Shown piece by piece: positions 1 to 64,000 of a DNA stretch of 64,000 nucleotides. This stretch comes from Myxococcota bacterium. Its GTDB lineage: Bacteria > Myxococcota_A > Polyangia > Polyangiales > Sandaracinaceae. Where the stretch lies: contig JAYZQJ010000082.1 of assembly GCA_036149055.1 (NCBI GenBank), forward strand, positions 1 through 64,000, read 5' to 3'. Position 1 is the first letter of the stretch; every line of letters begins with the position of its first letter. The position numbers and the translations under genes were made by a program. The notes under the pieces were generated by a model. That model did no database searches. It was not told the DNA's origin and saw nothing but the letters and a program-made list of their open reading frames with translations.

Positions 1-170
1 CCGACTCCGTCGGCGCCTCGCGCTTCGCGCTCGCGCCGCGACCCCAGCGACGGGGCGCTGGGGGCCCTGCGGCTCGCGCTCGCGCTGCGCGCTCGCTGGC
101 CGCCCGCTGCAGCGGGATCGAACCCGGGGGGATGGCGCGTGCGGCGACTTCGCTGCGCTCGTCGCCTGCC
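1..170. repeat. Cluster of short GC-rich hairpins (REP-like), at the window edge
   Basis: Successive inverted repeats: ggcgc..cgcttcgcg..gcgcc, ccccagcg/cgctgggg, the palindrome cccgctgcagcggg, and ggcgac..gtcgcc; no credible ORF. Confidence 0.4.
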
Positions 171-311
171 GTCGTCTCGGGTCAGTGTGGCGGAAGCGGG
201 CGGGGGTGCCTCGGCGCCATCATCTGCCACCTCTTGACTCGTCGCGCACGGGCGGCCCGAGTCCGAGGCCGAGCCGGGCGCCGCCGCCCCGCCGCCCCGC
301 CGGCCGAGGAG

Positions 312-373
312 GTGGCGAGCCTCCATCGCCCCGCCCGCCGGACCTCTGCGCCTCTGCGCCTCTGCGCGAAAAA
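312..373. repeat. Dispersed copy of the CTCTGCGC x3 repeat end
   Basis: gtggcg..ctccatcg..ctctgcgcctctgcgcctctgcgcgaaaaa closely matches 28469-28530. Confidence 0.8.
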
Positions 374-437
374 CTAGTAGTCACCGAGATATGCGCGACG
401 GGGAGGAGGGGCGGGCCGGGGCGTAGACTCGCGGCGT

Positions 438-1955
438 ATGCCCACCTCGCGCCTCCTCCCGCTCCTCGCCCTCGCGCTGCTCGGCTGCGACCCGGCGCCG
501 GTCCCGGACGACGCCAGCGCGGCCTGCGCGCCGGCTTGCCGCTCCGGCTTCGTGTGTGTGTCGGGCGAGTGCGTCTCGGCGTGCAACCCCGCGTGCGACC
601 CGGGAGAGATCTGCACCCGCGACGGGGAGTGCGTGCCGGCCCCGAGCGACGCCGGCGGAGGCGAGGACGCCGGCCCGGCGCCGGACGCCGGCGGGCGCGA
701 CGCGGGGAGCGCGGAGGACGCGGGCGGTCGAGATGCAGGCGGCGGAGACGCCGGCGGCGGAGACGCGGGCGCGCCCGCCACCTGCCCGGACGGAGAGGTG
801 CGCTGCGGAGGCGCGTGCGTCCCGCCCGTGTTGCCCGACGTCGGCGCGCGCACGCCGACGACCGGGCGGTGGGGCGAGGACTGGCTCGACGCGGGCGACG
901 TCGCGGTCGATCCCTGCACCGGCAACGTCGGGCTCGCCTGGCCGCAGCAGGTGGCGCGGGGGGACAACTGGGAGATCTACGTGTCGGTGGTGCCCGCCGC
1001 CTTCGGGGCGCCGGCGACCGCGCCGGTCCGGATCACCACCGCGCCCGGGCGGGCCAGCGACGTCGCGGTGGCGTGGGCCGGCGATCGCTTCGGCGTGTTC
1101 TGGGCCGATCCCCGCCACGACCCGGCGCCCGAGACCTGCTCGCGCTGCCTCACGGAGCTCTACTACGCCGCCTTCGACCCGGTCACCGGCGCGGTCGTGG
1201 TGCCCGAGGTGCGGCTCACCACCCACGCCAGCGACTACACGGCGGGGAGCACCCGCGCGGTCTGGGGGCCCGGCGCCGGCGAGATCGGGGTCGTGTGGAC
1301 CGACAGCCGCGGGAGCCGGGAGGTGCACGCGGCCATCGTCGACCCCGCCGGCGGCGTGCGCGCGTCGCAGGTGGTCAGCGACGCGCCGGACCCGCAGCGC
1401 GGCAACAGCCCGCGGGTCGTGTGGAACGACGACGCCTGGCAGATCCTCTACCGGCACGACGACCCGAGCGGCTCGCGCCCCGACTACCTGCACGTCCGCG
1501 CGCTCGACGTCTCGGGCACCCTCGGCGCCGATCTCGATCTCCGCGTCCCCGCCGAGCAGATCGCGCTCACCGCGCGCGGCGCCTTCGGCTACGCGACGAT
1601 CACGACCGGCGGCTCGCCGCTCTCGCTCCGGCTCTGGGATCTCGGCTGGATGGCCACCACGACGCTCCCGGTCTCCGCCTCGACCTTCGACGGCAGCCGC
1701 GGGCTCGTGTGGGACGGGAGCGCGCTGTACGCGACCGACACCGGGACCACGCTCGAGGTGATCCGGTTCAACGACCTCGGCACCGAGACCGGCCGCATCC
1801 CGCTCACCTCCGACAGCCGGACCCGGGCCGCCAACGATCTCCGCATGCACCGGATCGGCAGCCGGCTCGTGGTGTCGTGGTGGTGGTCCACCGGCGGCCT
1901 CAGCCCGGTCGCCCATCAGCAGGTGCACGTGGTCGAGAGCAGCGCGGCCATGTGA
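438..1955 (+). CDS. Myxobacterial lipoprotein: Cys-rich N-domain, DAG-repeat linker, probable beta-propeller C-domain
   Basis: Lipobox LLGC; CAPACRSGFVCVSGECVSACNPAC; DAGG repeats; repeated 'VAWAGDRFGVFWAD', 'IGVVWTDSR' and 'PRVVWND' blades. Confidence 0.75.
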   Translation: MPTSRLLPLLALALLGCDPAPVPDDASAACAPACRSGFVCVSGECVSACNPACDPGEICTRDGECVPAPSDAGGGEDAGPAPDAGGRDAGSAEDAGGRDAGGGDAGGGDAGAPATCPDGEVRCGGACVPPVLPDVGARTPTTGRWGEDWLDAGDVAVDPCTGNVGLAWPQQVARGDNWEIYVSVVPAAFGAPATAPVRITTAPGRASDVAVAWAGDRFGVFWADPRHDPAPETCSRCLTELYYAAFDPVTGAVVVPEVRLTTHASDYTAGSTRAVWGPGAGEIGVVWTDSRGSREVHAAIVDPAGGVRASQVVSDAPDPQRGNSPRVVWNDDAWQILYRHDDPSGSRPDYLHVRALDVSGTLGADLDLRVPAEQIALTARGAFGYATITTGGSPLSLRLWDLGWMATTTLPVSASTFDGSRGLVWDGSALYATDTGTTLEVIRFNDLGTETGRIPLTSDSRTRAANDLRMHRIGSRLVVSWWWSTGGLSPVAHQQVHVVESSAAM

Positions 1956-2007
1956 GATTTCTCCGCCAGACCGTCAGTCCGGGCGCCGAGCTCGCGTCCG
2001 TGCCGGC

Positions 2008-2475
2008 GTGAGCGGGAAAGTCCTCCAGATTCCTCTGTTCGTGGAGCGCCGGGCCGACGCCGGGCGCGGGGCGGACGCGCCGACCGAGAGCCGCTACGAC
2101 GCGGTGTCGGATCCGGAGGCGGCCGAGCTCGGGCACGCGCTGCTCGCCCAGCTCCGTGACGAGCCGCTGACCGTCACCCAGCAGGCGCTGCTCGACCGGG
2201 CCAAGAGCGACTCCGCGGCGGACCGGCGGGCGCCGACCCCGGTCATCGAGGACAGCGAGGTGCTGCTCACCCTCGGGCGCGAGGACGGCGCCGAGGTGCG
2301 GGTGAGCTGGCGGCGCTACAAGGGCAGCGCGCCCTTCCTGGACATCCGGCGCTGGGAGAAGGTGGGCAAGGGCGAGTTGCGCCCGACGCGTCAGGGCGTG
2401 ACCATCCGCGCCAAGGAGCTCGGCGGCTTCGCCCGGACCGTCTCCAAGGCCGTGCGCCGCTTCGCCGGCGGCTGA
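2008..2475 (+). CDS. PC4/p15 (YdbC-like) family ssDNA-binding protein with N-terminal extension
   Basis: C-terminal EVRVSWRRYKGSAPFLDIRRWE..LRPTRQGVTI matches the PC4-fold signature (V..F.G...DIR.W......P..KG..L). Confidence 0.75.
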   Translation: MSGKVLQIPLFVERRADAGRGADAPTESRYDAVSDPEAAELGHALLAQLRDEPLTVTQQALLDRAKSDSAADRRAPTPVIEDSEVLLTLGREDGAEVRVSWRRYKGSAPFLDIRRWEKVGKGELRPTRQGVTIRAKELGGFARTVSKAVRRFAGG

Positions 2476-2486
2476 TCCCCCGCGTC

Positions 2487-5400
2487 ATGAGTCACCGCTA
2501 CCCGCGCCCCGCCATCCTCGACGAGATCGACCTCGACCGGCACGCGGTCATCGAGGCCTCGGCGGGGACCGGCAAGACCTACACCCTCGAGCACCTGGTG
2601 GTGGAGCTGGTCCTCGCGCGGGAGGTGCCGCTCGAGCAGATCCTGGTCGTCACCTTCACCGAGAAGGCGACCCGCGAGATGCGAGAGCGGGTCCGGGCCA
2701 AGCTCCGTGACCTGCTCGAGCCGCGCGCCGAGCCGCCGGACGAGACGGAGCCCGCCTGGGTCGTCGACGAGGCCGCGCGGCGGCGCCTCGGGGACGCGCT
2801 GGCGGTCTTCGATCGCGCGCCGATCTCGACGATCCACGCCTTCTGCCAGCGCGTGCTGACCGAGAGCGCGTTCGACTGCGCACGGCTGCTGCGGCAGGAG
2901 CAGGTCGAGTCCCGCGAGGTCTTCGGCGAGGCCTTTCGCCAGGAGCTGCGGGTCGCGCTCGCGCCCGGGGCCGCGCTCGCCCCGGTGCTGCAGCGGGCGC
3001 TCGCCCAGTGGGACGTGCAGCGCCTCGAGGACAGCCTCTACCGCTGGTACGCCGAGCGCGGCACCCCGGAGCCGCGCTTCGACCGGGCGCGCGCCGAGGA
3101 CGCCCTGAAGCGCCTGCCCACCCGCCTGGAGCTCGGTCCGGGCGGCTTCGCGCGTCGCGCCCTCGAGACGGGCCTGAGCCGCAACCCGAAGAAGGAGATC
3201 CCGGGCATGCTCGCCGAGCTCGCGCCCGCGGTCGAGGCGCTGCGGGCGGGCGGCGACTTCTTCGGCGCGCTCCTGGCGTTCTGGGACTGGGCGCAGCGGC
3301 GCGCGCCGGGCAAGCGGAGCTACCTCCAGTACTGCCGCCACTACCTCGGCCGGGCCAAGGCGCCGCTGACCGCGCTCGGCGACCTCATCGAGACCCTCGG
3401 CCGCTGCGCGGGCAGCCCCCTGACGGTCCTGCTCGGCGAGATGCTCCCGCACATCGCCTTGCGTCTGTCCGGCCGCAAGAGCGAGCGCGGGCACTTCGAC
3501 TTCGACGACATGCTCCGCATGCTCCGGGACGCGCTCTTCGCCCCCGGAGGCGAGGCCCTCGCGCAGGATCTCCGGCGGCGCTACCGGGTCGCGCTCGTCG
3601 ACGAGTTCCAGGACACCGATCGGGTGCAGTGGGACATCTTCCGCCGGGTGTTCTTCGAGGCGCCGCCCGAGGCGGACCGCCGGCTCATCCTCATCGGCGA
3701 CCCGAAGCAGGCCATCTACGGCTTCCGCAACGCGGACGTGCACACGTACCACGCGGCGCGGGACGCGGTGACCTCGGGCGGCGGGCAGGCGGTGCCGCTC
3801 ACCGTCAGCTTCCGCTCCACCGCGCCCCTCGTCGCGCAGGTCAATGCCATCCTCGAGGCGGGCTTCTTCACCGGGGTCAACGCCTACCCCCACCCCGTGA
3901 GCTGCGGGCGTCCCGAGCGCCGCGCGCTCGACGCGGAGGGGCGCGACGCGCCGCCGGTGACGCTCCTCCACCTCGTCGGCCGGCCGGAGCTGCGCCGCGC
4001 CTGGGTCGAGCGGGCGCTCGGGCGCTTCGTCGCGGCCGAGATCCAGCGGCTCCTCGAGGGCGGCCTGCGCCTCGACGACGGGGAGGGCGCCGAGGTGCGG
4101 CCGCTCGCGCCCTCGGACGTGCACGTGCTCTGTCGCAGCAAGCGAGACGCGGAGGCGGTGGGCGCGGCCCTCGCCGAGGCCGGGGTGCCGCACGCGCACT
4201 TCAAGCAGGAGGGCTTGTTCCAGACGGAGGCGGCGCGGCACGTCTGGGAGCTGCTCCGCGCGATCGAGAGCCCCGACGATCCGGTGCGGCGGCTGCATGC
4301 CTGGCTCACGCCGTTCTTCGCGGTGCCGCTCGACCGGCTGGCCGACTGCCGCGACCTGCCCCCGCAGCACCCCCTGGTGGCCCTGCTCGCGCGCTGGCGA
4401 GAGCTCGCCGAGGGGCAGCGCTGGGCGGCGCTCTTCCGGGCGGTCCTCGAGGAGTCCGGGCTCGCTCGCCGCGAGCTCTTCGCCGCCCAGAGCGAGCGCC
4501 GGCTCACCGACTACCAGCACATCCTCGAGGTGCTGCTCGAGGAGACCCACCGCGGCCGCCGCTCGCTTCCGGAGCTGCTCGCGCGCCTCGGCGCCTTCAT
4601 CGAGGAGCGCGAGCTGCCGCCGGGGGAGAGCGGCAACGTGCACCGCCTGGAGAGCGAGCGGAACGCGGTGCAGCTCCTCACCATGCACAAGTCGAAGGGC
4701 CTCGAGGCGGAGGTGGTCTTCCTCGTCGGCGGCCTGAGCGAGGTGCGCTCGGACGGGCTCTCGCCCAAGGTGTTCCACGACGACGAGGGGCGGCGCGTCG
4801 CCTGGATCGGAGACCCCACCGACGCGGTGCGCGAGCGCATCGAGCGCGAGCGCCGCGAGGAGGCCGAGCGCCTGCTCTACGTCGCCCTGACCCGCGCGCG
4901 TCGGCGCCTCTACCTGCCGTACTTCGGCCCGCCTCCGCCGGGCGTCGAGGTCTCGGGCGAGGCGAGCTTCGAGCTCGCCGCGGAGCCGCCGCAGGTGGAG
5001 GACGTCGCCCGCGCCCAGCTCGACTTCTTCTTCGAGGACCCGCAGGCCGACGGCCAGAACGGCGCGACCCGCGAGCGGTCCGCCGAGCACCCCGCCGGAC
5101 ACCCCGCCGAACACGAGGGCGAATACGAGCTGCGCCGCCTCGACGGCCCGTATCGCGTCCTGAACGATCGCCTGCAGGCGCTGGTCGGCGCCGGACACGC
5201 CTTCGACCGGGCCGAGATCGACGTGGCTCCCACCCGCGACGCCGGGGCCGATCCTCGGCTCGCGCTCGACGCGTGGGCGCCGCCGCCCGAGCTGCTCACC
5301 GTCGACCCGGACGAGGAGGCCGCCTTCGAGCGGCTCCGCCGGAGCCGCGCGGGCTTCGACGTGACCTCCTACACCCGCATGAAGCGGCTCGCGGGCGGCT

Positions 5401-6233
5401 TCCGCCCGGCCGAGGAGCGCGCCGAGGGCGCGGCCACCGAGGCGCTCGTCGCAGACGCGGTGGACGCGGCGCTCCCCGAGGCCGACGCGCTCCCCGGCGG
5501 CGCCGCGGTCGGCGTCTTCCTGCACGAGGTGCTCGAGCACCTCGACTTCGCCGAGGCCGCCGGGCTCGAGACATCGGAGGCGCTGCTCTCGCACGCCTCG
5601 GCGCTCTTCGAGGCGCGCGCCGACGCCAACGGCGTGGAGCGGAGGTGGCTCGGGCAGGCCGCCGCGCTCGTGCACGCCACGCTGCACGCCGAGCTGCGCC
5701 TCGCGGACGGCGCCGTCCTGTCCGGCCTGTGCCGCGCGGGCCGCCTCGCGAAGGAGCTGCCGTTCCTGCACCCCATCCCCGAGCCCGATCACCCGCGGCT
5801 CGGGCAGGGCGCGCCCGTCGTCGAGGGGCCCGGCCTGCGCATCGACCGCGGCTTCGTGCGGGGCGTCATCGACCTCATCGTCGAGCACGAGGGCCGCCAC
5901 CACGTCATCGACTACAAGAGCGACCGGCTCCCGAGCTACGGGCCGGGCCCGCTGACAGACCACGTCCAGAAGAACTACGCGGTGCAGGCGCGGCTCTACA
6001 CCCTCGGCGCGCTCAAGGCCCTCGGCATCCACGACGAGGCCGCCTACGAGGCGAAGTTCGGCGGGCTGCTCTACCTCTTCCTCCGCGGCCTGGGCGGCGA
6101 GGACTCGGCGTCGTGGACCCTGCGCCCGAGCTGGGACGACGTGCGCGGCTGGGAGGAGGCGCTGCTCGAGGAGGCCCCCTGGGGCTACCCGCTGCCGCCA
6201 CTTCGCGCCCCGTCGCGCGTGCATTCGAGGTAG
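2487..6233 (+). CDS. recB: Exodeoxyribonuclease V beta subunit (RecB/AddA-type helicase-nuclease)
   Basis: EASAGTGKT Walker A, VVTFTEKAT, LVDEFQDTD, IGDPKQAIYGFR, TMHKSKGLE, LLYVALTRA; C-terminal nuclease RGVIDL..IDYKSD..Q..LY. Confidence 0.88.
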   Translation: MSHRYPRPAILDEIDLDRHAVIEASAGTGKTYTLEHLVVELVLAREVPLEQILVVTFTEKATREMRERVRAKLRDLLEPRAEPPDETEPAWVVDEAARRRLGDALAVFDRAPISTIHAFCQRVLTESAFDCARLLRQEQVESREVFGEAFRQELRVALAPGAALAPVLQRALAQWDVQRLEDSLYRWYAERGTPEPRFDRARAEDALKRLPTRLELGPGGFARRALETGLSRNPKKEIPGMLAELAPAVEALRAGGDFFGALLAFWDWAQRRAPGKRSYLQYCRHYLGRAKAPLTALGDLIETLGRCAGSPLTVLLGEMLPHIALRLSGRKSERGHFDFDDMLRMLRDALFAPGGEALAQDLRRRYRVALVDEFQDTDRVQWDIFRRVFFEAPPEADRRLILIGDPKQAIYGFRNADVHTYHAARDAVTSGGGQAVPLTVSFRSTAPLVAQVNAILEAGFFTGVNAYPHPVSCGRPERRALDAEGRDAPPVTLLHLVGRPELRRAWVERALGRFVAAEIQRLLEGGLRLDDGEGAEVRPLAPSDVHVLCRSKRDAEAVGAALAEAGVPHAHFKQEGLFQTEAARHVWELLRAIESPDDPVRRLHAWLTPFFAVPLDRLADCRDLPPQHPLVALLARWRELAEGQRWAALFRAVLEESGLARRELFAAQSERRLTDYQHILEVLLEETHRGRRSLPELLARLGAFIEERELPPGESGNVHRLESERNAVQLLTMHKSKGLEAEVVFLVGGLSEVRSDGLSPKVFHDDEGRRVAWIGDPTDAVRERIERERREEAERLLYVALTRARRRLYLPYFGPPPPGVEVSGEASFELAAEPPQVEDVARAQLDFFFEDPQADGQNGATRERSAEHPAGHPAEHEGEYELRRLDGPYRVLNDRLQALVGAGHAFDRAEIDVAPTRDAGADPRLALDAWAPPPELLTVDPDEEAAFERLRRSRAGFDVTSYTRMKRLAGGFRPAEERAEGAATEALVADAVDAALPEADALPGGAAVGVFLHEVLEHLDFAEAAGLETSEALLSHASALFEARADANGVERRWLGQAAALVHATLHAELRLADGAVLSGLCRAGRLAKELPFLHPIPEPDHPRLGQGAPVVEGPGLRIDRGFVRGVIDLIVEHEGRHHVIDYKSDRLPSYGPGPLTDHVQKNYAVQARLYTLGALKALGIHDEAAYEAKFGGLLYLFLRGLGGEDSASWTLRPSWDDVRGWEEALLEEAPWGYPLPPLRAPSRVHSR

Positions 6234-6261
6234 GCTCCCCGTCCGGGAAGGGACGGGGTCG

Positions 6262-8550
6262 ATGGAGCTCATCGAAGAGACGGCCATGAAGGTCGGCTGG
6301 CGCGTCTGGCAGGCGCGTCCACCGCAGCCGTCCCTCACCGTCGTCGTCAAGGCGACGTTCGAGATCCCCGAGGAGGGCGTCTGTCGCCTCGCGGACGAGC
6401 AGGCGCTGCCCACCGGCGACCTGCACCACGACGACGATCCCGAGCGGAGCCTCCGCTACGCGTCGGATCTGGAGCTGCTGAAGCCCCGCGCGGAGTGCCT
6501 GGTGGTGGGGAGCTTCCACGCGCCGGGCGGCCGCCCGGTCCCCCACTCCAAGGCCGCGTTCCAGATCGGCGCGGTGGGCAAGCAGCTCGCGGTGTTCGGG
6601 GATCGCGCCTGGGGGGCGTCCGGGCCGGGCGCGCCGACGCCGATGACCACGATGCCGCTCGCCTGGGAGCGCGCGGTCGGGGGCCCCGGCGTCTACGAGA
6701 ACCCGGTCGGCGCCGGCCTCCGCGCGGTCCAGACCGAGTCGGGCGCGGTGACGCCGATGCCGAACCTCGAGGACCCGGCGCAGCTCTGGATGTCGCCGGG
6801 CGCGCGGCCGAAGCCGATCGGCCTGGGGCCGGTCCCGCGCACGTGGCGCAGCCGGATCCGCTTCGCTGGCACCTACGACGAGGTCTGGCAGCAGACCCGC
6901 TACCCGTGGTTCCCCGAGGACATGGACTGGCGCTTCTTCAACGCCGCCCCCGAGGACCAGCAGATCGACGGGTGGTGGCGAGGCGACGAGGAGATCGCGC
7001 TCCGGCACCTCCACCCGGCCCACCCGACGGTCCGCTGCCGGCTCCCCGGGCTGCGGCCGCGGGCCTTCCTCGCGCGCGCCGGCGAGTCCACCCTCGACCC
7101 GGTGGGCCTGCGCCTCGACACCCTGGTCGTCGACGCCGACGCGGGGCTGCTCTACGCGCTCTGGCGGGGCGTGACCGAGGTGAAGAAGGAAGACCTCTCG
7201 GACGTGACGCACCTCTACGTCGCCGAGCAGGCGCCGGGGGCGCGGACCAGCGACGACGCCTTCCAGGCCTCGTACCAGGCCAAGCTGGACGCGCTCGCCG
7301 CCGAGGCGATCGCGGAGGAGGCCGAGCCGGCCCCGACGTCGAGCCTGGAGAAGCAGCAGGCGATGCTCGCGGCGATGGTCGACCCGAGCGCGCCGGGCGC
7401 GAAGTGGGCGCACCTCGATCAGGCGATGACCGTGCGCGGCGACGACACCGCGCTCCAGGAGGCCCTGCGGGAGGCGATGGAGCAGAAGCGCGCCGCCGAG
7501 GGCGGCATCCGCTCGGTCTTCGACGACGCCCTGAAGCTCGGGCCCCGGAGCGAGGAGCGGGAGCTGTCGCCGGAGGAGCAGCTCGAGCTCGAGATGCAGC
7601 TCGCCCTCGGCGACATGCTCGACCCGACGGAGGACCCCGGGCGCGAGCGCGTGCAGGCGGCGGCGCGGGCCGGGGAGAGCCTCGAGGGGGCGGACCTCAG
7701 CGGCGCCGATCTCGGCGGCCTCGACCTGGTGGAGCTCGATCTCCGGGGCGCGATCCTCGCGCGGGCCAACCTGAGCGGCGCCCGGATCGAGCGCTGCAAG
7801 CTCGACGGCGCCAACCTCGCCGAGGCCGAGCTGTCGATGGCGAGCTTCGACGGCTGCTCGCTGACCGAGGCCGACCTCACCAGCGTCCGCGCCCAGCGGG
7901 CTCGCTTCCATCACTGCGATCTCTCGGACGCCGTCGTGCGCGAGTCGTTCGTGCGCGAGGCCCGCTTCGGCTCGTGCACCCTGCGGCGCACCGAGCTCGC
8001 GCAGAGCGACCTGGCCGACACCCACTGGATGAGCTGCACGCTCGACGAGGCCGACCTCAGCGGCGCGACGCTCGAGCAGGCGGTCTTCCGCGACAGCACC
8101 CTGGTCGACGCCTGGCTCGAGGGCGGCGTGAAGGCGCGCCGGCTCCGCCTCGACGGCTGCGACGCGACCCTGCTCCGGGCGTCGGAGGGCGGCGACTTCC
8201 AGGAGGCGAGCTTCAAGCGGGCGAGGCTCGACGGCGCGCGCTTCGGTCAGGCGAACCTGCGGCGCGCGAGCTTCAACCTCGCGACGCTCTCGCGCGCCGA
8301 CTTCAGCGAGGCGTCGCTGCTCGAGGCGGCGCTGGTCGGCTGCGATCTCCGCCACGCCCGCTTCGACGGCGCGTCGATGGTGCGCGCGGCGCTGATGAAG
8401 TCGAACCTCATGCAGGCGCGGTTCGAGGGCGCGAACCTCACCAGCGCCGACCTGCGGGGCGCGAGCCTCTACCAGGCGGAGCTCTTCCACGCGCGGCTCG
8501 ACGACGCGCGGCTCGACCTCGCGGACACCGAAGGGACCCGGCTGCGATGA
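6262..8550 (+). CDS. DUF2169 T6SS accessory/chaperone domain fused to pentapeptide repeats (TagAB-like)
   Basis: TVVVKATF, SDLELLKPRAECLVVG, AWERAVGG..ENPVG, GTYDEVW..P.FPEDMDWRFFNAAPEDQQ, LDTLVVD; C-terminal A(D/N)LxG repeats. Confidence 0.88.
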   Translation: MELIEETAMKVGWRVWQARPPQPSLTVVVKATFEIPEEGVCRLADEQALPTGDLHHDDDPERSLRYASDLELLKPRAECLVVGSFHAPGGRPVPHSKAAFQIGAVGKQLAVFGDRAWGASGPGAPTPMTTMPLAWERAVGGPGVYENPVGAGLRAVQTESGAVTPMPNLEDPAQLWMSPGARPKPIGLGPVPRTWRSRIRFAGTYDEVWQQTRYPWFPEDMDWRFFNAAPEDQQIDGWWRGDEEIALRHLHPAHPTVRCRLPGLRPRAFLARAGESTLDPVGLRLDTLVVDADAGLLYALWRGVTEVKKEDLSDVTHLYVAEQAPGARTSDDAFQASYQAKLDALAAEAIAEEAEPAPTSSLEKQQAMLAAMVDPSAPGAKWAHLDQAMTVRGDDTALQEALREAMEQKRAAEGGIRSVFDDALKLGPRSEERELSPEEQLELEMQLALGDMLDPTEDPGRERVQAAARAGESLEGADLSGADLGGLDLVELDLRGAILARANLSGARIERCKLDGANLAEAELSMASFDGCSLTEADLTSVRAQRARFHHCDLSDAVVRESFVREARFGSCTLRRTELAQSDLADTHWMSCTLDEADLSGATLEQAVFRDSTLVDAWLEGGVKARRLRLDGCDATLLRASEGGDFQEASFKRARLDGARFGQANLRRASFNLATLSRADFSEASLLEAALVGCDLRHARFDGASMVRAALMKSNLMQARFEGANLTSADLRGASLYQAELFHARLDDARLDLADTEGTRLR

Positions 8551-10478
8551 GCGAGGTCGTCCTGGAGACGGTCGAGGCGCTCACGGCGGCCCTCGGCGCC
8601 AAGCGCCGGCTCAGCCGCGCCCTGGTGAAGGGCGTCGAGCTCCAGGGGGTCGACCTCTCGAGGGCGCGCTTCGTCGACGTGCGCTTCGAGGGCGTGCGGC
8701 TCCGCGGCTGTGATCTGAGCGGGGCCGAGCTGCGCGGGGTGCGCTTCGCCGGCGGCGCGATCGCGAGCTGTCGCCTCCGCGACGCGCGCTTCTCGAGTGA
8801 CTGCGTGCTCGGCGGGCCGGGCGAGGAGCTCGACCTGTCGGGCTCGAGCTTCGGGCGGGCGACGCTCGAGGGGCTCGATCTCCGGCACGTGCAGCTCGGC
8901 GGCGCGCGCCTCGAGGACGCCCGGCTCCGCGGCGCGATCCTCGAGGAGGCGAGCCTCCCCGGCGTGTCGCTCTCGCGCGCCGATCTGCGGGAGGCGAAGC
9001 TCGCCGGGGCGGCGCTCGCGGGCGCGGACCTGAGCCGCGCGCGGCTCGACGGCGCGGACCTGAGCCGCGCGCTCCTCGACGCGACGGTGCTCGAGGGCGC
9101 GAGCCTGCGCGGCGCGCGCCTCGCCGAGACCTCGATGGGCGGCGCCACCTGCGACCACGCCGACCTCGGCGGCTGCGATCTCCGGGGCCTCGCCGCGCCG
9201 CCGCTGGCGCTCCGCGAGGCCCGGCTCGAGGAGGCCAACCTCTCGGGCCTCGCGCTCGCGGGCGCGACCCTCGAGGGGGCGCGGCTCGCCGGCGCGTCGC
9301 TCCTCCGGGCCGGGCTCCGCGAGGCGCGCCTCGACGGCGCCGACCTCACCGGCGCGATCCTGGACGGCGCCGACCTGCGCCGCGCGTCCTTCGCCAAGGC
9401 CGCGGCGGCGGGCGCGAGCCTGAAGGGCGTCACCGCCGCGAGCTCGCGCTGGCGCGGCGCGGACCTCGCGGACGTGGATCTCGGCGACGCCGATCTGACC
9501 GACGCCGAGCTCGACGGCGCGTGCCTCGACCGGGCGCGGCTGGGCGGCGCCACGCTGGTCGGCGCGAGCCTCGCCGGCGCGAGCTGGAACGACACCGCGA
9601 TGGCGGGCGCCACGCTCCGGGAGGTCGATCTCTCGGGCTGCGTGCTCATCGGGGCCGACCTGACGGAGGCGGATCTCTCGTCGGCGCGGCTCGACGCCTG
9701 TGACCTCTCGGGTGCCCGGCTGGAGCGGGCAAGGCTCGCGGGCGCCTCGCTCGCGGGCGCGCGGCTCGACGCCGCCATCCTCGACGGCGCGCAGGCCCAG
9801 GGGGCGTCCTTCGCCGAGGCCTCGCTCGTGCGGGCCACCGTCGACGGCGCCGATCTCTCGCAGGCGGACTTCACCGGGGCGGACCTGACCCGCACCTTCC
9901 TCGCCCCGGCCACCCTGCGGGGCGTGCGCTTCACCCGGGCGGCTCTGGCCGGCGCGGTGCTCGAGGGGGCGGAGCTGATGCGCTGCGATCTCACCGACGC
10001 CGATCTGAGCGGGGCGACCTTGACCCGCGCGCGGCTCAGCGAGGCCGACCTGTCCCGGGCGAGCCTCCGCGAGGCCCTCCTCGGCGGCGCCTCGATGCTG
10101 AAGACGGTGGCGCGCGACGCGGACTTCAGCGGCGCGAGCCTGCGGGGCGCCGACGCCCGGGGGGCCGACCTCCGCGGGGCGCACTTCGTCTCCGCCGAGC
10201 TCGTCGAGGCCCGGCTCTCCCTGGCGCGGCTGTCGCGCGCGCTCCTCGAGCGGGCGGATCTGCGCAAGGCCGATCTCGAGCAGGCGAGCTTGCGATTCTG
10301 CGTGCTCGACCACGCCAAGCTCGACGGCGCGCGGCTCTGCATGGCGCAGCTGTCGGGCGCGTCGATGCACGCGGCCACCACCGACGGCGCCGATCTCCGC
10401 GACGCCGACCTGACCGACGTCGCCGGCACGGATCCCGCCCGGGCCCGCGCCGAGCTCTTCACCCTGCCGAACCGATGA
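8547..10478 (+). CDS. Long pentapeptide-repeat protein (TagB-like), 643 aa
   Basis: ATG at 8547 overlaps the upstream TGA (ATGA); almost entirely ADLSG/ARLDG/ASLRG repeats. Confidence 0.88.
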   Translation: MSEVVLETVEALTAALGAKRRLSRALVKGVELQGVDLSRARFVDVRFEGVRLRGCDLSGAELRGVRFAGGAIASCRLRDARFSSDCVLGGPGEELDLSGSSFGRATLEGLDLRHVQLGGARLEDARLRGAILEEASLPGVSLSRADLREAKLAGAALAGADLSRARLDGADLSRALLDATVLEGASLRGARLAETSMGGATCDHADLGGCDLRGLAAPPLALREARLEEANLSGLALAGATLEGARLAGASLLRAGLREARLDGADLTGAILDGADLRRASFAKAAAAGASLKGVTAASSRWRGADLADVDLGDADLTDAELDGACLDRARLGGATLVGASLAGASWNDTAMAGATLREVDLSGCVLIGADLTEADLSSARLDACDLSGARLERARLAGASLAGARLDAAILDGAQAQGASFAEASLVRATVDGADLSQADFTGADLTRTFLAPATLRGVRFTRAALAGAVLEGAELMRCDLTDADLSGATLTRARLSEADLSRASLREALLGGASMLKTVARDADFSGASLRGADARGADLRGAHFVSAELVEARLSLARLSRALLERADLRKADLEQASLRFCVLDHAKLDGARLCMAQLSGASMHAATTDGADLRDADLTDVAGTDPARARAELFTLPNR

Positions 10479-10485
10479 GGTCCCG

Positions 10486-11286
10486 ATGAACGCGCTCCCC
10501 CTCGAGCTCCCCCACGCCGGCGCCTTCTCGGCCCGGGTCACCGCCGCACGGGGCGCGCGCGTCGAGCTGGAGTGCGCGCGGCGCGGGCAGGTCGAGGCCC
10601 GCAACGCGGCCGCCGGCTACCGTCCCCGGGCCGGCGATCGGGTGCTCGTGATCGAAGGGGAGGGCGGCGCGCTCTTCGTCGTCGGCGTGCTCACCGCGCT
10701 GCGCGAGGCCGGCGAGCCCCTGGTGGCCGAGGACGGCAGCGAGGCGAGCCTGGGCGCCGACGGCGTGCTGCGGGTGCGCGACGGATCCGGCGCGCTCCTC
10801 TTCGAGCACCACGGCGACCGCTCCGTCGTTCACGCCCCGCGCGGGGATCTCGCGCTCCGGGCCGAGGGCCGGGTCACGCTCGACGGACAGGAGGGCGTCG
10901 AGGCGCGCAGCGACGGGCCGATCGAGCTCGCGTCGGGGGCGAGCGCCCTGCGCCTCGACGACGACCGCGCCTCGCTGGTCTCGCCGCGGCTCTCGGCGGA
11001 GACCGAGGAGGCGACGCTCCGATCGAAGGACGCCAGCCTCGTGGTCGGGACCCTCCGGACGGCGGTGCACCGCCTCCGCGAGCGCGTCGAGCACGTGGAT
11101 CGCCGCGCCGGCCGGGTGGTCGAGCACGCGCGCGAGATCTTCCGTGAGGTCGAGGGGCTCGAGCAGACCAAGGCCGGGCGCCTCCGGCTCGTCGCCGAGA
11201 AGGCGCTCTACGCGATCGGCGGCCAGACGCTGCTCAAGGCGCGCGAGGACGTGAAGATCAAGGGCGAGAAGGTCTACCTCGGGTAG
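10486..11286 (+). CDS. DUF3540 family protein (TagC-like)
   Basis: A..AAGYRPRAGDRVLV..FVVGVL at the N-terminus and EQTKAG..TLLKAREDVKIKGEKVYLG at the C-terminus; typical position after the pentapeptide genes. Confidence 0.75.
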   Translation: MNALPLELPHAGAFSARVTAARGARVELECARRGQVEARNAAAGYRPRAGDRVLVIEGEGGALFVVGVLTALREAGEPLVAEDGSEASLGADGVLRVRDGSGALLFEHHGDRSVVHAPRGDLALRAEGRVTLDGQEGVEARSDGPIELASGASALRLDDDRASLVSPRLSAETEEATLRSKDASLVVGTLRTAVHRLRERVEHVDRRAGRVVEHAREIFREVEGLEQTKAGRLRLVAEKALYAIGGQTLLKAREDVKIKGEKVYLG

Positions 11287-11292
11287 CGCGCG

Positions 11293-11706
11293 TCACCCGT
11301 TGACGATCACCTTCGTCTGAGACGGGGCGATGACGTTGCCGGCCGGCGCGTTCGCGCTCGCGCCGTTGTGCGCCGTCGTCTTGAGCATGTTGACGATGTC
11401 GTTGCCCTCGACCTTCACCTTGGACACGCCGACCTTGAAGGTGGCCTTGTCCATGTTGGTGCCGCTGCTCACGCCCTTGAGCGTGCCCGCCTCGTCACCC
11501 ATGGTGCGCGGGATCTCGGTCGCTTTGGTCACCACCGGCTGGTTGAGGATCTTGACCTTCTTGCTGCAGGTGCCCCCGTTGGCCTGCGTGAGCATGGCGA
11601 TGTTGGGGAACGGCACCGGGATGGGCGGCGCCGGCGGCGCGGGCACCTTGCACACGTCGGGGAAGGCGAAGGCCTGACCGCCTCCCTTGGTCGAAGCGGG
11701 GAACAT
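11293..11706 (-). CDS. DUF4150 PAAR-like (PIPY-type) spike-tip protein (TagD-like)
   Basis: AFPDVCKVPAPPAPPIPVPFPNIAM..GDEAGT..GV.SG..SKVKVEG..HNG..N..G..IAPSQTKV; GAGAGC/GGAG-like RBS upstream. Confidence 0.88.
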   Translation of the reverse strand: MFPASTKGGGQAFAFPDVCKVPAPPAPPIPVPFPNIAMLTQANGGTCSKKVKILNQPVVTKATEIPRTMGDEAGTLKGVSSGTNMDKATFKVGVSKVKVEGNDIVNMLKTTAHNGASANAPAGNVIAPSQTKVIVNG

Positions 11707-11719
11707 CAGCGCTCTCCTC

Positions 11720-12658
11720 TCATCGCACGATCCTCAGGGCTCCGTCGCGGGGCGCGACGAGGATCTCGAAGCGCTTGCGGGAGCCGTCGTCCGCCGGCGG
11801 CGTCTCGAGCAGGGCCTTGCCGTCCGGGCGCCGCAGCCACCAGATCCGGCCGCCGCAGCAGGAGACCGGCTCGACCTCGTCGCGCTCGAAGGGCTCGACC
11901 CCGGCGGGCAAGAACACGGTCGCGAGCCCCGCGCGCAGGTCGTCGCGGAAGAGCGCCTCGGGCTCGGCGTAGGCGCGCGCGTAGGCCGCGATCTTCGGCT
12001 CGAGCTCGGCGACGAGCCCGTCCGCGTCCTGGGCGAGGGCGAGGTCCCGCAGGTGGATCGCGTAGTCCTTCAGCGCCTCGACGTCGTCGTGGGCCTCCGC
12101 CTCCTGCAGCTCGTCCGCGAAGTCCGGGGGAGGGCCCTCGGGGTTGGCGTCGAAGAGCAGGAAGAAGGTCTGCGGCACGTCGAAGTCGGGCTCCTCGCCG
12201 TCGGCCTCGCGCTGCCGGGAGTCGGCGATGCGCTGGCGCAGCTCGTCGTGGAGCGCCGCCTCGAGCACGAAGGGGCCGGCGCCGGGCGCGATCGGCTCTC
12301 CTCGCGCCGCGATCGGCACGTTGACGAAGATCTCCGCCGCCTCGAGCGCGTCCCGCGCGTCCTCGGGCTCGCCGAGGGGCCAGACCCGCACCTCGACCAT
12401 GTTGTCCGAGGGGAGCAGGTAGGGGTTGGCGGGCGGCGCGAAGTGCTCGGCCTGATCCGGGTCGGTCGCCTCGAGCGCGATCAGCGGCAGGTCGTTGAGC
12501 AGCACCTCCACCCGGCAGCCGTCCACGATGGCCTCGAGGTGGTGGATGGTCTTCGGCCGCGGCGGGGGCGGGCCGTCGTCCTCGGCCGGCTCCAGCGGCG
12601 GGAGCTCTTCCTCGGGCGGCAGGTCCACCGCGGGCGCGTCGTAGTTGGGCTCGATCAT
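11720..12658 (-). CDS. Hypothetical acidic protein, 312 aa (candidate immunity or adaptor)
   Basis: ATG at 12658 overlaps the upstream stop (ATGA); MIEPNYD...; GCRVEVLLNDLP..PANPYLLPSDNMVEV; lies between the 678-aa gene and the PAAR-like gene. Confidence 0.7.
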   Translation of the reverse strand: MIEPNYDAPAVDLPPEEELPPLEPAEDDGPPPPRPKTIHHLEAIVDGCRVEVLLNDLPLIALEATDPDQAEHFAPPANPYLLPSDNMVEVRVWPLGEPEDARDALEAAEIFVNVPIAARGEPIAPGAGPFVLEAALHDELRQRIADSRQREADGEEPDFDVPQTFFLLFDANPEGPPPDFADELQEAEAHDDVEALKDYAIHLRDLALAQDADGLVAELEPKIAAYARAYAEPEALFRDDLRAGLATVFLPAGVEPFERDEVEPVSCCGGRIWWLRRPDGKALLETPPADDGSRKRFEILVAPRDGALRIVR

Positions 12659-14691
12659 TGGTTGGCCGCCAGGAGCTTGCGGGTCGGGCTCGCGCCCGCC
12701 TCGAGGTGCACGGCGAGGCTGCAGCCCCTCACGGAGCCGCTCAGGTAGCGCCGGAGATCGCTGAGCGAGACCCAGTCTCGCGACCAGCTGCGGGCGCCGA
12801 TCACGTCGAGGTCCTCGCGGATCGCGTTGGCGAGCGCGTCGACCGCCTTCGGCACCTTGTCGAACGCGGTGTCGCGCTCGACGCGGGCGGCGATGAGGTC
12901 GGCGCACGAGCTCAGCGTGTAGCGGGTCTCGCCGTCGTCGGAGAACACGCGGATGTCCCACCCGCGCGTGAGCACCCCGAGGATCACGCGGGAGATCGCC
13001 GTCTGGCTCATCGTCGGCGGCTGATAGGGCTCGTCGCGCGGCCACTCCAGGCCCCACCACGGGCCGGGCGGCACCAGCTCCCACTCGTGCACGTCGGTCC
13101 AGCTGATCCCGAGCACGCCGGCCGAGGTCTCGCAGGTCGCCGTGATGCCGGTCCACCGGGCCTTGGCGTCGACGCTGACCATCGAGTTGCGCTGGTTGAT
13201 CCCGATGAAGGCCTCGGTCTCGATCGCGGTCTCGCCCTTGGCGTTGAACTTGAAGACGTAGCCGGCCTCGGCGCGGGCGCCGAGCTCGCCGGTGAGCTTG
13301 CCCTTCACGCCCGGCAGCCGGAAGCCCGGCGCGCCGTCGGGGCTCTCTCGCTTCATGCCGCACTCGACGCCCAGCTCGCCCTTGAGCGCGGCGTAGATCT
13401 GGAGCTTGAAGCTGCAGGCGCTGACGCCGATGCCGATCTCGAAGGTGACGCTGAAGATCGTCAGGCTGAGCGCGACGTCGACGAACTGGTAGACGCGGTG
13501 GTCGGTGTGCTCCTTCCAGTACCACTCGACCGCGACGCCGCCCTGCATCAGCTGCAGGTTCCAGTCGATGTACCAGCCCACCTTCGGGGCGTAGTCCTTC
13601 ACCATCTCGATGATCTGGCGGAAGGTGTCGGCGTACTTCAGCACCGCGCCGATGACGGCGAAGACGTCGAGATCGACCTTGTCGCCGTCGCGGGAGAGGG
13701 TGATGACGTCCCAGACCTTCATCAGGGCCGGGGAGGGCTCGAAGTCCGGGCCCTGCGAGCTGTCGTAGCTCGAGCCGGTCACCGTGAGCGAGCTCGGCCC
13801 CCAGTAGGCGTCCTCGGCGGTCACCGTCTCCTTGAGCTCGCCGCCGCTCGCGAGGCCCTTGATCTCCTTGGCGCCCTCCGCCTCGTACTTCGCGCCGCCT
13901 TTGTAGCCGGCCATCGGCGGGAGCTTGAACTCGAACTTGAACTGCCGCGGGTTGTAGACGACGACCGGGATCGACGTGGGGCCGGGCCGGATGGTGTGAG
14001 TCGTCTTCTCCTTGAACGACCGCCAGAAGCTCGGCAGCAGGATGTTCAGGATGTCGACGTCGCCGTGGTAGGCGACGTCCACCGCGTACGTCGTGTAGCC
14101 GCCGGGGTGGGAGCCGTTCTGCGCCGCCTGGCTCGCCTCGCGGCCGGGCGTGGTCACCTCGAGCGAGCCGGGCATGCTGCCCAGGTAGTCGTCGCGCCAG
14201 TGGACCTGGATGGAGTCGGTCGTCGCGCCCTTCTCCGGCACGACCTCGATCCGCGTGCCCTTCTCGAAGAGATCGCGGCCGTTCGTCGAGTGGTGGTGGC
14301 ACTCGAGGATCCAGTCCTTGATCTTGACCTCGTCGTCGGCCTGCGAGGACTCCTGCTCGTCCTCCTGGCTCGCGCCGCCGCCGCCGAGCGCGTGCTGATG
14401 GCGGGTGACCACCGGCGCGTCGTCGTCGCGCACGCGGCGCAGGCGCAGGCTGCCGTCCTCGAGGCGCCGGGTCAGCAGCGCGAGCATCTCGAGGTCGCTC
14501 AGCGGGCGCGCGGGCGCCATCGGGTCGCTCATCAGGACGTGCCGGAGGACCTCGCGGTTGCCCGGCGAGTCGAGCGCGTCCCGCAGGAAGCACGCCGCCA
14601 GCGCGGGCAGGTCCATGTCGTCGGTCGTGACGTCGAGCGGGTGGCCCAGCTCGAACAGCTCCCCCATCGGGCCATAGATCTCGTGGCTCAC
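12655..14691 (-). CDS. Hypothetical protein, 678 aa, with a beta-strand-rich central region (candidate effector)
   Basis: Coding-like ORF with GAGGGG RBS before the GTG; no signal peptide; long run of alternating hydrophobic/polar strands. Confidence 0.75.
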   Translation of the reverse strand: MSHEIYGPMGELFELGHPLDVTTDDMDLPALAACFLRDALDSPGNREVLRHVLMSDPMAPARPLSDLEMLALLTRRLEDGSLRLRRVRDDDAPVVTRHQHALGGGGASQEDEQESSQADDEVKIKDWILECHHHSTNGRDLFEKGTRIEVVPEKGATTDSIQVHWRDDYLGSMPGSLEVTTPGREASQAAQNGSHPGGYTTYAVDVAYHGDVDILNILLPSFWRSFKEKTTHTIRPGPTSIPVVVYNPRQFKFEFKLPPMAGYKGGAKYEAEGAKEIKGLASGGELKETVTAEDAYWGPSSLTVTGSSYDSSQGPDFEPSPALMKVWDVITLSRDGDKVDLDVFAVIGAVLKYADTFRQIIEMVKDYAPKVGWYIDWNLQLMQGGVAVEWYWKEHTDHRVYQFVDVALSLTIFSVTFEIGIGVSACSFKLQIYAALKGELGVECGMKRESPDGAPGFRLPGVKGKLTGELGARAEAGYVFKFNAKGETAIETEAFIGINQRNSMVSVDAKARWTGITATCETSAGVLGISWTDVHEWELVPPGPWWGLEWPRDEPYQPPTMSQTAISRVILGVLTRGWDIRVFSDDGETRYTLSSCADLIAARVERDTAFDKVPKAVDALANAIREDLDVIGARSWSRDWVSLSDLRRYLSGSVRGCSLAVHLEAGASPTRKLLAANQ

Positions 14692-14704
14692 GCGCCCCTC
14701 CTCG

Positions 14705-17700
14705 TCACCCCAGCATCAGTCGATAGAGCGCCTCGGCCTGCGAAGCGCTGAGCGGTCTCAGCATACGGTACTGCTGACGTGCCCGATCGGTTTGACCGAG
14801 CCGGTGATAACAAGACCCCGCGTTGTAACGGACGGTCGCGTCCGACGGGACCTGCTTCAGGATGGCCTCGTAGACCTGCGCGGCGTCGTCCAGCCGGGCG
14901 GCGTGATCGTAGAGCCCGCCGAGCGCCCGGAGGAGCCCGAGGTCGTTCACGCCGCCGCCCCGCGCGGTCTCGTACTCCTTCACCGCGTCGTCGGTCTTGC
15001 CGGTGTGGTGGTAGCAGGCGCCCAGCCAGTAGTGCGTCGTCGGCGACGTGCTGCCGTTCTTGATCGCCATGCGCAGCGCGCCGGCGGCCTCCTCGTAGCG
15101 GCCCGCCGACATGTAGGCGTAGCCCAGCGCCTCCCGCGCCTCGATCGACTCGGAGCGCGCGCTGACCGCCTGTTCGTAGGCCTCGGTCGCCTCCGCGACC
15201 TTCTGGAGATCCATCAGCGAGCGGCCGAGCGAGAGCAGCGCGTCGGCGTCCCCGGGCTCCTCCTCGAGCGCGCGGCGGAACGCGGCGACCGCCTCCTCGT
15301 GCCGGCCCATCGCGCGCAGCACCCGGCCGCGCCCGCGGTGCGACGGGGCGTCGCCGTCGTAGATGTCGAGCGCGGCGTCGAAGGCCTTCAGCGCGAGCTC
15401 GTGGTCGTCTCGCGCGAGCCGCGCGCGCCCCAGCTCGAGGAACGCCTCGAGGTTGCCGGGGCTCAGCCGGGCCGCCTCGTCGAAGGCCTTCACCGCGTCG
15501 AGCGTGCGATCGAGCGGCATGTACGCGCGCCCCGCGCCGATCCAGGCGTCGACGAGCTCCTTGTCCTTGGCGAGCGCCTTCTCGAACGCGTCCGCCGCCT
15601 GCGCGTGGTCGCCGGCCTCGGCCAGCATCCGGCCCTGCACGGTCAGCAGGCCCGGGTGCGCGGGATCGGCGCGCAGGCCGCGGCGCACCGCCGACTCGAT
15701 CTTGTCGGTCTCGAGCGTCGCCTCGTAGGCCCGCACCAGCTCGTGGAAGAGCTCCGCGTCGTCCTCGACGTGCCGCGCCGCGCCCTCGAGCGTGCGGGCC
15801 GCCTCCTCGAACTCTCCGTCCTCGAGCTGCAGCACGCCGAGCTGCCGGGCCGCGTCGAAGCGACCGGGGTCGATCCGGAGCGACTCGGCGAAGGCGGCCT
15901 GGGCCCGGTCCTCTTCGCCGAGCTCGAGCAGCACCATGCCGAGGTCGCGGCGCACCTCGGCGTGCTCGGGGGCCACCTCCACCGCGCGCTCCAGCTCCTC
16001 GAGGGCGTCCTGCAGCCGCCCGGCCCGGCGGTAGGCGGCGGCCAGCTCGCGGCGCGCCTCCAGGTGACCGCCGTCCCGGTCGAGCACCTGGCGGAAGCTC
16101 GCCACCGCCTTGCCGTCGTCGTTCGCCAGCACGTGCGCGAGCCCCGCGCCGTAGTGCGCCTCGACGTGATCGGGGTGCTTGGCGATCACCCGCTCGAAGC
16201 TGCTCGCCGCGTCCTGCGGTCGCTCGAGCTCGAGGTAGACCTTGCCGAGCGCGACCCCGGGCTCGGGCGCCTCCTTCGCGAGCCGGACCGCGTGTCGGAG
16301 CGCGCGCATCGCCTCCTCGAGATCGCCCTGCAGGCGGTAGGCGTCGCCGGCCGCGGTGTAGGCGGCGCCGAAGTCCGGGCGCACCCGCGTGGCCTGCCGG
16401 AAGGCCTCGGCCGCCGCGTCCGCCTCCTGCCGCGCGAGCCGCACCTGCCCGAGGCAGTACCAGGCGTCGGCGTGATCGGGGCTGCGGCGCACGACCTCCT
16501 CGTACTCGCGCAGCGCGTCGTCCTGGTTGCCGCGCTCCTGGAAGCACTTGCCCAGCGCGAAGCGCCCCTCGACGTGGTAGGCGTCGTATCGCAGGCAGTC
16601 CTGCAGCGACTCGATCGCCTTGTCCATGCGGCCCATGTGCGACAGCGCGTAGCCGAGCTCCGCGTGCAGCTCGGCGTCCTCGGGCGCGATCCAGATGGCC
16701 TGCTCGAACGCCTCGAGGGCCTCCGCGTGCCGGCCCACCGAGACCTGCAGCGCGCCGAGCAGCCCGTGCAGGGCCGCGTCGTTCGGGCGCAGGCGCAGGG
16801 CGCTGTGCACCGCCTCGATCGCGTCGTCGATCCGGCCGAGGTCGCGGAGGATCTCGCCCTGCAGCCGGAGGATGTCGAGGTCGTCGGGGGCGAGCACCCG
16901 GGCCTCGCCGAGCGCCTTCTCCGCCTGCTCGTCGCGGTCGAGCTTTCGGAGCACCCGCGCGAGCTCGATGAAGAGCTTGGGCACCTCGGCGTCGACCCGG
17001 ATGCCCTTCTCGTAGGCGGCGACCGCGTCCTCGTGGCGCTCGAGCGAGGCGAGGGCCTGGCCCTTGAAGAGGTAGGTCTCGGCCGTCGGGTCGATGGACT
17101 CCGCCTCCTCGAACGCCTCGAGCGCCTCGACGTGCCGGCGCAGCGCGCGCAGCGAGAGGCCGAGCCCGCGGTGGGACGCGTGCCGGTGCGCGTGGATCGC
17201 GATCGCCTTCTTGTAGGCGTCGATCGCGTCCTCGTGCTCGCCGAGGTGACGCTTGGACTCGCCGAGGTGGAAGAACGCGGGCTCCATGCGCGCGTCCCGC
17301 TCGACCGCCTTCTCGAAGGGGCCGACCGCCTCGAAGTGCTCGCCGTGCTCGAAGTGATGGAAGCCGAGCGCGTAGTGCACCCCGGCCACCTCGGGCTGGA
17401 GGCGCACGGCGTGGCGCAGCGCCTTGGTCGCCTCCTCGGCCCGGCCGAGCGCGCGGTAGCTCTCGCCGAGGTGGGAGAAGGCCAGGGCGTAGCCCTTGTC
17501 GAACGCGGTCGCGTGCTCGAGCACCTCCACCGCCTCGCGGTGTCGGTCGAGCTTCGCGAGGGTCTTGCCCTTGCCGTCGAGCGCGTGGATCTCGTCGCCG
17601 CGCAGCTCCAGCGACTTCTCGAACGCGTCGAGCGCGTCGTCGTAGCGGCCGAGGCGATGGAGCGGCTCCCCCAGGCGGCGGTGCGCCTCGGCGTCGTCGG

Positions 17701-18517
17701 GCTGGCGCTGGACGGCCTCCTGGAACGCCGCCGCCGCGTCCTCGTCGAGCTCGATGCGCTCCTGCTGCTCGCCGACCGCGAACCAGATCGGGGCCTGCTC
17801 GGAGTCGACGTCGAGGGACTTCCGGTAGGCGCGCACGGCGTCGACCGGCTGGTCGGCGTTGGCGCGGGCGAGGCCGAGCGCGTTGAGCACGTCGGTCCGC
17901 TCCGGCGACAGGTCGTGCGCCTTCTCGAGCGCGTCCGCCGCCTCCGCCCACGCCTCGTTCCGGCTGCGGCTGATGCCGAGGCGGAACCAGAGCTCGGTCT
18001 CCTTCGGGAAGAACGGCGCGGCCCGACCGTAGAGCTCGGCGGCGCGCGCGTGGTCGCCGATCGCGGCGTAGGCGTCGCCCCCCTCGTAGAGCGCCTTGTC
18101 GTGCTCGGGCTCCTGCTCGAGGACCTTCTCGAAGGCCTCGGCCGCGGGGGCGTGCTCGCCGACGAGGTTCTGGCAGTGACCCCGCCAGTACCAGGCGTCG
18201 AAGAGGTCGGGCTTGTGGGTCGTGGCGCCGGCGAAGCCCCGCGCCGCGCCCTCGAGGTCGCCCTTCTCCAGGTAGGCCAGGCCGAGGTGATAGAAGGCGA
18301 CGCCGTAGTCGTCCCGGAGCGACACCGCCTTCTCGAGGTGCTCGATGGCCGGATCCAGCTGCGCCGCGTTCCGGTAGGCCTTCCCGATCATGTACCGCTT
18401 GACCGGGTCGTTCGGAGCCACGAGGAGCGCGGTCTTGAGCACCTCGATCTGCTGCTCGGCTTTTCTCTTCTCCGACGGGTCGCGGTCGAAGGCGTAGCTC
18501 GTCTGCTGCGTGGTCAT
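14705..18517 (-). CDS. Giant tetratricopeptide-repeat protein, 1270 aa
   Basis: Continuous 34-aa A.Y.LG..Y...G....A...F..A...P repeats over essentially the whole length; no signal peptide or catalytic domain seen. Confidence 0.9.
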   Translation of the reverse strand: MTTQQTSYAFDRDPSEKRKAEQQIEVLKTALLVAPNDPVKRYMIGKAYRNAAQLDPAIEHLEKAVSLRDDYGVAFYHLGLAYLEKGDLEGAARGFAGATTHKPDLFDAWYWRGHCQNLVGEHAPAAEAFEKVLEQEPEHDKALYEGGDAYAAIGDHARAAELYGRAAPFFPKETELWFRLGISRSRNEAWAEAADALEKAHDLSPERTDVLNALGLARANADQPVDAVRAYRKSLDVDSEQAPIWFAVGEQQERIELDEDAAAAFQEAVQRQPDDAEAHRRLGEPLHRLGRYDDALDAFEKSLELRGDEIHALDGKGKTLAKLDRHREAVEVLEHATAFDKGYALAFSHLGESYRALGRAEEATKALRHAVRLQPEVAGVHYALGFHHFEHGEHFEAVGPFEKAVERDARMEPAFFHLGESKRHLGEHEDAIDAYKKAIAIHAHRHASHRGLGLSLRALRRHVEALEAFEEAESIDPTAETYLFKGQALASLERHEDAVAAYEKGIRVDAEVPKLFIELARVLRKLDRDEQAEKALGEARVLAPDDLDILRLQGEILRDLGRIDDAIEAVHSALRLRPNDAALHGLLGALQVSVGRHAEALEAFEQAIWIAPEDAELHAELGYALSHMGRMDKAIESLQDCLRYDAYHVEGRFALGKCFQERGNQDDALREYEEVVRRSPDHADAWYCLGQVRLARQEADAAAEAFRQATRVRPDFGAAYTAAGDAYRLQGDLEEAMRALRHAVRLAKEAPEPGVALGKVYLELERPQDAASSFERVIAKHPDHVEAHYGAGLAHVLANDDGKAVASFRQVLDRDGGHLEARRELAAAYRRAGRLQDALEELERAVEVAPEHAEVRRDLGMVLLELGEEDRAQAAFAESLRIDPGRFDAARQLGVLQLEDGEFEEAARTLEGAARHVEDDAELFHELVRAYEATLETDKIESAVRRGLRADPAHPGLLTVQGRMLAEAGDHAQAADAFEKALAKDKELVDAWIGAGRAYMPLDRTLDAVKAFDEAARLSPGNLEAFLELGRARLARDDHELALKAFDAALDIYDGDAPSHRGRGRVLRAMGRHEEAVAAFRRALEEEPGDADALLSLGRSLMDLQKVAEATEAYEQAVSARSESIEAREALGYAYMSAGRYEEAAGALRMAIKNGSTSPTTHYWLGACYHHTGKTDDAVKEYETARGGGVNDLGLLRALGGLYDHAARLDDAAQVYEAILKQVPSDATVRYNAGSCYHRLGQTDRARQQYRMLRPLSASQAEALYRLMLG

Positions 18518-18772
18518 CGGCGCTGCGCCGATGGTAGGCGGCCACGTCTCCGATCGGAAGGGTCATGAGACGTGAGCCTCCACTCGGCGTGACAGGCCGG
18601 AGGGCCGAGCGGGACAGCCGCCGGATCGGCGCGAAAAACGGGGGCCCGCGGTCTCGGCACCGAACCTGAAAAGAAAAAAGACGACCGGCGCCACGCACCG
18701 CCGGGAAGGTCCGCGGCGGCGCCGCGTATCAGCCATCCGTTCTCAACGCAGCATTTTCAAGGAGTCGAGACC

Positions 18773-19510
18773 ATGGGAGCCATCGCAGCCATCCTCATCG
18801 CCGGCGGTATCGTCGCACTCATCGTGGGCGCTTTCCTCAAGTTCAAGGGAGGCAAGCTCATCAAGACCCCGTTCGCCAAGACCGGCGACGCGGCGTCCAA
18901 CCCGTCCGTGGCCGACGCCAAGGGCCGCGTCAGCGTCGAAGGCAACGTCCAGTGCCCGCAGCCGCTCGTCGCCCCGTGCTCCGGCCAGCCCTGCCTCTAC
19001 TACGTGTTGAAGGTCGAGGGCTCCTGGAAGGAGGGCGACAGCACCAAGAGCAAGACCTACCTCGAGGAGAAGATCGCCGCGCCCTTCAGCCTCGACGACG
19101 GCTCCGGCGCCCTTCCGATCGACGCCTCCAAGGGCGGTGACTACGACATGCAGACGTCGTTCAACGAGACGAAGAAGGAGGGCTTCTTCGCCGACCTGAA
19201 GAACGCGGTGGGCAAGAAGGAGCCGATCATGTTCGGCAACTACGCCTTCGAGAACCCGCCGATGAGCAAGGCGAACAAGTTCCAGTGCACCGAGCGCATC
19301 GTCCCGCTCCCCGAGAAGGCCTTCGCCCTCGGCAACCTCGAGCAGGGCGTGCTCACCTCCAAGGGCATGTTCGGCATGATGCTCTCCTCGAAGTCGCGCG
19401 ACGAGATGATCGGCAGCGCGGCCAAGAACTCGAAGATGGCGTTCATCGGCGGCGCTGCGGCCGCCGGTGTCGGCCTGGTCGTCGGAGTGGTCTCCGCTCT
19501 CGTCGGCTAG
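18773..19510 (+). CDS. GIDE/BAM-like domain membrane protein (two TM helices, no RING)
   Basis: N- and C-terminal TM segments; VEG.V....PLVAPCSGQPCLYY, PFSLDDGSG, TERIVP..ALG pattern; AAGGAG RBS. Confidence 0.6.
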   Translation: MGAIAAILIAGGIVALIVGAFLKFKGGKLIKTPFAKTGDAASNPSVADAKGRVSVEGNVQCPQPLVAPCSGQPCLYYVLKVEGSWKEGDSTKSKTYLEEKIAAPFSLDDGSGALPIDASKGGDYDMQTSFNETKKEGFFADLKNAVGKKEPIMFGNYAFENPPMSKANKFQCTERIVPLPEKAFALGNLEQGVLTSKGMFGMMLSSKSRDEMIGSAAKNSKMAFIGGAAAAGVGLVVGVVSALVG

Positions 19511-19528
19511 GTGCTTCCACGTCTCGAA

Positions 19529-19566
19529 GAGGCCCCGGGGCATCCGCCCCGGGGCCTCGCTTTTTT
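19529..19566 (+). terminator. Rho-independent terminator
   Basis: gaggccccgggg-catccg-ccccggggcctc 12-bp stem followed by gc and T6, beginning 19 nt after the stop codon. Confidence 0.8.
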
Positions 19567-19596
19567 GGGGGCCAGCGCGAAGCGTCGGCCCCCAAA

Positions 19597-19630
19597 CCCG
19601 TGCCCCTGCCCGTGCCCGTGCCCCTGCCCG
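19597..19630. repeat. (CCCGTG/CCCCTG)n hexamer microsatellite
   Basis: cccgtgcccctgcccgtgcccgtgcccctgcccg; the same motif occurs at about 28021-28043 and 28402-28424. Confidence 0.65.
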
Positions 19631-19807
19631 AATCCGGAGATCCGACAGCGAAACGACGGGGGAGAGGGAGGTGGGAGGCGAGGAGGAACAGCCAGGCCTG
19701 GCGCCGCCCCGCCCCCAGAACCGAAACCGCGGCACCCAGCCCCACCGTCCCCCCGATCGAGGCATGGCCCCCCACCGCCGAGGCCCTCCGCGCCCGCCCG
19801 AACCTCG

Positions 19808-19824
19808 TTGGCAGCCCCCTTGCT
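19808..19824 (+). promoter_or_regulatory. sigma54 (-24/-12) promoter
   Basis: TTGGCAGCCCCCTTGCT has exact GG-N10-GC spacing and ends 28 nt before the ATG at 19852; AAGGAGG RBS in between. Confidence 0.65.
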
Positions 19825-19851
19825 GTGCCCACCGGCCAAGAAGGAGGAACC

Positions 19852-20133
19852 ATGAAGAAGACCCTGATCATCGGCGCCATCCTCGCCCTCGGCGGCGCGC
19901 TCTCGGCCTGCGACGACCCGGTCGAGGAGCAGCGCGAGGAGATGGAGGAGCGTCGCGAGGAGCGCCAGGAGGCCGCGAGCGAGGCGCTCGAGGAGATGGC
20001 CGAAGGCGCGGGCGAGGCCAACGCGGCCCTGCGCGGCGAGAACGAGATCGTCCAGGAGGTCGAGGGCATGCGCGCCGAGGAGGCGATGGAGGACACCATC
20101 GAGGAGCACGCCGAGGCGATGGAAGAGGAGTGA
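19852..20133 (+). CDS. Small acidic coiled-coil lipoprotein, 93 aa
   Basis: MKKTLIIGAILALGGALSAC lipobox; Glu-rich helix; strong RBS. Confidence 0.8.
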   Translation: MKKTLIIGAILALGGALSACDDPVEEQREEMEERREERQEAASEALEEMAEGAGEANAALRGENEIVQEVEGMRAEEAMEDTIEEHAEAMEEE

Positions 20134-20246
20134 TCGCCCCGACGTGATCACGTCATCGGCGACGTGGCCGCGTCGCGGGGGGCGGTCGGTCGGCGGGGCC
20201 TCTCGCGGTCTGCGACGGCGGCACGAGCGCTGCAGAACGGGCCGCC

Positions 20247-21836
20247 ATGTCCCACGCTGCGCCCCGCACCCGGCTGCTCGTCGCGCTCACGCTCGCGCTC
20301 TCCGCGTGTGACGGCGCCGCCCCGCCCCCGGACGCCGCCGCGCCCCCGGACGCCGCCACTTCTCTCGACGCCAGCGCACGGCCCGACTCGGGGGTGACCA
20401 GGGACTCGGGGACAATCGTGGACGCGAGCCTCCCCGACGCCTCGGCTCACCCGGACGCTGGCGAGCCGGATGCGGGGACCGAGGAGGACGGCGGCCGCTG
20501 CGTCGACGGCGACGGGGACGGCCACGACGACGCGCGCTGCGGCGGCGACGACTGCGACGACACGGACGGCGCGATCCACCCCGGGGCGTCGGAGGTCTGC
20601 GACGGAGTCGACAATGACTGCGACCCCTCGACGCCAGACGGCTCCGGCGCCGCCTGCCCCGCCGAGCCGCACGCCTCCGCGACCTGCTCGGGCGGGGCGT
20701 GCGTGAGCACGTGCGACGCGGGCCGACTCGACTGCGACGCGTCGGCTCCCGGCTGCGAGTCCGACGCCACGTCCGACGACACCTGCGGCTTCTGTGGGGT
20801 CCGCTGCGGCTGGGGGGGCTGCGCGATGGGAGGGTGCGATGACCTCGCCCTCGTCGACCTGCGCGCCGGCGCGGCCTTCTTCTGCGCGCGCGCCGCGGAC
20901 GACAGCCTGTGGTGCTGGGGAGACGTCGCCGCCGCGCCCTACGGCGGGCCCGACGCGCCCACCCAGCGAGCCAGCGGTGTCGCCGCGTTCGACGCGCGCG
21001 TCGTCGACGCCTGCGTGATCGACGCGGCGGGGCTCAGCTGCACCGGCACGACGCCGAGCGTCCCCGGGGCGGTGGAGCTCGGGGTCGGCTACCAGCACGC
21101 CTGCGCGCGAGACGGCGCGGGCGCGGTGCACTGCTGGGGCGCGAACGGGGAAGGTCAGCTCGGCGACGGCACCACCGTCGACCGCGTCAGCGCGGCTCCG
21201 GTCCCCGGCGTGACCGCGAGCGCGATCGACGCGGGGTGGAGGCACAGCTGCGCGATCACCGCGGGAGGCCTCGTGTGTTGGGGCTCGAACGCGAGCGGCG
21301 AGTGCGGGCACGGCGTCGCGAGCCCGTCCGCGGACCCGGCGCCGGTCGTCGGGTTCCCCGCGGGGGTGGGAGTGGCGCAGATCGGGCTGGGCGCGGAGAC
21401 CAGCTGTGCCCGCCTCGTCGACGGCTCGGTCTACTGCTGGGGAGACAACAGCCGCGGCAGCGTCGGCGACGGCACCACCGTGGATCGCAGCCGCGCCACC
21501 GCGGTGGGCGGCGTCTCCGGCGCCACCGAGCTGGCGGTCGGGGCTCGGCACGCGTGCGCCGTCGTGGCCGTTGGCGCGGTGCGCTGCTGGGGGCGCAACC
21601 TCCGGGGCGAGCTCGGGGACGGCAGCAGCCGAGACTCCTCCTCCGCCGTGGACGTCATGGGGCTCCCGGAGCCGGTGGAGCATCTCGCCGCCGACAGCGA
21701 CACCACCTGCGCGGTGGGTCGCAGCGGTCGGGTCTACTGCTGGGGGGGCGACAGGGATGGAGAGCTCGGTGATGGCCCGGCCGGTGGCGGCTCGCGCGTC
21801 GCCGTCGAGACGGTCCGGCCGACGCTCACGCCCTGA
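20247..21836 (+). CDS. RCC1-repeat lipoprotein with putative metal-binding (MopE-like DxDGDG..DCDD..PGAxEVCDGxDNDC) motif
   Basis: Lipobox LSAC; DGDGDGH..DCDDTD..HPGASEVCDGVDNDCD; repeated HAC..G.V.CWG.N..GQLGDG. Confidence 0.85.
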   Translation: MSHAAPRTRLLVALTLALSACDGAAPPPDAAAPPDAATSLDASARPDSGVTRDSGTIVDASLPDASAHPDAGEPDAGTEEDGGRCVDGDGDGHDDARCGGDDCDDTDGAIHPGASEVCDGVDNDCDPSTPDGSGAACPAEPHASATCSGGACVSTCDAGRLDCDASAPGCESDATSDDTCGFCGVRCGWGGCAMGGCDDLALVDLRAGAAFFCARAADDSLWCWGDVAAAPYGGPDAPTQRASGVAAFDARVVDACVIDAAGLSCTGTTPSVPGAVELGVGYQHACARDGAGAVHCWGANGEGQLGDGTTVDRVSAAPVPGVTASAIDAGWRHSCAITAGGLVCWGSNASGECGHGVASPSADPAPVVGFPAGVGVAQIGLGAETSCARLVDGSVYCWGDNSRGSVGDGTTVDRSRATAVGGVSGATELAVGARHACAVVAVGAVRCWGRNLRGELGDGSSRDSSSAVDVMGLPEPVEHLAADSDTTCAVGRSGRVYCWGGDRDGELGDGPAGGGSRVAVETVRPTLTP

Positions 21837-23216
21837 TCAGTCCTCGAGGACGGTGTAGATGGCGCCGTCTCCGCGGCGGACGCGGAGCAGGGCGGAGCCG
21901 TCTTCGAGGGCCGCGGCGATCTGCGCGGGCTCGGTCACCGTCGCGCCGTCGGCGGCGACGACCACGTCACCCGGTCGCAGGCCGGCGCGGTCGGCGTCGC
22001 TGCCCGGGGCGACGCCGTGCACCATCACCCCGGCCCCGCCGAGCCGGCGCTGCTGCGCGGGGCTCAGGCGCGAGAGGCGAAGGCCCTCGGTCGGGCCGGC
22101 CTCGGGCGGCGGCGCGTTCCGGCGCGTCGCGCGCTCGGCGCCCGGCCGCTCCTCGGTCGGCCGCTCCTCGGTCGGCAAGGTGAGCGCGGTCGGTCGGCCC
22201 TCGCGCATCACGGCGAGGCGCACCGGCGTCCCGATGTCCTTGCGCAGGATCGCGCGGAGCAGATCGCGGCTCGCGCCGACGCGCTCACCGTCGACGTCCA
22301 CCACCACGTCCCCCGGACGGAGGCCCGCTCGGGCGGCGGGGCCGCCGGGCACCACGTCGGCGATCAGGGCGCCGACCCGCGCGCGATCCCCGAGCGAGAA
22401 CGCCTGGGCCAGGGCGGGGGTCAGCTCCTGGAACTGCACCCCGATCCACGGGCGCCGGACCCGGCCGTGCGCGATGAGATGCTCGGCGACGCGCTGGGAC
22501 AGCTCCGCGCTGACCGCGAAGCCGATGCCGCTGGCGCGCCCGAGGATCATCGTGTTGATGCCGATCACCCGGCCGTCCAGATCGACGAGCGGCCCGCCGG
22601 AGTTGCCGGGGTTGATGCTCGCGTCGGTCTGCACGAAGTCTTCGATCTCGTTCATGCCGAGCCCGCGCCCGACCGAGCTGACCACGCCCGTCGTCACCGA
22701 GTAGTCGAGGCCGAAGGGCGACCCGATCGCGATCGACCACTGCCCCGGGCGGACCGGCTCGGACGCGAAGCGCGCCACGGGCAGGCCGCGCGCCGCGATG
22801 CGGATCACCGCGAGGTCGGTGGCCGGGTCGACCCCGATCACCTCCGCCGGCGCGCGTCGCCCGTCCTGGAGCTCCACCTCGATGCGCAGCGCGTCTCCGA
22901 CCACGTGGTGGTTGGTCAGCACGTAGCCGTCCTCGCGAATGATGACGCCGGAGCCGTTGCCGCGGCTCGTGGCCTCGCGCCCCTCGGCGCGCGCCTCCAC
23001 CCGGATGGCGACCACCGAGCGCGACACGCGGGCGGCGACCTCGGTGAAGGCGGCCTCGAGCGCGCGCGCCGGCGCGGCGACCTCGGCGCTAGGCTCGGCG
23101 GCGCTCGGCTCGGCGACGCTCGGCTCGGGGGAGGGCTGCTGGGCGAAGACCACGCTGGCCGCGACGGTGCCCACGGCGAGGGCCGCCAGCGGGAGGAGCT
23201 TCGATCGGGACTTCAT
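21837..23216 (-). CDS. HtrA/DegP-family serine protease with two PDZ domains
   Basis: Signal peptide; GSGVII, TNHHVV, TDLAVI, QTDASINPGNSGGPL; two PDZ domains (GLRPGDVV). Confidence 0.92.
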   Translation of the reverse strand: MKSRSKLLPLAALAVGTVAASVVFAQQPSPEPSVAEPSAAEPSAEVAAPARALEAAFTEVAARVSRSVVAIRVEARAEGREATSRGNGSGVIIREDGYVLTNHHVVGDALRIEVELQDGRRAPAEVIGVDPATDLAVIRIAARGLPVARFASEPVRPGQWSIAIGSPFGLDYSVTTGVVSSVGRGLGMNEIEDFVQTDASINPGNSGGPLVDLDGRVIGINTMILGRASGIGFAVSAELSQRVAEHLIAHGRVRRPWIGVQFQELTPALAQAFSLGDRARVGALIADVVPGGPAARAGLRPGDVVVDVDGERVGASRDLLRAILRKDIGTPVRLAVMREGRPTALTLPTEERPTEERPGAERATRRNAPPPEAGPTEGLRLSRLSPAQQRRLGGAGVMVHGVAPGSDADRAGLRPGDVVVAADGATVTEPAQIAAALEDGSALLRVRRGDGAIYTVLED

Positions 23217-23509
23217 GAAGGGACGACTCCAATCGGCGTACGCCGTTGGGGGAAAACGAGCGGGGGTCGCCCGGGAGGCGACGCGCGACCGCGTACCTCA
23301 GGGGTAAGAGCTCCGTGGCGGTCCGTCCAGAGTGGGGATCTTCCACGGGAAATTCGCCACACCGCGCCGGCCGCGGCGCCACGCGTGCGGGGGCGCGGCG
23401 TGACGATGTCCTCCGACACCCCCATACTGGGGATGGTGCGGGTCTGGACGCGGTGGCAAGATCGCTGGCCGAGGGCGGGCCGCGGGGCTATGCGGCCCCT
23501 GGGGGACGC

Positions 23510-24658
23510 GTGAGCTCGACCGCGAACAGACGCACCGACGTGGCGACCGGCGTGAATCCGCCGGCGCACGGCGCGCTCGCGGTGGTGCGGGACCTCCGTG
23601 ACGCCCTGTCCCGGGCCGACGTGGAGGCCGCGCAGCGCCTGCGCTGGCTGGCGCCCCGACCCCCCGGCGAGCGGGACCTGCTCAGCGACATGGCCGCGGC
23701 GGAGGGCGTCGGCCCCGCGGTGGACCGCCTCTCCCGCTTCTGGGCCCAGGCCCACGTCCGTTTCGAGCACGTCCGGGAGATCGACGGGCTCGAGGCCGAG
23801 GTCTACGAGCGGCTGTCCCTCCCGGGGGAGAGCCTGCCGATCGTGTCGCTCGTGCGCCGCGACGCGCCGCACGCGCCGTGGCGGGTGGTCTGCACCAACG
23901 AAGCCCAGGACGAGCGCTTCGTGATCTGGATCTCGGTGCGCGCCGACACGGTCGACGAGGCCGGGCTGACCAAGACGCTCGGCGACGCCGAGGTGCTGAT
24001 GATGGACGACGGCGGGGTGCTCGGGCACTCGACCCGCGGATGGCTCGCCCACGTGCGCGGCCCGTTCGTCCCCAAGCAGTGGCCCGAGGTGCTGCCCGGT
24101 GAGGGCGGGCACGTGATCGAGCTCGCCACCGCGCTCGCCCCCGACGCGATGGAGCGCCGCGAGCAGCTCGCCTGGGTCCTCCGGTCCGCCAGCGGCTTCG
24201 TGCGGGTCCTCGAGGGGCAGGCCGCGATGCTGCCGGGCTCGAGCAAGCTGCTGCTCCCGCAGGCGCTGGCGGCGGCCGCGAGCGGTCAGCTGTCGGCGAT
24301 GCAGGCCTTCCGGTTCTGGGCGCGCATCGAGGAGTCGTCCGGCTGGTTCCACACCCGGGGCCTCGGTCAGCTCGGCCTCCCCGAGGTCGAGGCGCCGGTC
24401 GACCTGCTGCCGTCGCCCGAGCGCACCGCGCAGCTCGCGCAGTGGATGGGCGCGACGCTCCTCGAGAAGACGCCGCTCCCCGCGCTCGGCACCGAGCTGC
24501 TGCTCGGAGAGGACAGCTTCCTCGTCGCGCCGGGCCGCCGCGGGCCGCGTCGCGGCAAGAGCTACGGCCGGTGGGGCGCGATCGGGCTGGTGTCCTCGGA
24601 CCCGCGCTTCATGCGCGGCAGCCGCACCCGCATGCGCGTCCCCGACGGCATGCGCTGA
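23510..24658 (+). CDS. Hypothetical protein with DUF4261-like C-terminus (start codon uncertain)
   Basis: Coding-like from GTG 23510 (GGGGGA upstream); WFHTRGLGQLGLPEVE motif. Confidence 0.55.
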   Translation: MSSTANRRTDVATGVNPPAHGALAVVRDLRDALSRADVEAAQRLRWLAPRPPGERDLLSDMAAAEGVGPAVDRLSRFWAQAHVRFEHVREIDGLEAEVYERLSLPGESLPIVSLVRRDAPHAPWRVVCTNEAQDERFVIWISVRADTVDEAGLTKTLGDAEVLMMDDGGVLGHSTRGWLAHVRGPFVPKQWPEVLPGEGGHVIELATALAPDAMERREQLAWVLRSASGFVRVLEGQAAMLPGSSKLLLPQALAAAASGQLSAMQAFRFWARIEESSGWFHTRGLGQLGLPEVEAPVDLLPSPERTAQLAQWMGATLLEKTPLPALGTELLLGEDSFLVAPGRRGPRRGKSYGRWGAIGLVSSDPRFMRGSRTRMRVPDGMR

Positions 24659-24661
24659 GGG

Positions 24662-25525
24662 TCAGCCCTCCTCGACCTGCTGCTCCTCCACGCGGTGGAA
24701 CTTGGCGAAGTCCATGCGGGTCTTCCCCTCGCCGACGTCCTCCATCACGTCGACGAAGCGGTGCCCCTCGAGGATGTCGTCCGCCCAGTAGAGGTGCCGG
24801 GCGTAGATGGTCTGGCTGAAGGTGCCGTCGAGCCCGGTGAGCGACACCGCCAGCCGCACGTCCTCGCGCTTCATGTCCTCGAGGCTCAGCCCGTGGAGGG
24901 GGCTCGACGCGTCGATCGGGTGGAAGACCTGCCAGCTGAGCATGAAGAACGGCGACGCGCTCCGCTCGAGGGTGAGCGGGTAGAAGCGCCGCAGGCGCGC
25001 GCCCTCCGCGGTGTGAGTGGTGATCAGCGCGTGCACGCTCACGCTCGCCTCGACGACGTCGTTGCCGCGCTCGTTGGCCGCGCGAAAGGTCAGCGTGCGC
25101 ACCCCGTCGCGCGTCTCGATCACGCAGCGATCGCTGAACAGCACCCGGGCGCGCGGCCGGGCGAACTTGGCGAAGACGATGCCGGTCAGCATCGCGATGC
25201 AGAAGAGCGAGGTGAAGGCCTCGAGCGTGACGACGACGTTCGCGTACACGCTGTCCGAGACCATGTAGCCGTAGCCGATGGAGCCGAAGGTCTGGACGCT
25301 GAAGAAGAACGCGTCGAGGTAGCCTTCGACGTTGGCGACCGAGCCGGGGCGCAGCCAGTAGAGAAACGCGAACAGCGCGTTGACGCCGAGGAAGACGACC
25401 GCGGCCAGCTCCATCACCCGCAGCCAGGTGGTGCGGAGCAGGAAGGCGTAGAGATCGCTCAGCGGGCGGCTCCGGTGGCCGACCCGCTCGATGTAGTCCT
25501 CGAGCGGCTTGCGCGGGTTCGTCAC
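24662..25525 (-). CDS. Inward-rectifier potassium channel (KirBac family)
   Basis: DAFFFSVQTFGSIGYG filter region, TGIVFAKFARPRARVLFS, FRAANER, WQVFHPIDASSPLHG; GTG start overlaps the upstream TGA. Confidence 0.9.
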   Translation of the reverse strand: MTNPRKPLEDYIERVGHRSRPLSDLYAFLLRTTWLRVMELAAVVFLGVNALFAFLYWLRPGSVANVEGYLDAFFFSVQTFGSIGYGYMVSDSVYANVVVTLEAFTSLFCIAMLTGIVFAKFARPRARVLFSDRCVIETRDGVRTLTFRAANERGNDVVEASVSVHALITTHTAEGARLRRFYPLTLERSASPFFMLSWQVFHPIDASSPLHGLSLEDMKREDVRLAVSLTGLDGTFSQTIYARHLYWADDILEGHRFVDVMEDVGEGKTRMDFAKFHRVEEQQVEEG

Positions 25526-26955
25526 TTCTCCAGCTTGGCCTTGAGCAGATCTCCCAGCGTGCCCATGCCGCCCTTCTTGGCCTGCTGCTGACGGTAGTCG
25601 TCGAAGACGGCGCGCTCGGCGTCCTCCTTCGCGGCCCGCATGCTCAGGCGCATCTTGCCCTCGGTGGCGTCGATCACCTTGGCGCGGATCTCGGAGCCGA
25701 GCGGCAGCTCCTTGCGCACGTCGGCGCCGCGGGGGAGCCCGGTCTCGGCCATCGGGACGAGCCCCCGGCCGGCGCGGCCCTGCGTGCCCGCGACCTGCAC
25801 GAAGACGCCGAAGCGCTCGTGCTTCTCGACCACCGCGTTCACCAGCGCGCCCTGCACCGGCCGGAGGTTCTTCGCCTCCTCGCCGACCTGGGCGCCCTCC
25901 TGCGCGAGCGCGAGCGACACCCGCTGCCGCTTGCGGTCGACGTCGCGCACCACGACGAGCAGCTGCTGACCGACCTCGAGCTGCTCGGAGGGATGCTCCA
26001 CCCGCGCGCTCAGCTCCGAGACGTGGAGCAGGCCCTCGACGCCGGCCGCCAGGCGCACGAAGGCGCCGAAGTCCGCGAGGCGCGTGACCTGGCCGCCGAT
26101 GACCTTGCCGATCGGAGCGATGGTCTCGATGCCGTCCCACGGGTCGGCGGCGAGCGCCTTCAGCGACAGCGTGATCTTGGTCTTCGGCCCCTCCTGCTCG
26201 ATGCGGGTGACCTTCACCTCGACGATGTCGCCCACCGAGAGCACGTCCTCGGGGCGCTGCACGCGGTCGTGGCTGAGCTCGCGCACGGGGATGAGGCCCT
26301 CGACCCCGCCGAGATCGACGAAGGCGCCGAAGTCGCGGATCTGGGTGACGCGCCCCCTCGCGGTGGCGCCCTCGTCGAGCTTCTCCATCAGGGTCTCGCG
26401 CGCCGCCGCCGCCTCGCGCTCGAGCAGCCGGCGCCGCGAGAGCACCACCTCGCGATCCTTGAGCTCGCTGATCAGGAAGTGGTGGGTCTGTCCGACCCAG
26501 GTCGCCGGATCCTCGACGTAGCGGGTGTCGAGCTGCGAGAACGGGCAGAAGCCGCGCAGGCCGGCCACCTGGACCTCGGCGCCGCCCTTGTTCACGCCGG
26601 TGATCTTGCCCTCGACCGGGAGCCCCTGCTCGTGGGCGGCGGCGAGCTGGTCGACGCCGGCGTCCTTGCCGAGCGCGGTCCCGAGCTCGATCTGCTGCGC
26701 CGAGTCGATCGAGAGGATCTGCCCCTGGACGGTGTCGCCCACCTTCACGCGCAGGTTCCCCTCGCGGTCGGCCAGCGCCATGCGGGGGAAGAAGCCGGAC
26801 TGCTTGGCGTCGAGGTCGACGAAGACGGCGTCCTGGGTGATGTGCGCGACCACGCCCTCGACCGCGTCGCCCACCGACAGCCGGCGGGCGCGCCGCTCTG
26901 GCATCTCCTCGGCGGCGAAGAGATCGGCGAAGCTCGGACCGTTTTTCTCGCTCAT
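25522..26955 (-). CDS. S1 RNA-binding domain protein (ribosomal protein S1-like, five S1 repeats)
   Basis: SFADLF N-terminus, repeated DFGAFVDLGG.EGL.H.SELS units, C-terminal GMGTLGDLL. Confidence 0.85.
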   Translation of the reverse strand: MSEKNGPSFADLFAAEEMPERRARRLSVGDAVEGVVAHITQDAVFVDLDAKQSGFFPRMALADREGNLRVKVGDTVQGQILSIDSAQQIELGTALGKDAGVDQLAAAHEQGLPVEGKITGVNKGGAEVQVAGLRGFCPFSQLDTRYVEDPATWVGQTHHFLISELKDREVVLSRRRLLEREAAAARETLMEKLDEGATARGRVTQIRDFGAFVDLGGVEGLIPVRELSHDRVQRPEDVLSVGDIVEVKVTRIEQEGPKTKITLSLKALAADPWDGIETIAPIGKVIGGQVTRLADFGAFVRLAAGVEGLLHVSELSARVEHPSEQLEVGQQLLVVVRDVDRKRQRVSLALAQEGAQVGEEAKNLRPVQGALVNAVVEKHERFGVFVQVAGTQGRAGRGLVPMAETGLPRGADVRKELPLGSEIRAKVIDATEGKMRLSMRAAKEDAERAVFDDYRQQQAKKGGMGTLGDLLKAKLEK

Positions 26956-26999
26956 GGTCGGGCCGATCTAGCACTGGCGGTCGTGATAAGGGAGGGGGC

Positions 27000-27647
27000 A
27001 TGGAGCTGGACTTCCACTTCGACTTCCTCTCGCCCTACGCCTACCTCGGCTGGACGCGCATCCACGCGCTCGCCGAACGCCACGGCGCGACCGTGCGCCC
27101 CCGGCCCCTGCTCTTCGCCGGGCTGCTGAACCACCACGGTCAGAAGGGCCCGGCCGAGATCCCGGCCAAGCGCCGCTGGGTGTTCGAGGACACGCTCCGC
27201 CGCGCCCTGCTCTTCGGCGTCCCGTTCGCGCCCCCGCCCTCGCACCCGTTCAACCCGCTGCTCGCGCTCCGCGCCACCCTCGCGGCGCCCGAGCCCTCCC
27301 GCCGCGCCCTGATCGACGCGCTCTTCGCCGCCACCTGGGGCGACGCGGAGCTCCGCGGGGTGGACCGCCCGGAGACGGTCGCCCACGCCGCCGAGCGCGC
27401 GGGGCTCGATCCGGAGGCGCTGCTCGAGCGCGCGAGCTCACCGGAGGTCAAGGCGGCGCTGAAGGCGGAGACCGAGGCGGCGATCGCGCGCGGCGTCTTC
27501 GGCGTCCCGACGGTGTTCGCTGGCGAGGCGCTGTTCTGGGGGCTCGACGCGTTCGATCTCCTCGAGCTCCACCTGAGAGGCGAGGACCCGCTCACCCCCG
27601 AGGTCCTCGCGCGCTTCCGCGAGATCCCCGCTTCCGCCGAGCGATGA
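27000..27647 (+). CDS. 2-hydroxychromene-2-carboxylate isomerase / DsbA (kappa-GST) family
   Basis: FHFDFLSPYAYL, PAEIPAKR, HPFNPL.ALR, RGVFGVPT..LFWG.D. Confidence 0.88.
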   Translation: MELDFHFDFLSPYAYLGWTRIHALAERHGATVRPRPLLFAGLLNHHGQKGPAEIPAKRRWVFEDTLRRALLFGVPFAPPPSHPFNPLLALRATLAAPEPSRRALIDALFAATWGDAELRGVDRPETVAHAAERAGLDPEALLERASSPEVKAALKAETEAAIARGVFGVPTVFAGEALFWGLDAFDLLELHLRGEDPLTPEVLARFREIPASAER

Positions 27648-27665
27648 GCTCGTGTTGGGAGATCG

Positions 27666-28530
27666 ATTTCACGCAGAGGCGCAGAGGCGCAGAGATGGCG
27701 GCGGGATGGAGACTGGCCGCGCCGTGTCGACCTCGTCGATCGGGTGTCTCTTTCACGCGCCGTTCTGGGGAAAGTAATTTCACGCAAAGACGCAAAGACG
27801 CAAAGGGCCTCGGGATGGTGGCTGGCCGGCGGTCACCGGGCTGATCGAGCTCGCTCTCGGGAAGAGTATTTCACGCAGAGGCGCAGAGTCGCAGAGATGG
27901 CGGCGGGATGGAGACTGGCCTCGCCGTGTCGAGGCGACCTCGTCGAGCGCGCGGCTCACTGATCTGGAGAGTCCGAGAGGCGTCTCGCGGTCCGATCTTC
28001 TCCCTCGTCGCCTTGGGCCCGCCCGTGCCCGTGCCCTTGCCCGCGCGGAGGGGTCCAATCGGAGATCCCGGGGCGCCAACCCGGGGCCTGGCGTGTCTTC
28101 CTTCCCCCGGCGGCTCGCCTGCCGCTCACGCTCCGTTCTGGGGAAAGTAATTTCACGCAAAGACGCAAAGACGCAAAGACGCAAAGGGCCTCGGGATGGT
28201 GGCTGGCCGGCGGTCACCGGGCTGCTCGAGCTCGCCCTTGGGAGGAGTATTTCACGCAGAGGCGCAGAGGCGCAGAGATGGCGCCGGGATGGAGACTGGC
28301 CGCGCCGTGTCGAGGCGACCTCGTCGAGCGCGCGGCTCAATGATCTGGAGAGCCCGAGAGGCGTCTCGCGGTCCGATCTCCTCCCTCGTCGCCTTGGGCC
28401 CGCCCGTGCCCGTGCCCTTGCCCGCCGGGAGGGGTCCAATCGGAGATCCCCGGCTCAGCAATCGGGGCGTGGCGTATCTCCATCGCGCCGCCCGCTCGTC
28501 TCTGCGCCTCTGCGCCTCTGCGCGAAAAAA
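27666..28530. repeat. Composite intergenic repeat island (internal 373/381-bp tandem duplication; inverted terminal motifs)
   Basis: ATTTCACGCA(G/A)AG.. motif at 27666, 27777, 27868, 28150 and 28249; reverse copy at 28500-28530; 27760-28070 repeated at 28133-28451. Confidence 0.9.
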
Positions 28531-28603
28531 ATCTTCGCCCAAGTCCGTCGATCGAGCGGGAGAGCCGACGAGAGCCAGATACGCGAACGAAGCGCGAGGA
28601 GGG

Positions 28604-29023
28604 CTAGCGACAGATCCCGCCGCTGGTCCCTCGTGGATCGCAGAGCGCGGAGCCTTCGCAGGAGGTGCAGTCACGGCCGGCGTAGCCGCAGGCGAGGTCG
28701 CTGGTGCCGCTGCGGCAGGTGTCGGTCTCGTCGCAGCAGCCGTTGCAGTTGAACGTGTTGCACATCTCGCAGCGGCCTCCGCCGACGCCGGTCTCGGCGC
28801 ACATCGCGGGGGAGCTGCACTCGACGCAGCGGTTGCCCGAGGAGCCGCACGCGGTCTGGGCGAGCCCGTCGACGCAGCGGCCGTCCTCGGTGCAGCAGCC
28901 CTCGCAGTTGAACGCCGAGCACGCCTCGCCGGCGTCGCTCATCGGGGCCGGATCACGCCCGTCGTCGCCGCCGCAGTCGAAGAGCGCGAGGGCGAAGAGG
29001 GAGAGCAAGCCAATCGTCTTCAT
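28604..29023 (-). CDS. Small Cys-rich lipoprotein with two CxxFNCxGCC repeats
   Basis: Signal ending in DC-GG; CSAFNCEGCC..C..G....ACG..G..C..C, then CNTFNCNGCC.. Confidence 0.75.
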   Translation of the reverse strand: MKTIGLLSLFALALFDCGGDDGRDPAPMSDAGEACSAFNCEGCCTEDGRCVDGLAQTACGSSGNRCVECSSPAMCAETGVGGGRCEMCNTFNCNGCCDETDTCRSGTSDLACGYAGRDCTSCEGSALCDPRGTSGGICR

Positions 29024-29158
29024 GGTGAGTCTTTCTCACCGCACCGGCGCGCAGCCTCAGCAATGCTCGGGCCATCGCCGCTCCCCGCCACGGAGCGCCG
29101 CGAAGCGCGCAGAGCGTGGACCCCCCTTCACGCCGACCGCGCCACGAAGGCGCAGCCG

Positions 29159-29416
29159 TCAGCCGCGCTCGAGGCGCTCGACGACCTTCACGTAGGCCGC
29201 GCGGGCGTCGTCGGCGCTCATGCCCTTGCGCGAGGCCCAGGCGTCGAACTTGGCGCGGCCCTTCATGTCGAGCATGCCCGGGCGCTTGCCGCTGACGTCG
29301 CCGCTCGTGGCCTGCTTGAACAGCCCGTAGAGCTCGAGCAGGGCGTCGTTGCCCGGCCGCTTGGGCAGCTTCTGTACGCGGTCGACCGCCGCCTGGAATT
29401 CCTTCTCGTCCGCCAT
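29159..29416 (-). CDS. Acyl-CoA-binding protein (ACBP), 85 aa
   Basis: FQAAV..V..LPKRP.ND.LLELYGLFKQAT.GD....RPGMLD.KGRAKFDAW; GAGGTGAGG upstream. Confidence 0.92.
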   Translation of the reverse strand: MADEKEFQAAVDRVQKLPKRPGNDALLELYGLFKQATSGDVSGKRPGMLDMKGRAKFDAWASRKGMSADDARAAYVKVVERLERG

Positions 29417-29418
29417 CC

Positions 29419-31035
29419 TCACCTCCTCGAGAGCTCGAGCTTGTTCTTCGCGGCCTTCGCGATCTTCTTGCGGCCGCCCTTCTTCACGACCTCCTCGAGC
29501 AGCTCCTCGCCGCCGAGGTCGTCTTCCATGAAGCAGAAGCCGACGTAGTACATCTCCTCGAGGCCCACGCCACGATCCTTGCGTAGCGCGGAGACCACGT
29601 CGTACCCGCTCCGCTGCAGCTCCGCGAGGCGGGCGAGCGCGCGGTCGGCGCCGCGGCTCCTCGGATCCAGCTTGCTGTCCTTCAGCCGGATCGAGGCGAG
29701 GCGGTAGCGGTCCTCGTCGTCGGCGAGCGAGAGGCGGCCGAGGGCCCGGAGCACCCGGGCCTCCTCGTCGGTCTTGCGGGCCTTGCGCAGCCGGGCGGCC
29801 TCGGCGCGCAGCGCGTCGGCGACCTTCTTCGCGTCCCGCTCCACCACGAGCGAGAGGGTGGGGGACCACGACTCGTCGCCCGCGCTCAGCCCCTTCACGC
29901 CGGCCTCGAGGAGCTTCTTGCGCATCGCCGGGGTCAGCGCGTCGCGCCGCGCCTCGAGCACCCGGCTCACCAGCTTGGCGCGCTCCAGCTCCGGCGTGTC
30001 CGCGAGCAGCGCGACCAGCGGGCCGGTGGCGTCCTCGCGGCCGCCGAGCGCCTCCGCCGCCAGCTCCGCGCGTCGCTTGTCGCCGCGGGCCAGGATGTCC
30101 ACCAGGGTCTCGGTGGGCTGCTTGCCGCCGAGCGTGCCGAGCTTGTCGATCGCGATGCGCGCCCGATCGAGCTCCCGGTGGAGCGCGAGCTCGCTCAGCG
30201 CCGGGGCCAGGTTGGCCGGCAGGCTCATCCCGGCGAGCGTCATCAGCGCCGTCTGGGCCAGCGCGCGATCCGGGGCCCCCGCGGCCGCCACCAGCGCCTT
30301 CACCACCTCGGCCGACGCGCCGCCGGCCATCGTGAACCGGAGCGCGATCAGCGCCTCCTGGCGCACCGCCGCCGGCTGCTTCGGGTCGCGGGCGAGCGCC
30401 AGCAACGTCGGCGCGGTCTTGGCGTCCTCGAGGTAGCCGAGCACCTTCACCGCGGCCGCCATCGCGCTGACCGGCGGCGCCTCCTGCGGGGCCAGCTTCT
30501 TCAGGAACTTCTCCAGGCGCCCGCGGTAGCTCCGGCGCGTCGCCGCGTTCGCCTGCTTCACGTGGGCGCGCAGCTCGAGCGCGGTGGCCCGGTTCGACTC
30601 GTCGTCGCCCTCCTCGAGCGCGTCGAGCAGCGCGTCGAAGGCCTCCTTGCCGCCGAGCCGGCTCAGGATCGACTCGAGCGCGCGGCGCTCGTCGCCCTCC
30701 GCCTCGGTCAGCCGCGCCTTCACGTCCTTGACCACCGCGTCGCCCACCGAGGCGATGGCGTCGGTCGCCGCCTCGCGCACCCCGGCGTCGCGGCTCGCGA
30801 GCAGCGGCCAGAGGGAGGGGAGGGCGGTCTTGGTGACCCCGATCGCGCGCAGCGCGTCGAGCGCGTGGCGCTGCAGGGTCGGGCCGTCGTCCGCGATGAC
30901 CCGCCCCAGCGCCTTCACCACCGCCGCGCCCTTCGGCTTCAGCTCGCCGAGCACGATCGCCGCCGCCATGCGCCGCTCGGGCGCCTCGTGCTCGAGCATG
31001 CTCACGATGCGGTCGATCGGAGACTTCCCCGCCAT
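29419..31035 (-). CDS. HEAT-repeat protein
   Basis: ERRMAAAIVLGEL, LQRHALDAL, VREAATDAI, VRQEALIAL helical repeats. Confidence 0.75.
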   Translation of the reverse strand: MAGKSPIDRIVSMLEHEAPERRMAAAIVLGELKPKGAAVVKALGRVIADDGPTLQRHALDALRAIGVTKTALPSLWPLLASRDAGVREAATDAIASVGDAVVKDVKARLTEAEGDERRALESILSRLGGKEAFDALLDALEEGDDESNRATALELRAHVKQANAATRRSYRGRLEKFLKKLAPQEAPPVSAMAAAVKVLGYLEDAKTAPTLLALARDPKQPAAVRQEALIALRFTMAGGASAEVVKALVAAAGAPDRALAQTALMTLAGMSLPANLAPALSELALHRELDRARIAIDKLGTLGGKQPTETLVDILARGDKRRAELAAEALGGREDATGPLVALLADTPELERAKLVSRVLEARRDALTPAMRKKLLEAGVKGLSAGDESWSPTLSLVVERDAKKVADALRAEAARLRKARKTDEEARVLRALGRLSLADDEDRYRLASIRLKDSKLDPRSRGADRALARLAELQRSGYDVVSALRKDRGVGLEEMYYVGFCFMEDDLGGEELLEEVVKKGGRKKIAKAAKNKLELSRR

Positions 31036-31097
31036 CCGGCGAGAATACACGCGATCGCGCTTGCCGCGTCCAGGGTCGGTGGGCACCCTTCGGATCG

Positions 31098-33971
31098 GTG
31101 GGGAAGGCCGAAGCACGCAGGGCGGGACACGACCCCGAGGCGCTCCTGGCCGCGATCGAGCGGGCGACCCAGGCGGGGCTCGCCGCGGTCGACGCCGACG
31201 GGGTGCAGACCTACGCGAACCCGGCGTTCTGCCGCATGCTCGGCTTCGCGCCGGAGGAGCTCATCGGGCAGCGGGCGCCGTTCCCCTACTGGCCGGTGGA
31301 GGAGCGGGCCCGCATCGAGGAGGCGTTCGCGGCCACCGTGGCCGGGACGGCGCCCGAGGACGGCTTCGAGCTGCGCTTCTGCCGGAAGGACGGCGCGCGC
31401 ATCGACGTGCAGCTGCTCATCGGGGCGATCGTCGAAGACGGGCAGCCCGCCGGCTGGCTCGCCTCCGTCCAGGACATCACCGCGCGCAAGCGCGCCCTCG
31501 CCACCCTGGCCGACGCGCAGCGCCTCGCGAGCGTGGGGACCTGGGAGTGGGACGTCGCCAGCGGCGAGGTGCGCTGGTCGCGCGAGCTCTTCCACCAGTA
31601 CGGGCGGGATCCCGACTCCTTCACGCCCAGCTACGAGGGCTTCCTCGCCCAGGTGATCGACGAAGATCGCCCCCGGGTGCAGGAGGCGCTGCGGCGCACC
31701 CTCGAGGAGGGGCGCGAGTACGCGATCGAGCTGCGCATCCGGCGGCCGGACGGCGAGGTCCGCGTGCAGCAGACCCTCGGCCGGCTCGAGCGCGACGACG
31801 CGGGGCGGCCGCTCCGCATGTTCGGCACCACCCAGGACATCACCGAGCGAAAGCGCCTGGAGGAGGAGCGGCTCGGGGACACCGTGCACCGGATCGCCGC
31901 CTCCTTCGCGCACGAGCTGGAGGAGGGCCGGCTGGTCGCGCGCATCGTCGACGAGGCCGTCTCGTTGGCGGCCGCCGCCTCGGGCGCGCTGGTGGTCGAC
32001 GGGGCCGCGCGCGGCGGAGACCTCGCGTTCGCCGAGGCCATCGAGGCGGCCCCGGCGCTGCGGGAGGCGATCGGGGCGGCGTGGCGGGCGGGGGAGAGCG
32101 TGCGGCGCGACGACGTCGGAGCCGACGCCGCGCTGTCGGAGGGCGCGCCCGCGTCGCTGGTGAGCCTGCTCGCGGTGCCGATCCGCAGCCGGACCGGCGA
32201 GGTGCTCGGCGGGCTGGTGCTCGGTCACCCGCGGCCCGGTCGGTTCACCGCGCGGGTCGAGCGCCTGATCGCCGGCCTCACCGCCCAGGCGGCCGTCGCG
32301 CTCGACAACGCGCGCCTCTACGGGAAGGTCCGGCAGGGGCAGCAGGCCGCGCAGCTCGCGCGGGCCGAGGCCGAGCGCACCGCCTCCATCCTCGCCGACC
32401 AGCGCAGCGCGCTCGAGCAGATCGCGAGCGGGGCGCCCCTGGGCTCGACCCTCGAGACCCTGATCGAGTCCATCGAGCGCCACGCCGACGGCGCGCTGCG
32501 CGGCTCGGTGCTGCTCTTCGACGCGGAGGCGCGGGTGCTCCGGCACGGCGCCGCGCCGAGCCTGCCGCCCGCCTACAACGCCGCCATCGACGGCGTCGCC
32601 ATCGGCCCGGCGGTCGGCTCTTGCGGCACGGCGGCGCACGACGACCGCGAGGTGCTCGTCGTCGACATCGAGACCGACCCGCTGTGGGCCGACTACCGCG
32701 ACCTCGCCCTCGGGCACGGGCTGCGCGCGTGCTGGTCGACCCCGATCCACGCGGCGGACGGCGCGGTGCTCGGGACGTTCGCGATCTACTACGACTCGCC
32801 CCGCGCGCCGACCGACGAGGAGCGGCAGATCGTCGGCACCCTGAACCGCACCGCGGCCATCGCGATCGAGCGCACCCGGGTGGAGGAGGAGCTGCGCGCC
32901 GCCAATCAGCGCAAGGACGAGTTCCTGGCGCTCCTCGGGCACGAGCTGCGCAACCCGCTCGCCCCGATCCTGACCGCCCTCGAGCTGATGGAGGACGACG
33001 GAGCCCACGGCGAAGAGCGCGCCGCGATCGAGCGGCACGTGGGCCACATGATCCAGCTCGTCGACGACCTCCTCGACATCTCGCGCATCACCCGCGGCAA
33101 GGTGGAGATCGAGCGGCGCCCGGTCCCCCTCTCGGAGGCGGTCGAGGCCGCGGTCGAGCTGGCGAGCCCGCTGTTCGAGAAGCGCGCGCATCACCTCTCG
33201 GTCGAGGTGCCCGACGTGCTCTGCGTCGACGGCGATCGGATCCGGCTCGCGCAGATCTTCGCCAACCTGCTGACGAACGCCGCGAAGTACACCGACCCGG
33301 GCGGTCGGGTGACGGTGCGGGCGGCGCGAGAGGCCGAGGAGGCGGTCGTCCGGGTGACCGACGACGGCATGGGCATCGAGCCCGCGCTCCTGCCCCGCAT
33401 CTTCGAGCCCTTCACCCAGGGCGTGCGGGGCATCGACCGGCTCGAGGGAGGCCTCGGGCTGGGCCTGCCGCTGGTGCGCAGCCTGGTCGAGCTGCACGGC
33501 GGCGTGGTCTCGGTGCGGAGCGACGGGGTGGGGCGCGGCACCGAGGTCGAGGTGCGGTTGCCGCTCGGCCGGGAGGCGCGCGAGGCCGAGCCCGCGCCGC
33601 CTCGCCCGTCGCGCCCGAGCCCCTCCGGCGCGCCGCTCCTGGTGGTGGACGACAACGAGGACGCGGCGATGATGCTCGCCCGCATGCTCGGCCGCGCCGG
33701 CTACGAGGTGACGGTGGCCCACGACGGCCCGTCGGCGCTCGCCCGGGCGGCGGAGACCCGCTTCGAGCTCGCGGTGGTCGACATCGGGCTCCCGGTGATG
33801 GACGGCTACGAGCTCGGCCGGCGGCTGCTCGAGATCGCGCCGACCCGCCTGGTCGCGGTCACCGGCTACGGCCAGGCCTCGGATCGCCGCCGCAGCGCCG
33901 AGGCCGGCTTCGCCGCCCACCTCGTCAAGCCGGTGCGCAAGGCCGAGCTCCTCGAGGCGCTCGAGGGCTGA
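31098..33971 (+). CDS. Hybrid sensor kinase PAS-PAS-GAF-GAF-HisKA-HATPase-REC (soluble)
   Basis: YANPAF, GTWEWD; GSCGTAA..ACWSTPI GAF; KDEFLALLGHELRNPL; NLLTNAAKYT; GLGLGL; DIGLPVMDGYE. Confidence 0.92.
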   Translation: MGKAEARRAGHDPEALLAAIERATQAGLAAVDADGVQTYANPAFCRMLGFAPEELIGQRAPFPYWPVEERARIEEAFAATVAGTAPEDGFELRFCRKDGARIDVQLLIGAIVEDGQPAGWLASVQDITARKRALATLADAQRLASVGTWEWDVASGEVRWSRELFHQYGRDPDSFTPSYEGFLAQVIDEDRPRVQEALRRTLEEGREYAIELRIRRPDGEVRVQQTLGRLERDDAGRPLRMFGTTQDITERKRLEEERLGDTVHRIAASFAHELEEGRLVARIVDEAVSLAAAASGALVVDGAARGGDLAFAEAIEAAPALREAIGAAWRAGESVRRDDVGADAALSEGAPASLVSLLAVPIRSRTGEVLGGLVLGHPRPGRFTARVERLIAGLTAQAAVALDNARLYGKVRQGQQAAQLARAEAERTASILADQRSALEQIASGAPLGSTLETLIESIERHADGALRGSVLLFDAEARVLRHGAAPSLPPAYNAAIDGVAIGPAVGSCGTAAHDDREVLVVDIETDPLWADYRDLALGHGLRACWSTPIHAADGAVLGTFAIYYDSPRAPTDEERQIVGTLNRTAAIAIERTRVEEELRAANQRKDEFLALLGHELRNPLAPILTALELMEDDGAHGEERAAIERHVGHMIQLVDDLLDISRITRGKVEIERRPVPLSEAVEAAVELASPLFEKRAHHLSVEVPDVLCVDGDRIRLAQIFANLLTNAAKYTDPGGRVTVRAAREAEEAVVRVTDDGMGIEPALLPRIFEPFTQGVRGIDRLEGGLGLGLPLVRSLVELHGGVVSVRSDGVGRGTEVEVRLPLGREAREAEPAPPRPSRPSPSGAPLLVVDDNEDAAMMLARMLGRAGYEVTVAHDGPSALARAAETRFELAVVDIGLPVMDGYELGRRLLEIAPTRLVAVTGYGQASDRRRSAEAGFAAHLVKPVRKAELLEALEG

Positions 33972-33974
33972 CCC

Positions 33975-34586
33975 TCACCCCGGCTCGCGGCTCACGAAGG
34001 CGCGCACGGTGTCGCGGCGCGCGAGCCGGAACAGGATGAAGTAGACGGCGAGCAGGATCAGCGCCTCGAGCACGAACCAGCCGGTGAGCCCGCCCTGCAT
34101 CGCGGACGTCACCATCTCGGCGGGGAAGGCGGTCAAGCTCGGGTCGTCCTGGATGGCGACGAGCTCGGAGGCGAGCGGGAGCAGGGTCATCACCCGCACG
34201 ATCGGCTTGCCGATGGCGAAGAGCGCGTTGGCCACGATCGCCTGCTGGCACCACCAGAGCGCGGTGGGGCGCCGGAGGGTGAGGGTGAAGCTGGCCAGCA
34301 CGAGCAGGGCGGACACGACCAGGTTGGCGGCGCCCAGCCCTCGCACCAGCGGGTGGCCGGTGAGCGTCTCCCGGACGGTGTCGGCGGCCGCGCGGGCGGC
34401 CTCGCTGGCCCCCGCCGGCGCCTCGAGCGCCACCGCCGGCCCGGCCAGCTCTCCGTAGCCGCTCGCCACACCGGCGACCCCGAGGACGGTCATCGCCAGC
34501 GACAGGATCAGGGTCGCCTTCGCGCCGGGGAGCGAGAGAGGGGTGGCCACGGGCGCGAACGTAGGGAGCCCGGAGCCCGGGCGCAA
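33975..34586 (-). CDS. Hypothetical membrane protein (about 4 TM; start uncertain)
   Basis: Four hydrophobic segments; fills the gap between flanking genes. Confidence 0.6.
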   Translation of the reverse strand: MRPGSGLPTFAPVATPLSLPGAKATLILSLAMTVLGVAGVASGYGELAGPAVALEAPAGASEAARAAADTVRETLTGHPLVRGLGAANLVVSALLVLASFTLTLRRPTALWWCQQAIVANALFAIGKPIVRVMTLLPLASELVAIQDDPSLTAFPAEMVTSAMQGGLTGWFVLEALILLAVYFILFRLARRDTVRAFVSREPG

Positions 34587-34641
34587 ACCCCCGCCGCAAA
34601 CCCGGCCGCGAACCGACGCCGCGCTTTTTTTCGCCCGGTCG

Positions 34642-34669
34642 GGAACCTCGGCGCCCGGCCCGTGTCGAA
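34642..34669 (+). promoter_or_regulatory. ECF (sigmaE/AlgU-type) promoter
   Basis: GGAACCT-N16-TCGAA with an upstream T7 tract, ending 40 nt before ATG 34709. Confidence 0.5.
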
Positions 34670-34708
34670 CGCACCCAGCGCCGCTGTCTCCGCGGCCGAG
34701 AGGAGCTC

Positions 34709-35290
34709 ATGGAAACGAAGGTGAACGCGATCCTCCTGGTGGCCCTGCTCGTGAGCTGGGGCGCGCTGACCCTCGCGGAGCCGGCCGCCGCGCTCGAGCT
34801 CGACGGGGAGGAGGTCCGCGAGGGGGCAGACGACCGGCTCGCGGAGCTCGAGGACGCCTTCGCCACCCACCGGGACGACCCGCGGCTCGCCCGCGCGCTC
34901 GCCGACCGCTACCTCGCGCTCGAGCGCCCCGCCCTGGCCATCGCCGCGCTCGGCGCCGCCAGCGCCGACGTACGGCAGGATCCGGCCACCCTGCACCGCC
35001 TCGCCCAGGCCTACGAGGCGACCGGCCGCATGGAGGACGCCCTCGCCACCGCGCAGCTCGCCCTCGCCCGCTGCGCCCGCGCCCTCGGCACCTCCGGCGC
35101 CTCGACCGTGACCCCGGTCCCCGCCCACGCCTGCTCGGAGCGGACCTACGCGGCCCTCGACATGCACGCCGGCGCGCTCGCCTACATGCACCGCTGGGGC
35201 GTCGAGGACGTCCGTCTCGATCCCCGCGCCCGGCAGGCCTACCTCCTGAGCGTCCGCTCGGCCCGGCTCGTCAGCGCCTCCGCGGACTGA
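34709..35290 (+). CDS. Exported or anchored TPR-like hypothetical protein
   Basis: N-terminal hydrophobic segment; LHRLAQAYEATGRMEDALA TPR-like helix pair; GAGGAG RBS. Confidence 0.7.
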   Translation: METKVNAILLVALLVSWGALTLAEPAAALELDGEEVREGADDRLAELEDAFATHRDDPRLARALADRYLALERPALAIAALGAASADVRQDPATLHRLAQAYEATGRMEDALATAQLALARCARALGTSGASTVTPVPAHACSERTYAALDMHAGALAYMHRWGVEDVRLDPRARQAYLLSVRSARLVSASAD

Positions 35291-35291
35291 T

Positions 35292-35755
35292 CTACTCCAC
35301 GTCGGGGGCGCCGCCGGGGGCGAGCACCTCGAGGCGCGCGCTCTCGGGGACCTCGACCCGGGCCGCCTCCTCGAGGGCCTGGTCGCCCTCCATCTCGTCG
35401 ACGCCGGCGCGCCGCGCGATCACGGCGTCTCCCTCCCGGCGGACCTCGTAGCGGGCTCCGGCGCCCGCCCACCAGCAGCGCGCGAGGATCAGCGCGTCCC
35501 CCGCGTCCTGGTGGTAGCAGGCGCCGACCTCGGTCCCGAGGTCACGGGCGACCCGCTCGCCGTCGGGGGCGATGCGCACGAGCAGGACCCGGGTCTGCGG
35601 CGTCTCGTTCTCGTCGGCGCCGGCGTCCGCGAAGCGGAGCGCGACCGCGTAGCTCGGGGGCGGGCCCTCGGCCTCCTCCTCGGGCGTCTCGGGGGGCGGC
35701 GTGGCGGCGCCGCAGCCCAGCAGGGAGGCGGTCAGGATCGCGAGGGCGGCGCGTC

Positions 35756-35759
<4 letters not shown>
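35292..35759 (-). CDS. Hypothetical lipoprotein, 155 aa
   Basis: MRRAALAILTASLLGC lipobox; ATGA overlap with the upstream regulator. Confidence 0.75.
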
Positions 35760-37152
<1,393 letters not shown>

Positions 37153-37156
<4 letters not shown>

Positions 37157-38895
37157 TCTGCCGCCTCCGGGCTCTTGCCGATCTGCACCAGCCGCTCCTC
37201 CGCCGCCGGGAGCGACACGACGGCCCGCGCCCCGCCTCCTTCGCGGTTCTCGAGGGCGAGCGTGCCATTCATCGAGGCGACGAGCATGTACGACGTGTAG
37301 AGGCCGAGGCCGGTCCCCTTGCCCGGCGGCTTGGTCGTCGCGAACGGCTCGAAGAGCCGCCCCTCGATCTCGGCCGGCACGCCCGGGCCGTCGTCGTCGA
37401 TGAGGATCTCGACCCGCGAGCCCTCCCGGCTGGCGGTCACGCGCACCCCGCCGCGCGAGCCCTCGGCGACCGCGTCGTAGGCGTTCTGGAGCAGGTTCAC
37501 CATCACCTGCACGAGGTGATCGGGGTCGGCGGCCACCGCGTGGTCCGACAGCTCCGCCCCGAGGCTCACGGGCACGTCCTTGCCGGCGCCGGCGAACACC
37601 AGCGCGCGGGCGCGCTCCACCACCGCGCCGAGCGGCACCGCGCCCTCGATCTCGCTCGCCGTGAGGTCGCGGCCGGTCAGCAGACCTTGCGTGATGCGAC
37701 CGAGCCGCCGCGTCTCGTCGTGCACGAGCGCCGCGGACTCCGAGAGGTCCTCGAGGAGGTGGTCCGGGTCGTCGGTCGTCTGCTTCAGCGCGGCCACCAT
37801 GTCGGCGGCGAGGGTGCGGATGGTGGCGAGGGGCGTGTTCAGCTCGTGCGCCACGCCCTGGGTGACCCGGCCCAGGCTCGCCAGCCGCTCGGCGAGGATC
37901 AGGCGGCGCTCGCTCACCAGGCCGGCGGTGCGGTCGACGTAGAGGTTCATCACCCGCTCGCCGCCCGGCCCCGCGCCGAGGGGGAAGACCTGCATCTCGT
38001 AGATCCGCTCCTCGTCGTCGAGCTTCACCGCGAACCGGCAGTGCCCGGGCTCGCCCTCGTCGAGGGCGTTGCGCACCGGGCACACCCCGGTGACGTCCTG
38101 CTCGCAGGCGCGCACGTCGCCGGGGCACGCCCAGTGGTCGTGGCCGTCGGGGATCGCCGGCGCGAGCTGCTCGGCCCGCTTGTTCCGCCAGATCACCGCG
38201 CCGTCCTTCTCGACCACCTCGAGCCCGGCCTCGAGCTCGTCGAGGGTGTTGGTCAGCACCTCCAGCTCGAGCGCGGCCCGCTCGCGCGCCTCGGCCAGCG
38301 CCCGCTCGCGGTGCCGGAGCTGCCGCACCGCGTGGGTCACGAGGTAGGCGACCGAGCCGACGGTGGTGGTGAAGGCGACGATCTCCGCGAAGAGATCCCA
38401 GGGCCACACCGGATCCCAGCGCCCGATCTGCAGGGCCGGCACGTGCTCGGTGACCAGCAGCAGGCAGGAGAAGAGCAGGGCGGCCACCGCGGCGATCACC
38501 GTCGCGCGCGCGCCGCCGAGGATGCCCACGATGGCGACGTGGAAGACGTAGTAGCCGATGAAGGGCGTGCGCATCCCGCCGGCGGCCCAGAGCACCACGG
38601 TGAGGAGCAGCATGTCGACGACCGCCTGCCGCACCGCCTCGTGCGTGCCCCGGGGGGCGACCTTCCGGTGACGCCGCCAGAGCACGAAGTTGTAGACGCC
38701 GGCGCAGCCGACCGCGCCGAGCAGCACCTGCCAACTGACGCCCGGGAAGTAGCCGCTCGCGGCGAAGCCGGTGGCGAAGAGGATGCCGGCGAGCGCGATC
38801 CAGCGCAGGCGGATGAGCCAGCGCATCCGATCGACCGAGAAGTCGTCGGGCTCGTCCTCCACGAAGGGGCGAGAGTGTCGGATGCCGAGGGCCAT
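37153..38895 (-). CDS. Membrane sensor histidine kinase, RegB/PrrB-like TM domain plus Cys-containing PAS-like region
   Basis: WLIRLRWIAL start, several TM helices; AHELNTPLATI H-box; EPFATTK..GTGLGL. Confidence 0.85.
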
Positions 38896-38975
38896 GGCGG
38901 GGAACGTGGGGTCGCGGCGCCGTCCTGAACACCGCGCCCCCCAGTCTGCCGGCCCACCCGCCCCGGCGCCACGCG

Positions 38976-39602
38976 TCAGAGCTGGAGCCGGCGGGCCAGC
39001 GCCTCGAGATCCGGCGGCGTCGGTGCGGTGATCGTCAGCCCTCCTGCCCGGACCCGCTCGGCGTGCAGGGCGTGGCGGGGGAGCAACTCGCAGGGGGGCT
39101 CGCGGTAGCGTCGCTCCCCGAGCAGGGGGTACCCGAGGTGGGCGAGGTGGACCCGCGCCTGGTGGGTGCGCCCGGTGTGGAGCGTGACGTGGACCCGAGC
39201 GGCGTCGGCGCCGACGCGCGCCACCTCGATCGTCGACCGGGCGGCCTTGCCTCCCTCGCGCACCACCCAGCGACGGAGCCCGCGATCGTAGGCGAGCGGG
39301 GCGTCGACCTCGCGGCGCGTGAAGTCGGGCGCGCCGTGCACGAAGGCGAGGTAGCGCTTCTCGCCCGCCGCGAGCGCCTCTTGCCAGCGGGCGACCAGCG
39401 AGCGCCTCCGCACGAAGATCAGCACCCCGCTCGTGTCGCGGTCGAGCTGGTGCGCGGCCCAGAGCGGGCGGCGCAGCTGCCGCTGGAGGTGGTGCTGGAC
39501 GCCGCCGGGGTCGTCGGGCGTGCGCCCGGTGGCCTCGAGGCCGGGCGGCTTGTCCACCGCCACCACCCCGTCCGCGTCGTGCAGGATCGTCAGCCGGATC
39601 AC
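38976..39602 (-). CDS. RluA-family pseudouridine synthase
   Basis: VDKPPGL, HQLDRDTSG, K.Y.A.V, TGRTHQAR.H....G.PLLG, LHA; GTGA overlap. Confidence 0.88.
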   Translation of the reverse strand: MIRLTILHDADGVVAVDKPPGLEATGRTPDDPGGVQHHLQRQLRRPLWAAHQLDRDTSGVLIFVRRRSLVARWQEALAAGEKRYLAFVHGAPDFTRREVDAPLAYDRGLRRWVVREGGKAARSTIEVARVGADAARVHVTLHTGRTHQARVHLAHLGYPLLGERRYREPPCELLPRHALHAERVRAGGLTITAPTPPDLEALARRLQL

Positions 39603-41500
39603 TCGCCGGACGCCTCGGCGCTGGCGAACCGCCCCACCAGGTCCTGCACGGTGCGGAGGTCGAGCGGCTTGGCCACCGTCGGCACGCCGCGCTGGGCGAG
39701 GGCGTGCACGCTGGCCTCGGTGAACACGCCGCCGGTGCAGAAGACGAAGCGCGGCACCAGGTCCGGGTGCAGGCGCTCGATCGCCTCGAGCACCGAGGGC
39801 CCGTCCATCTCCGGCATCTCCACGTCGCACAGCACGAGATCGAACCCGTCGTCGTCGGCGAGGAGCGCGAGCGCCTCCGGCCCCGACGCGGCGACCGTCA
39901 CCTCGAAGCGGCGGCCGAGCATGCGGCGGTAGCCGCGCCGCACCAGCTCCTCGTCGTCGATCAACAGGATCCGCCCGGTGCGCACCCGCGGGCGCGTGCC
40001 GCTGATCGCCGGCGCCGGTCGCGTCTGCTCGAGCCCGGTGGCCTTGGGGAGCCGCAGGGTGACCCGGGTGCCCTGGGACAGCGCGGAATCGATCTCGAGG
40101 GCGCCGCCGTGACGCTGGGCGATCTCGGCGCAGACGCTCAGCCCGAGCCCCATGCCGCCGCGGTGCCCCTTGGTGGTGAAGAAGGGCGTGAAGACCCGGC
40201 GCTGGGTCTCCTCGCTCATGCCCGGCCCGTCGTCCTCGACCACGAGCGCGACCTCGTCCCCCTCCTGCCGGGTGCGCAGCCAGACCTGGCCGCCGCTCTC
40301 GTCGATCGCGTCGAGCGCGTTGGACACGAGGTTGCTGGCCACCTGGATCAGGCGGCCCTCGAAGGCGCTGATCGGCGCGACCTCGGGCAGCTCGGTGTGC
40401 ACGACCGCGCGCGACTTCCGGACCCGGCTCGAGAGGAGGTTCAGCGCGGCCCGGGCCACGACGTCGAGGTGCACGCGGGTCACGGCCTCGTCGCGCACCC
40501 GCGCGAAGGTCTGGAGGTCGCTCACGATCGAGGCGACGCGCGAGGCGCCTTTGAGCGCGTCGTCGAGCATCTCCTCGGCGTCGCGGTCCCAGCCGGAGCC
40601 GGCCCGCATCGCGCGCTGCAGGGTCTGGAGGTTGGCGAGCACGTAGGAGATCGGGTTGTTGATCTCGTGCGACACGCTCGCCGCCATCTGACCGAGCGCG
40701 AGGAGGCGCTCGCCCTGCACGAGGCGCCGCTCGGTCTCCTCGGCCTGCCGCCGCGCCTCGAGATCGCGGAGCGACGCGTACCAGACCGGCGCGCCCCGGA
40801 AGCGGGTCCGCGTGGCGCGCAAGGCGACGCTGCGCTTCGCGCCGCCGTCGACGGTGGCCTCGACCTCGACCTCGCCGCCCCGCGCGCGCTCGAGCACCGA
40901 CGCGGTGAGCGGCCTCCGGCCGACCAGACCCTCCTCGTCCTGGAAGAGCTGGCGCGCGGCCTCGTTCGCCCACGCGACCCGGAGCGAGCCCACGTCGAGC
41001 AGGAGGAGCGCGTCGGCGGCGACCTCGAGCACCCCCTCCAGCTCCTCGGCGGCGCGCTCGGCGTCGTCGGCCTTTGCCTCGAGCAGCTCGCGCAGGCTCT
41101 GCCGCTCGAGCGAGAACGCGATCGCGCGCGCGAGGCGCAGCGGATCGATCTCGTCCTTGGAGAGGAAGTCCTGCGCGCCCTCGGCGAGCGCGTCCAGCGC
41201 GATGTCCAGCTCGCCGCCGGTCAACACCACCACCGGGAGGCGCGGCGCCGCCTCGCGCAACGCGCGCAGCCCCTCGAGCCCCACCGCGTCGGGCAGGTGC
41301 AGGTCGAGCAGGGCCACGTCCGGGACCTCCGCCTCGATGGCCTCGAGCGCGTCGCCGATCCGGCCGACCGCGCGCACCGTCGCGAAGTCCTCCATCGCGT
41401 CGATGAGCAGCCGCCGATCGCTCGGGCTGTCCTCGACGAGCAGGACGGAGGTGCGCTCCGTCCCGGCCGCGCGCAGCAGACGCCTCGCGCGCTCGTTCAC
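39599..41500 (-). CDS. Hybrid kinase REC-PAS-HisKA-HATPase-REC
   Basis: VLLVEDS..LLDLHLPD..GAQDFLSK; HEINNP; FTPFFTTK; second REC LCDVEMPEMDG; GTGA overlap. Confidence 0.9.
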   Translation of the reverse strand: MNERARRLLRAAGTERTSVLLVEDSPSDRRLLIDAMEDFATVRAVGRIGDALEAIEAEVPDVALLDLHLPDAVGLEGLRALREAAPRLPVVVLTGGELDIALDALAEGAQDFLSKDEIDPLRLARAIAFSLERQSLRELLEAKADDAERAAEELEGVLEVAADALLLLDVGSLRVAWANEAARQLFQDEEGLVGRRPLTASVLERARGGEVEVEATVDGGAKRSVALRATRTRFRGAPVWYASLRDLEARRQAEETERRLVQGERLLALGQMAASVSHEINNPISYVLANLQTLQRAMRAGSGWDRDAEEMLDDALKGASRVASIVSDLQTFARVRDEAVTRVHLDVVARAALNLLSSRVRKSRAVVHTELPEVAPISAFEGRLIQVASNLVSNALDAIDESGGQVWLRTRQEGDEVALVVEDDGPGMSEETQRRVFTPFFTTKGHRGGMGLGLSVCAEIAQRHGGALEIDSALSQGTRVTLRLPKATGLEQTRPAPAISGTRPRVRTGRILLIDDEELVRRGYRRMLGRRFEVTVAASGPEALALLADDDGFDLVLCDVEMPEMDGPSVLEAIERLHPDLVPRFVFCTGGVFTEASVHALAQRGVPTVAKPLDLRTVQDLVGRFASAEASGE

Positions 41501-41877
41501 CGGAGGTGCGCCCTCAGCTGGTCGGCGAGCTCGAGGTAGCCGTCCGGAAGGTGCGGCTTCACGAAGAAGTCGGTCGCGCCGAGCTGACGACAGCGCCGCT
41601 CCTCGCGCGGGTTCGGTGAGCCGGTGAGGATCACGACGCGGAGGGCGGCGGTCTGCGCGCTCGCCCGCACTCGCTTCAGCACCTCGTCGCCCCGCATGCC
41701 GGGGAGCGACAGGTCGAGCACGACGAGGTCCGGCGGCTCCCCCTCTAGGGCGGCGAGCGCGCTCGGCCCGTCGGTGGCCCGCCGGATCGCCCAGTCCAGC
41801 CCGCGCTCCTCCAGCGCCTCGCGAAACATCATCGCGTCGGACCGGCTGTCTTCGACCAGCAGGATGGAGGGTGGCAT
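41497..41877 (-). CDS. Single-domain response regulator (Rcp1-like)
   Basis: ILLVEDSRSD, PDLVVLDLSLP, VVILTGS, LGATDFFVKP. Confidence 0.88.
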   Translation of the reverse strand: MPPSILLVEDSRSDAMMFREALEERGLDWAIRRATDGPSALAALEGEPPDLVVLDLSLPGMRGDEVLKRVRASAQTAALRVVILTGSPNPREERRCRQLGATDFFVKPHLPDGYLELADQLRAHLR

Positions 41878-41924
41878 GCGCGTTCCGGGGTGGGCCCAAG
41901 CATACATACGGCGGGGAGGGGCGC

Positions 41925-43070
41925 TCAATTCAGGTCCCGCGCCGGGAGCCACACGACGAAGGTGGCGCCGCCGCCCTCGGTGTCCTCGATCCGGATCGTT
42001 CCGGCCAGCCGCTCGACGATCCGGCGACAGATCGCCAGACCGACGCCGGATCCCTCGATCTCTTCCCGGGTGTGAAGTCGCTGGAACATCTCGAAGACGC
42101 GGGCGCGGTGCTCCTCGGCGATGCCCATCCCGTGATCGATCACGCGCAGCTCGACTCCGTCCGCGCGGGCGTCGGCCTCCACCCGGATCCGGGGCGGCGC
42201 GTCGCCCGCGTACTTGATCGCGTTGCCCACAAGGTTGGTCAGCAGCTGGTGGAGGTGGGTGTAGCTGGCCCGCACGGTGGGCAGGTCGTCGGCGACCTCG
42301 ATCCGGGCGCTCGAGTCCTCGACGAGCCCGGAGAGATCGGCGCGGACGTCGCGGACCACGTCCGCGAGCGACACGTCCTCCTCGTCGAGGCTCTCCTTGT
42401 CGAGCCGGGCGTAGTCGACGAGGTCGCGCAGCATCTGCTGCATGCGCACCGCGCCGTCCCGCGACAGCTCGAGGTACTCGCGGCCCCGCTCGTCGAGGCG
42501 ATCGCCGTAGCGGCGCTCGAGCTGCGCCGTGAAGTTGGACACCGCGCGCAGCGGCTCCCGGAGATCGTGCGAGACGACGTGCACGAACTCCCGGAGATCG
42601 GCGTTGAGCCGCTCGAGCTCCCGCGTCCGCTCCGCCACCCGCTCCTCCAGGCGCTCGGCGAGCTGCCGCGCCTCGTCTTCGGCCGCGCGGCGCTCCTGGA
42701 CCTCGCGCCTCAGATCGTCCGGGCTCGGGAGCGCGAGCGCCTTCGGCATCAGCGGGACGAGCACCGCCGCGGTCGCGACGCTCACCAGCGCGGTCGCCGC
42801 CTTCAGCCAGCCCTCCACCCGGTACTCCGGCACCCACGTCGTGTAGATGTCGAAGGCGTGCGTCGAGCCGCAGAGCAGGATGAAGGCGCCGAAGAGCAGG
42901 AAGATCCAGGGGAACGCCAGGTCGCTCCGCCGCCGGACGAACACCCCGAGGATCACGGGGATCGTGAAGTAGGCGATCGCGATCGCGCCGTCCGCGACGA
43001 CGTTCGTCCACAGCACGTCGGGCGTCCAGAAGTAGCAGTGCCCGTGCGGCATGAATTCGCCGTGATCCAT
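41925..43070 (-). CDS. Histidine kinase with ETR1-like ethylene-binding domain
   Basis: MPHGHCYFW..ADGAIAIAYFTIP..FGAFILLCGSTH..KAATALVS.ATA; SHDLREPL; NLVGNAIKY; FQRLH..GSGVGLAIC; GAGGAG RBS. Confidence 0.88.
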   Translation of the reverse strand: MDHGEFMPHGHCYFWTPDVLWTNVVADGAIAIAYFTIPVILGVFVRRRSDLAFPWIFLLFGAFILLCGSTHAFDIYTTWVPEYRVEGWLKAATALVSVATAAVLVPLMPKALALPSPDDLRREVQERRAAEDEARQLAERLEERVAERTRELERLNADLREFVHVVSHDLREPLRAVSNFTAQLERRYGDRLDERGREYLELSRDGAVRMQQMLRDLVDYARLDKESLDEEDVSLADVVRDVRADLSGLVEDSSARIEVADDLPTVRASYTHLHQLLTNLVGNAIKYAGDAPPRIRVEADARADGVELRVIDHGMGIAEEHRARVFEMFQRLHTREEIEGSGVGLAICRRIVERLAGTIRIEDTEGGGATFVVWLPARDLN

Positions 43071-43139
43071 GAATCTCCTCGCTGCGGGGTCGTCGTTCCC
43101 TCGGGCTCGATCTCTCCGGGACGGTATACTCCGCTTCAC

Positions 43140-43925
43140 ATGCGGCTCGCGACTTCAGGCGCGGCCATCTTGGCTTGCATCCTACTCTGGCAACCTCTCG
43201 CCCGCGCGCAGGACGACGCGGCGGCGAGCGAGGCGCGCGCGGCCTTCCAGGCCGGTCAGGCGGCGTACGCGGCCGGCCGCTTCCCGGCGGCGCTGACCTA
43301 CTTCGAGCGCGCCTACGAGCTCACCGAGGAGCCGGACATCCTCTACAACATCGCCACCGTGCACGACCGGCTGCGCCACGACCGCGAGGCGCTCGAGGCC
43401 TACCGCGGCTACCTCGCGGGGCGGCCCGAGGCGGAGGATCGCGCGAACGTCGAGGCGCGCATCCGGGCGCTCGAGGGCGCGCTGGCCGAGGCCGAAGCGC
43501 AGGCGGCGGCGGAGGCGGCCGCTCGAGCCGAGGCGGAGGCGGAGGCGGGGGCACGAGCCGCGGTGGCGCCGGTCGCCGAGCCGACGGCCGCCGAGCCGAC
43601 GAGCCGGACCGTGCAGCGCGACGCCGGGCCGGGGCCGTGGGCGCTCATCGGGATCGGCGGCGCGGCGGCGATCACCGGCGGCGTGCTGGTCGGCCTCGCC
43701 TTCGCCGACATCGACGCGGTGGAGAGCGGCGCGCCCCGGCCCTGGGGCGAGGTCTCGGACGCCGCCGAGCGCGCGCCGATCCTGAGCGGGGTGGGCTTCG
43801 CCGCGATCGGCGTGGGCGTCGCGGCGGTGATCGGCGGCGTCGTCTGGGCGGCGGTCGGCGGCGGCGAGGAGCAGATCGAGGTCGGCCTCGGCCCGGGCGG
43901 CGTGCGCCTGAGGGGGCGGCTGTGA
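43140..43925 (+). CDS. Exported TPR protein with C-terminal hydrophobic segments (myxobacterial TPR/PEGA-associated type)
   Basis: Signal peptide; AFQAGQAAYAAGRF..A..YFERAY..P.ILYNIA; C-terminal GPGGVRLRGRL. Confidence 0.75.
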   Translation: MRLATSGAAILACILLWQPLARAQDDAAASEARAAFQAGQAAYAAGRFPAALTYFERAYELTEEPDILYNIATVHDRLRHDREALEAYRGYLAGRPEAEDRANVEARIRALEGALAEAEAQAAAEAAARAEAEAEAGARAAVAPVAEPTAAEPTSRTVQRDAGPGPWALIGIGGAAAITGGVLVGLAFADIDAVESGAPRPWGEVSDAAERAPILSGVGFAAIGVGVAAVIGGVVWAAVGGGEEQIEVGLGPGGVRLRGRL

Positions 43926-45397
43926 CGGCCGCTGTGAGCAACGGGGCGGGGCGCCTCCTGTTCGCGCTGATGCTTCTCGGCTGCGAGGCCGACATCCCGG
44001 AGGGGCGCTTCCTGTGCGAGGTCGGGCGCGACGCGCAGTGCCCCGCGGGCTTCGTCTGCTGTCCGGACGCGCCGCTCGACGGCTTCGACGGGCGCTGCCG
44101 CGCGACGTGCGAGGACGGCGGCGTGGGGATGGACGCCGGCGCCGGTGACGCGGGCGTCGTCGACGGGGGACCGCGGGACGCCGGGCCGGGAGACGGGGGA
44201 GCCGAGGACGGCGGACCCGAAGACGCCGGACCGGCCGACGCCGGCGCGCCCGATCTGCGCCCGCTCGCCCTCGCGGCGGGGGCGGCGCACAGCTGCCTGG
44301 TCCGCGCCGACGGCGCCGTCTTCTGCTGGGGCGACGACCGCAGCGGCCAGCTCGGCCGCGGGACCCCGATGGGCCGCTCCACCGTGCCGGTGCAGGTCGC
44401 CGGCGTCGCCCCGGGCGCGGTCGAGGTCGCCGCGTCGGCCGCCGCGACCTGCGTCCGGCACGCCAGCGGCGTCCAGTGCTGGGGCAGCAACACCGTCCCG
44501 TGGGCGGCGGTCGACGGCCCCCTCGGGGACAGCCGCTTCAGCGAGAGCGCCGAGCCCATCGACGCCCGGATCTCCGCGCCGGCGTCCCGGATCGCGATGG
44601 GCGCCTACCACGCCTGCGCGGTGATCGCGGCCGGCGGCGCCGTGGAGTGCTGGGGGGACAACCGCAACGGGCAGCTCGGCACCGGGGACACCCGCTCGCA
44701 CGGGGATCCGGCCGAGGTGGTCGGGCTGACCGGGGTCACCGATCTCTGCGCGGGCGACGAGCACACCTGCGCGATCGCGGACGGCCGGGTCTACTGCTGG
44801 GGGCGGGACGGCGACGGGCAGGTCGGCGACGGCGCCGCCTCCGGGGCCGAGCGGCCGCTCCCGACCGAGGTGCCCGGCTTGACGGACGCCAGCGCGGTGG
44901 CCTGCGGCGCCTACCACACCTGCGCCGTCGCCGACGCCGGCGGGGGCCGCAGCCTCCACTGCTGGGGCAACAACCGCGGCGGGCAGGTGGGGCGGCCGCC
45001 CGACATGACGCCGATCGAGGCGCCGGTCGCGTCCCTGGACGCCCGGGCCGGCCAGGTCGAGGCGATCGCGCTCGGGGGCCGCTTCTCGTTCCCCAAGGAG
45101 GGCTTCACCTGCGCGCGCGGCGCGTCCCTCCCCCTGCACTGCTTCGGGGACAACAACCTCGGCCAGCTCGGCATCGGCGGCACCTCGCCGCCCGAGGGCG
45201 AGACCTGGCAGCGCACCCTCGAGCTCGCCGATTCGCTGGTGGCCGTCGCGGCCGGCGGGGCCCACGCCTGCGCCATCGAGGCCGGGGACGGAGGCCGGGT
45301 CCTGTGCTGGGGCGTGGGCAGCGACGGGCAGCTCGGCAACGCCAACACGGCGCGCCAGGAGACCCCGGTCGAGGTCTTCGGGTTCGGCGCCGAGTGA
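43922..45397 (+). CDS. RCC1-repeat lipoprotein with Cys-rich N-domain and DAG linker
   Basis: LLGC lipobox; C...CPAGFVCC; repeated H.C..G.V.CWG.N..GQLG; GTGA overlap. Confidence 0.85.
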   Translation: MTAAVSNGAGRLLFALMLLGCEADIPEGRFLCEVGRDAQCPAGFVCCPDAPLDGFDGRCRATCEDGGVGMDAGAGDAGVVDGGPRDAGPGDGGAEDGGPEDAGPADAGAPDLRPLALAAGAAHSCLVRADGAVFCWGDDRSGQLGRGTPMGRSTVPVQVAGVAPGAVEVAASAAATCVRHASGVQCWGSNTVPWAAVDGPLGDSRFSESAEPIDARISAPASRIAMGAYHACAVIAAGGAVECWGDNRNGQLGTGDTRSHGDPAEVVGLTGVTDLCAGDEHTCAIADGRVYCWGRDGDGQVGDGAASGAERPLPTEVPGLTDASAVACGAYHTCAVADAGGGRSLHCWGNNRGGQVGRPPDMTPIEAPVASLDARAGQVEAIALGGRFSFPKEGFTCARGASLPLHCFGDNNLGQLGIGGTSPPEGETWQRTLELADSLVAVAAGGAHACAIEAGDGGRVLCWGVGSDGQLGNANTARQETPVEVFGFGAE

Positions 45398-45466
45398 AGA
45401 CGGACCCAGGCCTCACGCAGACGACGGTCGGCAGTCACCGCCGTTTCTGCTATTCGTTGCGCACTC

Positions 45467-46363
45467 ATGGCTGAAGCACCCGGGCCCCACCCGCCCCTCG
45501 CCCCCATCGTCCTCGTGACGGGCAAGGGCGGCGTCGGCAAGACGACCATCGCCGCCGGCCTCGCCGAGGCCGCGGCGCGGCGTGACGGAAAGGCGGTCTT
45601 CGTCGAGTTCGGCGACGGCGAGTCCGGCCGGCGCCTGCTCGCGTCGGCTCGCAAGGTCCAGCACGAGGTCGTCGAGCCTCGCGACGCGCTCGAGAAGAGC
45701 GTGGGCCGCCTGCTCGGCAGCAAGATGCTGGCGAAGATCTTCATCGGGAACTTCGCGGTCCGCCGCATGCTCCGGGCGGCGCCCGCGCTGCGGGAGCTCG
45801 CGATGCTCGACGCGGTGGGGCAGATCGCCGACAAGGCGCGCGGCAAGCGGGTCGTCGTCGACATGCCGGCCACCGGTCACGGGCTCGCCTGGCTGCGGCT
45901 GCCGACCCAGATGCGCGATCTCTTCGGCTCGGGCGGCCTCTACGAGCTGAGCGAGCGCCTCGTGCACCGGCTCGTCGCGCCCCGCGCCACCTCGGTGGTG
46001 GTGGTGACGCTGCCCGAGCGCATGGTGCTGCAGGAGACGCTGGAGCTCTGCGCGGCCCTCGAGCGCGAGGTCGGCATGCCGGCGGCGCGGCTGGTCGTGA
46101 ACCGCTTCCCGTCGCCGGTGCCCGAGGGCGCGGTGGCGCAGGCCAAGGCGCTCAGCGCGTCCGAGCACGCGCTCGGGGAGCCGGTCGAGCAGCTGCTCGA
46201 GATCCTCCAGGCCCGGGAGGCCGCGCGGAGCGAGGCGCTCGAGACGCTGTCGCACGCGCCCGAGCGGGGCCTCGCGATCCGTCCGCTCCTCCTGCCGCAG
46301 GTCGCGTTCGACCCGAAGGCCGAGCAGGTGGCCGAGTGGCTGGCGCGGGAGAAAGCCGCGTGA
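45467..46363 (+). CDS. ArsA/Get3-family ATPase, subunit 1
   Basis: TGKGGVGKTT, AAPALREL, VVDMPATGH, VVTLPE.M, VVNR. Confidence 0.85.
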   Translation: MAEAPGPHPPLAPIVLVTGKGGVGKTTIAAGLAEAAARRDGKAVFVEFGDGESGRRLLASARKVQHEVVEPRDALEKSVGRLLGSKMLAKIFIGNFAVRRMLRAAPALRELAMLDAVGQIADKARGKRVVVDMPATGHGLAWLRLPTQMRDLFGSGGLYELSERLVHRLVAPRATSVVVVTLPERMVLQETLELCAALEREVGMPAARLVVNRFPSPVPEGAVAQAKALSASEHALGEPVEQLLEILQAREAARSEALETLSHAPERGLAIRPLLLPQVAFDPKAEQVAEWLAREKAA

Positions 46364-47466
46364 GCGCGCACGCTCCCAAGACGGTCGTGTGTGCGGGGGG
46401 CGGCGGCGTGGGCAAGACGACGACGAGCGCGGCGCTCGGCCTGGCGCTCGCCCGGCAGGGTCACCGCACCCTGGTCGTCACCGTCGACCCTGCGCGGCGC
46501 CTCGCCTCGGCGATGGGCGTGGACGTGGACGCCGCGGTGCACGAGGCCCACGTCGAGCCCGGCGTGGAGGGCAAGCTCTTCGCGCTCATGCCCGAGCCGC
46601 GCCGCTCCACCCGGACCTTCATCGAGCTGCTCTTCGAGGAGGAGCCCGAGGCGAAGGCCCGCATGCTGAAGAACCGCATCTACCTGCTGCTCGCCGACGC
46701 GGCCGCGGGGATGCACGAGATCGTGTCCCTGATGCTGGTGGCGAAGGCGATCGAGGAGCGGACCTTCGACTACCTCGTGGTCGACACCGCGCCCTCGCGT
46801 CAGGGCCTCGACTTCGTCTCCTACCCGGGCCGGCTCGCCACCCTCTACGAGGGCCGCGCGGTCACCTGGCTCGGTCAGCTCGCCGGCACCGGCGAGGCCG
46901 AGGAGGAGAGCGACGGCGGCGGCCTGCTCGCCGCGGGCAAGAAGAAGGTCGAGCAGCTCTTCGGCCGCCTCGTGAACCCGCAGACGCTGCGCGATCTCGC
47001 CGGCCTCTTCGCCGAGCTCGCCCTGGTGAAGGACCGCTTCGCGCGCCTGGCGCGGGTGTCCGAGCACCTCCTGCTCGGGCCGTCCACGCGCTACCTGGTG
47101 GTGGCGGCGCCGAGCGGCTCGGCCGCGGCCGACGCGCGCTTCCTCGGTCGCAAGCTCAAGCGCCTCGGGCAGCGCCCGACCGCGCTCGTGCTCAACCGCG
47201 CCGACGCGGGCACCCCGGACTGGCTGGCCCAGCTCGACGGCGCCCAGGCGCTGCCGCCGGAGCTGTCCCAGGCGCTCGAGGCGGTGCACGCCGAGCTGCA
47301 CACCCGTCAGCGACAGGGCGACGCGCTCGCCGAGACCCTGCAGAAGGACATGCCGGGCACGCCGACCGTGCGCCTGCCGACGCTCGAGGCGCGCGATCCG
47401 AGCCGCATCGTGCGCTCCCTCGCCGATCGGCTGGCCGCGCACCTCCCGCTGCTGGCCGGGGCGTGA
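46360..47466 (+). CDS. ArsA/Get3-family ATPase, subunit 2
   Basis: GGGGVGKTT, TVDPARRLA, VVDTAPS, VLNR; GTGA overlap. Confidence 0.85.
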   Translation: MSAHAPKTVVCAGGGGVGKTTTSAALGLALARQGHRTLVVTVDPARRLASAMGVDVDAAVHEAHVEPGVEGKLFALMPEPRRSTRTFIELLFEEEPEAKARMLKNRIYLLLADAAAGMHEIVSLMLVAKAIEERTFDYLVVDTAPSRQGLDFVSYPGRLATLYEGRAVTWLGQLAGTGEAEEESDGGGLLAAGKKKVEQLFGRLVNPQTLRDLAGLFAELALVKDRFARLARVSEHLLLGPSTRYLVVAAPSGSAAADARFLGRKLKRLGQRPTALVLNRADAGTPDWLAQLDGAQALPPELSQALEAVHAELHTRQRQGDALAETLQKDMPGTPTVRLPTLEARDPSRIVRSLADRLAAHLPLLAGA

Positions 47467-48266
47467 TCGAGGGCTTCGAGGTCGCGCCGTTCACCGCGCT
47501 CGGCGAGACCCGGGACGTGTTCTCGCGCGGTGAGGGGCCGCCCGTGCTGGTGATGCACGAGATCCCCGGCATCACGCCCGAGGTCGCGCGCTTCGCGCGG
47601 CGCGTCGCCGACGCCGGCTTCGCGGTGGCGATGCCCAACCTCTTCGGGACCCCGGGCAAGCCCTTCAGCCAGGGCTACGCCCTCGGCCAGATCGCCCGCG
47701 CCTGCGTCTCGCGTGAGTTCCACGTGCTCGCCCGGCGCGGGGCCAGCCCGGTGACCGAGTGGCTCCGCGCGCTCTGTCGCCAGCTCAGCGAGGACGGCGG
47801 CGGCGCCCCGGTCGGGGCCATCGGCATGTGTCTCACCGGCAACTTCGCGCTGGCGCTCATGGTGGACGACCACCTGATGGCGCCGGTGCTCAGCCAGCCG
47901 TCGCTGCCGTTCGGGGTGAGCGCCTCCCACCGCGCCGCGCTGCACGTGAGCGACGAGGCGCTCGAGCGGGTCAAGGCGCGCTGCGCGGACGGGGCGAGGG
48001 TGCTCGGCCTGCGCTTCACCGGCGACCCGCTGGTGCCGGCGGCGCGCTTCGAGACGCTCCGGCGCGAGCTCGGCGACGCGTTCGAGGCCATCGAGATCGA
48101 CAGCGGACGCGGCAACCCGCACGGCGTGGCCCGGAGCGCGCACAGCGTGGTGACGCTCGACCTGGTCGACGAGGAGGGGCACCCGACCCGGGCGGCGCTC
48201 GAGCGCGTGCTGTCGTTCTTCGACGCCCAGCTCAGGGGGAGCGCGGCGCCAGGCGCCTCTTCATGA
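47463..48266 (+). CDS. Dienelactone hydrolase family protein
   Basis: MHEIPGI, GAIGMCLTG nucleophile elbow, RF.GD, AHSV; GTGA overlap. Confidence 0.88.
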   Translation: MIEGFEVAPFTALGETRDVFSRGEGPPVLVMHEIPGITPEVARFARRVADAGFAVAMPNLFGTPGKPFSQGYALGQIARACVSREFHVLARRGASPVTEWLRALCRQLSEDGGGAPVGAIGMCLTGNFALALMVDDHLMAPVLSQPSLPFGVSASHRAALHVSDEALERVKARCADGARVLGLRFTGDPLVPAARFETLRRELGDAFEAIEIDSGRGNPHGVARSAHSVVTLDLVDEEGHPTRAALERVLSFFDAQLRGSAAPGASS

Positions 48267-49053
48267 CCTCGATCGCGTCCGCGCTCTGATCGATCAGCAC
48301 GTAGCCCCGCCCGTTCCGCCGCGCGGCGTCGCCGGTGGTTCCGCTGCCGGCGAAGAAGTCGAGCACCACGTCGCCCGGGTCGCTGTGCACCTTGACGATC
48401 CGCTCGAGCACACCGAGCGGCTTCTGGGTCGGGTATCCGGTCTTCTCCTTACCGTTCGTCGGGACGATGGTGTGCCACCAGACGTCGGTCGGCGTCTTGC
48501 CCCGCGCCGCCTTCTCCTTCCCCACGAGGCCGGGCGCCATGTAGGGGATGCGATCCATCTCGTCGAAGCGGAAGACGTAGCGCTTCGGGTCGCGCGCGTA
48601 CCAGAGGATGGAGTCGTGCTTCGCGGACCAACGCGACTTGCTCCTGCCACCGAAGTCGTAGGCCCACACGATCTCGTTCATGAACGATTTGCGCCCCAGC
48701 AGGTCGTCGAGCGCAACTTTGACGTAGTGCGACTCGCGCCAGTCGAGGTGGACGAAGAGCGAGGCGTCGGGCGTCAACACCCGGAGCGACGCTTCGATGC
48801 GCGGCAGCAGCCAGCCGACGTAGTCGTCGAAGCGGTCGGCGTAGGCCGCCGAGGCCACCCGCTCGGTCGCGTAGCGGCGGCCCCCGAAGCCGACCCGATC
48901 TCCCGCCTCCTCGTCGCGGCGAGCCCGGATCCGCTGCCGCTTCTGGGTCTTCCCGGTGTTGAACGGTGGATCGACGTAGAGGAGCCGGGCGACGCCGTCC
49001 TCGAGCCGCGACAGCCCCTCGAGACACTCGGCGTGGAGGATCTCCTGACGCAT
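48232..49053 (-). CDS. Site-specific DNA methyltransferase (N4/N6 family, beta order), orphan
   Basis: YVDPPFNTG (motif IV), NEIVW, GYPTQKP..LERI, VLDFFAGSGTT (motif I). Confidence 0.9.
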   Translation of the reverse strand: MRQEILHAECLEGLSRLEDGVARLLYVDPPFNTGKTQKRQRIRARRDEEAGDRVGFGGRRYATERVASAAYADRFDDYVGWLLPRIEASLRVLTPDASLFVHLDWRESHYVKVALDDLLGRKSFMNEIVWAYDFGGRSKSRWSAKHDSILWYARDPKRYVFRFDEMDRIPYMAPGLVGKEKAARGKTPTDVWWHTIVPTNGKEKTGYPTQKPLGVLERIVKVHSDPGDVVLDFFAGSGTTGDAARRNGRGYVLIDQSADAIEVMKRRLAPRSP

Positions 49054-49188
49054 GCGGGGGACGTAGCACGATGCGACACGGTCCGGACGGGTCGCGCGCG
49101 CACGCGACGACTGTGGCGAGGCGCCCCGGCGCCAGCGGCCGGAACGGAGTCGGCGCGGACGGTCCGGTACGTGCATCACAGGTCCCCG

Positions 49189-50193
49189 ATGTCATCGCAC
49201 GACGCGTACGACCCGGACCTGCCCGAGCCCACCCGCGTTCGCCCCCGCGAGCGCGTGACGGCGAACCTGTTCGAGCTGCGCCGCCGCGGAGAGCCGCGGG
49301 CCCCGGCGCCGCGCGCCCCGAAGAACCGGGCCACGCTCCTGTTCGTCGAGGGGCCCAGCGCCGGCTCGGTCCTCCCTCTGGGACCTGGCGAATCGGTGAC
49401 CCTCGGTCGAGGGCTCGTCGCCCAGCACCGCATCCCCGAGGACACGCTGTCGCGGGAGCACGCCCGCGTCTTCTGGGACGCGTCCCTCGCCGAGGGCCCC
49501 GGCTACTGCATCGAGGACCTGGGCAGCACCCAGGGGACCTGGGTCGATCGCCGGAGGGTGCGTCGCCCGACGCCGCTCTCGGCCGGGCAGCGCGTGCACC
49601 TCGGCCCGCACGTCAGCTTCCGGTTCGATCTTCACGACGCGCACGAGCAGCGCATCGTCGCCGGCCTGCACGACGCGGCGATGCGGGACGCGCTCACCGG
49701 CGCCTACACGCGCCGCTACTTCCACGAGCGGCTCCGGAGCGAGCTCTCCTACGCGCGCCGCCACGACGTCCCGGTCGCGCTCATCATGCTCGACCTCGAT
49801 CACTTCAAGCAGGTGAACGACAGCTACGGCCACGTCGCCGGCGACACCGTGCTGCGGGTGGTCGCGGCGCAGCTCAAGACCCTGCTCCGGCCGGAGGACG
49901 TGCTCATCCGCTACGGCGGCGAAGAGCTCTGCGTCCTGCTCCGCGGCCTCGATCTGAAGAACGCCCAGCTCCTCGCCGAGCGCCTCCGCCGCGCCGTCGC
50001 GTCCCTGCGCATCCCGTACGAGCAGGGCGTCATCCGGGTCACGATCAGCGCCGGCGTCGCCGCCGCCCGGGATCCGGAGGAGCCGCCCCAGCTGCTCGTC
50101 GAGCGCGCCGACGAGGCCCTCTACCTCGCCAAGGACCTGGGGCGAGACCGGGTGTGCCTCCACGACGGCGAAGACACCCGCCAGACCGCCTGA
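49189..50193 (+). CDS. FHA-GGDEF diguanylate cyclase
   Basis: LGRG..SREHA..EDLGSTQGT FHA; DALTG, DLDHFKQVNDSYGH.AGD, RPED I-site, RYGGEEL. Confidence 0.9.
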   Translation: MSSHDAYDPDLPEPTRVRPRERVTANLFELRRRGEPRAPAPRAPKNRATLLFVEGPSAGSVLPLGPGESVTLGRGLVAQHRIPEDTLSREHARVFWDASLAEGPGYCIEDLGSTQGTWVDRRRVRRPTPLSAGQRVHLGPHVSFRFDLHDAHEQRIVAGLHDAAMRDALTGAYTRRYFHERLRSELSYARRHDVPVALIMLDLDHFKQVNDSYGHVAGDTVLRVVAAQLKTLLRPEDVLIRYGGEELCVLLRGLDLKNAQLLAERLRRAVASLRIPYEQGVIRVTISAGVAAARDPEEPPQLLVERADEALYLAKDLGRDRVCLHDGEDTRQTA

Positions 50194-50221
50194 TCGTCGT
50201 CCTCGGCTCGGAGGGCTCCCT

Positions 50222-50361
50222 ACTCTCAGGAATCGAGGAAGGTCGGAATCGAGGAAGAGGAGCCAGTCGATGGGACTCGGGGCCCGCCGGCCGGGTGGCC
50301 GAGACGTGCCGTACCCCTGCTGGTTCCTCCTCGCTTCGTCCCTTCCTCGCTTCCTGCGAGT
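50222..50361. repeat. Imperfect long inverted repeat between convergent genes
   Basis: Arm 50222-50266 (actctcaggaatcgaggaagg..gaggagccag) is complementary to 50320-50361 (ctggttcctcc..ccttcctcgcttcctgcgagt). Confidence 0.65.
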
Positions 50362-50367
50362 GTCGAC

Positions 50368-52152
50368 TCAACGCCTCCGGAGGAGAGGCAGCGCGGCGTC
50401 GGTCTGGGTGGTCGAGGCCTCCATCGGGGGCCCGGCGCGGGTGAGCAGGATCTCGAAGACGGCGCCGCCCTCGGGGCCGTCCACGGCTCCCACGTCGATG
50501 CTGCCCCCGTGGTCGCTCACGATGCGGTGCACGATCGCGAGGCCGAGGCCGGTGCCACCGGACTTGGTCGTGTAGTAGGGCTCGAAGATCTTCGCCTGCT
50601 CCTCCGGAGGGATGCCGGGGCCGTTGTCGATGACCTCGACCCGGACGGCCTCGTCGCCCTCGACCTCGGCGGGCGAGAGCACCACCTCGACCCGGCCTCC
50701 GCCGTCGCCGTGGCGGGCGCGGGCGGCGTCGGCCGCGTTCTGCACCAGGTTCACCAGCACCTGGGTCAGCTGCTCGCGGTCGGCGCGGACCCGCGGCAGC
50801 GCGCCCTCGACGTGCAGCTCCACCTCCACCGCCCCGCCGGAGTGCAGGCCGACGGTGTGGCGAGCGACGTCCTCGACCGCGAGCTCGACCGGCTGGGGGC
50901 GTGGCATCCGCGCGAAGCGGCTGAACTCGGTGACGATGCGCTTGAGCCGCTCGACCTCCTCGAGGATCGTCACCGTCGACTCCTCGAAGATCTCGTCGAA
51001 CTCCGGGTGACGGCGGGCGTGGGTCTTCCGCATCGTCTCGATCGACGTCTGGATCGGCATCAGCGGGTTCTTGATCTCGTGCGCGATGCGGCGCGCGATG
51101 TCTCTCCAGGCGGCGATCCGCTCGGCGCGTATCAGCTTGGCTTGCGCGTGTTTGAGCTCGCCGGTCATGTGGTTGAAGGCCATCAGCGCCTTCCGCACCT
51201 CGCCTCCGGAGTGGATGGTGATCGTCGTCGACATGTCGCCCGACGCGACCCGCGCGGCCGCGCTCTCGAGCTCCACGAGCGGCCCGGTCAGCCAGAAGGC
51301 CGCGACGATGCCGCCGAGGAAGGCGATGACGACGGTGACGCCGAGGGCGTAGAGGAGCTGCTGGTCGAGCTCGCGCATCCGCGCCTGGAGCGCCCGGTCG
51401 TCGACCGACGCCACCACCCGCGCCGACGGGGCGCCGCGCAGATCCTCGAAGACATGCACGTCCTCGCGCGGGCCGCCGCGCGCGGCGTCGGGGGGCAACT
51501 CGCCGTCCGGGCCGGTGAGGAAGAGGCGGACCGGAGGAACGTCGGCGCCGAGCGCGGCGACGTAGGCCTGGTCGAGCACGTGCCCGCCCACCGCGATCAC
51601 CCGCGCGTCGCCCTCCCGCGCCACGCAGCCGGTCAGGATCGCCTGCATCTCGTGGGTCTCGCCGCCCTGCCGCACGTGCAGGTCGCGCACGAACCAGCGC
51701 TCCCCCGCCTCCTCCACCGCCCGCGCCGTCGCCCCCTCGTCCGCGCCCGCGCGCCCCGCGAAGTGACCCGCGGCGAACACGCGCCCGTAGTGGCGGCGGC
51801 CGGGCCGGCCGTCGAGCAGCATCAGGCTGTCGAGCCCCATCGAGCGCATCAGGTTCGGCAGGCGCTGGACCAGCTCGTCCTGCTCCATCGGGCCGAAGCG
51901 CCCGGCCTGCAGGTCGAGCATCAGGCGGTCGACGACGAAGTCGCCCTCGCAGAGCCTGGCGATGGCCCGACGCTCGGCCTGCCGGCGCTCGTGCACGCGT
52001 CGCCGCGCTGCCTCCGTGATCGCGGCCAGCCGCTCGGCCTGCTGTGCCCGCGCGTCGGCGATCGTCCGCTCGCGGAAGAGGTAGCCCAGCCCGCCCACCG
52101 GACCGGCGGAGAGCAGCAGCATGAAGGCGACGATGCGCCAGCGGAGGCTCAT
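50368..52152 (-). CDS. NtrY-like HAMP sensor histidine kinase
   Basis: Two TMs flanking a periplasmic domain, HAMP, AWRDIARRIAHEIKNPL, EFSRFARMP, GTGLGL; ATGA overlap. Confidence 0.9.
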   Translation of the reverse strand: MSLRWRIVAFMLLLSAGPVGGLGYLFRERTIADARAQQAERLAAITEAARRRVHERRQAERRAIARLCEGDFVVDRLMLDLQAGRFGPMEQDELVQRLPNLMRSMGLDSLMLLDGRPGRRHYGRVFAAGHFAGRAGADEGATARAVEEAGERWFVRDLHVRQGGETHEMQAILTGCVAREGDARVIAVGGHVLDQAYVAALGADVPPVRLFLTGPDGELPPDAARGGPREDVHVFEDLRGAPSARVVASVDDRALQARMRELDQQLLYALGVTVVIAFLGGIVAAFWLTGPLVELESAAARVASGDMSTTITIHSGGEVRKALMAFNHMTGELKHAQAKLIRAERIAAWRDIARRIAHEIKNPLMPIQTSIETMRKTHARRHPEFDEIFEESTVTILEEVERLKRIVTEFSRFARMPRPQPVELAVEDVARHTVGLHSGGAVEVELHVEGALPRVRADREQLTQVLVNLVQNAADAARARHGDGGGRVEVVLSPAEVEGDEAVRVEVIDNGPGIPPEEQAKIFEPYYTTKSGGTGLGLAIVHRIVSDHGGSIDVGAVDGPEGGAVFEILLTRAGPPMEASTTQTDAALPLLRRR

Positions 52153-53552
52153 CGGGTGGCCTCCGGTCGGCTGCGCGCGAAGCTCGCGTCGGCGAGGGTC
52201 AGCCGGCCCATGCCGTCGAAGCCGAAGCCGCGGAGGTCTGCGCGGTGATGGAGGAGGACTCGCTCCTGACCGAGCACCAGCACGTCGAGCTGACGCGCCG
52301 CCTCCGCCGCCACCTCCGCGTCGCCGAGCTGGGTGGCGAGCCGACGGGCCCGATCGGTCTGCCCGGCCGCGGCGAGCGCCGCGCCGACGAGCGGGCCCCG
52401 GCCCGGGAGCGGGGGGCGTACGAGCGCGATCCGGAGGTCCCAGTCCCCGCGGGCCACGGTCGCGTCGAGGCGATCGGGCGACAGGCGGTCGACCTGGAGC
52501 GCGATCCCTCGCTCGTCGAGCATGCCGGCGAGCGCCTCGCCGACCCGCCGCTCGAAGGGGCGATCGTCGCGCACGATCATGCGCAAGCGGGCGCCACGGG
52601 GAGCCCGGCCGCGCGGGAGGCGAGGCGCCGGCAGGCCCGCCCCGAGGCTGCGGCGCGCGACCAGCCCGACCCGCTCGAGCCGAGCCCGGTCGATCGCGCT
52701 CGCCACCCCGCCCCACGCGTCGTCGTCGCGCAGCGCGCGCGCGCGGTTGGGGACGAGCAGGACGGGGCTCGCGGCGGTGGCGGTCGCCGTCTCCACCGGC
52801 CGGACCGGCTGGCCGCCGTAGAGGCTGCGGCTCCACCACGAGCCGTCGAGGCGGCCGAGCTCGAACGCGCGGACCTCCTCCTCGCGCGGACGAGGCGGCG
52901 TGAAGCGAACGCGGTTCACCCAGGGCGGTCGGTCGGGCGCGCTCCGGAAGATGCGCAGCTCCACCCCGCCGCGGCCGTCGAGGCGCCCTCGGAAGGCGCC
53001 GGTGCCGAGCGGGCGGCCGCGCACGTTGCCGCCGACCACGATCGCGAGCGGGGTGGCGGCGAGCACGATGTCGACCCGGAGACCGCGGCGCGCGAGCCGG
53101 ATCTCCACCGTCTCCTCGTCCACCTCGCGGATCGCCGGGCGGCCGTTCTCGGTGGCGAACGCGCCGAGCAGCCAGGACGCGAGGGGCGCGCTCGAGGTGC
53201 GCTGCAGCGAGCGGACGACGTGGCGCGCGCGGATCGGGCGCGTGCCGTGATGGAGCGCGCCCGGGCGGAGGCGGATGCGCGCGACGTCCTCCGCGATCTC
53301 GGGCGGGCCGGCCGCCAGCACCGCCTCGACCGTGCCGTCGTCCCGCACCTCGTAGAGCCGGTCGAAGAGCGCCTCGGTGAGGGTGGCCTCGAACGCGGTC
53401 TCGGCCCGCGCGGGGTCGAGCGTGGTCGCGGGCTCGGGGGCGGGGAGGGTGATCGCGCCGCCGTGCTTCGGGCCGAGCGCGCCGCGCGCCGGGGCCGCCG
53501 AGACCGCCAGCGCGAGGATCGCGAGGGCCGCGCCGATCAGCGAACGATCCAC
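52149..53552 (-). CDS. Family-5 (peptide/nickel-type) extracellular solute-binding protein, short form
   Basis: Signal peptide; P.HGG.I......TLDPA, LFDRLY, LR.G..HHG, GTGAFR. Confidence 0.72.
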   Translation of the reverse strand: MDRSLIGAALAILALAVSAAPARGALGPKHGGAITLPAPEPATTLDPARAETAFEATLTEALFDRLYEVRDDGTVEAVLAAGPPEIAEDVARIRLRPGALHHGTRPIRARHVVRSLQRTSSAPLASWLLGAFATENGRPAIREVDEETVEIRLARRGLRVDIVLAATPLAIVVGGNVRGRPLGTGAFRGRLDGRGGVELRIFRSAPDRPPWVNRVRFTPPRPREEEVRAFELGRLDGSWWSRSLYGGQPVRPVETATATAASPVLLVPNRARALRDDDAWGGVASAIDRARLERVGLVARRSLGAGLPAPRLPRGRAPRGARLRMIVRDDRPFERRVGEALAGMLDERGIALQVDRLSPDRLDATVARGDWDLRIALVRPPLPGRGPLVGAALAAAGQTDRARRLATQLGDAEVAAEAARQLDVLVLGQERVLLHHRADLRGFGFDGMGRLTLADASFARSRPEATR

Positions 53553-54919
53553 AGCCGCGCGCCTCCCCTTCGCTCCAGCGGCTCCTCGACCGCGAACAGC
53601 TCGTCCCGCCCGTCGCCGTCCAGGTCGCCCGCGCCGGCCACGAACACCGGGCCGGTCGTCGGCTCCGAGCGCCACAGCACGTGCAGCGCGCCCCGCGGCA
53701 GCGCGCGCATCAGCACCAGCGCGTCCCCTTCGCCCGCCGCGCTCGCGGTGCTCGCGAGCAGCTCGGGCGCGCCGTCGAGGTCGAGGTCGGTCATGGCGAG
53801 CGCCGTACCGTACCCCACCGCGCCGACCGAGCGCTCCGTCTCGTCTCCCTCGGGGCCGCGGCGCGCGAGGCGCACCGACATCCGCCCGTGCGGGGTCACC
53901 AGCCCCTCGGCCGCGACGCGCCCGCCCTCGCGGTCGGCGAACTCTCCGTAGACGTGGGCAAAGAAGTTGCCCTGCGCCTCCAGGGTGGGCGAGTCGCCGC
54001 GGGTGAGGAGCTGGTCGTAGAAGTCGCGCCCGTGCACCAGCTCCGCGCAGCCGCCGCCCATCGGGTAGCGCCCCTCCGGGCAGGGGCCCTCGGCGACCCG
54101 CAGCTGGACCGCGCCGCTCACGAGCGACACCCGCAGCGCGGGCGCGAGCTCGCTGATCCGCAGCGCCACTCCGTCGCCGTCGGGGCGCGCGCTCGCGATG
54201 ACCCGGCGCCGAGGGACGGGGGCGCGGGTCGCCTCGGCGGGCCACGCGGCGCGGCCCAGCTCGCGCGCCCGGAGGCGTCGTCCGCGCGGCTCCAGGCGGT
54301 ACACCCGCACGCCGTCCGCGCGCACGACCACCAGCTCCGCGCGCCCGTCGTCGTCGAGGTCGTGCGCCGCGATCGCGACCACGTCGGTGGTGGGCAGCAG
54401 CACGGTCTGCGGGCGGACGTCGACGTCCTGGAGGCGCGGCGGGAAGCCGGTGAAGCGCCGCAGCGCCACGTCGAGTCGGACCCGCCCGCTCCGCTCGCCG
54501 ATCCGCGCGTCGCCGCGCCAGAGCGTCAGGAACCAGCGCAGGAAGCCGCCCTCGATCCGCGCGTCGAGATCGAGCATCGCGTCGTAGCCGAGCCGGGTCG
54601 CCGCGGCCGCGCCCTCCGCGTCGAGGCCGCCGAAGAGCGCGACGTGCGCGCCGTCCCCGAGCCGCGCTCGGGCCGAAGCGGTCAACGCCGCGGGCAGCCC
54701 GTGCGGGGCGTGCTCGGGCAGGTCGACGCGAGGCCGGAGCACGACGCGCCCGGCGTCCGGGCCGACCAGCTCGGCGGCGGCGTCCGCGATCGCGTCGGCC
54801 GCCCGCTCCACGCCGTCCCCAGCGCCACCGTCCTCAGCGGCACCGTCTCGAGCGCCACCGTCCTGGGCCGCAGAGGAGGCCGGCGCGAGGAGACAGAGGA
54901 GGAGGGCGAGGCGTCTCAC
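53537..54919 (-). CDS. Exported FG-GAP/VCBS-repeat protein
   Basis: Signal peptide; DLDDDGRAEL, DLDLDGAPEL, GDLDGDGRDEL. Confidence 0.75.
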   Translation of the reverse strand: MRRLALLLCLLAPASSAAQDGGARDGAAEDGGAGDGVERAADAIADAAAELVGPDAGRVVLRPRVDLPEHAPHGLPAALTASARARLGDGAHVALFGGLDAEGAAAATRLGYDAMLDLDARIEGGFLRWFLTLWRGDARIGERSGRVRLDVALRRFTGFPPRLQDVDVRPQTVLLPTTDVVAIAAHDLDDDGRAELVVVRADGVRVYRLEPRGRRLRARELGRAAWPAEATRAPVPRRRVIASARPDGDGVALRISELAPALRVSLVSGAVQLRVAEGPCPEGRYPMGGGCAELVHGRDFYDQLLTRGDSPTLEAQGNFFAHVYGEFADREGGRVAAEGLVTPHGRMSVRLARRGPEGDETERSVGAVGYGTALAMTDLDLDGAPELLASTASAAGEGDALVLMRALPRGALHVLWRSEPTTGPVFVAGAGDLDGDGRDELFAVEEPLERRGGARLWIVR

Positions 54920-54923
54920 CGCC

Positions 54924-57353
54924 TCAGGTTCCGTCCTCGGACCCCGGCTCGGGCGTCTCCTCCGGCTCGGTCCCGAACTGGTTCATCAGGAAGCTGCTCG
55001 TGTCGAGCACGTCGGGCGGGGTCGCGGTCTCGGTGGGCACGGTGCCCTCGAGGAAGACCTCCTCCAGCGTGTCGTCCTGCCCGTCGTAGGCGAGCAGGCC
55101 GCTCGCCGGGTCGATGGTGGCCGTGACCACGCCGCTCGGCACCGCGAAGTCCCGCCGCGGGCGACCGTCGAGCGCCGCGTCCATCACGTCGATCCAGATC
55201 GGCAGCGCGGTGCGGCCGCCGCTCTCCCGCCGTCCGAGCGGACGCCGGTCGTCGAAGCCCACCCACACGCCGGCGGTGAGCTCGGGCGAGAAGCCCACGA
55301 ACCACGCGTCGCGCACGTCGTTGCTCGTGCCCGTCTTGCCGGCCACCGAGCGCCGCAGTCGGCGCGCGCGCCGCGCGGTCCCGTCCCGCACCACGCTCGT
55401 CATCATGCTGGTGAGCACGTAGGCCTCCGCCGGCGACATCACGTCCCGCGGCGCCTCGCGCTCCGGCAGCGGCACCTCGCGGCCGTCCGGCCCGACGATG
55501 CGCTCGATCAGGCGCGGCGGCTCCCAGCGCCCGCCGGCCGGGAACGTCGCGTAGGCGTTCACGAGCTCGATCGGGCGCACGTCCGAGGCGCCGAGCGCGA
55601 GGGCCAGGGTGGGCTCGAGCTCGGTCGAGATCCCGAGCTCCCGCGCGAAGCGCACCACCTCGGGCGGGGTGACGTCCTCCATCACCCGCACCGCGACCTG
55701 GTTGATCGAGCGGGCGAGGGCCTGCCGCAGGCGGATGTGCCCCTCGAAGCTCCAGGTCTCGTAGTTGCTCGGCCGCCAGTCGTCGTAGACGCCCGGGGCG
55801 TCGATCACGATCGAGGCGGGCGTGTAGCGCCGCGAGCGGAGCGCGGTCGCGTAGACGAAGGGCTTGAACGTGCTCCCGGGCTGCCGCACCGCCTGGGTCG
55901 CGCGATCGAAGCCGGGGCCCTCGTCGTAGCTCCCGACCAGCGCGAGCACGTGCCGCGTGCGGGGATCGATCACCACGATCGCGCCCTGCGGGCCGAGCTC
56001 GAGCCGGGCCCTCGCCGGCGCCTCGGGGTCCTCCTCGCTCGGCAGCTGCTGGATTGACGCGCGCACCCGCGCGCCCTCCTCGGCGAGCTCGCTCGGCGGG
56101 AGCTCGTCGGGGTTCCAGCGCGCGAGGTCGGTCACGTTCGCCGCCGCGCGGTGCCCGCCCACGTCGAGCAGCACCAGCCCGTGCTCATCGTCCGCGCCGG
56201 TCACCCGGGCGTCGTAGGTGCCGCCCACCCGCAGCGCCTCGACCTGCGTCAGCTCGCGCGCTCGCCGGGGAGCGCTCAGCGGCACCCGGAGCCGCTGCCG
56301 CTCGTCGACCGCCTCGAGCCCTTCGCGCAAGGCCGCGCGGGCGGCGTCCTGCAGATCCGCGTCGATCGTCGTGTGGATCGTGTAGCCGCCGCGGGCCGCC
56401 GCCTCCGCGCCGACCTGCTCCCGGAGCACGCGCCGGGCCCGCGCCATCACCTCCGGCGCGCGGTGCTCGCGCTCGGGCAGCGGGATGATCTCCACCTCCG
56501 CCTCGCGGGCGGCGGCGATGTCCTCCTCGCTGAGATCCGGCCAGTACTCCACGCGCTTCTCCGAGAGCTGGCGGAGCACGAAGAGCTGCCGCCGCCGGGC
56601 CGCGTCGGGGTGGGTCCGGGGCGAGAGGTGGGTGGGCGACTGCGGGATGCCGGCGATCAGCGACGCCTGCGCGAGCGTCAGCTCCTCGACGTTCACGCCG
56701 AAGTAGTACTGCGAGGCCTCTTGCACCCCGTAGCGGCCGTGGCCGAAGTTCACCTGGTTCAGGTAGAGCTCGAGGATCTCGTCCTTGGTGAACTCCTGCT
56801 CCAGCCGCCGCGCGAGCATGAGCTCGCGGATCTTGCGCGACAGCGCGCGCTCCGGCGTCAGCAGCAGGTTCTTGATCACCTGCTGGGTGATCGTGCTCGT
56901 GCCCCGGAAGCGGCCGCCGCCGACCAGCCCTCGGGCCACCGCGCGGATCAGGCCCGGGTAGTCGAGCCCCTCGTGCCGATAGAAGTCGGCGTCCTCGGCC
57001 GCGAGCACGCTCAGGACGAGCACCCGCGGGACTCGCTCGAGGGGGACCACGGTCCGTCGCTCGCGCCAGCTCTCGCCGAGCAGCTCCCCGTCCCGGTCCA
57101 CGACCCGGGTGACCTGCGGCGGGCGGTAGTCGTGCAGGGCGGTGACGTCGGGCAGGTCGCGGCCGTAGTAGGCGAAGACCCCGCCGAGGCCGAGCGCGGC
57201 GAGGAGCACCGCGGCCAGCAGCGTCACCACGAGGCGCTTGGTCCACTTCCAGACCCGCCCCGGCTTCTTCGCGGCCGCGTTCGCGCGCGAGCGCGAGGGC
57301 CGCGGCGCCCGCCCCGACCTCTTCGAGGCACCCTTTCGACGCGCCGTCGCCAC
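54924..57353 (-). CDS. mrcA: Penicillin-binding protein 1A (class A PBP; start uncertain)
   Basis: Transglycosylase AEDADFYRH.G, STITQQ..KN, RKIRE; transpeptidase GSTFK, SIN, KTGT. Confidence 0.88.
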   Translation of the reverse strand: MATARRKGASKRSGRAPRPSRSRANAAAKKPGRVWKWTKRLVVTLLAAVLLAALGLGGVFAYYGRDLPDVTALHDYRPPQVTRVVDRDGELLGESWRERRTVVPLERVPRVLVLSVLAAEDADFYRHEGLDYPGLIRAVARGLVGGGRFRGTSTITQQVIKNLLLTPERALSRKIRELMLARRLEQEFTKDEILELYLNQVNFGHGRYGVQEASQYYFGVNVEELTLAQASLIAGIPQSPTHLSPRTHPDAARRRQLFVLRQLSEKRVEYWPDLSEEDIAAAREAEVEIIPLPEREHRAPEVMARARRVLREQVGAEAAARGGYTIHTTIDADLQDAARAALREGLEAVDERQRLRVPLSAPRRARELTQVEALRVGGTYDARVTGADDEHGLVLLDVGGHRAAANVTDLARWNPDELPPSELAEEGARVRASIQQLPSEEDPEAPARARLELGPQGAIVVIDPRTRHVLALVGSYDEGPGFDRATQAVRQPGSTFKPFVYATALRSRRYTPASIVIDAPGVYDDWRPSNYETWSFEGHIRLRQALARSINQVAVRVMEDVTPPEVVRFARELGISTELEPTLALALGASDVRPIELVNAYATFPAGGRWEPPRLIERIVGPDGREVPLPEREAPRDVMSPAEAYVLTSMMTSVVRDGTARRARRLRRSVAGKTGTSNDVRDAWFVGFSPELTAGVWVGFDDRRPLGRRESGGRTALPIWIDVMDAALDGRPRRDFAVPSGVVTATIDPASGLLAYDGQDDTLEEVFLEGTVPTETATPPDVLDTSSFLMNQFGTEPEETPEPGSEDGT

Positions 57354-57489
57354 GCGTCCGGACCGTACCGCTGTGGAAGGAAGGCGCAAAGCTCCGCGTG
57401 CAGAACCCGCCGACCGCGCCTACTTCTTCCGGGACGGTCGCACATTGTCCTCGATTGCGGTCGCGGGACGCCGTATCTACTTCCGAGTC

Positions 57490-58893
57490 ATGGGGCTGGA
57501 CTTCGACCTGCGCGCGACCTCGGCCGCCCTCGGCGCGGCGGGGATCGGTCTGCTCCGCTACGACCGGGCGCACGGTCTCCGCCTCGACGCGCGCGCCCGG
57601 GCCCTGCTCGGGGGCGAAGCGCCCGCCGACGGGGTGGCCGAGTGGCTCGCCGCGCGGGCCGAGGGGGACGCCCTGGTCGGCGCGTGGGAGCCGATCCTGG
57701 CCGGCGACGTCCCGGAGCTGCGGCGCGATCTGCGGGTCGCGCTCGAGGGCGGCGCGCGGGAGCTCCGGCTGGTGGCCTCCCTGCACGAGGGCGCGGTCGT
57801 GGGCACGCTGCAGGCGGTGGAGCCGGCGGAGGCGCTCCGGCGAAAGGCCGAGCGGAGCGAGCAGCGCTTCCGCGCCATCTACGAGAACGCGCCGGTGATG
57901 ATCGACGCCTTCGGGCCGGACGGCGGGCTCGTGCTCTGGAACCGGGAGTGCGAGCGGGTGCTCGGGTACACCGCCGACGAGGTGACGGCCTGCGACGACC
58001 CGATGGAGCTGTTCTACCCGGACCCGGAGACCCGCGAGGCCGTCTTCGCGACGATCGTGAATCCGGACGGCCAGTTCCGGGAGTTCCAGGTGCGGACCCG
58101 CCATGGCATGCGGGCGCAGCGCTGGGCGAACTTCGCGCTCCCCGAGGGCGAGATCATCAGCGTCGGCTATGACGTGACCGACCTGCGCGTCTCCCACGAC
58201 CAGCTCGCGCGATCGAACCGGGAGCTCGAGGAGTTCGCCTACGTCGCCTCCCACGACCTGCAGGAGCCGCTCCGCATGGTGCGCAGCTACGTGACGCTGC
58301 TCGAGGAGGAGTACGGGGATCGGCTCGACGAGGAGGGGCGCACCTACATGGCCTACGCCGTCGACGGCGCGCGGCGCATGCAGGCCCTCGTGCACGATCT
58401 GCTCGCCTACTCCCGGGTCCAGAACCGCGAGCTGGAGCTCGAGTCGGTCGACCTCGGGGAGGTGCTCGCCGACGTCGCCGCGGAGGTCGAGCCGGCGCGC
58501 CTCGCGGCGGACGGCGAGATCGGGGTCGGGCCCCTGCCCACCGTGATCGGCGACCGAGGCCAGCTGCACCGCCTCTTCCTCAACCTGGTGAGCAACGCCC
58601 TGAAGTTCCGCCGCCCCGGGGAGCCGCCGCGGGTCTCCGTGCAGGCGCGGCGAGACGGCGAGCGCTGGCGCGTCGAGGTCGGGGACGAGGGCATCGGCTT
58701 CGATCCCGCGCAGGCCGAGCGCGCCTTCGGCATGTTCCAGCGCCTCAACAAGCGCAGCGAGTACGAGGGGACCGGCATCGGCCTCGCGATCTGCCGGCAG
58801 ATCGCCCTCCGCCACGGCGGCGCGATCGGCGTCGAGACCGAGCGGGGGGAGGGCAGCACGTTCTGGGTGCTCCTCCCCGAGTCGCCGGCTTGA
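57490..58893 (+). CDS. PAS-domain histidine kinase (soluble, Cph1/BphP-like HisKA)
   Basis: RFRAIYENAP..WN..CERVLGY; FAYVASHDLQEPLR; NALKF; FQRL..GTGIGLAIC. Confidence 0.88.
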   Translation: MGLDFDLRATSAALGAAGIGLLRYDRAHGLRLDARARALLGGEAPADGVAEWLAARAEGDALVGAWEPILAGDVPELRRDLRVALEGGARELRLVASLHEGAVVGTLQAVEPAEALRRKAERSEQRFRAIYENAPVMIDAFGPDGGLVLWNRECERVLGYTADEVTACDDPMELFYPDPETREAVFATIVNPDGQFREFQVRTRHGMRAQRWANFALPEGEIISVGYDVTDLRVSHDQLARSNRELEEFAYVASHDLQEPLRMVRSYVTLLEEEYGDRLDEEGRTYMAYAVDGARRMQALVHDLLAYSRVQNRELELESVDLGEVLADVAAEVEPARLAADGEIGVGPLPTVIGDRGQLHRLFLNLVSNALKFRRPGEPPRVSVQARRDGERWRVEVGDEGIGFDPAQAERAFGMFQRLNKRSEYEGTGIGLAICRQIALRHGGAIGVETERGEGSTFWVLLPESPA

Positions 58894-59574
58894 TCAGGCC
58901 TCTCGCACGATGCGCTCGGCGTCGCGCACCTGGTGCATGAGGAAGCGCGCGCGGATCTCATCGCGGGCCGCCTCGTCGAGGTCGCCGTGCCGCCCGCGAG
59001 AGGCGACGTAGAGCGTGATCGCCGAGGCCACCGACACGTTCAGGCTCTCGACGAAGCCCTCCATCGGGATCGCGTAGGTGCCGTCGGCCGCGTCGCGCAC
59101 CGCCTGGCTCACGCCCTTGTGCTCGTTGCCGAACACGATCGCGGCCCGCTCGACGTCCGCGATCTGCTCGGGTCCGACGTCGCCGTCCATCGCCGCGACG
59201 TAGACCCGGTAGCCGCGCGTCTTCAGGTGATCGAGGCACGCGTGGATGTCGCGGTGCTTCACCAGGTCGAGCCAGCGATGGGTCCCCCGGGTGACCCGGT
59301 GGCTGACCAAGAAGGGGTGGCGATCCTCGACCACGTGCACCTCGTGGCAGCCGAAGGCGTCGGCGCTGCGCATCACCGCGGCGCCGTTGTGCGGATCGGC
59401 GAGGTCCTCGAGCACCGGGACGAGCGAGCGCGTGCGGCGCGCGATCACCGCGTCCATGCGGGCGAGGCGGGCCGGGGTGACGAGCGGTGAGAGGGCGCGC
59501 ACCACCTGCGCCGCAGGGGCGGGGAGGGGATCGAGAGCGCCGAGCTCGATGACGTCGGGGTGATCGCGCTTCAA
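58894..59574 (-). CDS. trmH: SpoU/TrmH-family RNA 2'-O-methyltransferase
   Basis: DPHNGAAVMRSADAFG, VFGNEHKGVS, IPM.GFVESLNVSVA; TTG start overlaps the kinase stop. Confidence 0.78.
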   Translation of the reverse strand: MKRDHPDVIELGALDPLPAPAAQVVRALSPLVTPARLARMDAVIARRTRSLVPVLEDLADPHNGAAVMRSADAFGCHEVHVVEDRHPFLVSHRVTRGTHRWLDLVKHRDIHACLDHLKTRGYRVYVAAMDGDVGPEQIADVERAAIVFGNEHKGVSQAVRDAADGTYAIPMEGFVESLNVSVASAITLYVASRGRHGDLDEAARDEIRARFLMHQVRDAERIVREA

Positions 59575-60821
59575 GGCTTCTCTTTGCCACGCTCGAGCAC
59601 CACGCGCAGGTCCTCCGAGACGAAGCTGTCGCTGACCTCGGTGGGATCCTCCGGGCCCGGCAGCGCCTGGGTCTTCACGGTGGCGTCGGCCGACTGGAAC
59701 CGTGGCATCACCGCCTGCGCGTCCTGGAGCGTGTCGTGCCCGAACGCGCGGAACGCCTCCCGGGCCGCGCGCCCGGCCTCGCGCAGATCCTCGAGCATGA
59801 TCTGCGCGCTCGCGGGCCGGTCGGCGGCGTCCGGCGAGAGCGCCCTCAGGATCACCTCCTCGACCGCAGGGGAGATCCGGGGCTGGAAGCGCGACGGCGG
59901 CACCGGGCGCTGCTTGAGGATCTTCACGAGGAGCTTCTCGTAGCTCTCCGCGTTGAACGGCAGCACGCCGGTCAGCGACTCGTAGAGCAGCACGCCCATC
60001 GCCCAGATGTCGATCCGGTGGTCGACCTCCCGGTCGCCCCGCGCCTGCTCCGGCGAGAGGTAGTAGGGCGTGCCGACGACCACGCCGGTCATCGTCATCG
60101 ACATCGTCTGCTCGGTCAGGCTCTTGCTGACCCCGAAGTCGAGGAGCTTGGCCACCGTCTCGCCGCGTCGCTCCGTCAAGAAGACGTTCTCGGGCTTGAG
60201 GTCGCGGTGGATGACGCCGCGCTCGTGCGCGGCCTCGAGCGCGCTGAGCACCTGCGCGGCGATGTCGAGCGCCTCCGCCTCCGAGAGCGGGCCCTCCTGG
60301 TGTACGCGCTGGGCGAGGCTCTGGCCCTCGAGCAGCTCCATCACCTGGAAGGGGATGCCGCCGTCGAGGTGGCCGAGGTCGAACACCTCCACGATGTTCG
60401 GGTGGCCGAGGCTCCCGGCCACCCGCGCCTCGCGCAGGAAGCGGCGCTCGGACTCGCTGCCCTGCTCGTAGCCGCGATAGAGCACCTTCAGGGCCACCGG
60501 CTTGTCGATGCGGGTGTTGCGAGCCCGGAACACCGCGCCCATGCCGCCGCGGCCGATCAGCGCCTCGATGCGGTACTTCCCCTCGACGATCTTGCCGATG
60601 TAGGTGTGCAGCGAGGACGGGTCGAGATCCCGCTCGCCCTCACCGCGGGACCACGGCGCGAGGCTGTGCTCCCAGCTGTAGTCCTCTTCGCTCGGCGGGG
60701 GCTTGGGCCGGCGCCGCGGCTTGGGGGCCTCGAGCGACTTGCCCTGCACCGGGCACACGGTCAGCTCCGCCTCGTGCGGGAGGCCGCAGTGTGGACACCG
60801 GATGAAACGTTGCGCGCTCAT
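59571..60821 (-). CDS. Hanks-type Ser/Thr protein kinase with N-terminal Cys/His zinc-ribbon-like motif
   Basis: CPHC..H......CP; GRGGMG.V, ALK, HRDLKPEN, DFG, GTPYYLSPEQ. Confidence 0.92.
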   Translation of the reverse strand: MSAQRFIRCPHCGLPHEAELTVCPVQGKSLEAPKPRRRPKPPPSEEDYSWEHSLAPWSRGEGERDLDPSSLHTYIGKIVEGKYRIEALIGRGGMGAVFRARNTRIDKPVALKVLYRGYEQGSESERRFLREARVAGSLGHPNIVEVFDLGHLDGGIPFQVMELLEGQSLAQRVHQEGPLSEAEALDIAAQVLSALEAAHERGVIHRDLKPENVFLTERRGETVAKLLDFGVSKSLTEQTMSMTMTGVVVGTPYYLSPEQARGDREVDHRIDIWAMGVLLYESLTGVLPFNAESYEKLLVKILKQRPVPPSRFQPRISPAVEEVILRALSPDAADRPASAQIMLEDLREAGRAAREAFRAFGHDTLQDAQAVMPRFQSADATVKTQALPGPEDPTEVSDSFVSEDLRVVLERGKEKP

Positions 60822-60884
60822 GACGAGAGCCCCCCCAGCTCTCGAGAGGATGGCCTACGACGGTACGCCGAGGCGCCGGCGCGC

Positions 60885-61352
60885 TCAAGCCCCGCGCTGG
60901 CCGAGGCGGATGCCGAGGATGAGCGTCCCGTTCCGGTGCGACTGGCCGGCGACGAAGAAGGGATCCCCCGGGGAGGTGACCACGTTCATCTCGGGCAGGT
61001 AGTCCCGCGTGCCCGGCCGGTTGATCGAGACCTGGACGCGATAGCGCCCGTTGTCGGTCACCTCGCGCAGCAGGAGGCGGAGCGTGCGGCCGTTGGGCAG
61101 CTGCAGCTCGTGCGCCTCGCCGACGGTGAGCGAGATGCGCGGCGACGACAGCAGGGTCATCGAGCCATAGCTGTCGAAGGGCGGGCGGTGGAGCGCCGGG
61201 ACGTTGGCGAGCCGCGGGTCGCGCGGGCCGTCGCCGTCGCTGGCGAGCACGATCAGGACCTGGCCGTCGACCGGGGCCTGCGCCCGCGCCTGCGCGGACG
61301 CGATCGCGACGGCCGCGCCGATCGCGAGCGTCGCCAGGAGGCGCCGGGTCAC
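60885..61352 (-). CDS. Exported hypothetical protein, 155 aa (ECF operon third gene)
   Basis: Signal peptide ending AQARA-Q; GTGA overlap with the anti-sigma gene. Confidence 0.7.
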   Translation of the reverse strand: MTRRLLATLAIGAAVAIASAQARAQAPVDGQVLIVLASDGDGPRDPRLANVPALHRPPFDSYGSMTLLSSPRISLTVGEAHELQLPNGRTLRLLLREVTDNGRYRVQVSINRPGTRDYLPEMNVVTSPGDPFFVAGQSHRNGTLILGIRLGQRGA

Positions 61353-62011
61353 TGGACCACCTCTCGATCCTCGGTGTCGATCTTCTCGTCGCTGATCCAC
61401 ACCACCGCGTACTGCTCCCCTTCGGTGCCCTCGACCGCGAAGATCGCCCCGGTGCTGTAGCCGAAGTCGACCTCTTCGATCTCGGAGCCGGGCGGCGGCT
61501 CGGCCTCGGCGACCGCCGTGGGCGCGACCTCCGGCGGGTTCGAGTCGCTGTCGTTCGAGGCGGTGCTGGGCGGGTCCCCCGCGTCGCGCAGCACGAAGAA
61601 GAGCACCGCGGCCGCGGCCGCGAGCACCCCGAGCCCGATCCAGAGGCCGTTCCCACGCTCGTCCGCGGGCTGGGCCGCCGGCGTCTCCTTCTTGCCGCCC
61701 TCGACCACCCGCAGCGGCGCGCGCGCGGGCTCGGCGGCCGGCTCGACCGCGCCGGGGAACATGGGCTCGTCGTCCTCGGCGCCCTCGTCGACGCCGGCCT
61801 GGATGCGCGCGAAGAGCGCGTCGGAGTCCACCTCGGCGCCGAGCGCGTCGGCGCTGGCGGTCATCAGCTCGTGCAGGTGCGACAGCCCGTCGAGCTTCGC
61901 GCGCAGGGCGTCGTCCGACTCGAGCAGCTGCTCGAGCTCGCGCGCCTCGGCCGGAGGAAGCTCTCCGTCGAAGTACTGCTGCAGTCGGTCGTCGCGGTTC
62001 GGGGCGGTCAT
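61349..62011 (-). CDS. Transmembrane anti-sigma factor
   Basis: LQQYFDGEL...E......L N-domain, single TM, directly downstream of the ECF sigma gene. Confidence 0.78.
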   Translation of the reverse strand: MTAPNRDDRLQQYFDGELPPAEARELEQLLESDDALRAKLDGLSHLHELMTASADALGAEVDSDALFARIQAGVDEGAEDDEPMFPGAVEPAAEPARAPLRVVEGGKKETPAAQPADERGNGLWIGLGVLAAAAAVLFFVLRDAGDPPSTASNDSDSNPPEVAPTAVAEAEPPPGSEIEEVDFGYSTGAIFAVEGTEGEQYAVVWISDEKIDTEDREVVQ

Positions 62012-62014
62012 CGT

Positions 62015-62740
62015 TCAGTCCTCGAGGTGGAGCTCCCCCTCCATGTAGTCGCTCAGCGCGGCCTGCATCTTCTTCCGGGCGTGGAACAGGCGGCTCATGA
62101 TCGTGCCCTTCGGCACGCCCAGGGTCTCGCTCATCTCTTCGTAGCTCAGGCCTTCGATCTCTCTCAGGAGGATGACGGCGCGGTGGTACTCGGGCAGCTC
62201 GTCGAGCGCGCCCTGGATCTTCTCGAGCAGCTCGCGCCGCACCACGGTCTTGCCGGGGTTGGCGTCCAGGATCCGCGGCAGCAGCGTCCCGTCGCCGGCC
62301 ACCTCGTCGGCCTCGCGACCCACGCCGTCGTCGTACTCCAAGCCCTTGGAGTTCTTGCGGCGCCGGACGTGGTCGATCGAGAGGTTCATGATGATCCGGT
62401 AGAGCCAGGTGTAGAAGCTGCTCGAGCCCTGGAACTTGCCGATGTGCTTGTGGACCTTGACGAAGCCGTCCTGGACCACGTCCAGCGCGTCCTGTTTGTT
62501 CTTCACCACGCCGTAGGCCACGGCGAAGGCGCGCCGGTGATAGCGCTCGTAGAGGGCCCTGAAGGCCCGCTCGTCTCCTCCTTGGACCCGCTCGACCAGG
62601 GTGCGGTCGTCGGTCTCCTCCACCGAGGCGGGCCCGTCTGTCCCCTTGGACGCGGCCTCGTCCGCTTCATTCACGCCGCCCTTCGCCTCGTCGGAGGCGG
62701 GGCGCGAGTCGCGTGCGGCCGGGTCCATGCGGCGATTCAT
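62015..62740 (-). CDS. ECF RNA polymerase sigma factor (RpoE-like; start uncertain)
   Basis: GD..AF..LY, DVVQDGF, F.TWLYRI..NL.ID, LREIEGLSYEE....LG.P.GT.MSRLFHAR. Confidence 0.9.
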   Translation of the reverse strand: MNRRMDPAARDSRPASDEAKGGVNEADEAASKGTDGPASVEETDDRTLVERVQGGDERAFRALYERYHRRAFAVAYGVVKNKQDALDVVQDGFVKVHKHIGKFQGSSSFYTWLYRIIMNLSIDHVRRRKNSKGLEYDDGVGREADEVAGDGTLLPRILDANPGKTVVRRELLEKIQGALDELPEYHRAVILLREIEGLSYEEMSETLGVPKGTIMSRLFHARKKMQAALSDYMEGELHLED

Positions 62741-62837
62741 AGCACGCCCGTCGCCCCTTCGGCGCCGCTCGGGGGAGGGCTGCTCTGGTCTCTCGGTGCG
62801 GCTCGGTTTAGGGTCTGCCATCGTGAACATCGATCCA

Positions 62838-64000
62838 GTGGATCCCGGTCTGGCGGGGCTGAATCCGCCTCAGCGCGAGGCGGTCCTCCACGACGGAGGG
62901 CCCCTGGTGGTCTTCGCGGGCGCGGGCAGCGGCAAGACGCGCGTCATCACCTACCGCGTGGCGCACCTGGTGTCGGAGCGGGCGGTGGCGCCCTGGAACA
63001 TCCTGGCCGTCACCTTCACCAACAAGGCCGCCCAGGAGATGAGGGAGCGGCTCGGCAAGCTCATCGGCGGCCGGGCGCGCGATCTCTGGGTCGGCACCTT
63101 CCACGCGACCTGCGCGCGGCTGCTGCGCCGCTACGCCGACCAGGTCGGCGTGAAGCGCGACTTCTCCATCTACGACGACCAGGACAGCCGCGCGATGGTG
63201 AAGCGCGTGCTCAAGGACATGGAGCTCGACGAGAAGCGCTACGCGCCGAAGCTCCTCGTCAACCGGATCGGCCGGGAGAAGCAGGAGGTCCGCGGCCCGG
63301 GCGACATGATCGTCGGCAACGTCTTCGACGAGCAGATCCAGCGCATCTACGCCCAGTACGAGGAGCGCATGGCCAAGGCCAACGCGCTCGACTTCTCGGA
63401 CCTCATCTACCGCCTGGTGCTCGCGGTCGAGGCCGAGGAGAGCCTCCGGGTCGAGCTCGGGCGGCGCTTCCGGCACCTGCTCGTCGACGAGTTCCAGGAC
63501 ACCAACCACGTGCAGTACCGGCTGGTGCGCGCCATCGCCGCGCAGCACCGCCAGGTGACGGTGGTCGGCGACGACGACCAGGGCATCTACCGCTGGCGGG
63601 GCGCCGACCGGCGCAACATCCTCAACTTCCGCGAGGAGTTCCCGGACACCTCGATCATCAAGCTCGAGCAGAACTACCGGAGCACCCAGCGCATCCTGCG
63701 GGCCGCCAACTCCATCATCTCGCGCGCCGTGCACCGCGAGCCGAAGGAGCTGTGGACGGAGAACGAGGAGGGCGCGCCGATCAGCGTGGTGACCTGCTCC
63801 GACGAGCGGCAGGAGGCGGAGCTGATCGTCGAGGCGGTCCGGCAGCTGCGGATCGCCGGCCGATCGCTCGACGAGATGGCCGTCTTCTACCGGGTGCACG
63901 CCCAGTCGCGCGTCATCGAGGACGAGCTGCGGCGGACCAACGTGCCCTACCGGATCGTCGGCGGCATGCGCTTCTACGACCGGGCCGAGATCAAGGACGT
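62838..64000 (+). CDS. pcrA: UvrD/PcrA ATP-dependent DNA helicase (truncated at window end)
   Basis: LNPPQREAV, AGAGSGKT, AVTFTNKAA.EM, GTFH, LVDEFQDTN, VGDDDQGIYRWRGA, KLEQNYRST (read directly; absent from the ORF track because there is no stop in the window). Confidence 0.88.
   Translation, partial: MDPGLAGLNPPQREAVLHDGGPLVVFAGAGSGKTRVITYRVAHLVSERAVAPWNILAVTFTNKAAQEMRERLGKLIGGRARDLWVGTFHATCARLLRRYADQVGVKRDFSIYDDQDSRAMVKRVLKDMELDEKRYAPKLLVNRIGREKQEVRGPGDMIVGNVFDEQIQRIYAQYEERMAKANALDFSDLIYRLVLAVEAEESLRVELGRRFRHLLVDEFQDTNHVQYRLVRAIAAQHRQVTVVGDDDQGIYRWRGADRRNILNFREEFPDTSIIKLEQNYRSTQRILRAANSIISRAVHREPKELWTENEEGAPISVVTCSDERQEAELIVEAVRQLRIAGRSLDEMAVFYRVHAQSRVIEDELRRTNVPYRIVGGMRFYDRAEIKD

Follow-up and report, generated by a model that had tools for sequence, protein, structure and literature searches.

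The ethylene receptors ETR1 and ERS1 of Arabidopsis carry a membrane domain of the family PF25487 with a conserved lysine in helix 3 (PMC10266040, PMC11971883), and both features recur in P0001, the bacterial protein described here. In the working model, a cysteine and a histidine of this domain hold Cu(I), while an aspartate polarises the histidine and bridges to the helix-3 lysine; replacing the aspartate by asparagine lowers the affinity (PMC10266040), by about 100-fold according to PMC11971883. In ETR1, the published positions of these residues are D25, C65 and H69 (PMC11819568, PMC11971883, PMC10266040). Plant receptors differ from P0001 by a GAF domain, two N-terminal cysteines, a location in the ER and an output mainly via CTR1 rather than by phosphorelay.

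Many proteobacteria and cyanobacteria carry predicted ethylene receptors, the outputs of which are diverse (PMC7700396), and direct evidence of binding by the receptor exists for three microbes only (PMC11819568). The two bacterial receptors known in detail both bind ethylene, with responses at about 1 ppb (PMC6682694, PMC11819568). SynEtr1 (slr1212) of Synechocystis PCC 6803 and GeiEtr1/2 of Geitlerinema belong to the same sensor family as P0001 and have one N-terminal cysteine, for which an inter-subunit disulfide has been suggested (PMC6682694); this group also resembles P0001 in its output from a histidine kinase to a regulator, a likeness drawn from published descriptions. However, SynEtr1 carries a light-sensing cyanobacteriochrome GAF domain, whereas P0001 has neither GAF nor PAS. 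AzoEtr1 of Azospirillum brasilense Sp7 keeps all seven residues needed for binding in ETR1, its fragment AzoEtr1[1-130] binds ethylene saturably, and the variants D35A and C75A fail to complement (PMC11819568).

The gene for P0001 lies in a window of 64,000 nucleotides (contig JAYZQJ010000082.1) from a member of the Sandaracinaceae (Myxococcota), in which a first-pass annotation had proposed an ethylene-receptor-like histidine kinase.

An intact kinase with an ETR1-family sensor

P0001 is an intact membrane histidine kinase with a three-helix sensor of the ETR1 family (Table 1). Its frame starts with the ATG at 43070 and ends with the TGA at 41925; a longer, GTG-initiated frame is also present, and the orthologues likewise measure 380-381 aa. 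Pfam places ETR1_N at residues 19-114, HisKA at 159-225 and HATPase_c at 271-378 and finds no match to PAS or GAF; the plant-type architecture, with a GAF domain between sensor and kinase, is not that of P0001. The 25 best NCBIfam matches are generic kinase models, every one of them under its cut-off. P0001 is the sole ETR1_N match in its genome (96% complete).

Table 1. Features of the P0001 locus (window coordinates)
Feature	Position	Strand	Basis
Histidine kinase gene, ETR1_N-coiled-coil-HisKA-HATPase (P0001, 381 aa)	41925..43070	-	ORF, Pfam
GAGGAG, ribosome-binding-site-like, ending 4 nt 5' of the P0001 ATG	43075..43080	-	sequence
N-terminal PHGHCYFW motif, residues 8-15	43026..43049	-	sequence
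Three-helix membrane domain of ethylene-binding type (PF25487), residues 19-114	42729..43016	-	Pfam, alignment, AlphaFold
Coiled-coil linker, ~residues 117-158, running on into the DHp helix, without PAS/GAF	42597..42722	-	Pfam, AlphaFold
HisKA/DHp, phospho-acceptor H168, Cph1-type H box	42396..42596	-	Pfam, alignment, PDB profile match
HATPase_c, all four boxes (N, G1, F, G2) intact	41937..42260	-	Pfam, alignment
Single-domain response regulator (P0002, 126 aa), 47 nt downstream of P0001	41497..41877	-	Pfam, sequence
Hybrid kinase (P0003, 633 aa): REC, weak PAS-like stretch, HisKA, HATPase, REC	39599..41500	-	Pfam
RluA-type pseudouridine synthase gene	38976..39602	-	domain scan, gene position

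The sensor matches ETR1_N (PF25487) with 127.3 bits against a cut-off of 27 (E 2.8e-37) and covers profile positions 2-97 of 97. AlphaFold models three N-terminal helices (residues 17-47, 54-79 and 83-113; mean pLDDT 91.9, and 91.3 for the other model), and the hydrophobicity of this region has three peaks, in agreement with three membrane helices. All 43 aligned domains match ETR1_N, while any other family matches at most one of them. Sequence and profile searches of the membrane domain against the PDB gave non-significant matches only, Foldseek of its model returned nothing at E<=0.001, and no solved structure of an ethylene-binding domain was found in the PDB copies searched. The initial assignment to the three-helix ethylene-binding family is thus borne out by the profile score, the 49% identity to AzoEtr1 and the retained key residues, and comparison by HMM and fold, named at first as able to refute it, turned up no rival family.

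The residues listed at first are all at the positions given for them, namely P8-H9-G10-H11-C12-Y13-x-W15 at the N-terminus and D27, Y34, I37, P38, I64, C67 and H71 in the sensor domain, which also contains K90. Y34, I37, P38 and I64 are presumably the counterparts of Y32, I35, P36 and I62 in ETR1. As a spaced pattern, the seven sensor residues occur once in the 19.8 million six-frame residues of the genome, compared to 2.4e-5 occurrences expected from composition; PHGxCxxW likewise occurs once. Among the best 120 of 567 protein matches, all seven positions are retained in 114 of 120 sequences (query counted), and not one of the 120 departs from C12 or W15. By analogy with the cyanobacterial receptors, C12 may form an inter-subunit disulfide. 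Wherever asparagine takes the place of the aspartate, the helix-3 lysine is missing as well (9/9 sequences, four of them Asn/Asn among the best 120 of 567 homologues and five Asn/Arg among 46 loci, which are partly kin and thus not independent). This joint loss is consistent with the Asp-Lys bridge described in PMC10266040. Conserved residues of this kind predict a capacity to bind, not the natural ligand.

Alignment with AzoEtr1 yields 68 identities in 138 positions (49%) and is ungapped over P0001 residues 1-119 at an offset of +8, with D27, C67, H71 and K90 in register with D35, C75, H79 and K98; both proteins also share the residues at the Tyr, Ile, Pro and Ile positions. The sequence used is a 525-aa ORF on an Sp7 plasmid with a receiver gene next to it, which was taken as AzoEtr1 because its length, layout and residue numbers fit the description in PMC11819568. 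The first-pass claim that P0001 follows the spacing of ETR1 at an offset of +2 stands for Asp-Cys-His, which are 40 and 44 residues apart in ETR1 (25/65/69, by published residue numbers), in AzoEtr1 and in P0001 (27/67/71). It does not extend to helix 3, where the Asp-to-Lys distance is 63 in P0001 and AzoEtr1 and 66 in ETR1. AzoEtr1 and the P0001 locus also share PHGxCxxW, an intact kinase and a single-domain regulator directly downstream, which is AzoRR(etr1) in Azospirillum (PMC11819568). In contrast to P0001, the 525-aa AzoEtr1 includes a PAS domain, and its kinase is only distantly related (26% identity), whereas in P0001 a plain coiled coil leads to a Cph1-type kinase and a hybrid kinase gene follows. 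Moreover, Azospirillum is a root coloniser and the P0001 host a probable marine myxobacterium, and ethylene binding is proven for AzoEtr1 but only predicted for P0001.

In the AlphaFold model, residues 117-191 form a single continuous helix that enters the DHp domain, and the kinase has conserved H168, N279, N283, D312, G314, G316, G340 and G342. Compared with the PDB, the family profile best matches 8f71, the kinase domain of the bacteriophytochrome RpBphP2, which supports the label ‘Cph1-like’; two homologues among the matches listed are named ‘sensor kinase Cph1’. The coiled coil running straight into a Cph1-like HisKA without GAF or PAS, as read at first, is therefore upheld by Pfam, by the continuous helix and by the 8f71 match. 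Kinase domains of Cph1/bacteriophytochrome transmitters are included among the best PDB matches of the profile, but P0001 has no photosensory module. At E<1e-15, tblastn with the kinase region of P0001 gives 44 matches in its own genome. The window encodes another Cph1-type kinase at 57238-58893 (+), for which Pfam reports a weak PAS match; with 46% identity to the P0001 kinase region, it is tied as the closest genomic paralogue of that region.

Relatives and distribution

Predicted ETR1-type receptors are widespread in bacteria, and P0001 is an ordinary member of this family. The rarity implied by the first-pass annotation did not survive a survey of genomes: among those sampled, 25 of 401 in the phylum (~6%), 37 of 301 in the class (~12%) and 4 of 32 in the family (completeness 75-100%) had ETR1_N over its cut-off, each count including G000, while none of 14 control genomes had a match. 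The family count takes in the unpublished genome G427, whose locus L032 is one comparison row on which no conclusion depends alone. As 28 of the 32 family genomes have no match, ETR1_N is not a core trait of the family. Named relatives come from Pseudomonadota, Acidobacteriota, Bacteroidota, Planctomycetota, Verrucomicrobiota and cyanobacteria. The layout of P0001 is usual among its closest homologues as well: among the best 120 of 567, 87 of 119 non-self homologues combine ETR1_N with HATPase without a Pfam PAS or GAF, 22 have PAS and 10 lack both; length limits and the required likeness to the query bias these counts. The sensor cysteine and the H box are 100 residues apart in P0001 and 82-107 apart in 15 of 26 other loci of the phylum and family, a set that omits the truncated L025 and four loci under the threshold.

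Among the matches listed, proteins labelled Sandaracinaceae MAG make up part of the cluster to which the nearest homologue belongs, and the second-nearest has this label as well; by these names, the host is probably a member of that family. The key residues are the same in the orthologues of a second species (83% identity) and a second genus (65%). In a tree of the domain (57 rows; L001 and L025 omitted), P0001 groups with its same-genus and same-family orthologues with a support of 98/93; deep branches of this tree are not resolved and its bootstrap had not settled. On this tree, the own-phylum label has to change 8 times, but only 1 change is forced by starred branches; with the bootstrap unsettled as well, neither one origin nor several can be read from it. 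Recent horizontal transfer of the gene is unsupported: its GC3 of 0.95 is like that of the adjoining genes (0.92-0.98), and orthologues occupy the same site in two genomes.

In agreement with the first-pass annotation, a title and abstract search of the literature found no characterised myxobacterial ethylene receptor among the matches listed, although the species lists of surveys could include some; no myxobacterium is named in a supplement of PMC10266040. The same holds for nearly every phylum, given the three microbes with direct binding evidence (PMC11819568).

Probable operon and habitat

Judging from the gene arrangement, P0001 likely heads an operon with P0002 and P0003. The GTG start of P0003 overlaps the P0002 stop by 4 nt, and the start of the RluA-type gene overlaps the P0003 stop by the same length. 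P0002, a putatively ‘Rcp1-like’ regulator, has intact receiver residues (E9, D10, D55, T85, K107) and is the likely cognate partner of P0001, with P0003 as the likely downstream relay. The RluA-type gene is probably co-transcribed with them, yet would be no part of the signalling. Sigma-70 promoter and terminator models, which are uninformative for this organism, had no match in 38900-43400, and none of the genes around P0001 gives a hint of ethylene biology or of an output.

Synteny was sampled in 10 stretches from 9 genomes. G379, of the same genus, shows full synteny (identities of 83%, 80% and 82%) and has a second, paralogous three-gene operon, unlike the window's own genome, which contains no second ETR1_N match. 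Kinase-then-receiver order is present in 5 of the 10 stretches (L053, L054, L056, L060, L061); in L057 and L058, its place is taken by a REC-GGDEF-like gene in divergent orientation. In G402, of the same family, an orthologue with 65% identity sits at the same site without regulator and hybrid kinase (L055, G402:C345), and the kinase-regulator pairing is therefore not obligate.

Several further features of these loci were observed. The second ETR1_N kinase of G379 (L054, G379:C25:3000-16000) is of the other motif subtype, is 43% identical and has its own kinase-regulator-hybrid kinase operon. In L055, the orthologue lies between RluA-like and ArsA-like genes, and the TPR and RCC1-like genes are also absent there. 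Tandem genes at 45467-47466 (+) of the window, labelled ArsA/Get3-like ATPases by inspection, are kept in both G379 and G402. Just downstream of the operon, at 35292-38895 (-), sequence inspection shows a membrane histidine kinase (37153-38895) followed by a response regulator that looks to be of the sigma-54 type.

The host is likely a marine myxobacterium and apparently known from metagenomes only. Its DNA is found mainly in seawater and other marine material: apart from what may be the source run, 81-89% of the sampled words are present in each of 14 DNA runs (7 studies; seawater, marine, estuary and invertebrate gut). Four RNA runs, from at most 3 samples and 2 studies, contain near-identical contigs. 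One of these contigs, 42228-43546, crosses the boundary between the P0001 gene and the divergent TPR gene, which is explicable by DNA carry-over, and the RNA-run contigs were therefore not counted as expression. Genes for ethylene-related metabolism do not discriminate: the di-iron monooxygenase family PF02332 has no match in this genome or in any control genome, the ACC deaminase model TIGR01274, with its cut-off at 392 bits, reaches only 91, and HMA copper-handling domains are present but near-universal.

Signalling model and alternatives

The ETR1_N score of 127 bits, the 49% ungapped identity to AzoEtr1, the retained key residues and the lack of a rival family argue for an ethylene-type sensor, and the original suggestion that this organism may sense ethylene or a related small ligand still holds as likely on these grounds. 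We consider it probable that P0001 is a Cu(I)-dependent ethylene-type receptor kinase that likely signals to the adjacent regulator P0002. By analogy with work on ETR1 and AzoEtr1, P0001 would act as a dimer in which each subunit carries one Cu(I), held by C67 and H71 of helix 2, while D27 on helix 1 would polarise H71 and might bridge to K90 on helix 3. Ethylene binding at the copper could then shift helix 3, and the movement would pass through the coiled coil to the DHp helix with H168. If the inverse-agonist analogy discussed in PMC11819568 applies, the kinase would be active in air, and ethylene would turn it down, resulting in less phosphorylation of D55 on P0002 and possibly also of the first receiver of P0003. 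The presence of Asp and not Asn at position 27 would make P0001 a receptor of the high-affinity, slow-release type.

Cu(I) sites bind alkenes, CO, isocyanides and volatile sulfur compounds. The natural signal of P0001 might be such a ligand, or copper occupancy, and ethylene binding incidental; the family is widespread in bacteria without an obvious plant link, P0001 DNA occurs in seawater and marine samples, and PMC11819568 allows ethylene-independent roles. We nevertheless regard this as rather unlikely, since the seven key positions and the lysine of P0001 are not remodelled, both bacterial receptors known in depth bind ethylene and react to about 1 ppb of it (PMC6682694, PMC11819568), and marine algae are reported to make ethylene (PMC5730936, citing two other papers). 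The absence of regulator and hybrid kinase next to the G402 orthologue, together with the 47-nt gap between P0001 and P0002 and the possible cross-talk among the 44 kinase-region matches of the genome, could be taken to mean that an ethylene-type sensor signals to a receiver encoded elsewhere instead of P0002 or P0003. Yet the three genes share one orientation and are conserved in G379, where the second, paralogous operon has the same layout, and AzoEtr1 too has a single-domain regulator directly downstream (PMC11819568), which makes a distant partner very unlikely. It is more improbable still, to the point of being barely credible, that the sensor is decaying or has lost its function, a relic that does no more than anchor the kinase in the membrane: patchy occurrence (4/32 family genomes) and RNA-run contigs that do not count as expression would fit such a relic, but the open frame, the ribosome-binding-like site and the key residues are intact, and the orthologues at 83% (other species) and 65% (other genus) identity keep the same residues.

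For the ethylene-type receptor kinase, the source and use of the signal are matters of speculation. Ethylene might come from outside, e.g., from algae or cyanobacteria in seawater, and might tune attachment, biofilm formation or gliding. That marine predatory or scavenging myxobacteria read algal or cyanobacterial ethylene as a prey or phycosphere cue, via a minimal receptor (sensor, coiled coil, kinase) connected to a regulator plus a hybrid kinase, seems distinctly doubtful to us; if true, ethylene would be not only a plant-microbe signal but also a cue between predator and prey in the sea. If P0001 binds ethylene, bacterial ethylene sensing would extend to a marine myxobacterium, beyond plant-associated and cyanobacterial cases. 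With its sensor joined directly to an intact kinase within 381 aa, P0001 is a compact construct for structural and mechanistic work. Hundreds of homologues (567 matches) are equally minimal and the gene is not special in this respect; its lineage and marine habitat add modest interest.

Within the phylum, the sensor domain varies. An ARWHC-type motif mostly replaces PHGHC across a clade of 13 rows (100/100; L003, L008-L013, L015, L017, L019, L021, L024, L029), all from the own phylum; as outside sequences were gathered with a PHGHC-type query, this does not establish a restriction to the phylum. Another own-phylum clade of five members (100/99; L016, L018, L020, L022, L023) has paired Asp-to-Asn and Lys-to-Arg replacements and has lost the helix-1 proline; its members are predicted candidates for natural low-affinity receptors. 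Such subtypes may cover different concentration ranges. In L006 (G177:C346) and L018 (G128:C12), ETR1_N lies within frames of >1100 aa that stay open for long stretches on its upstream side; a possible N-terminal fusion in L006 had no Pfam match in the 500 aa scanned. Finally, short ETR1_N frames of 126-172 aa occur in five class genomes of one genus (G495, G456, G557, G578, G548), which suggests stand-alone sensors without a kinase.
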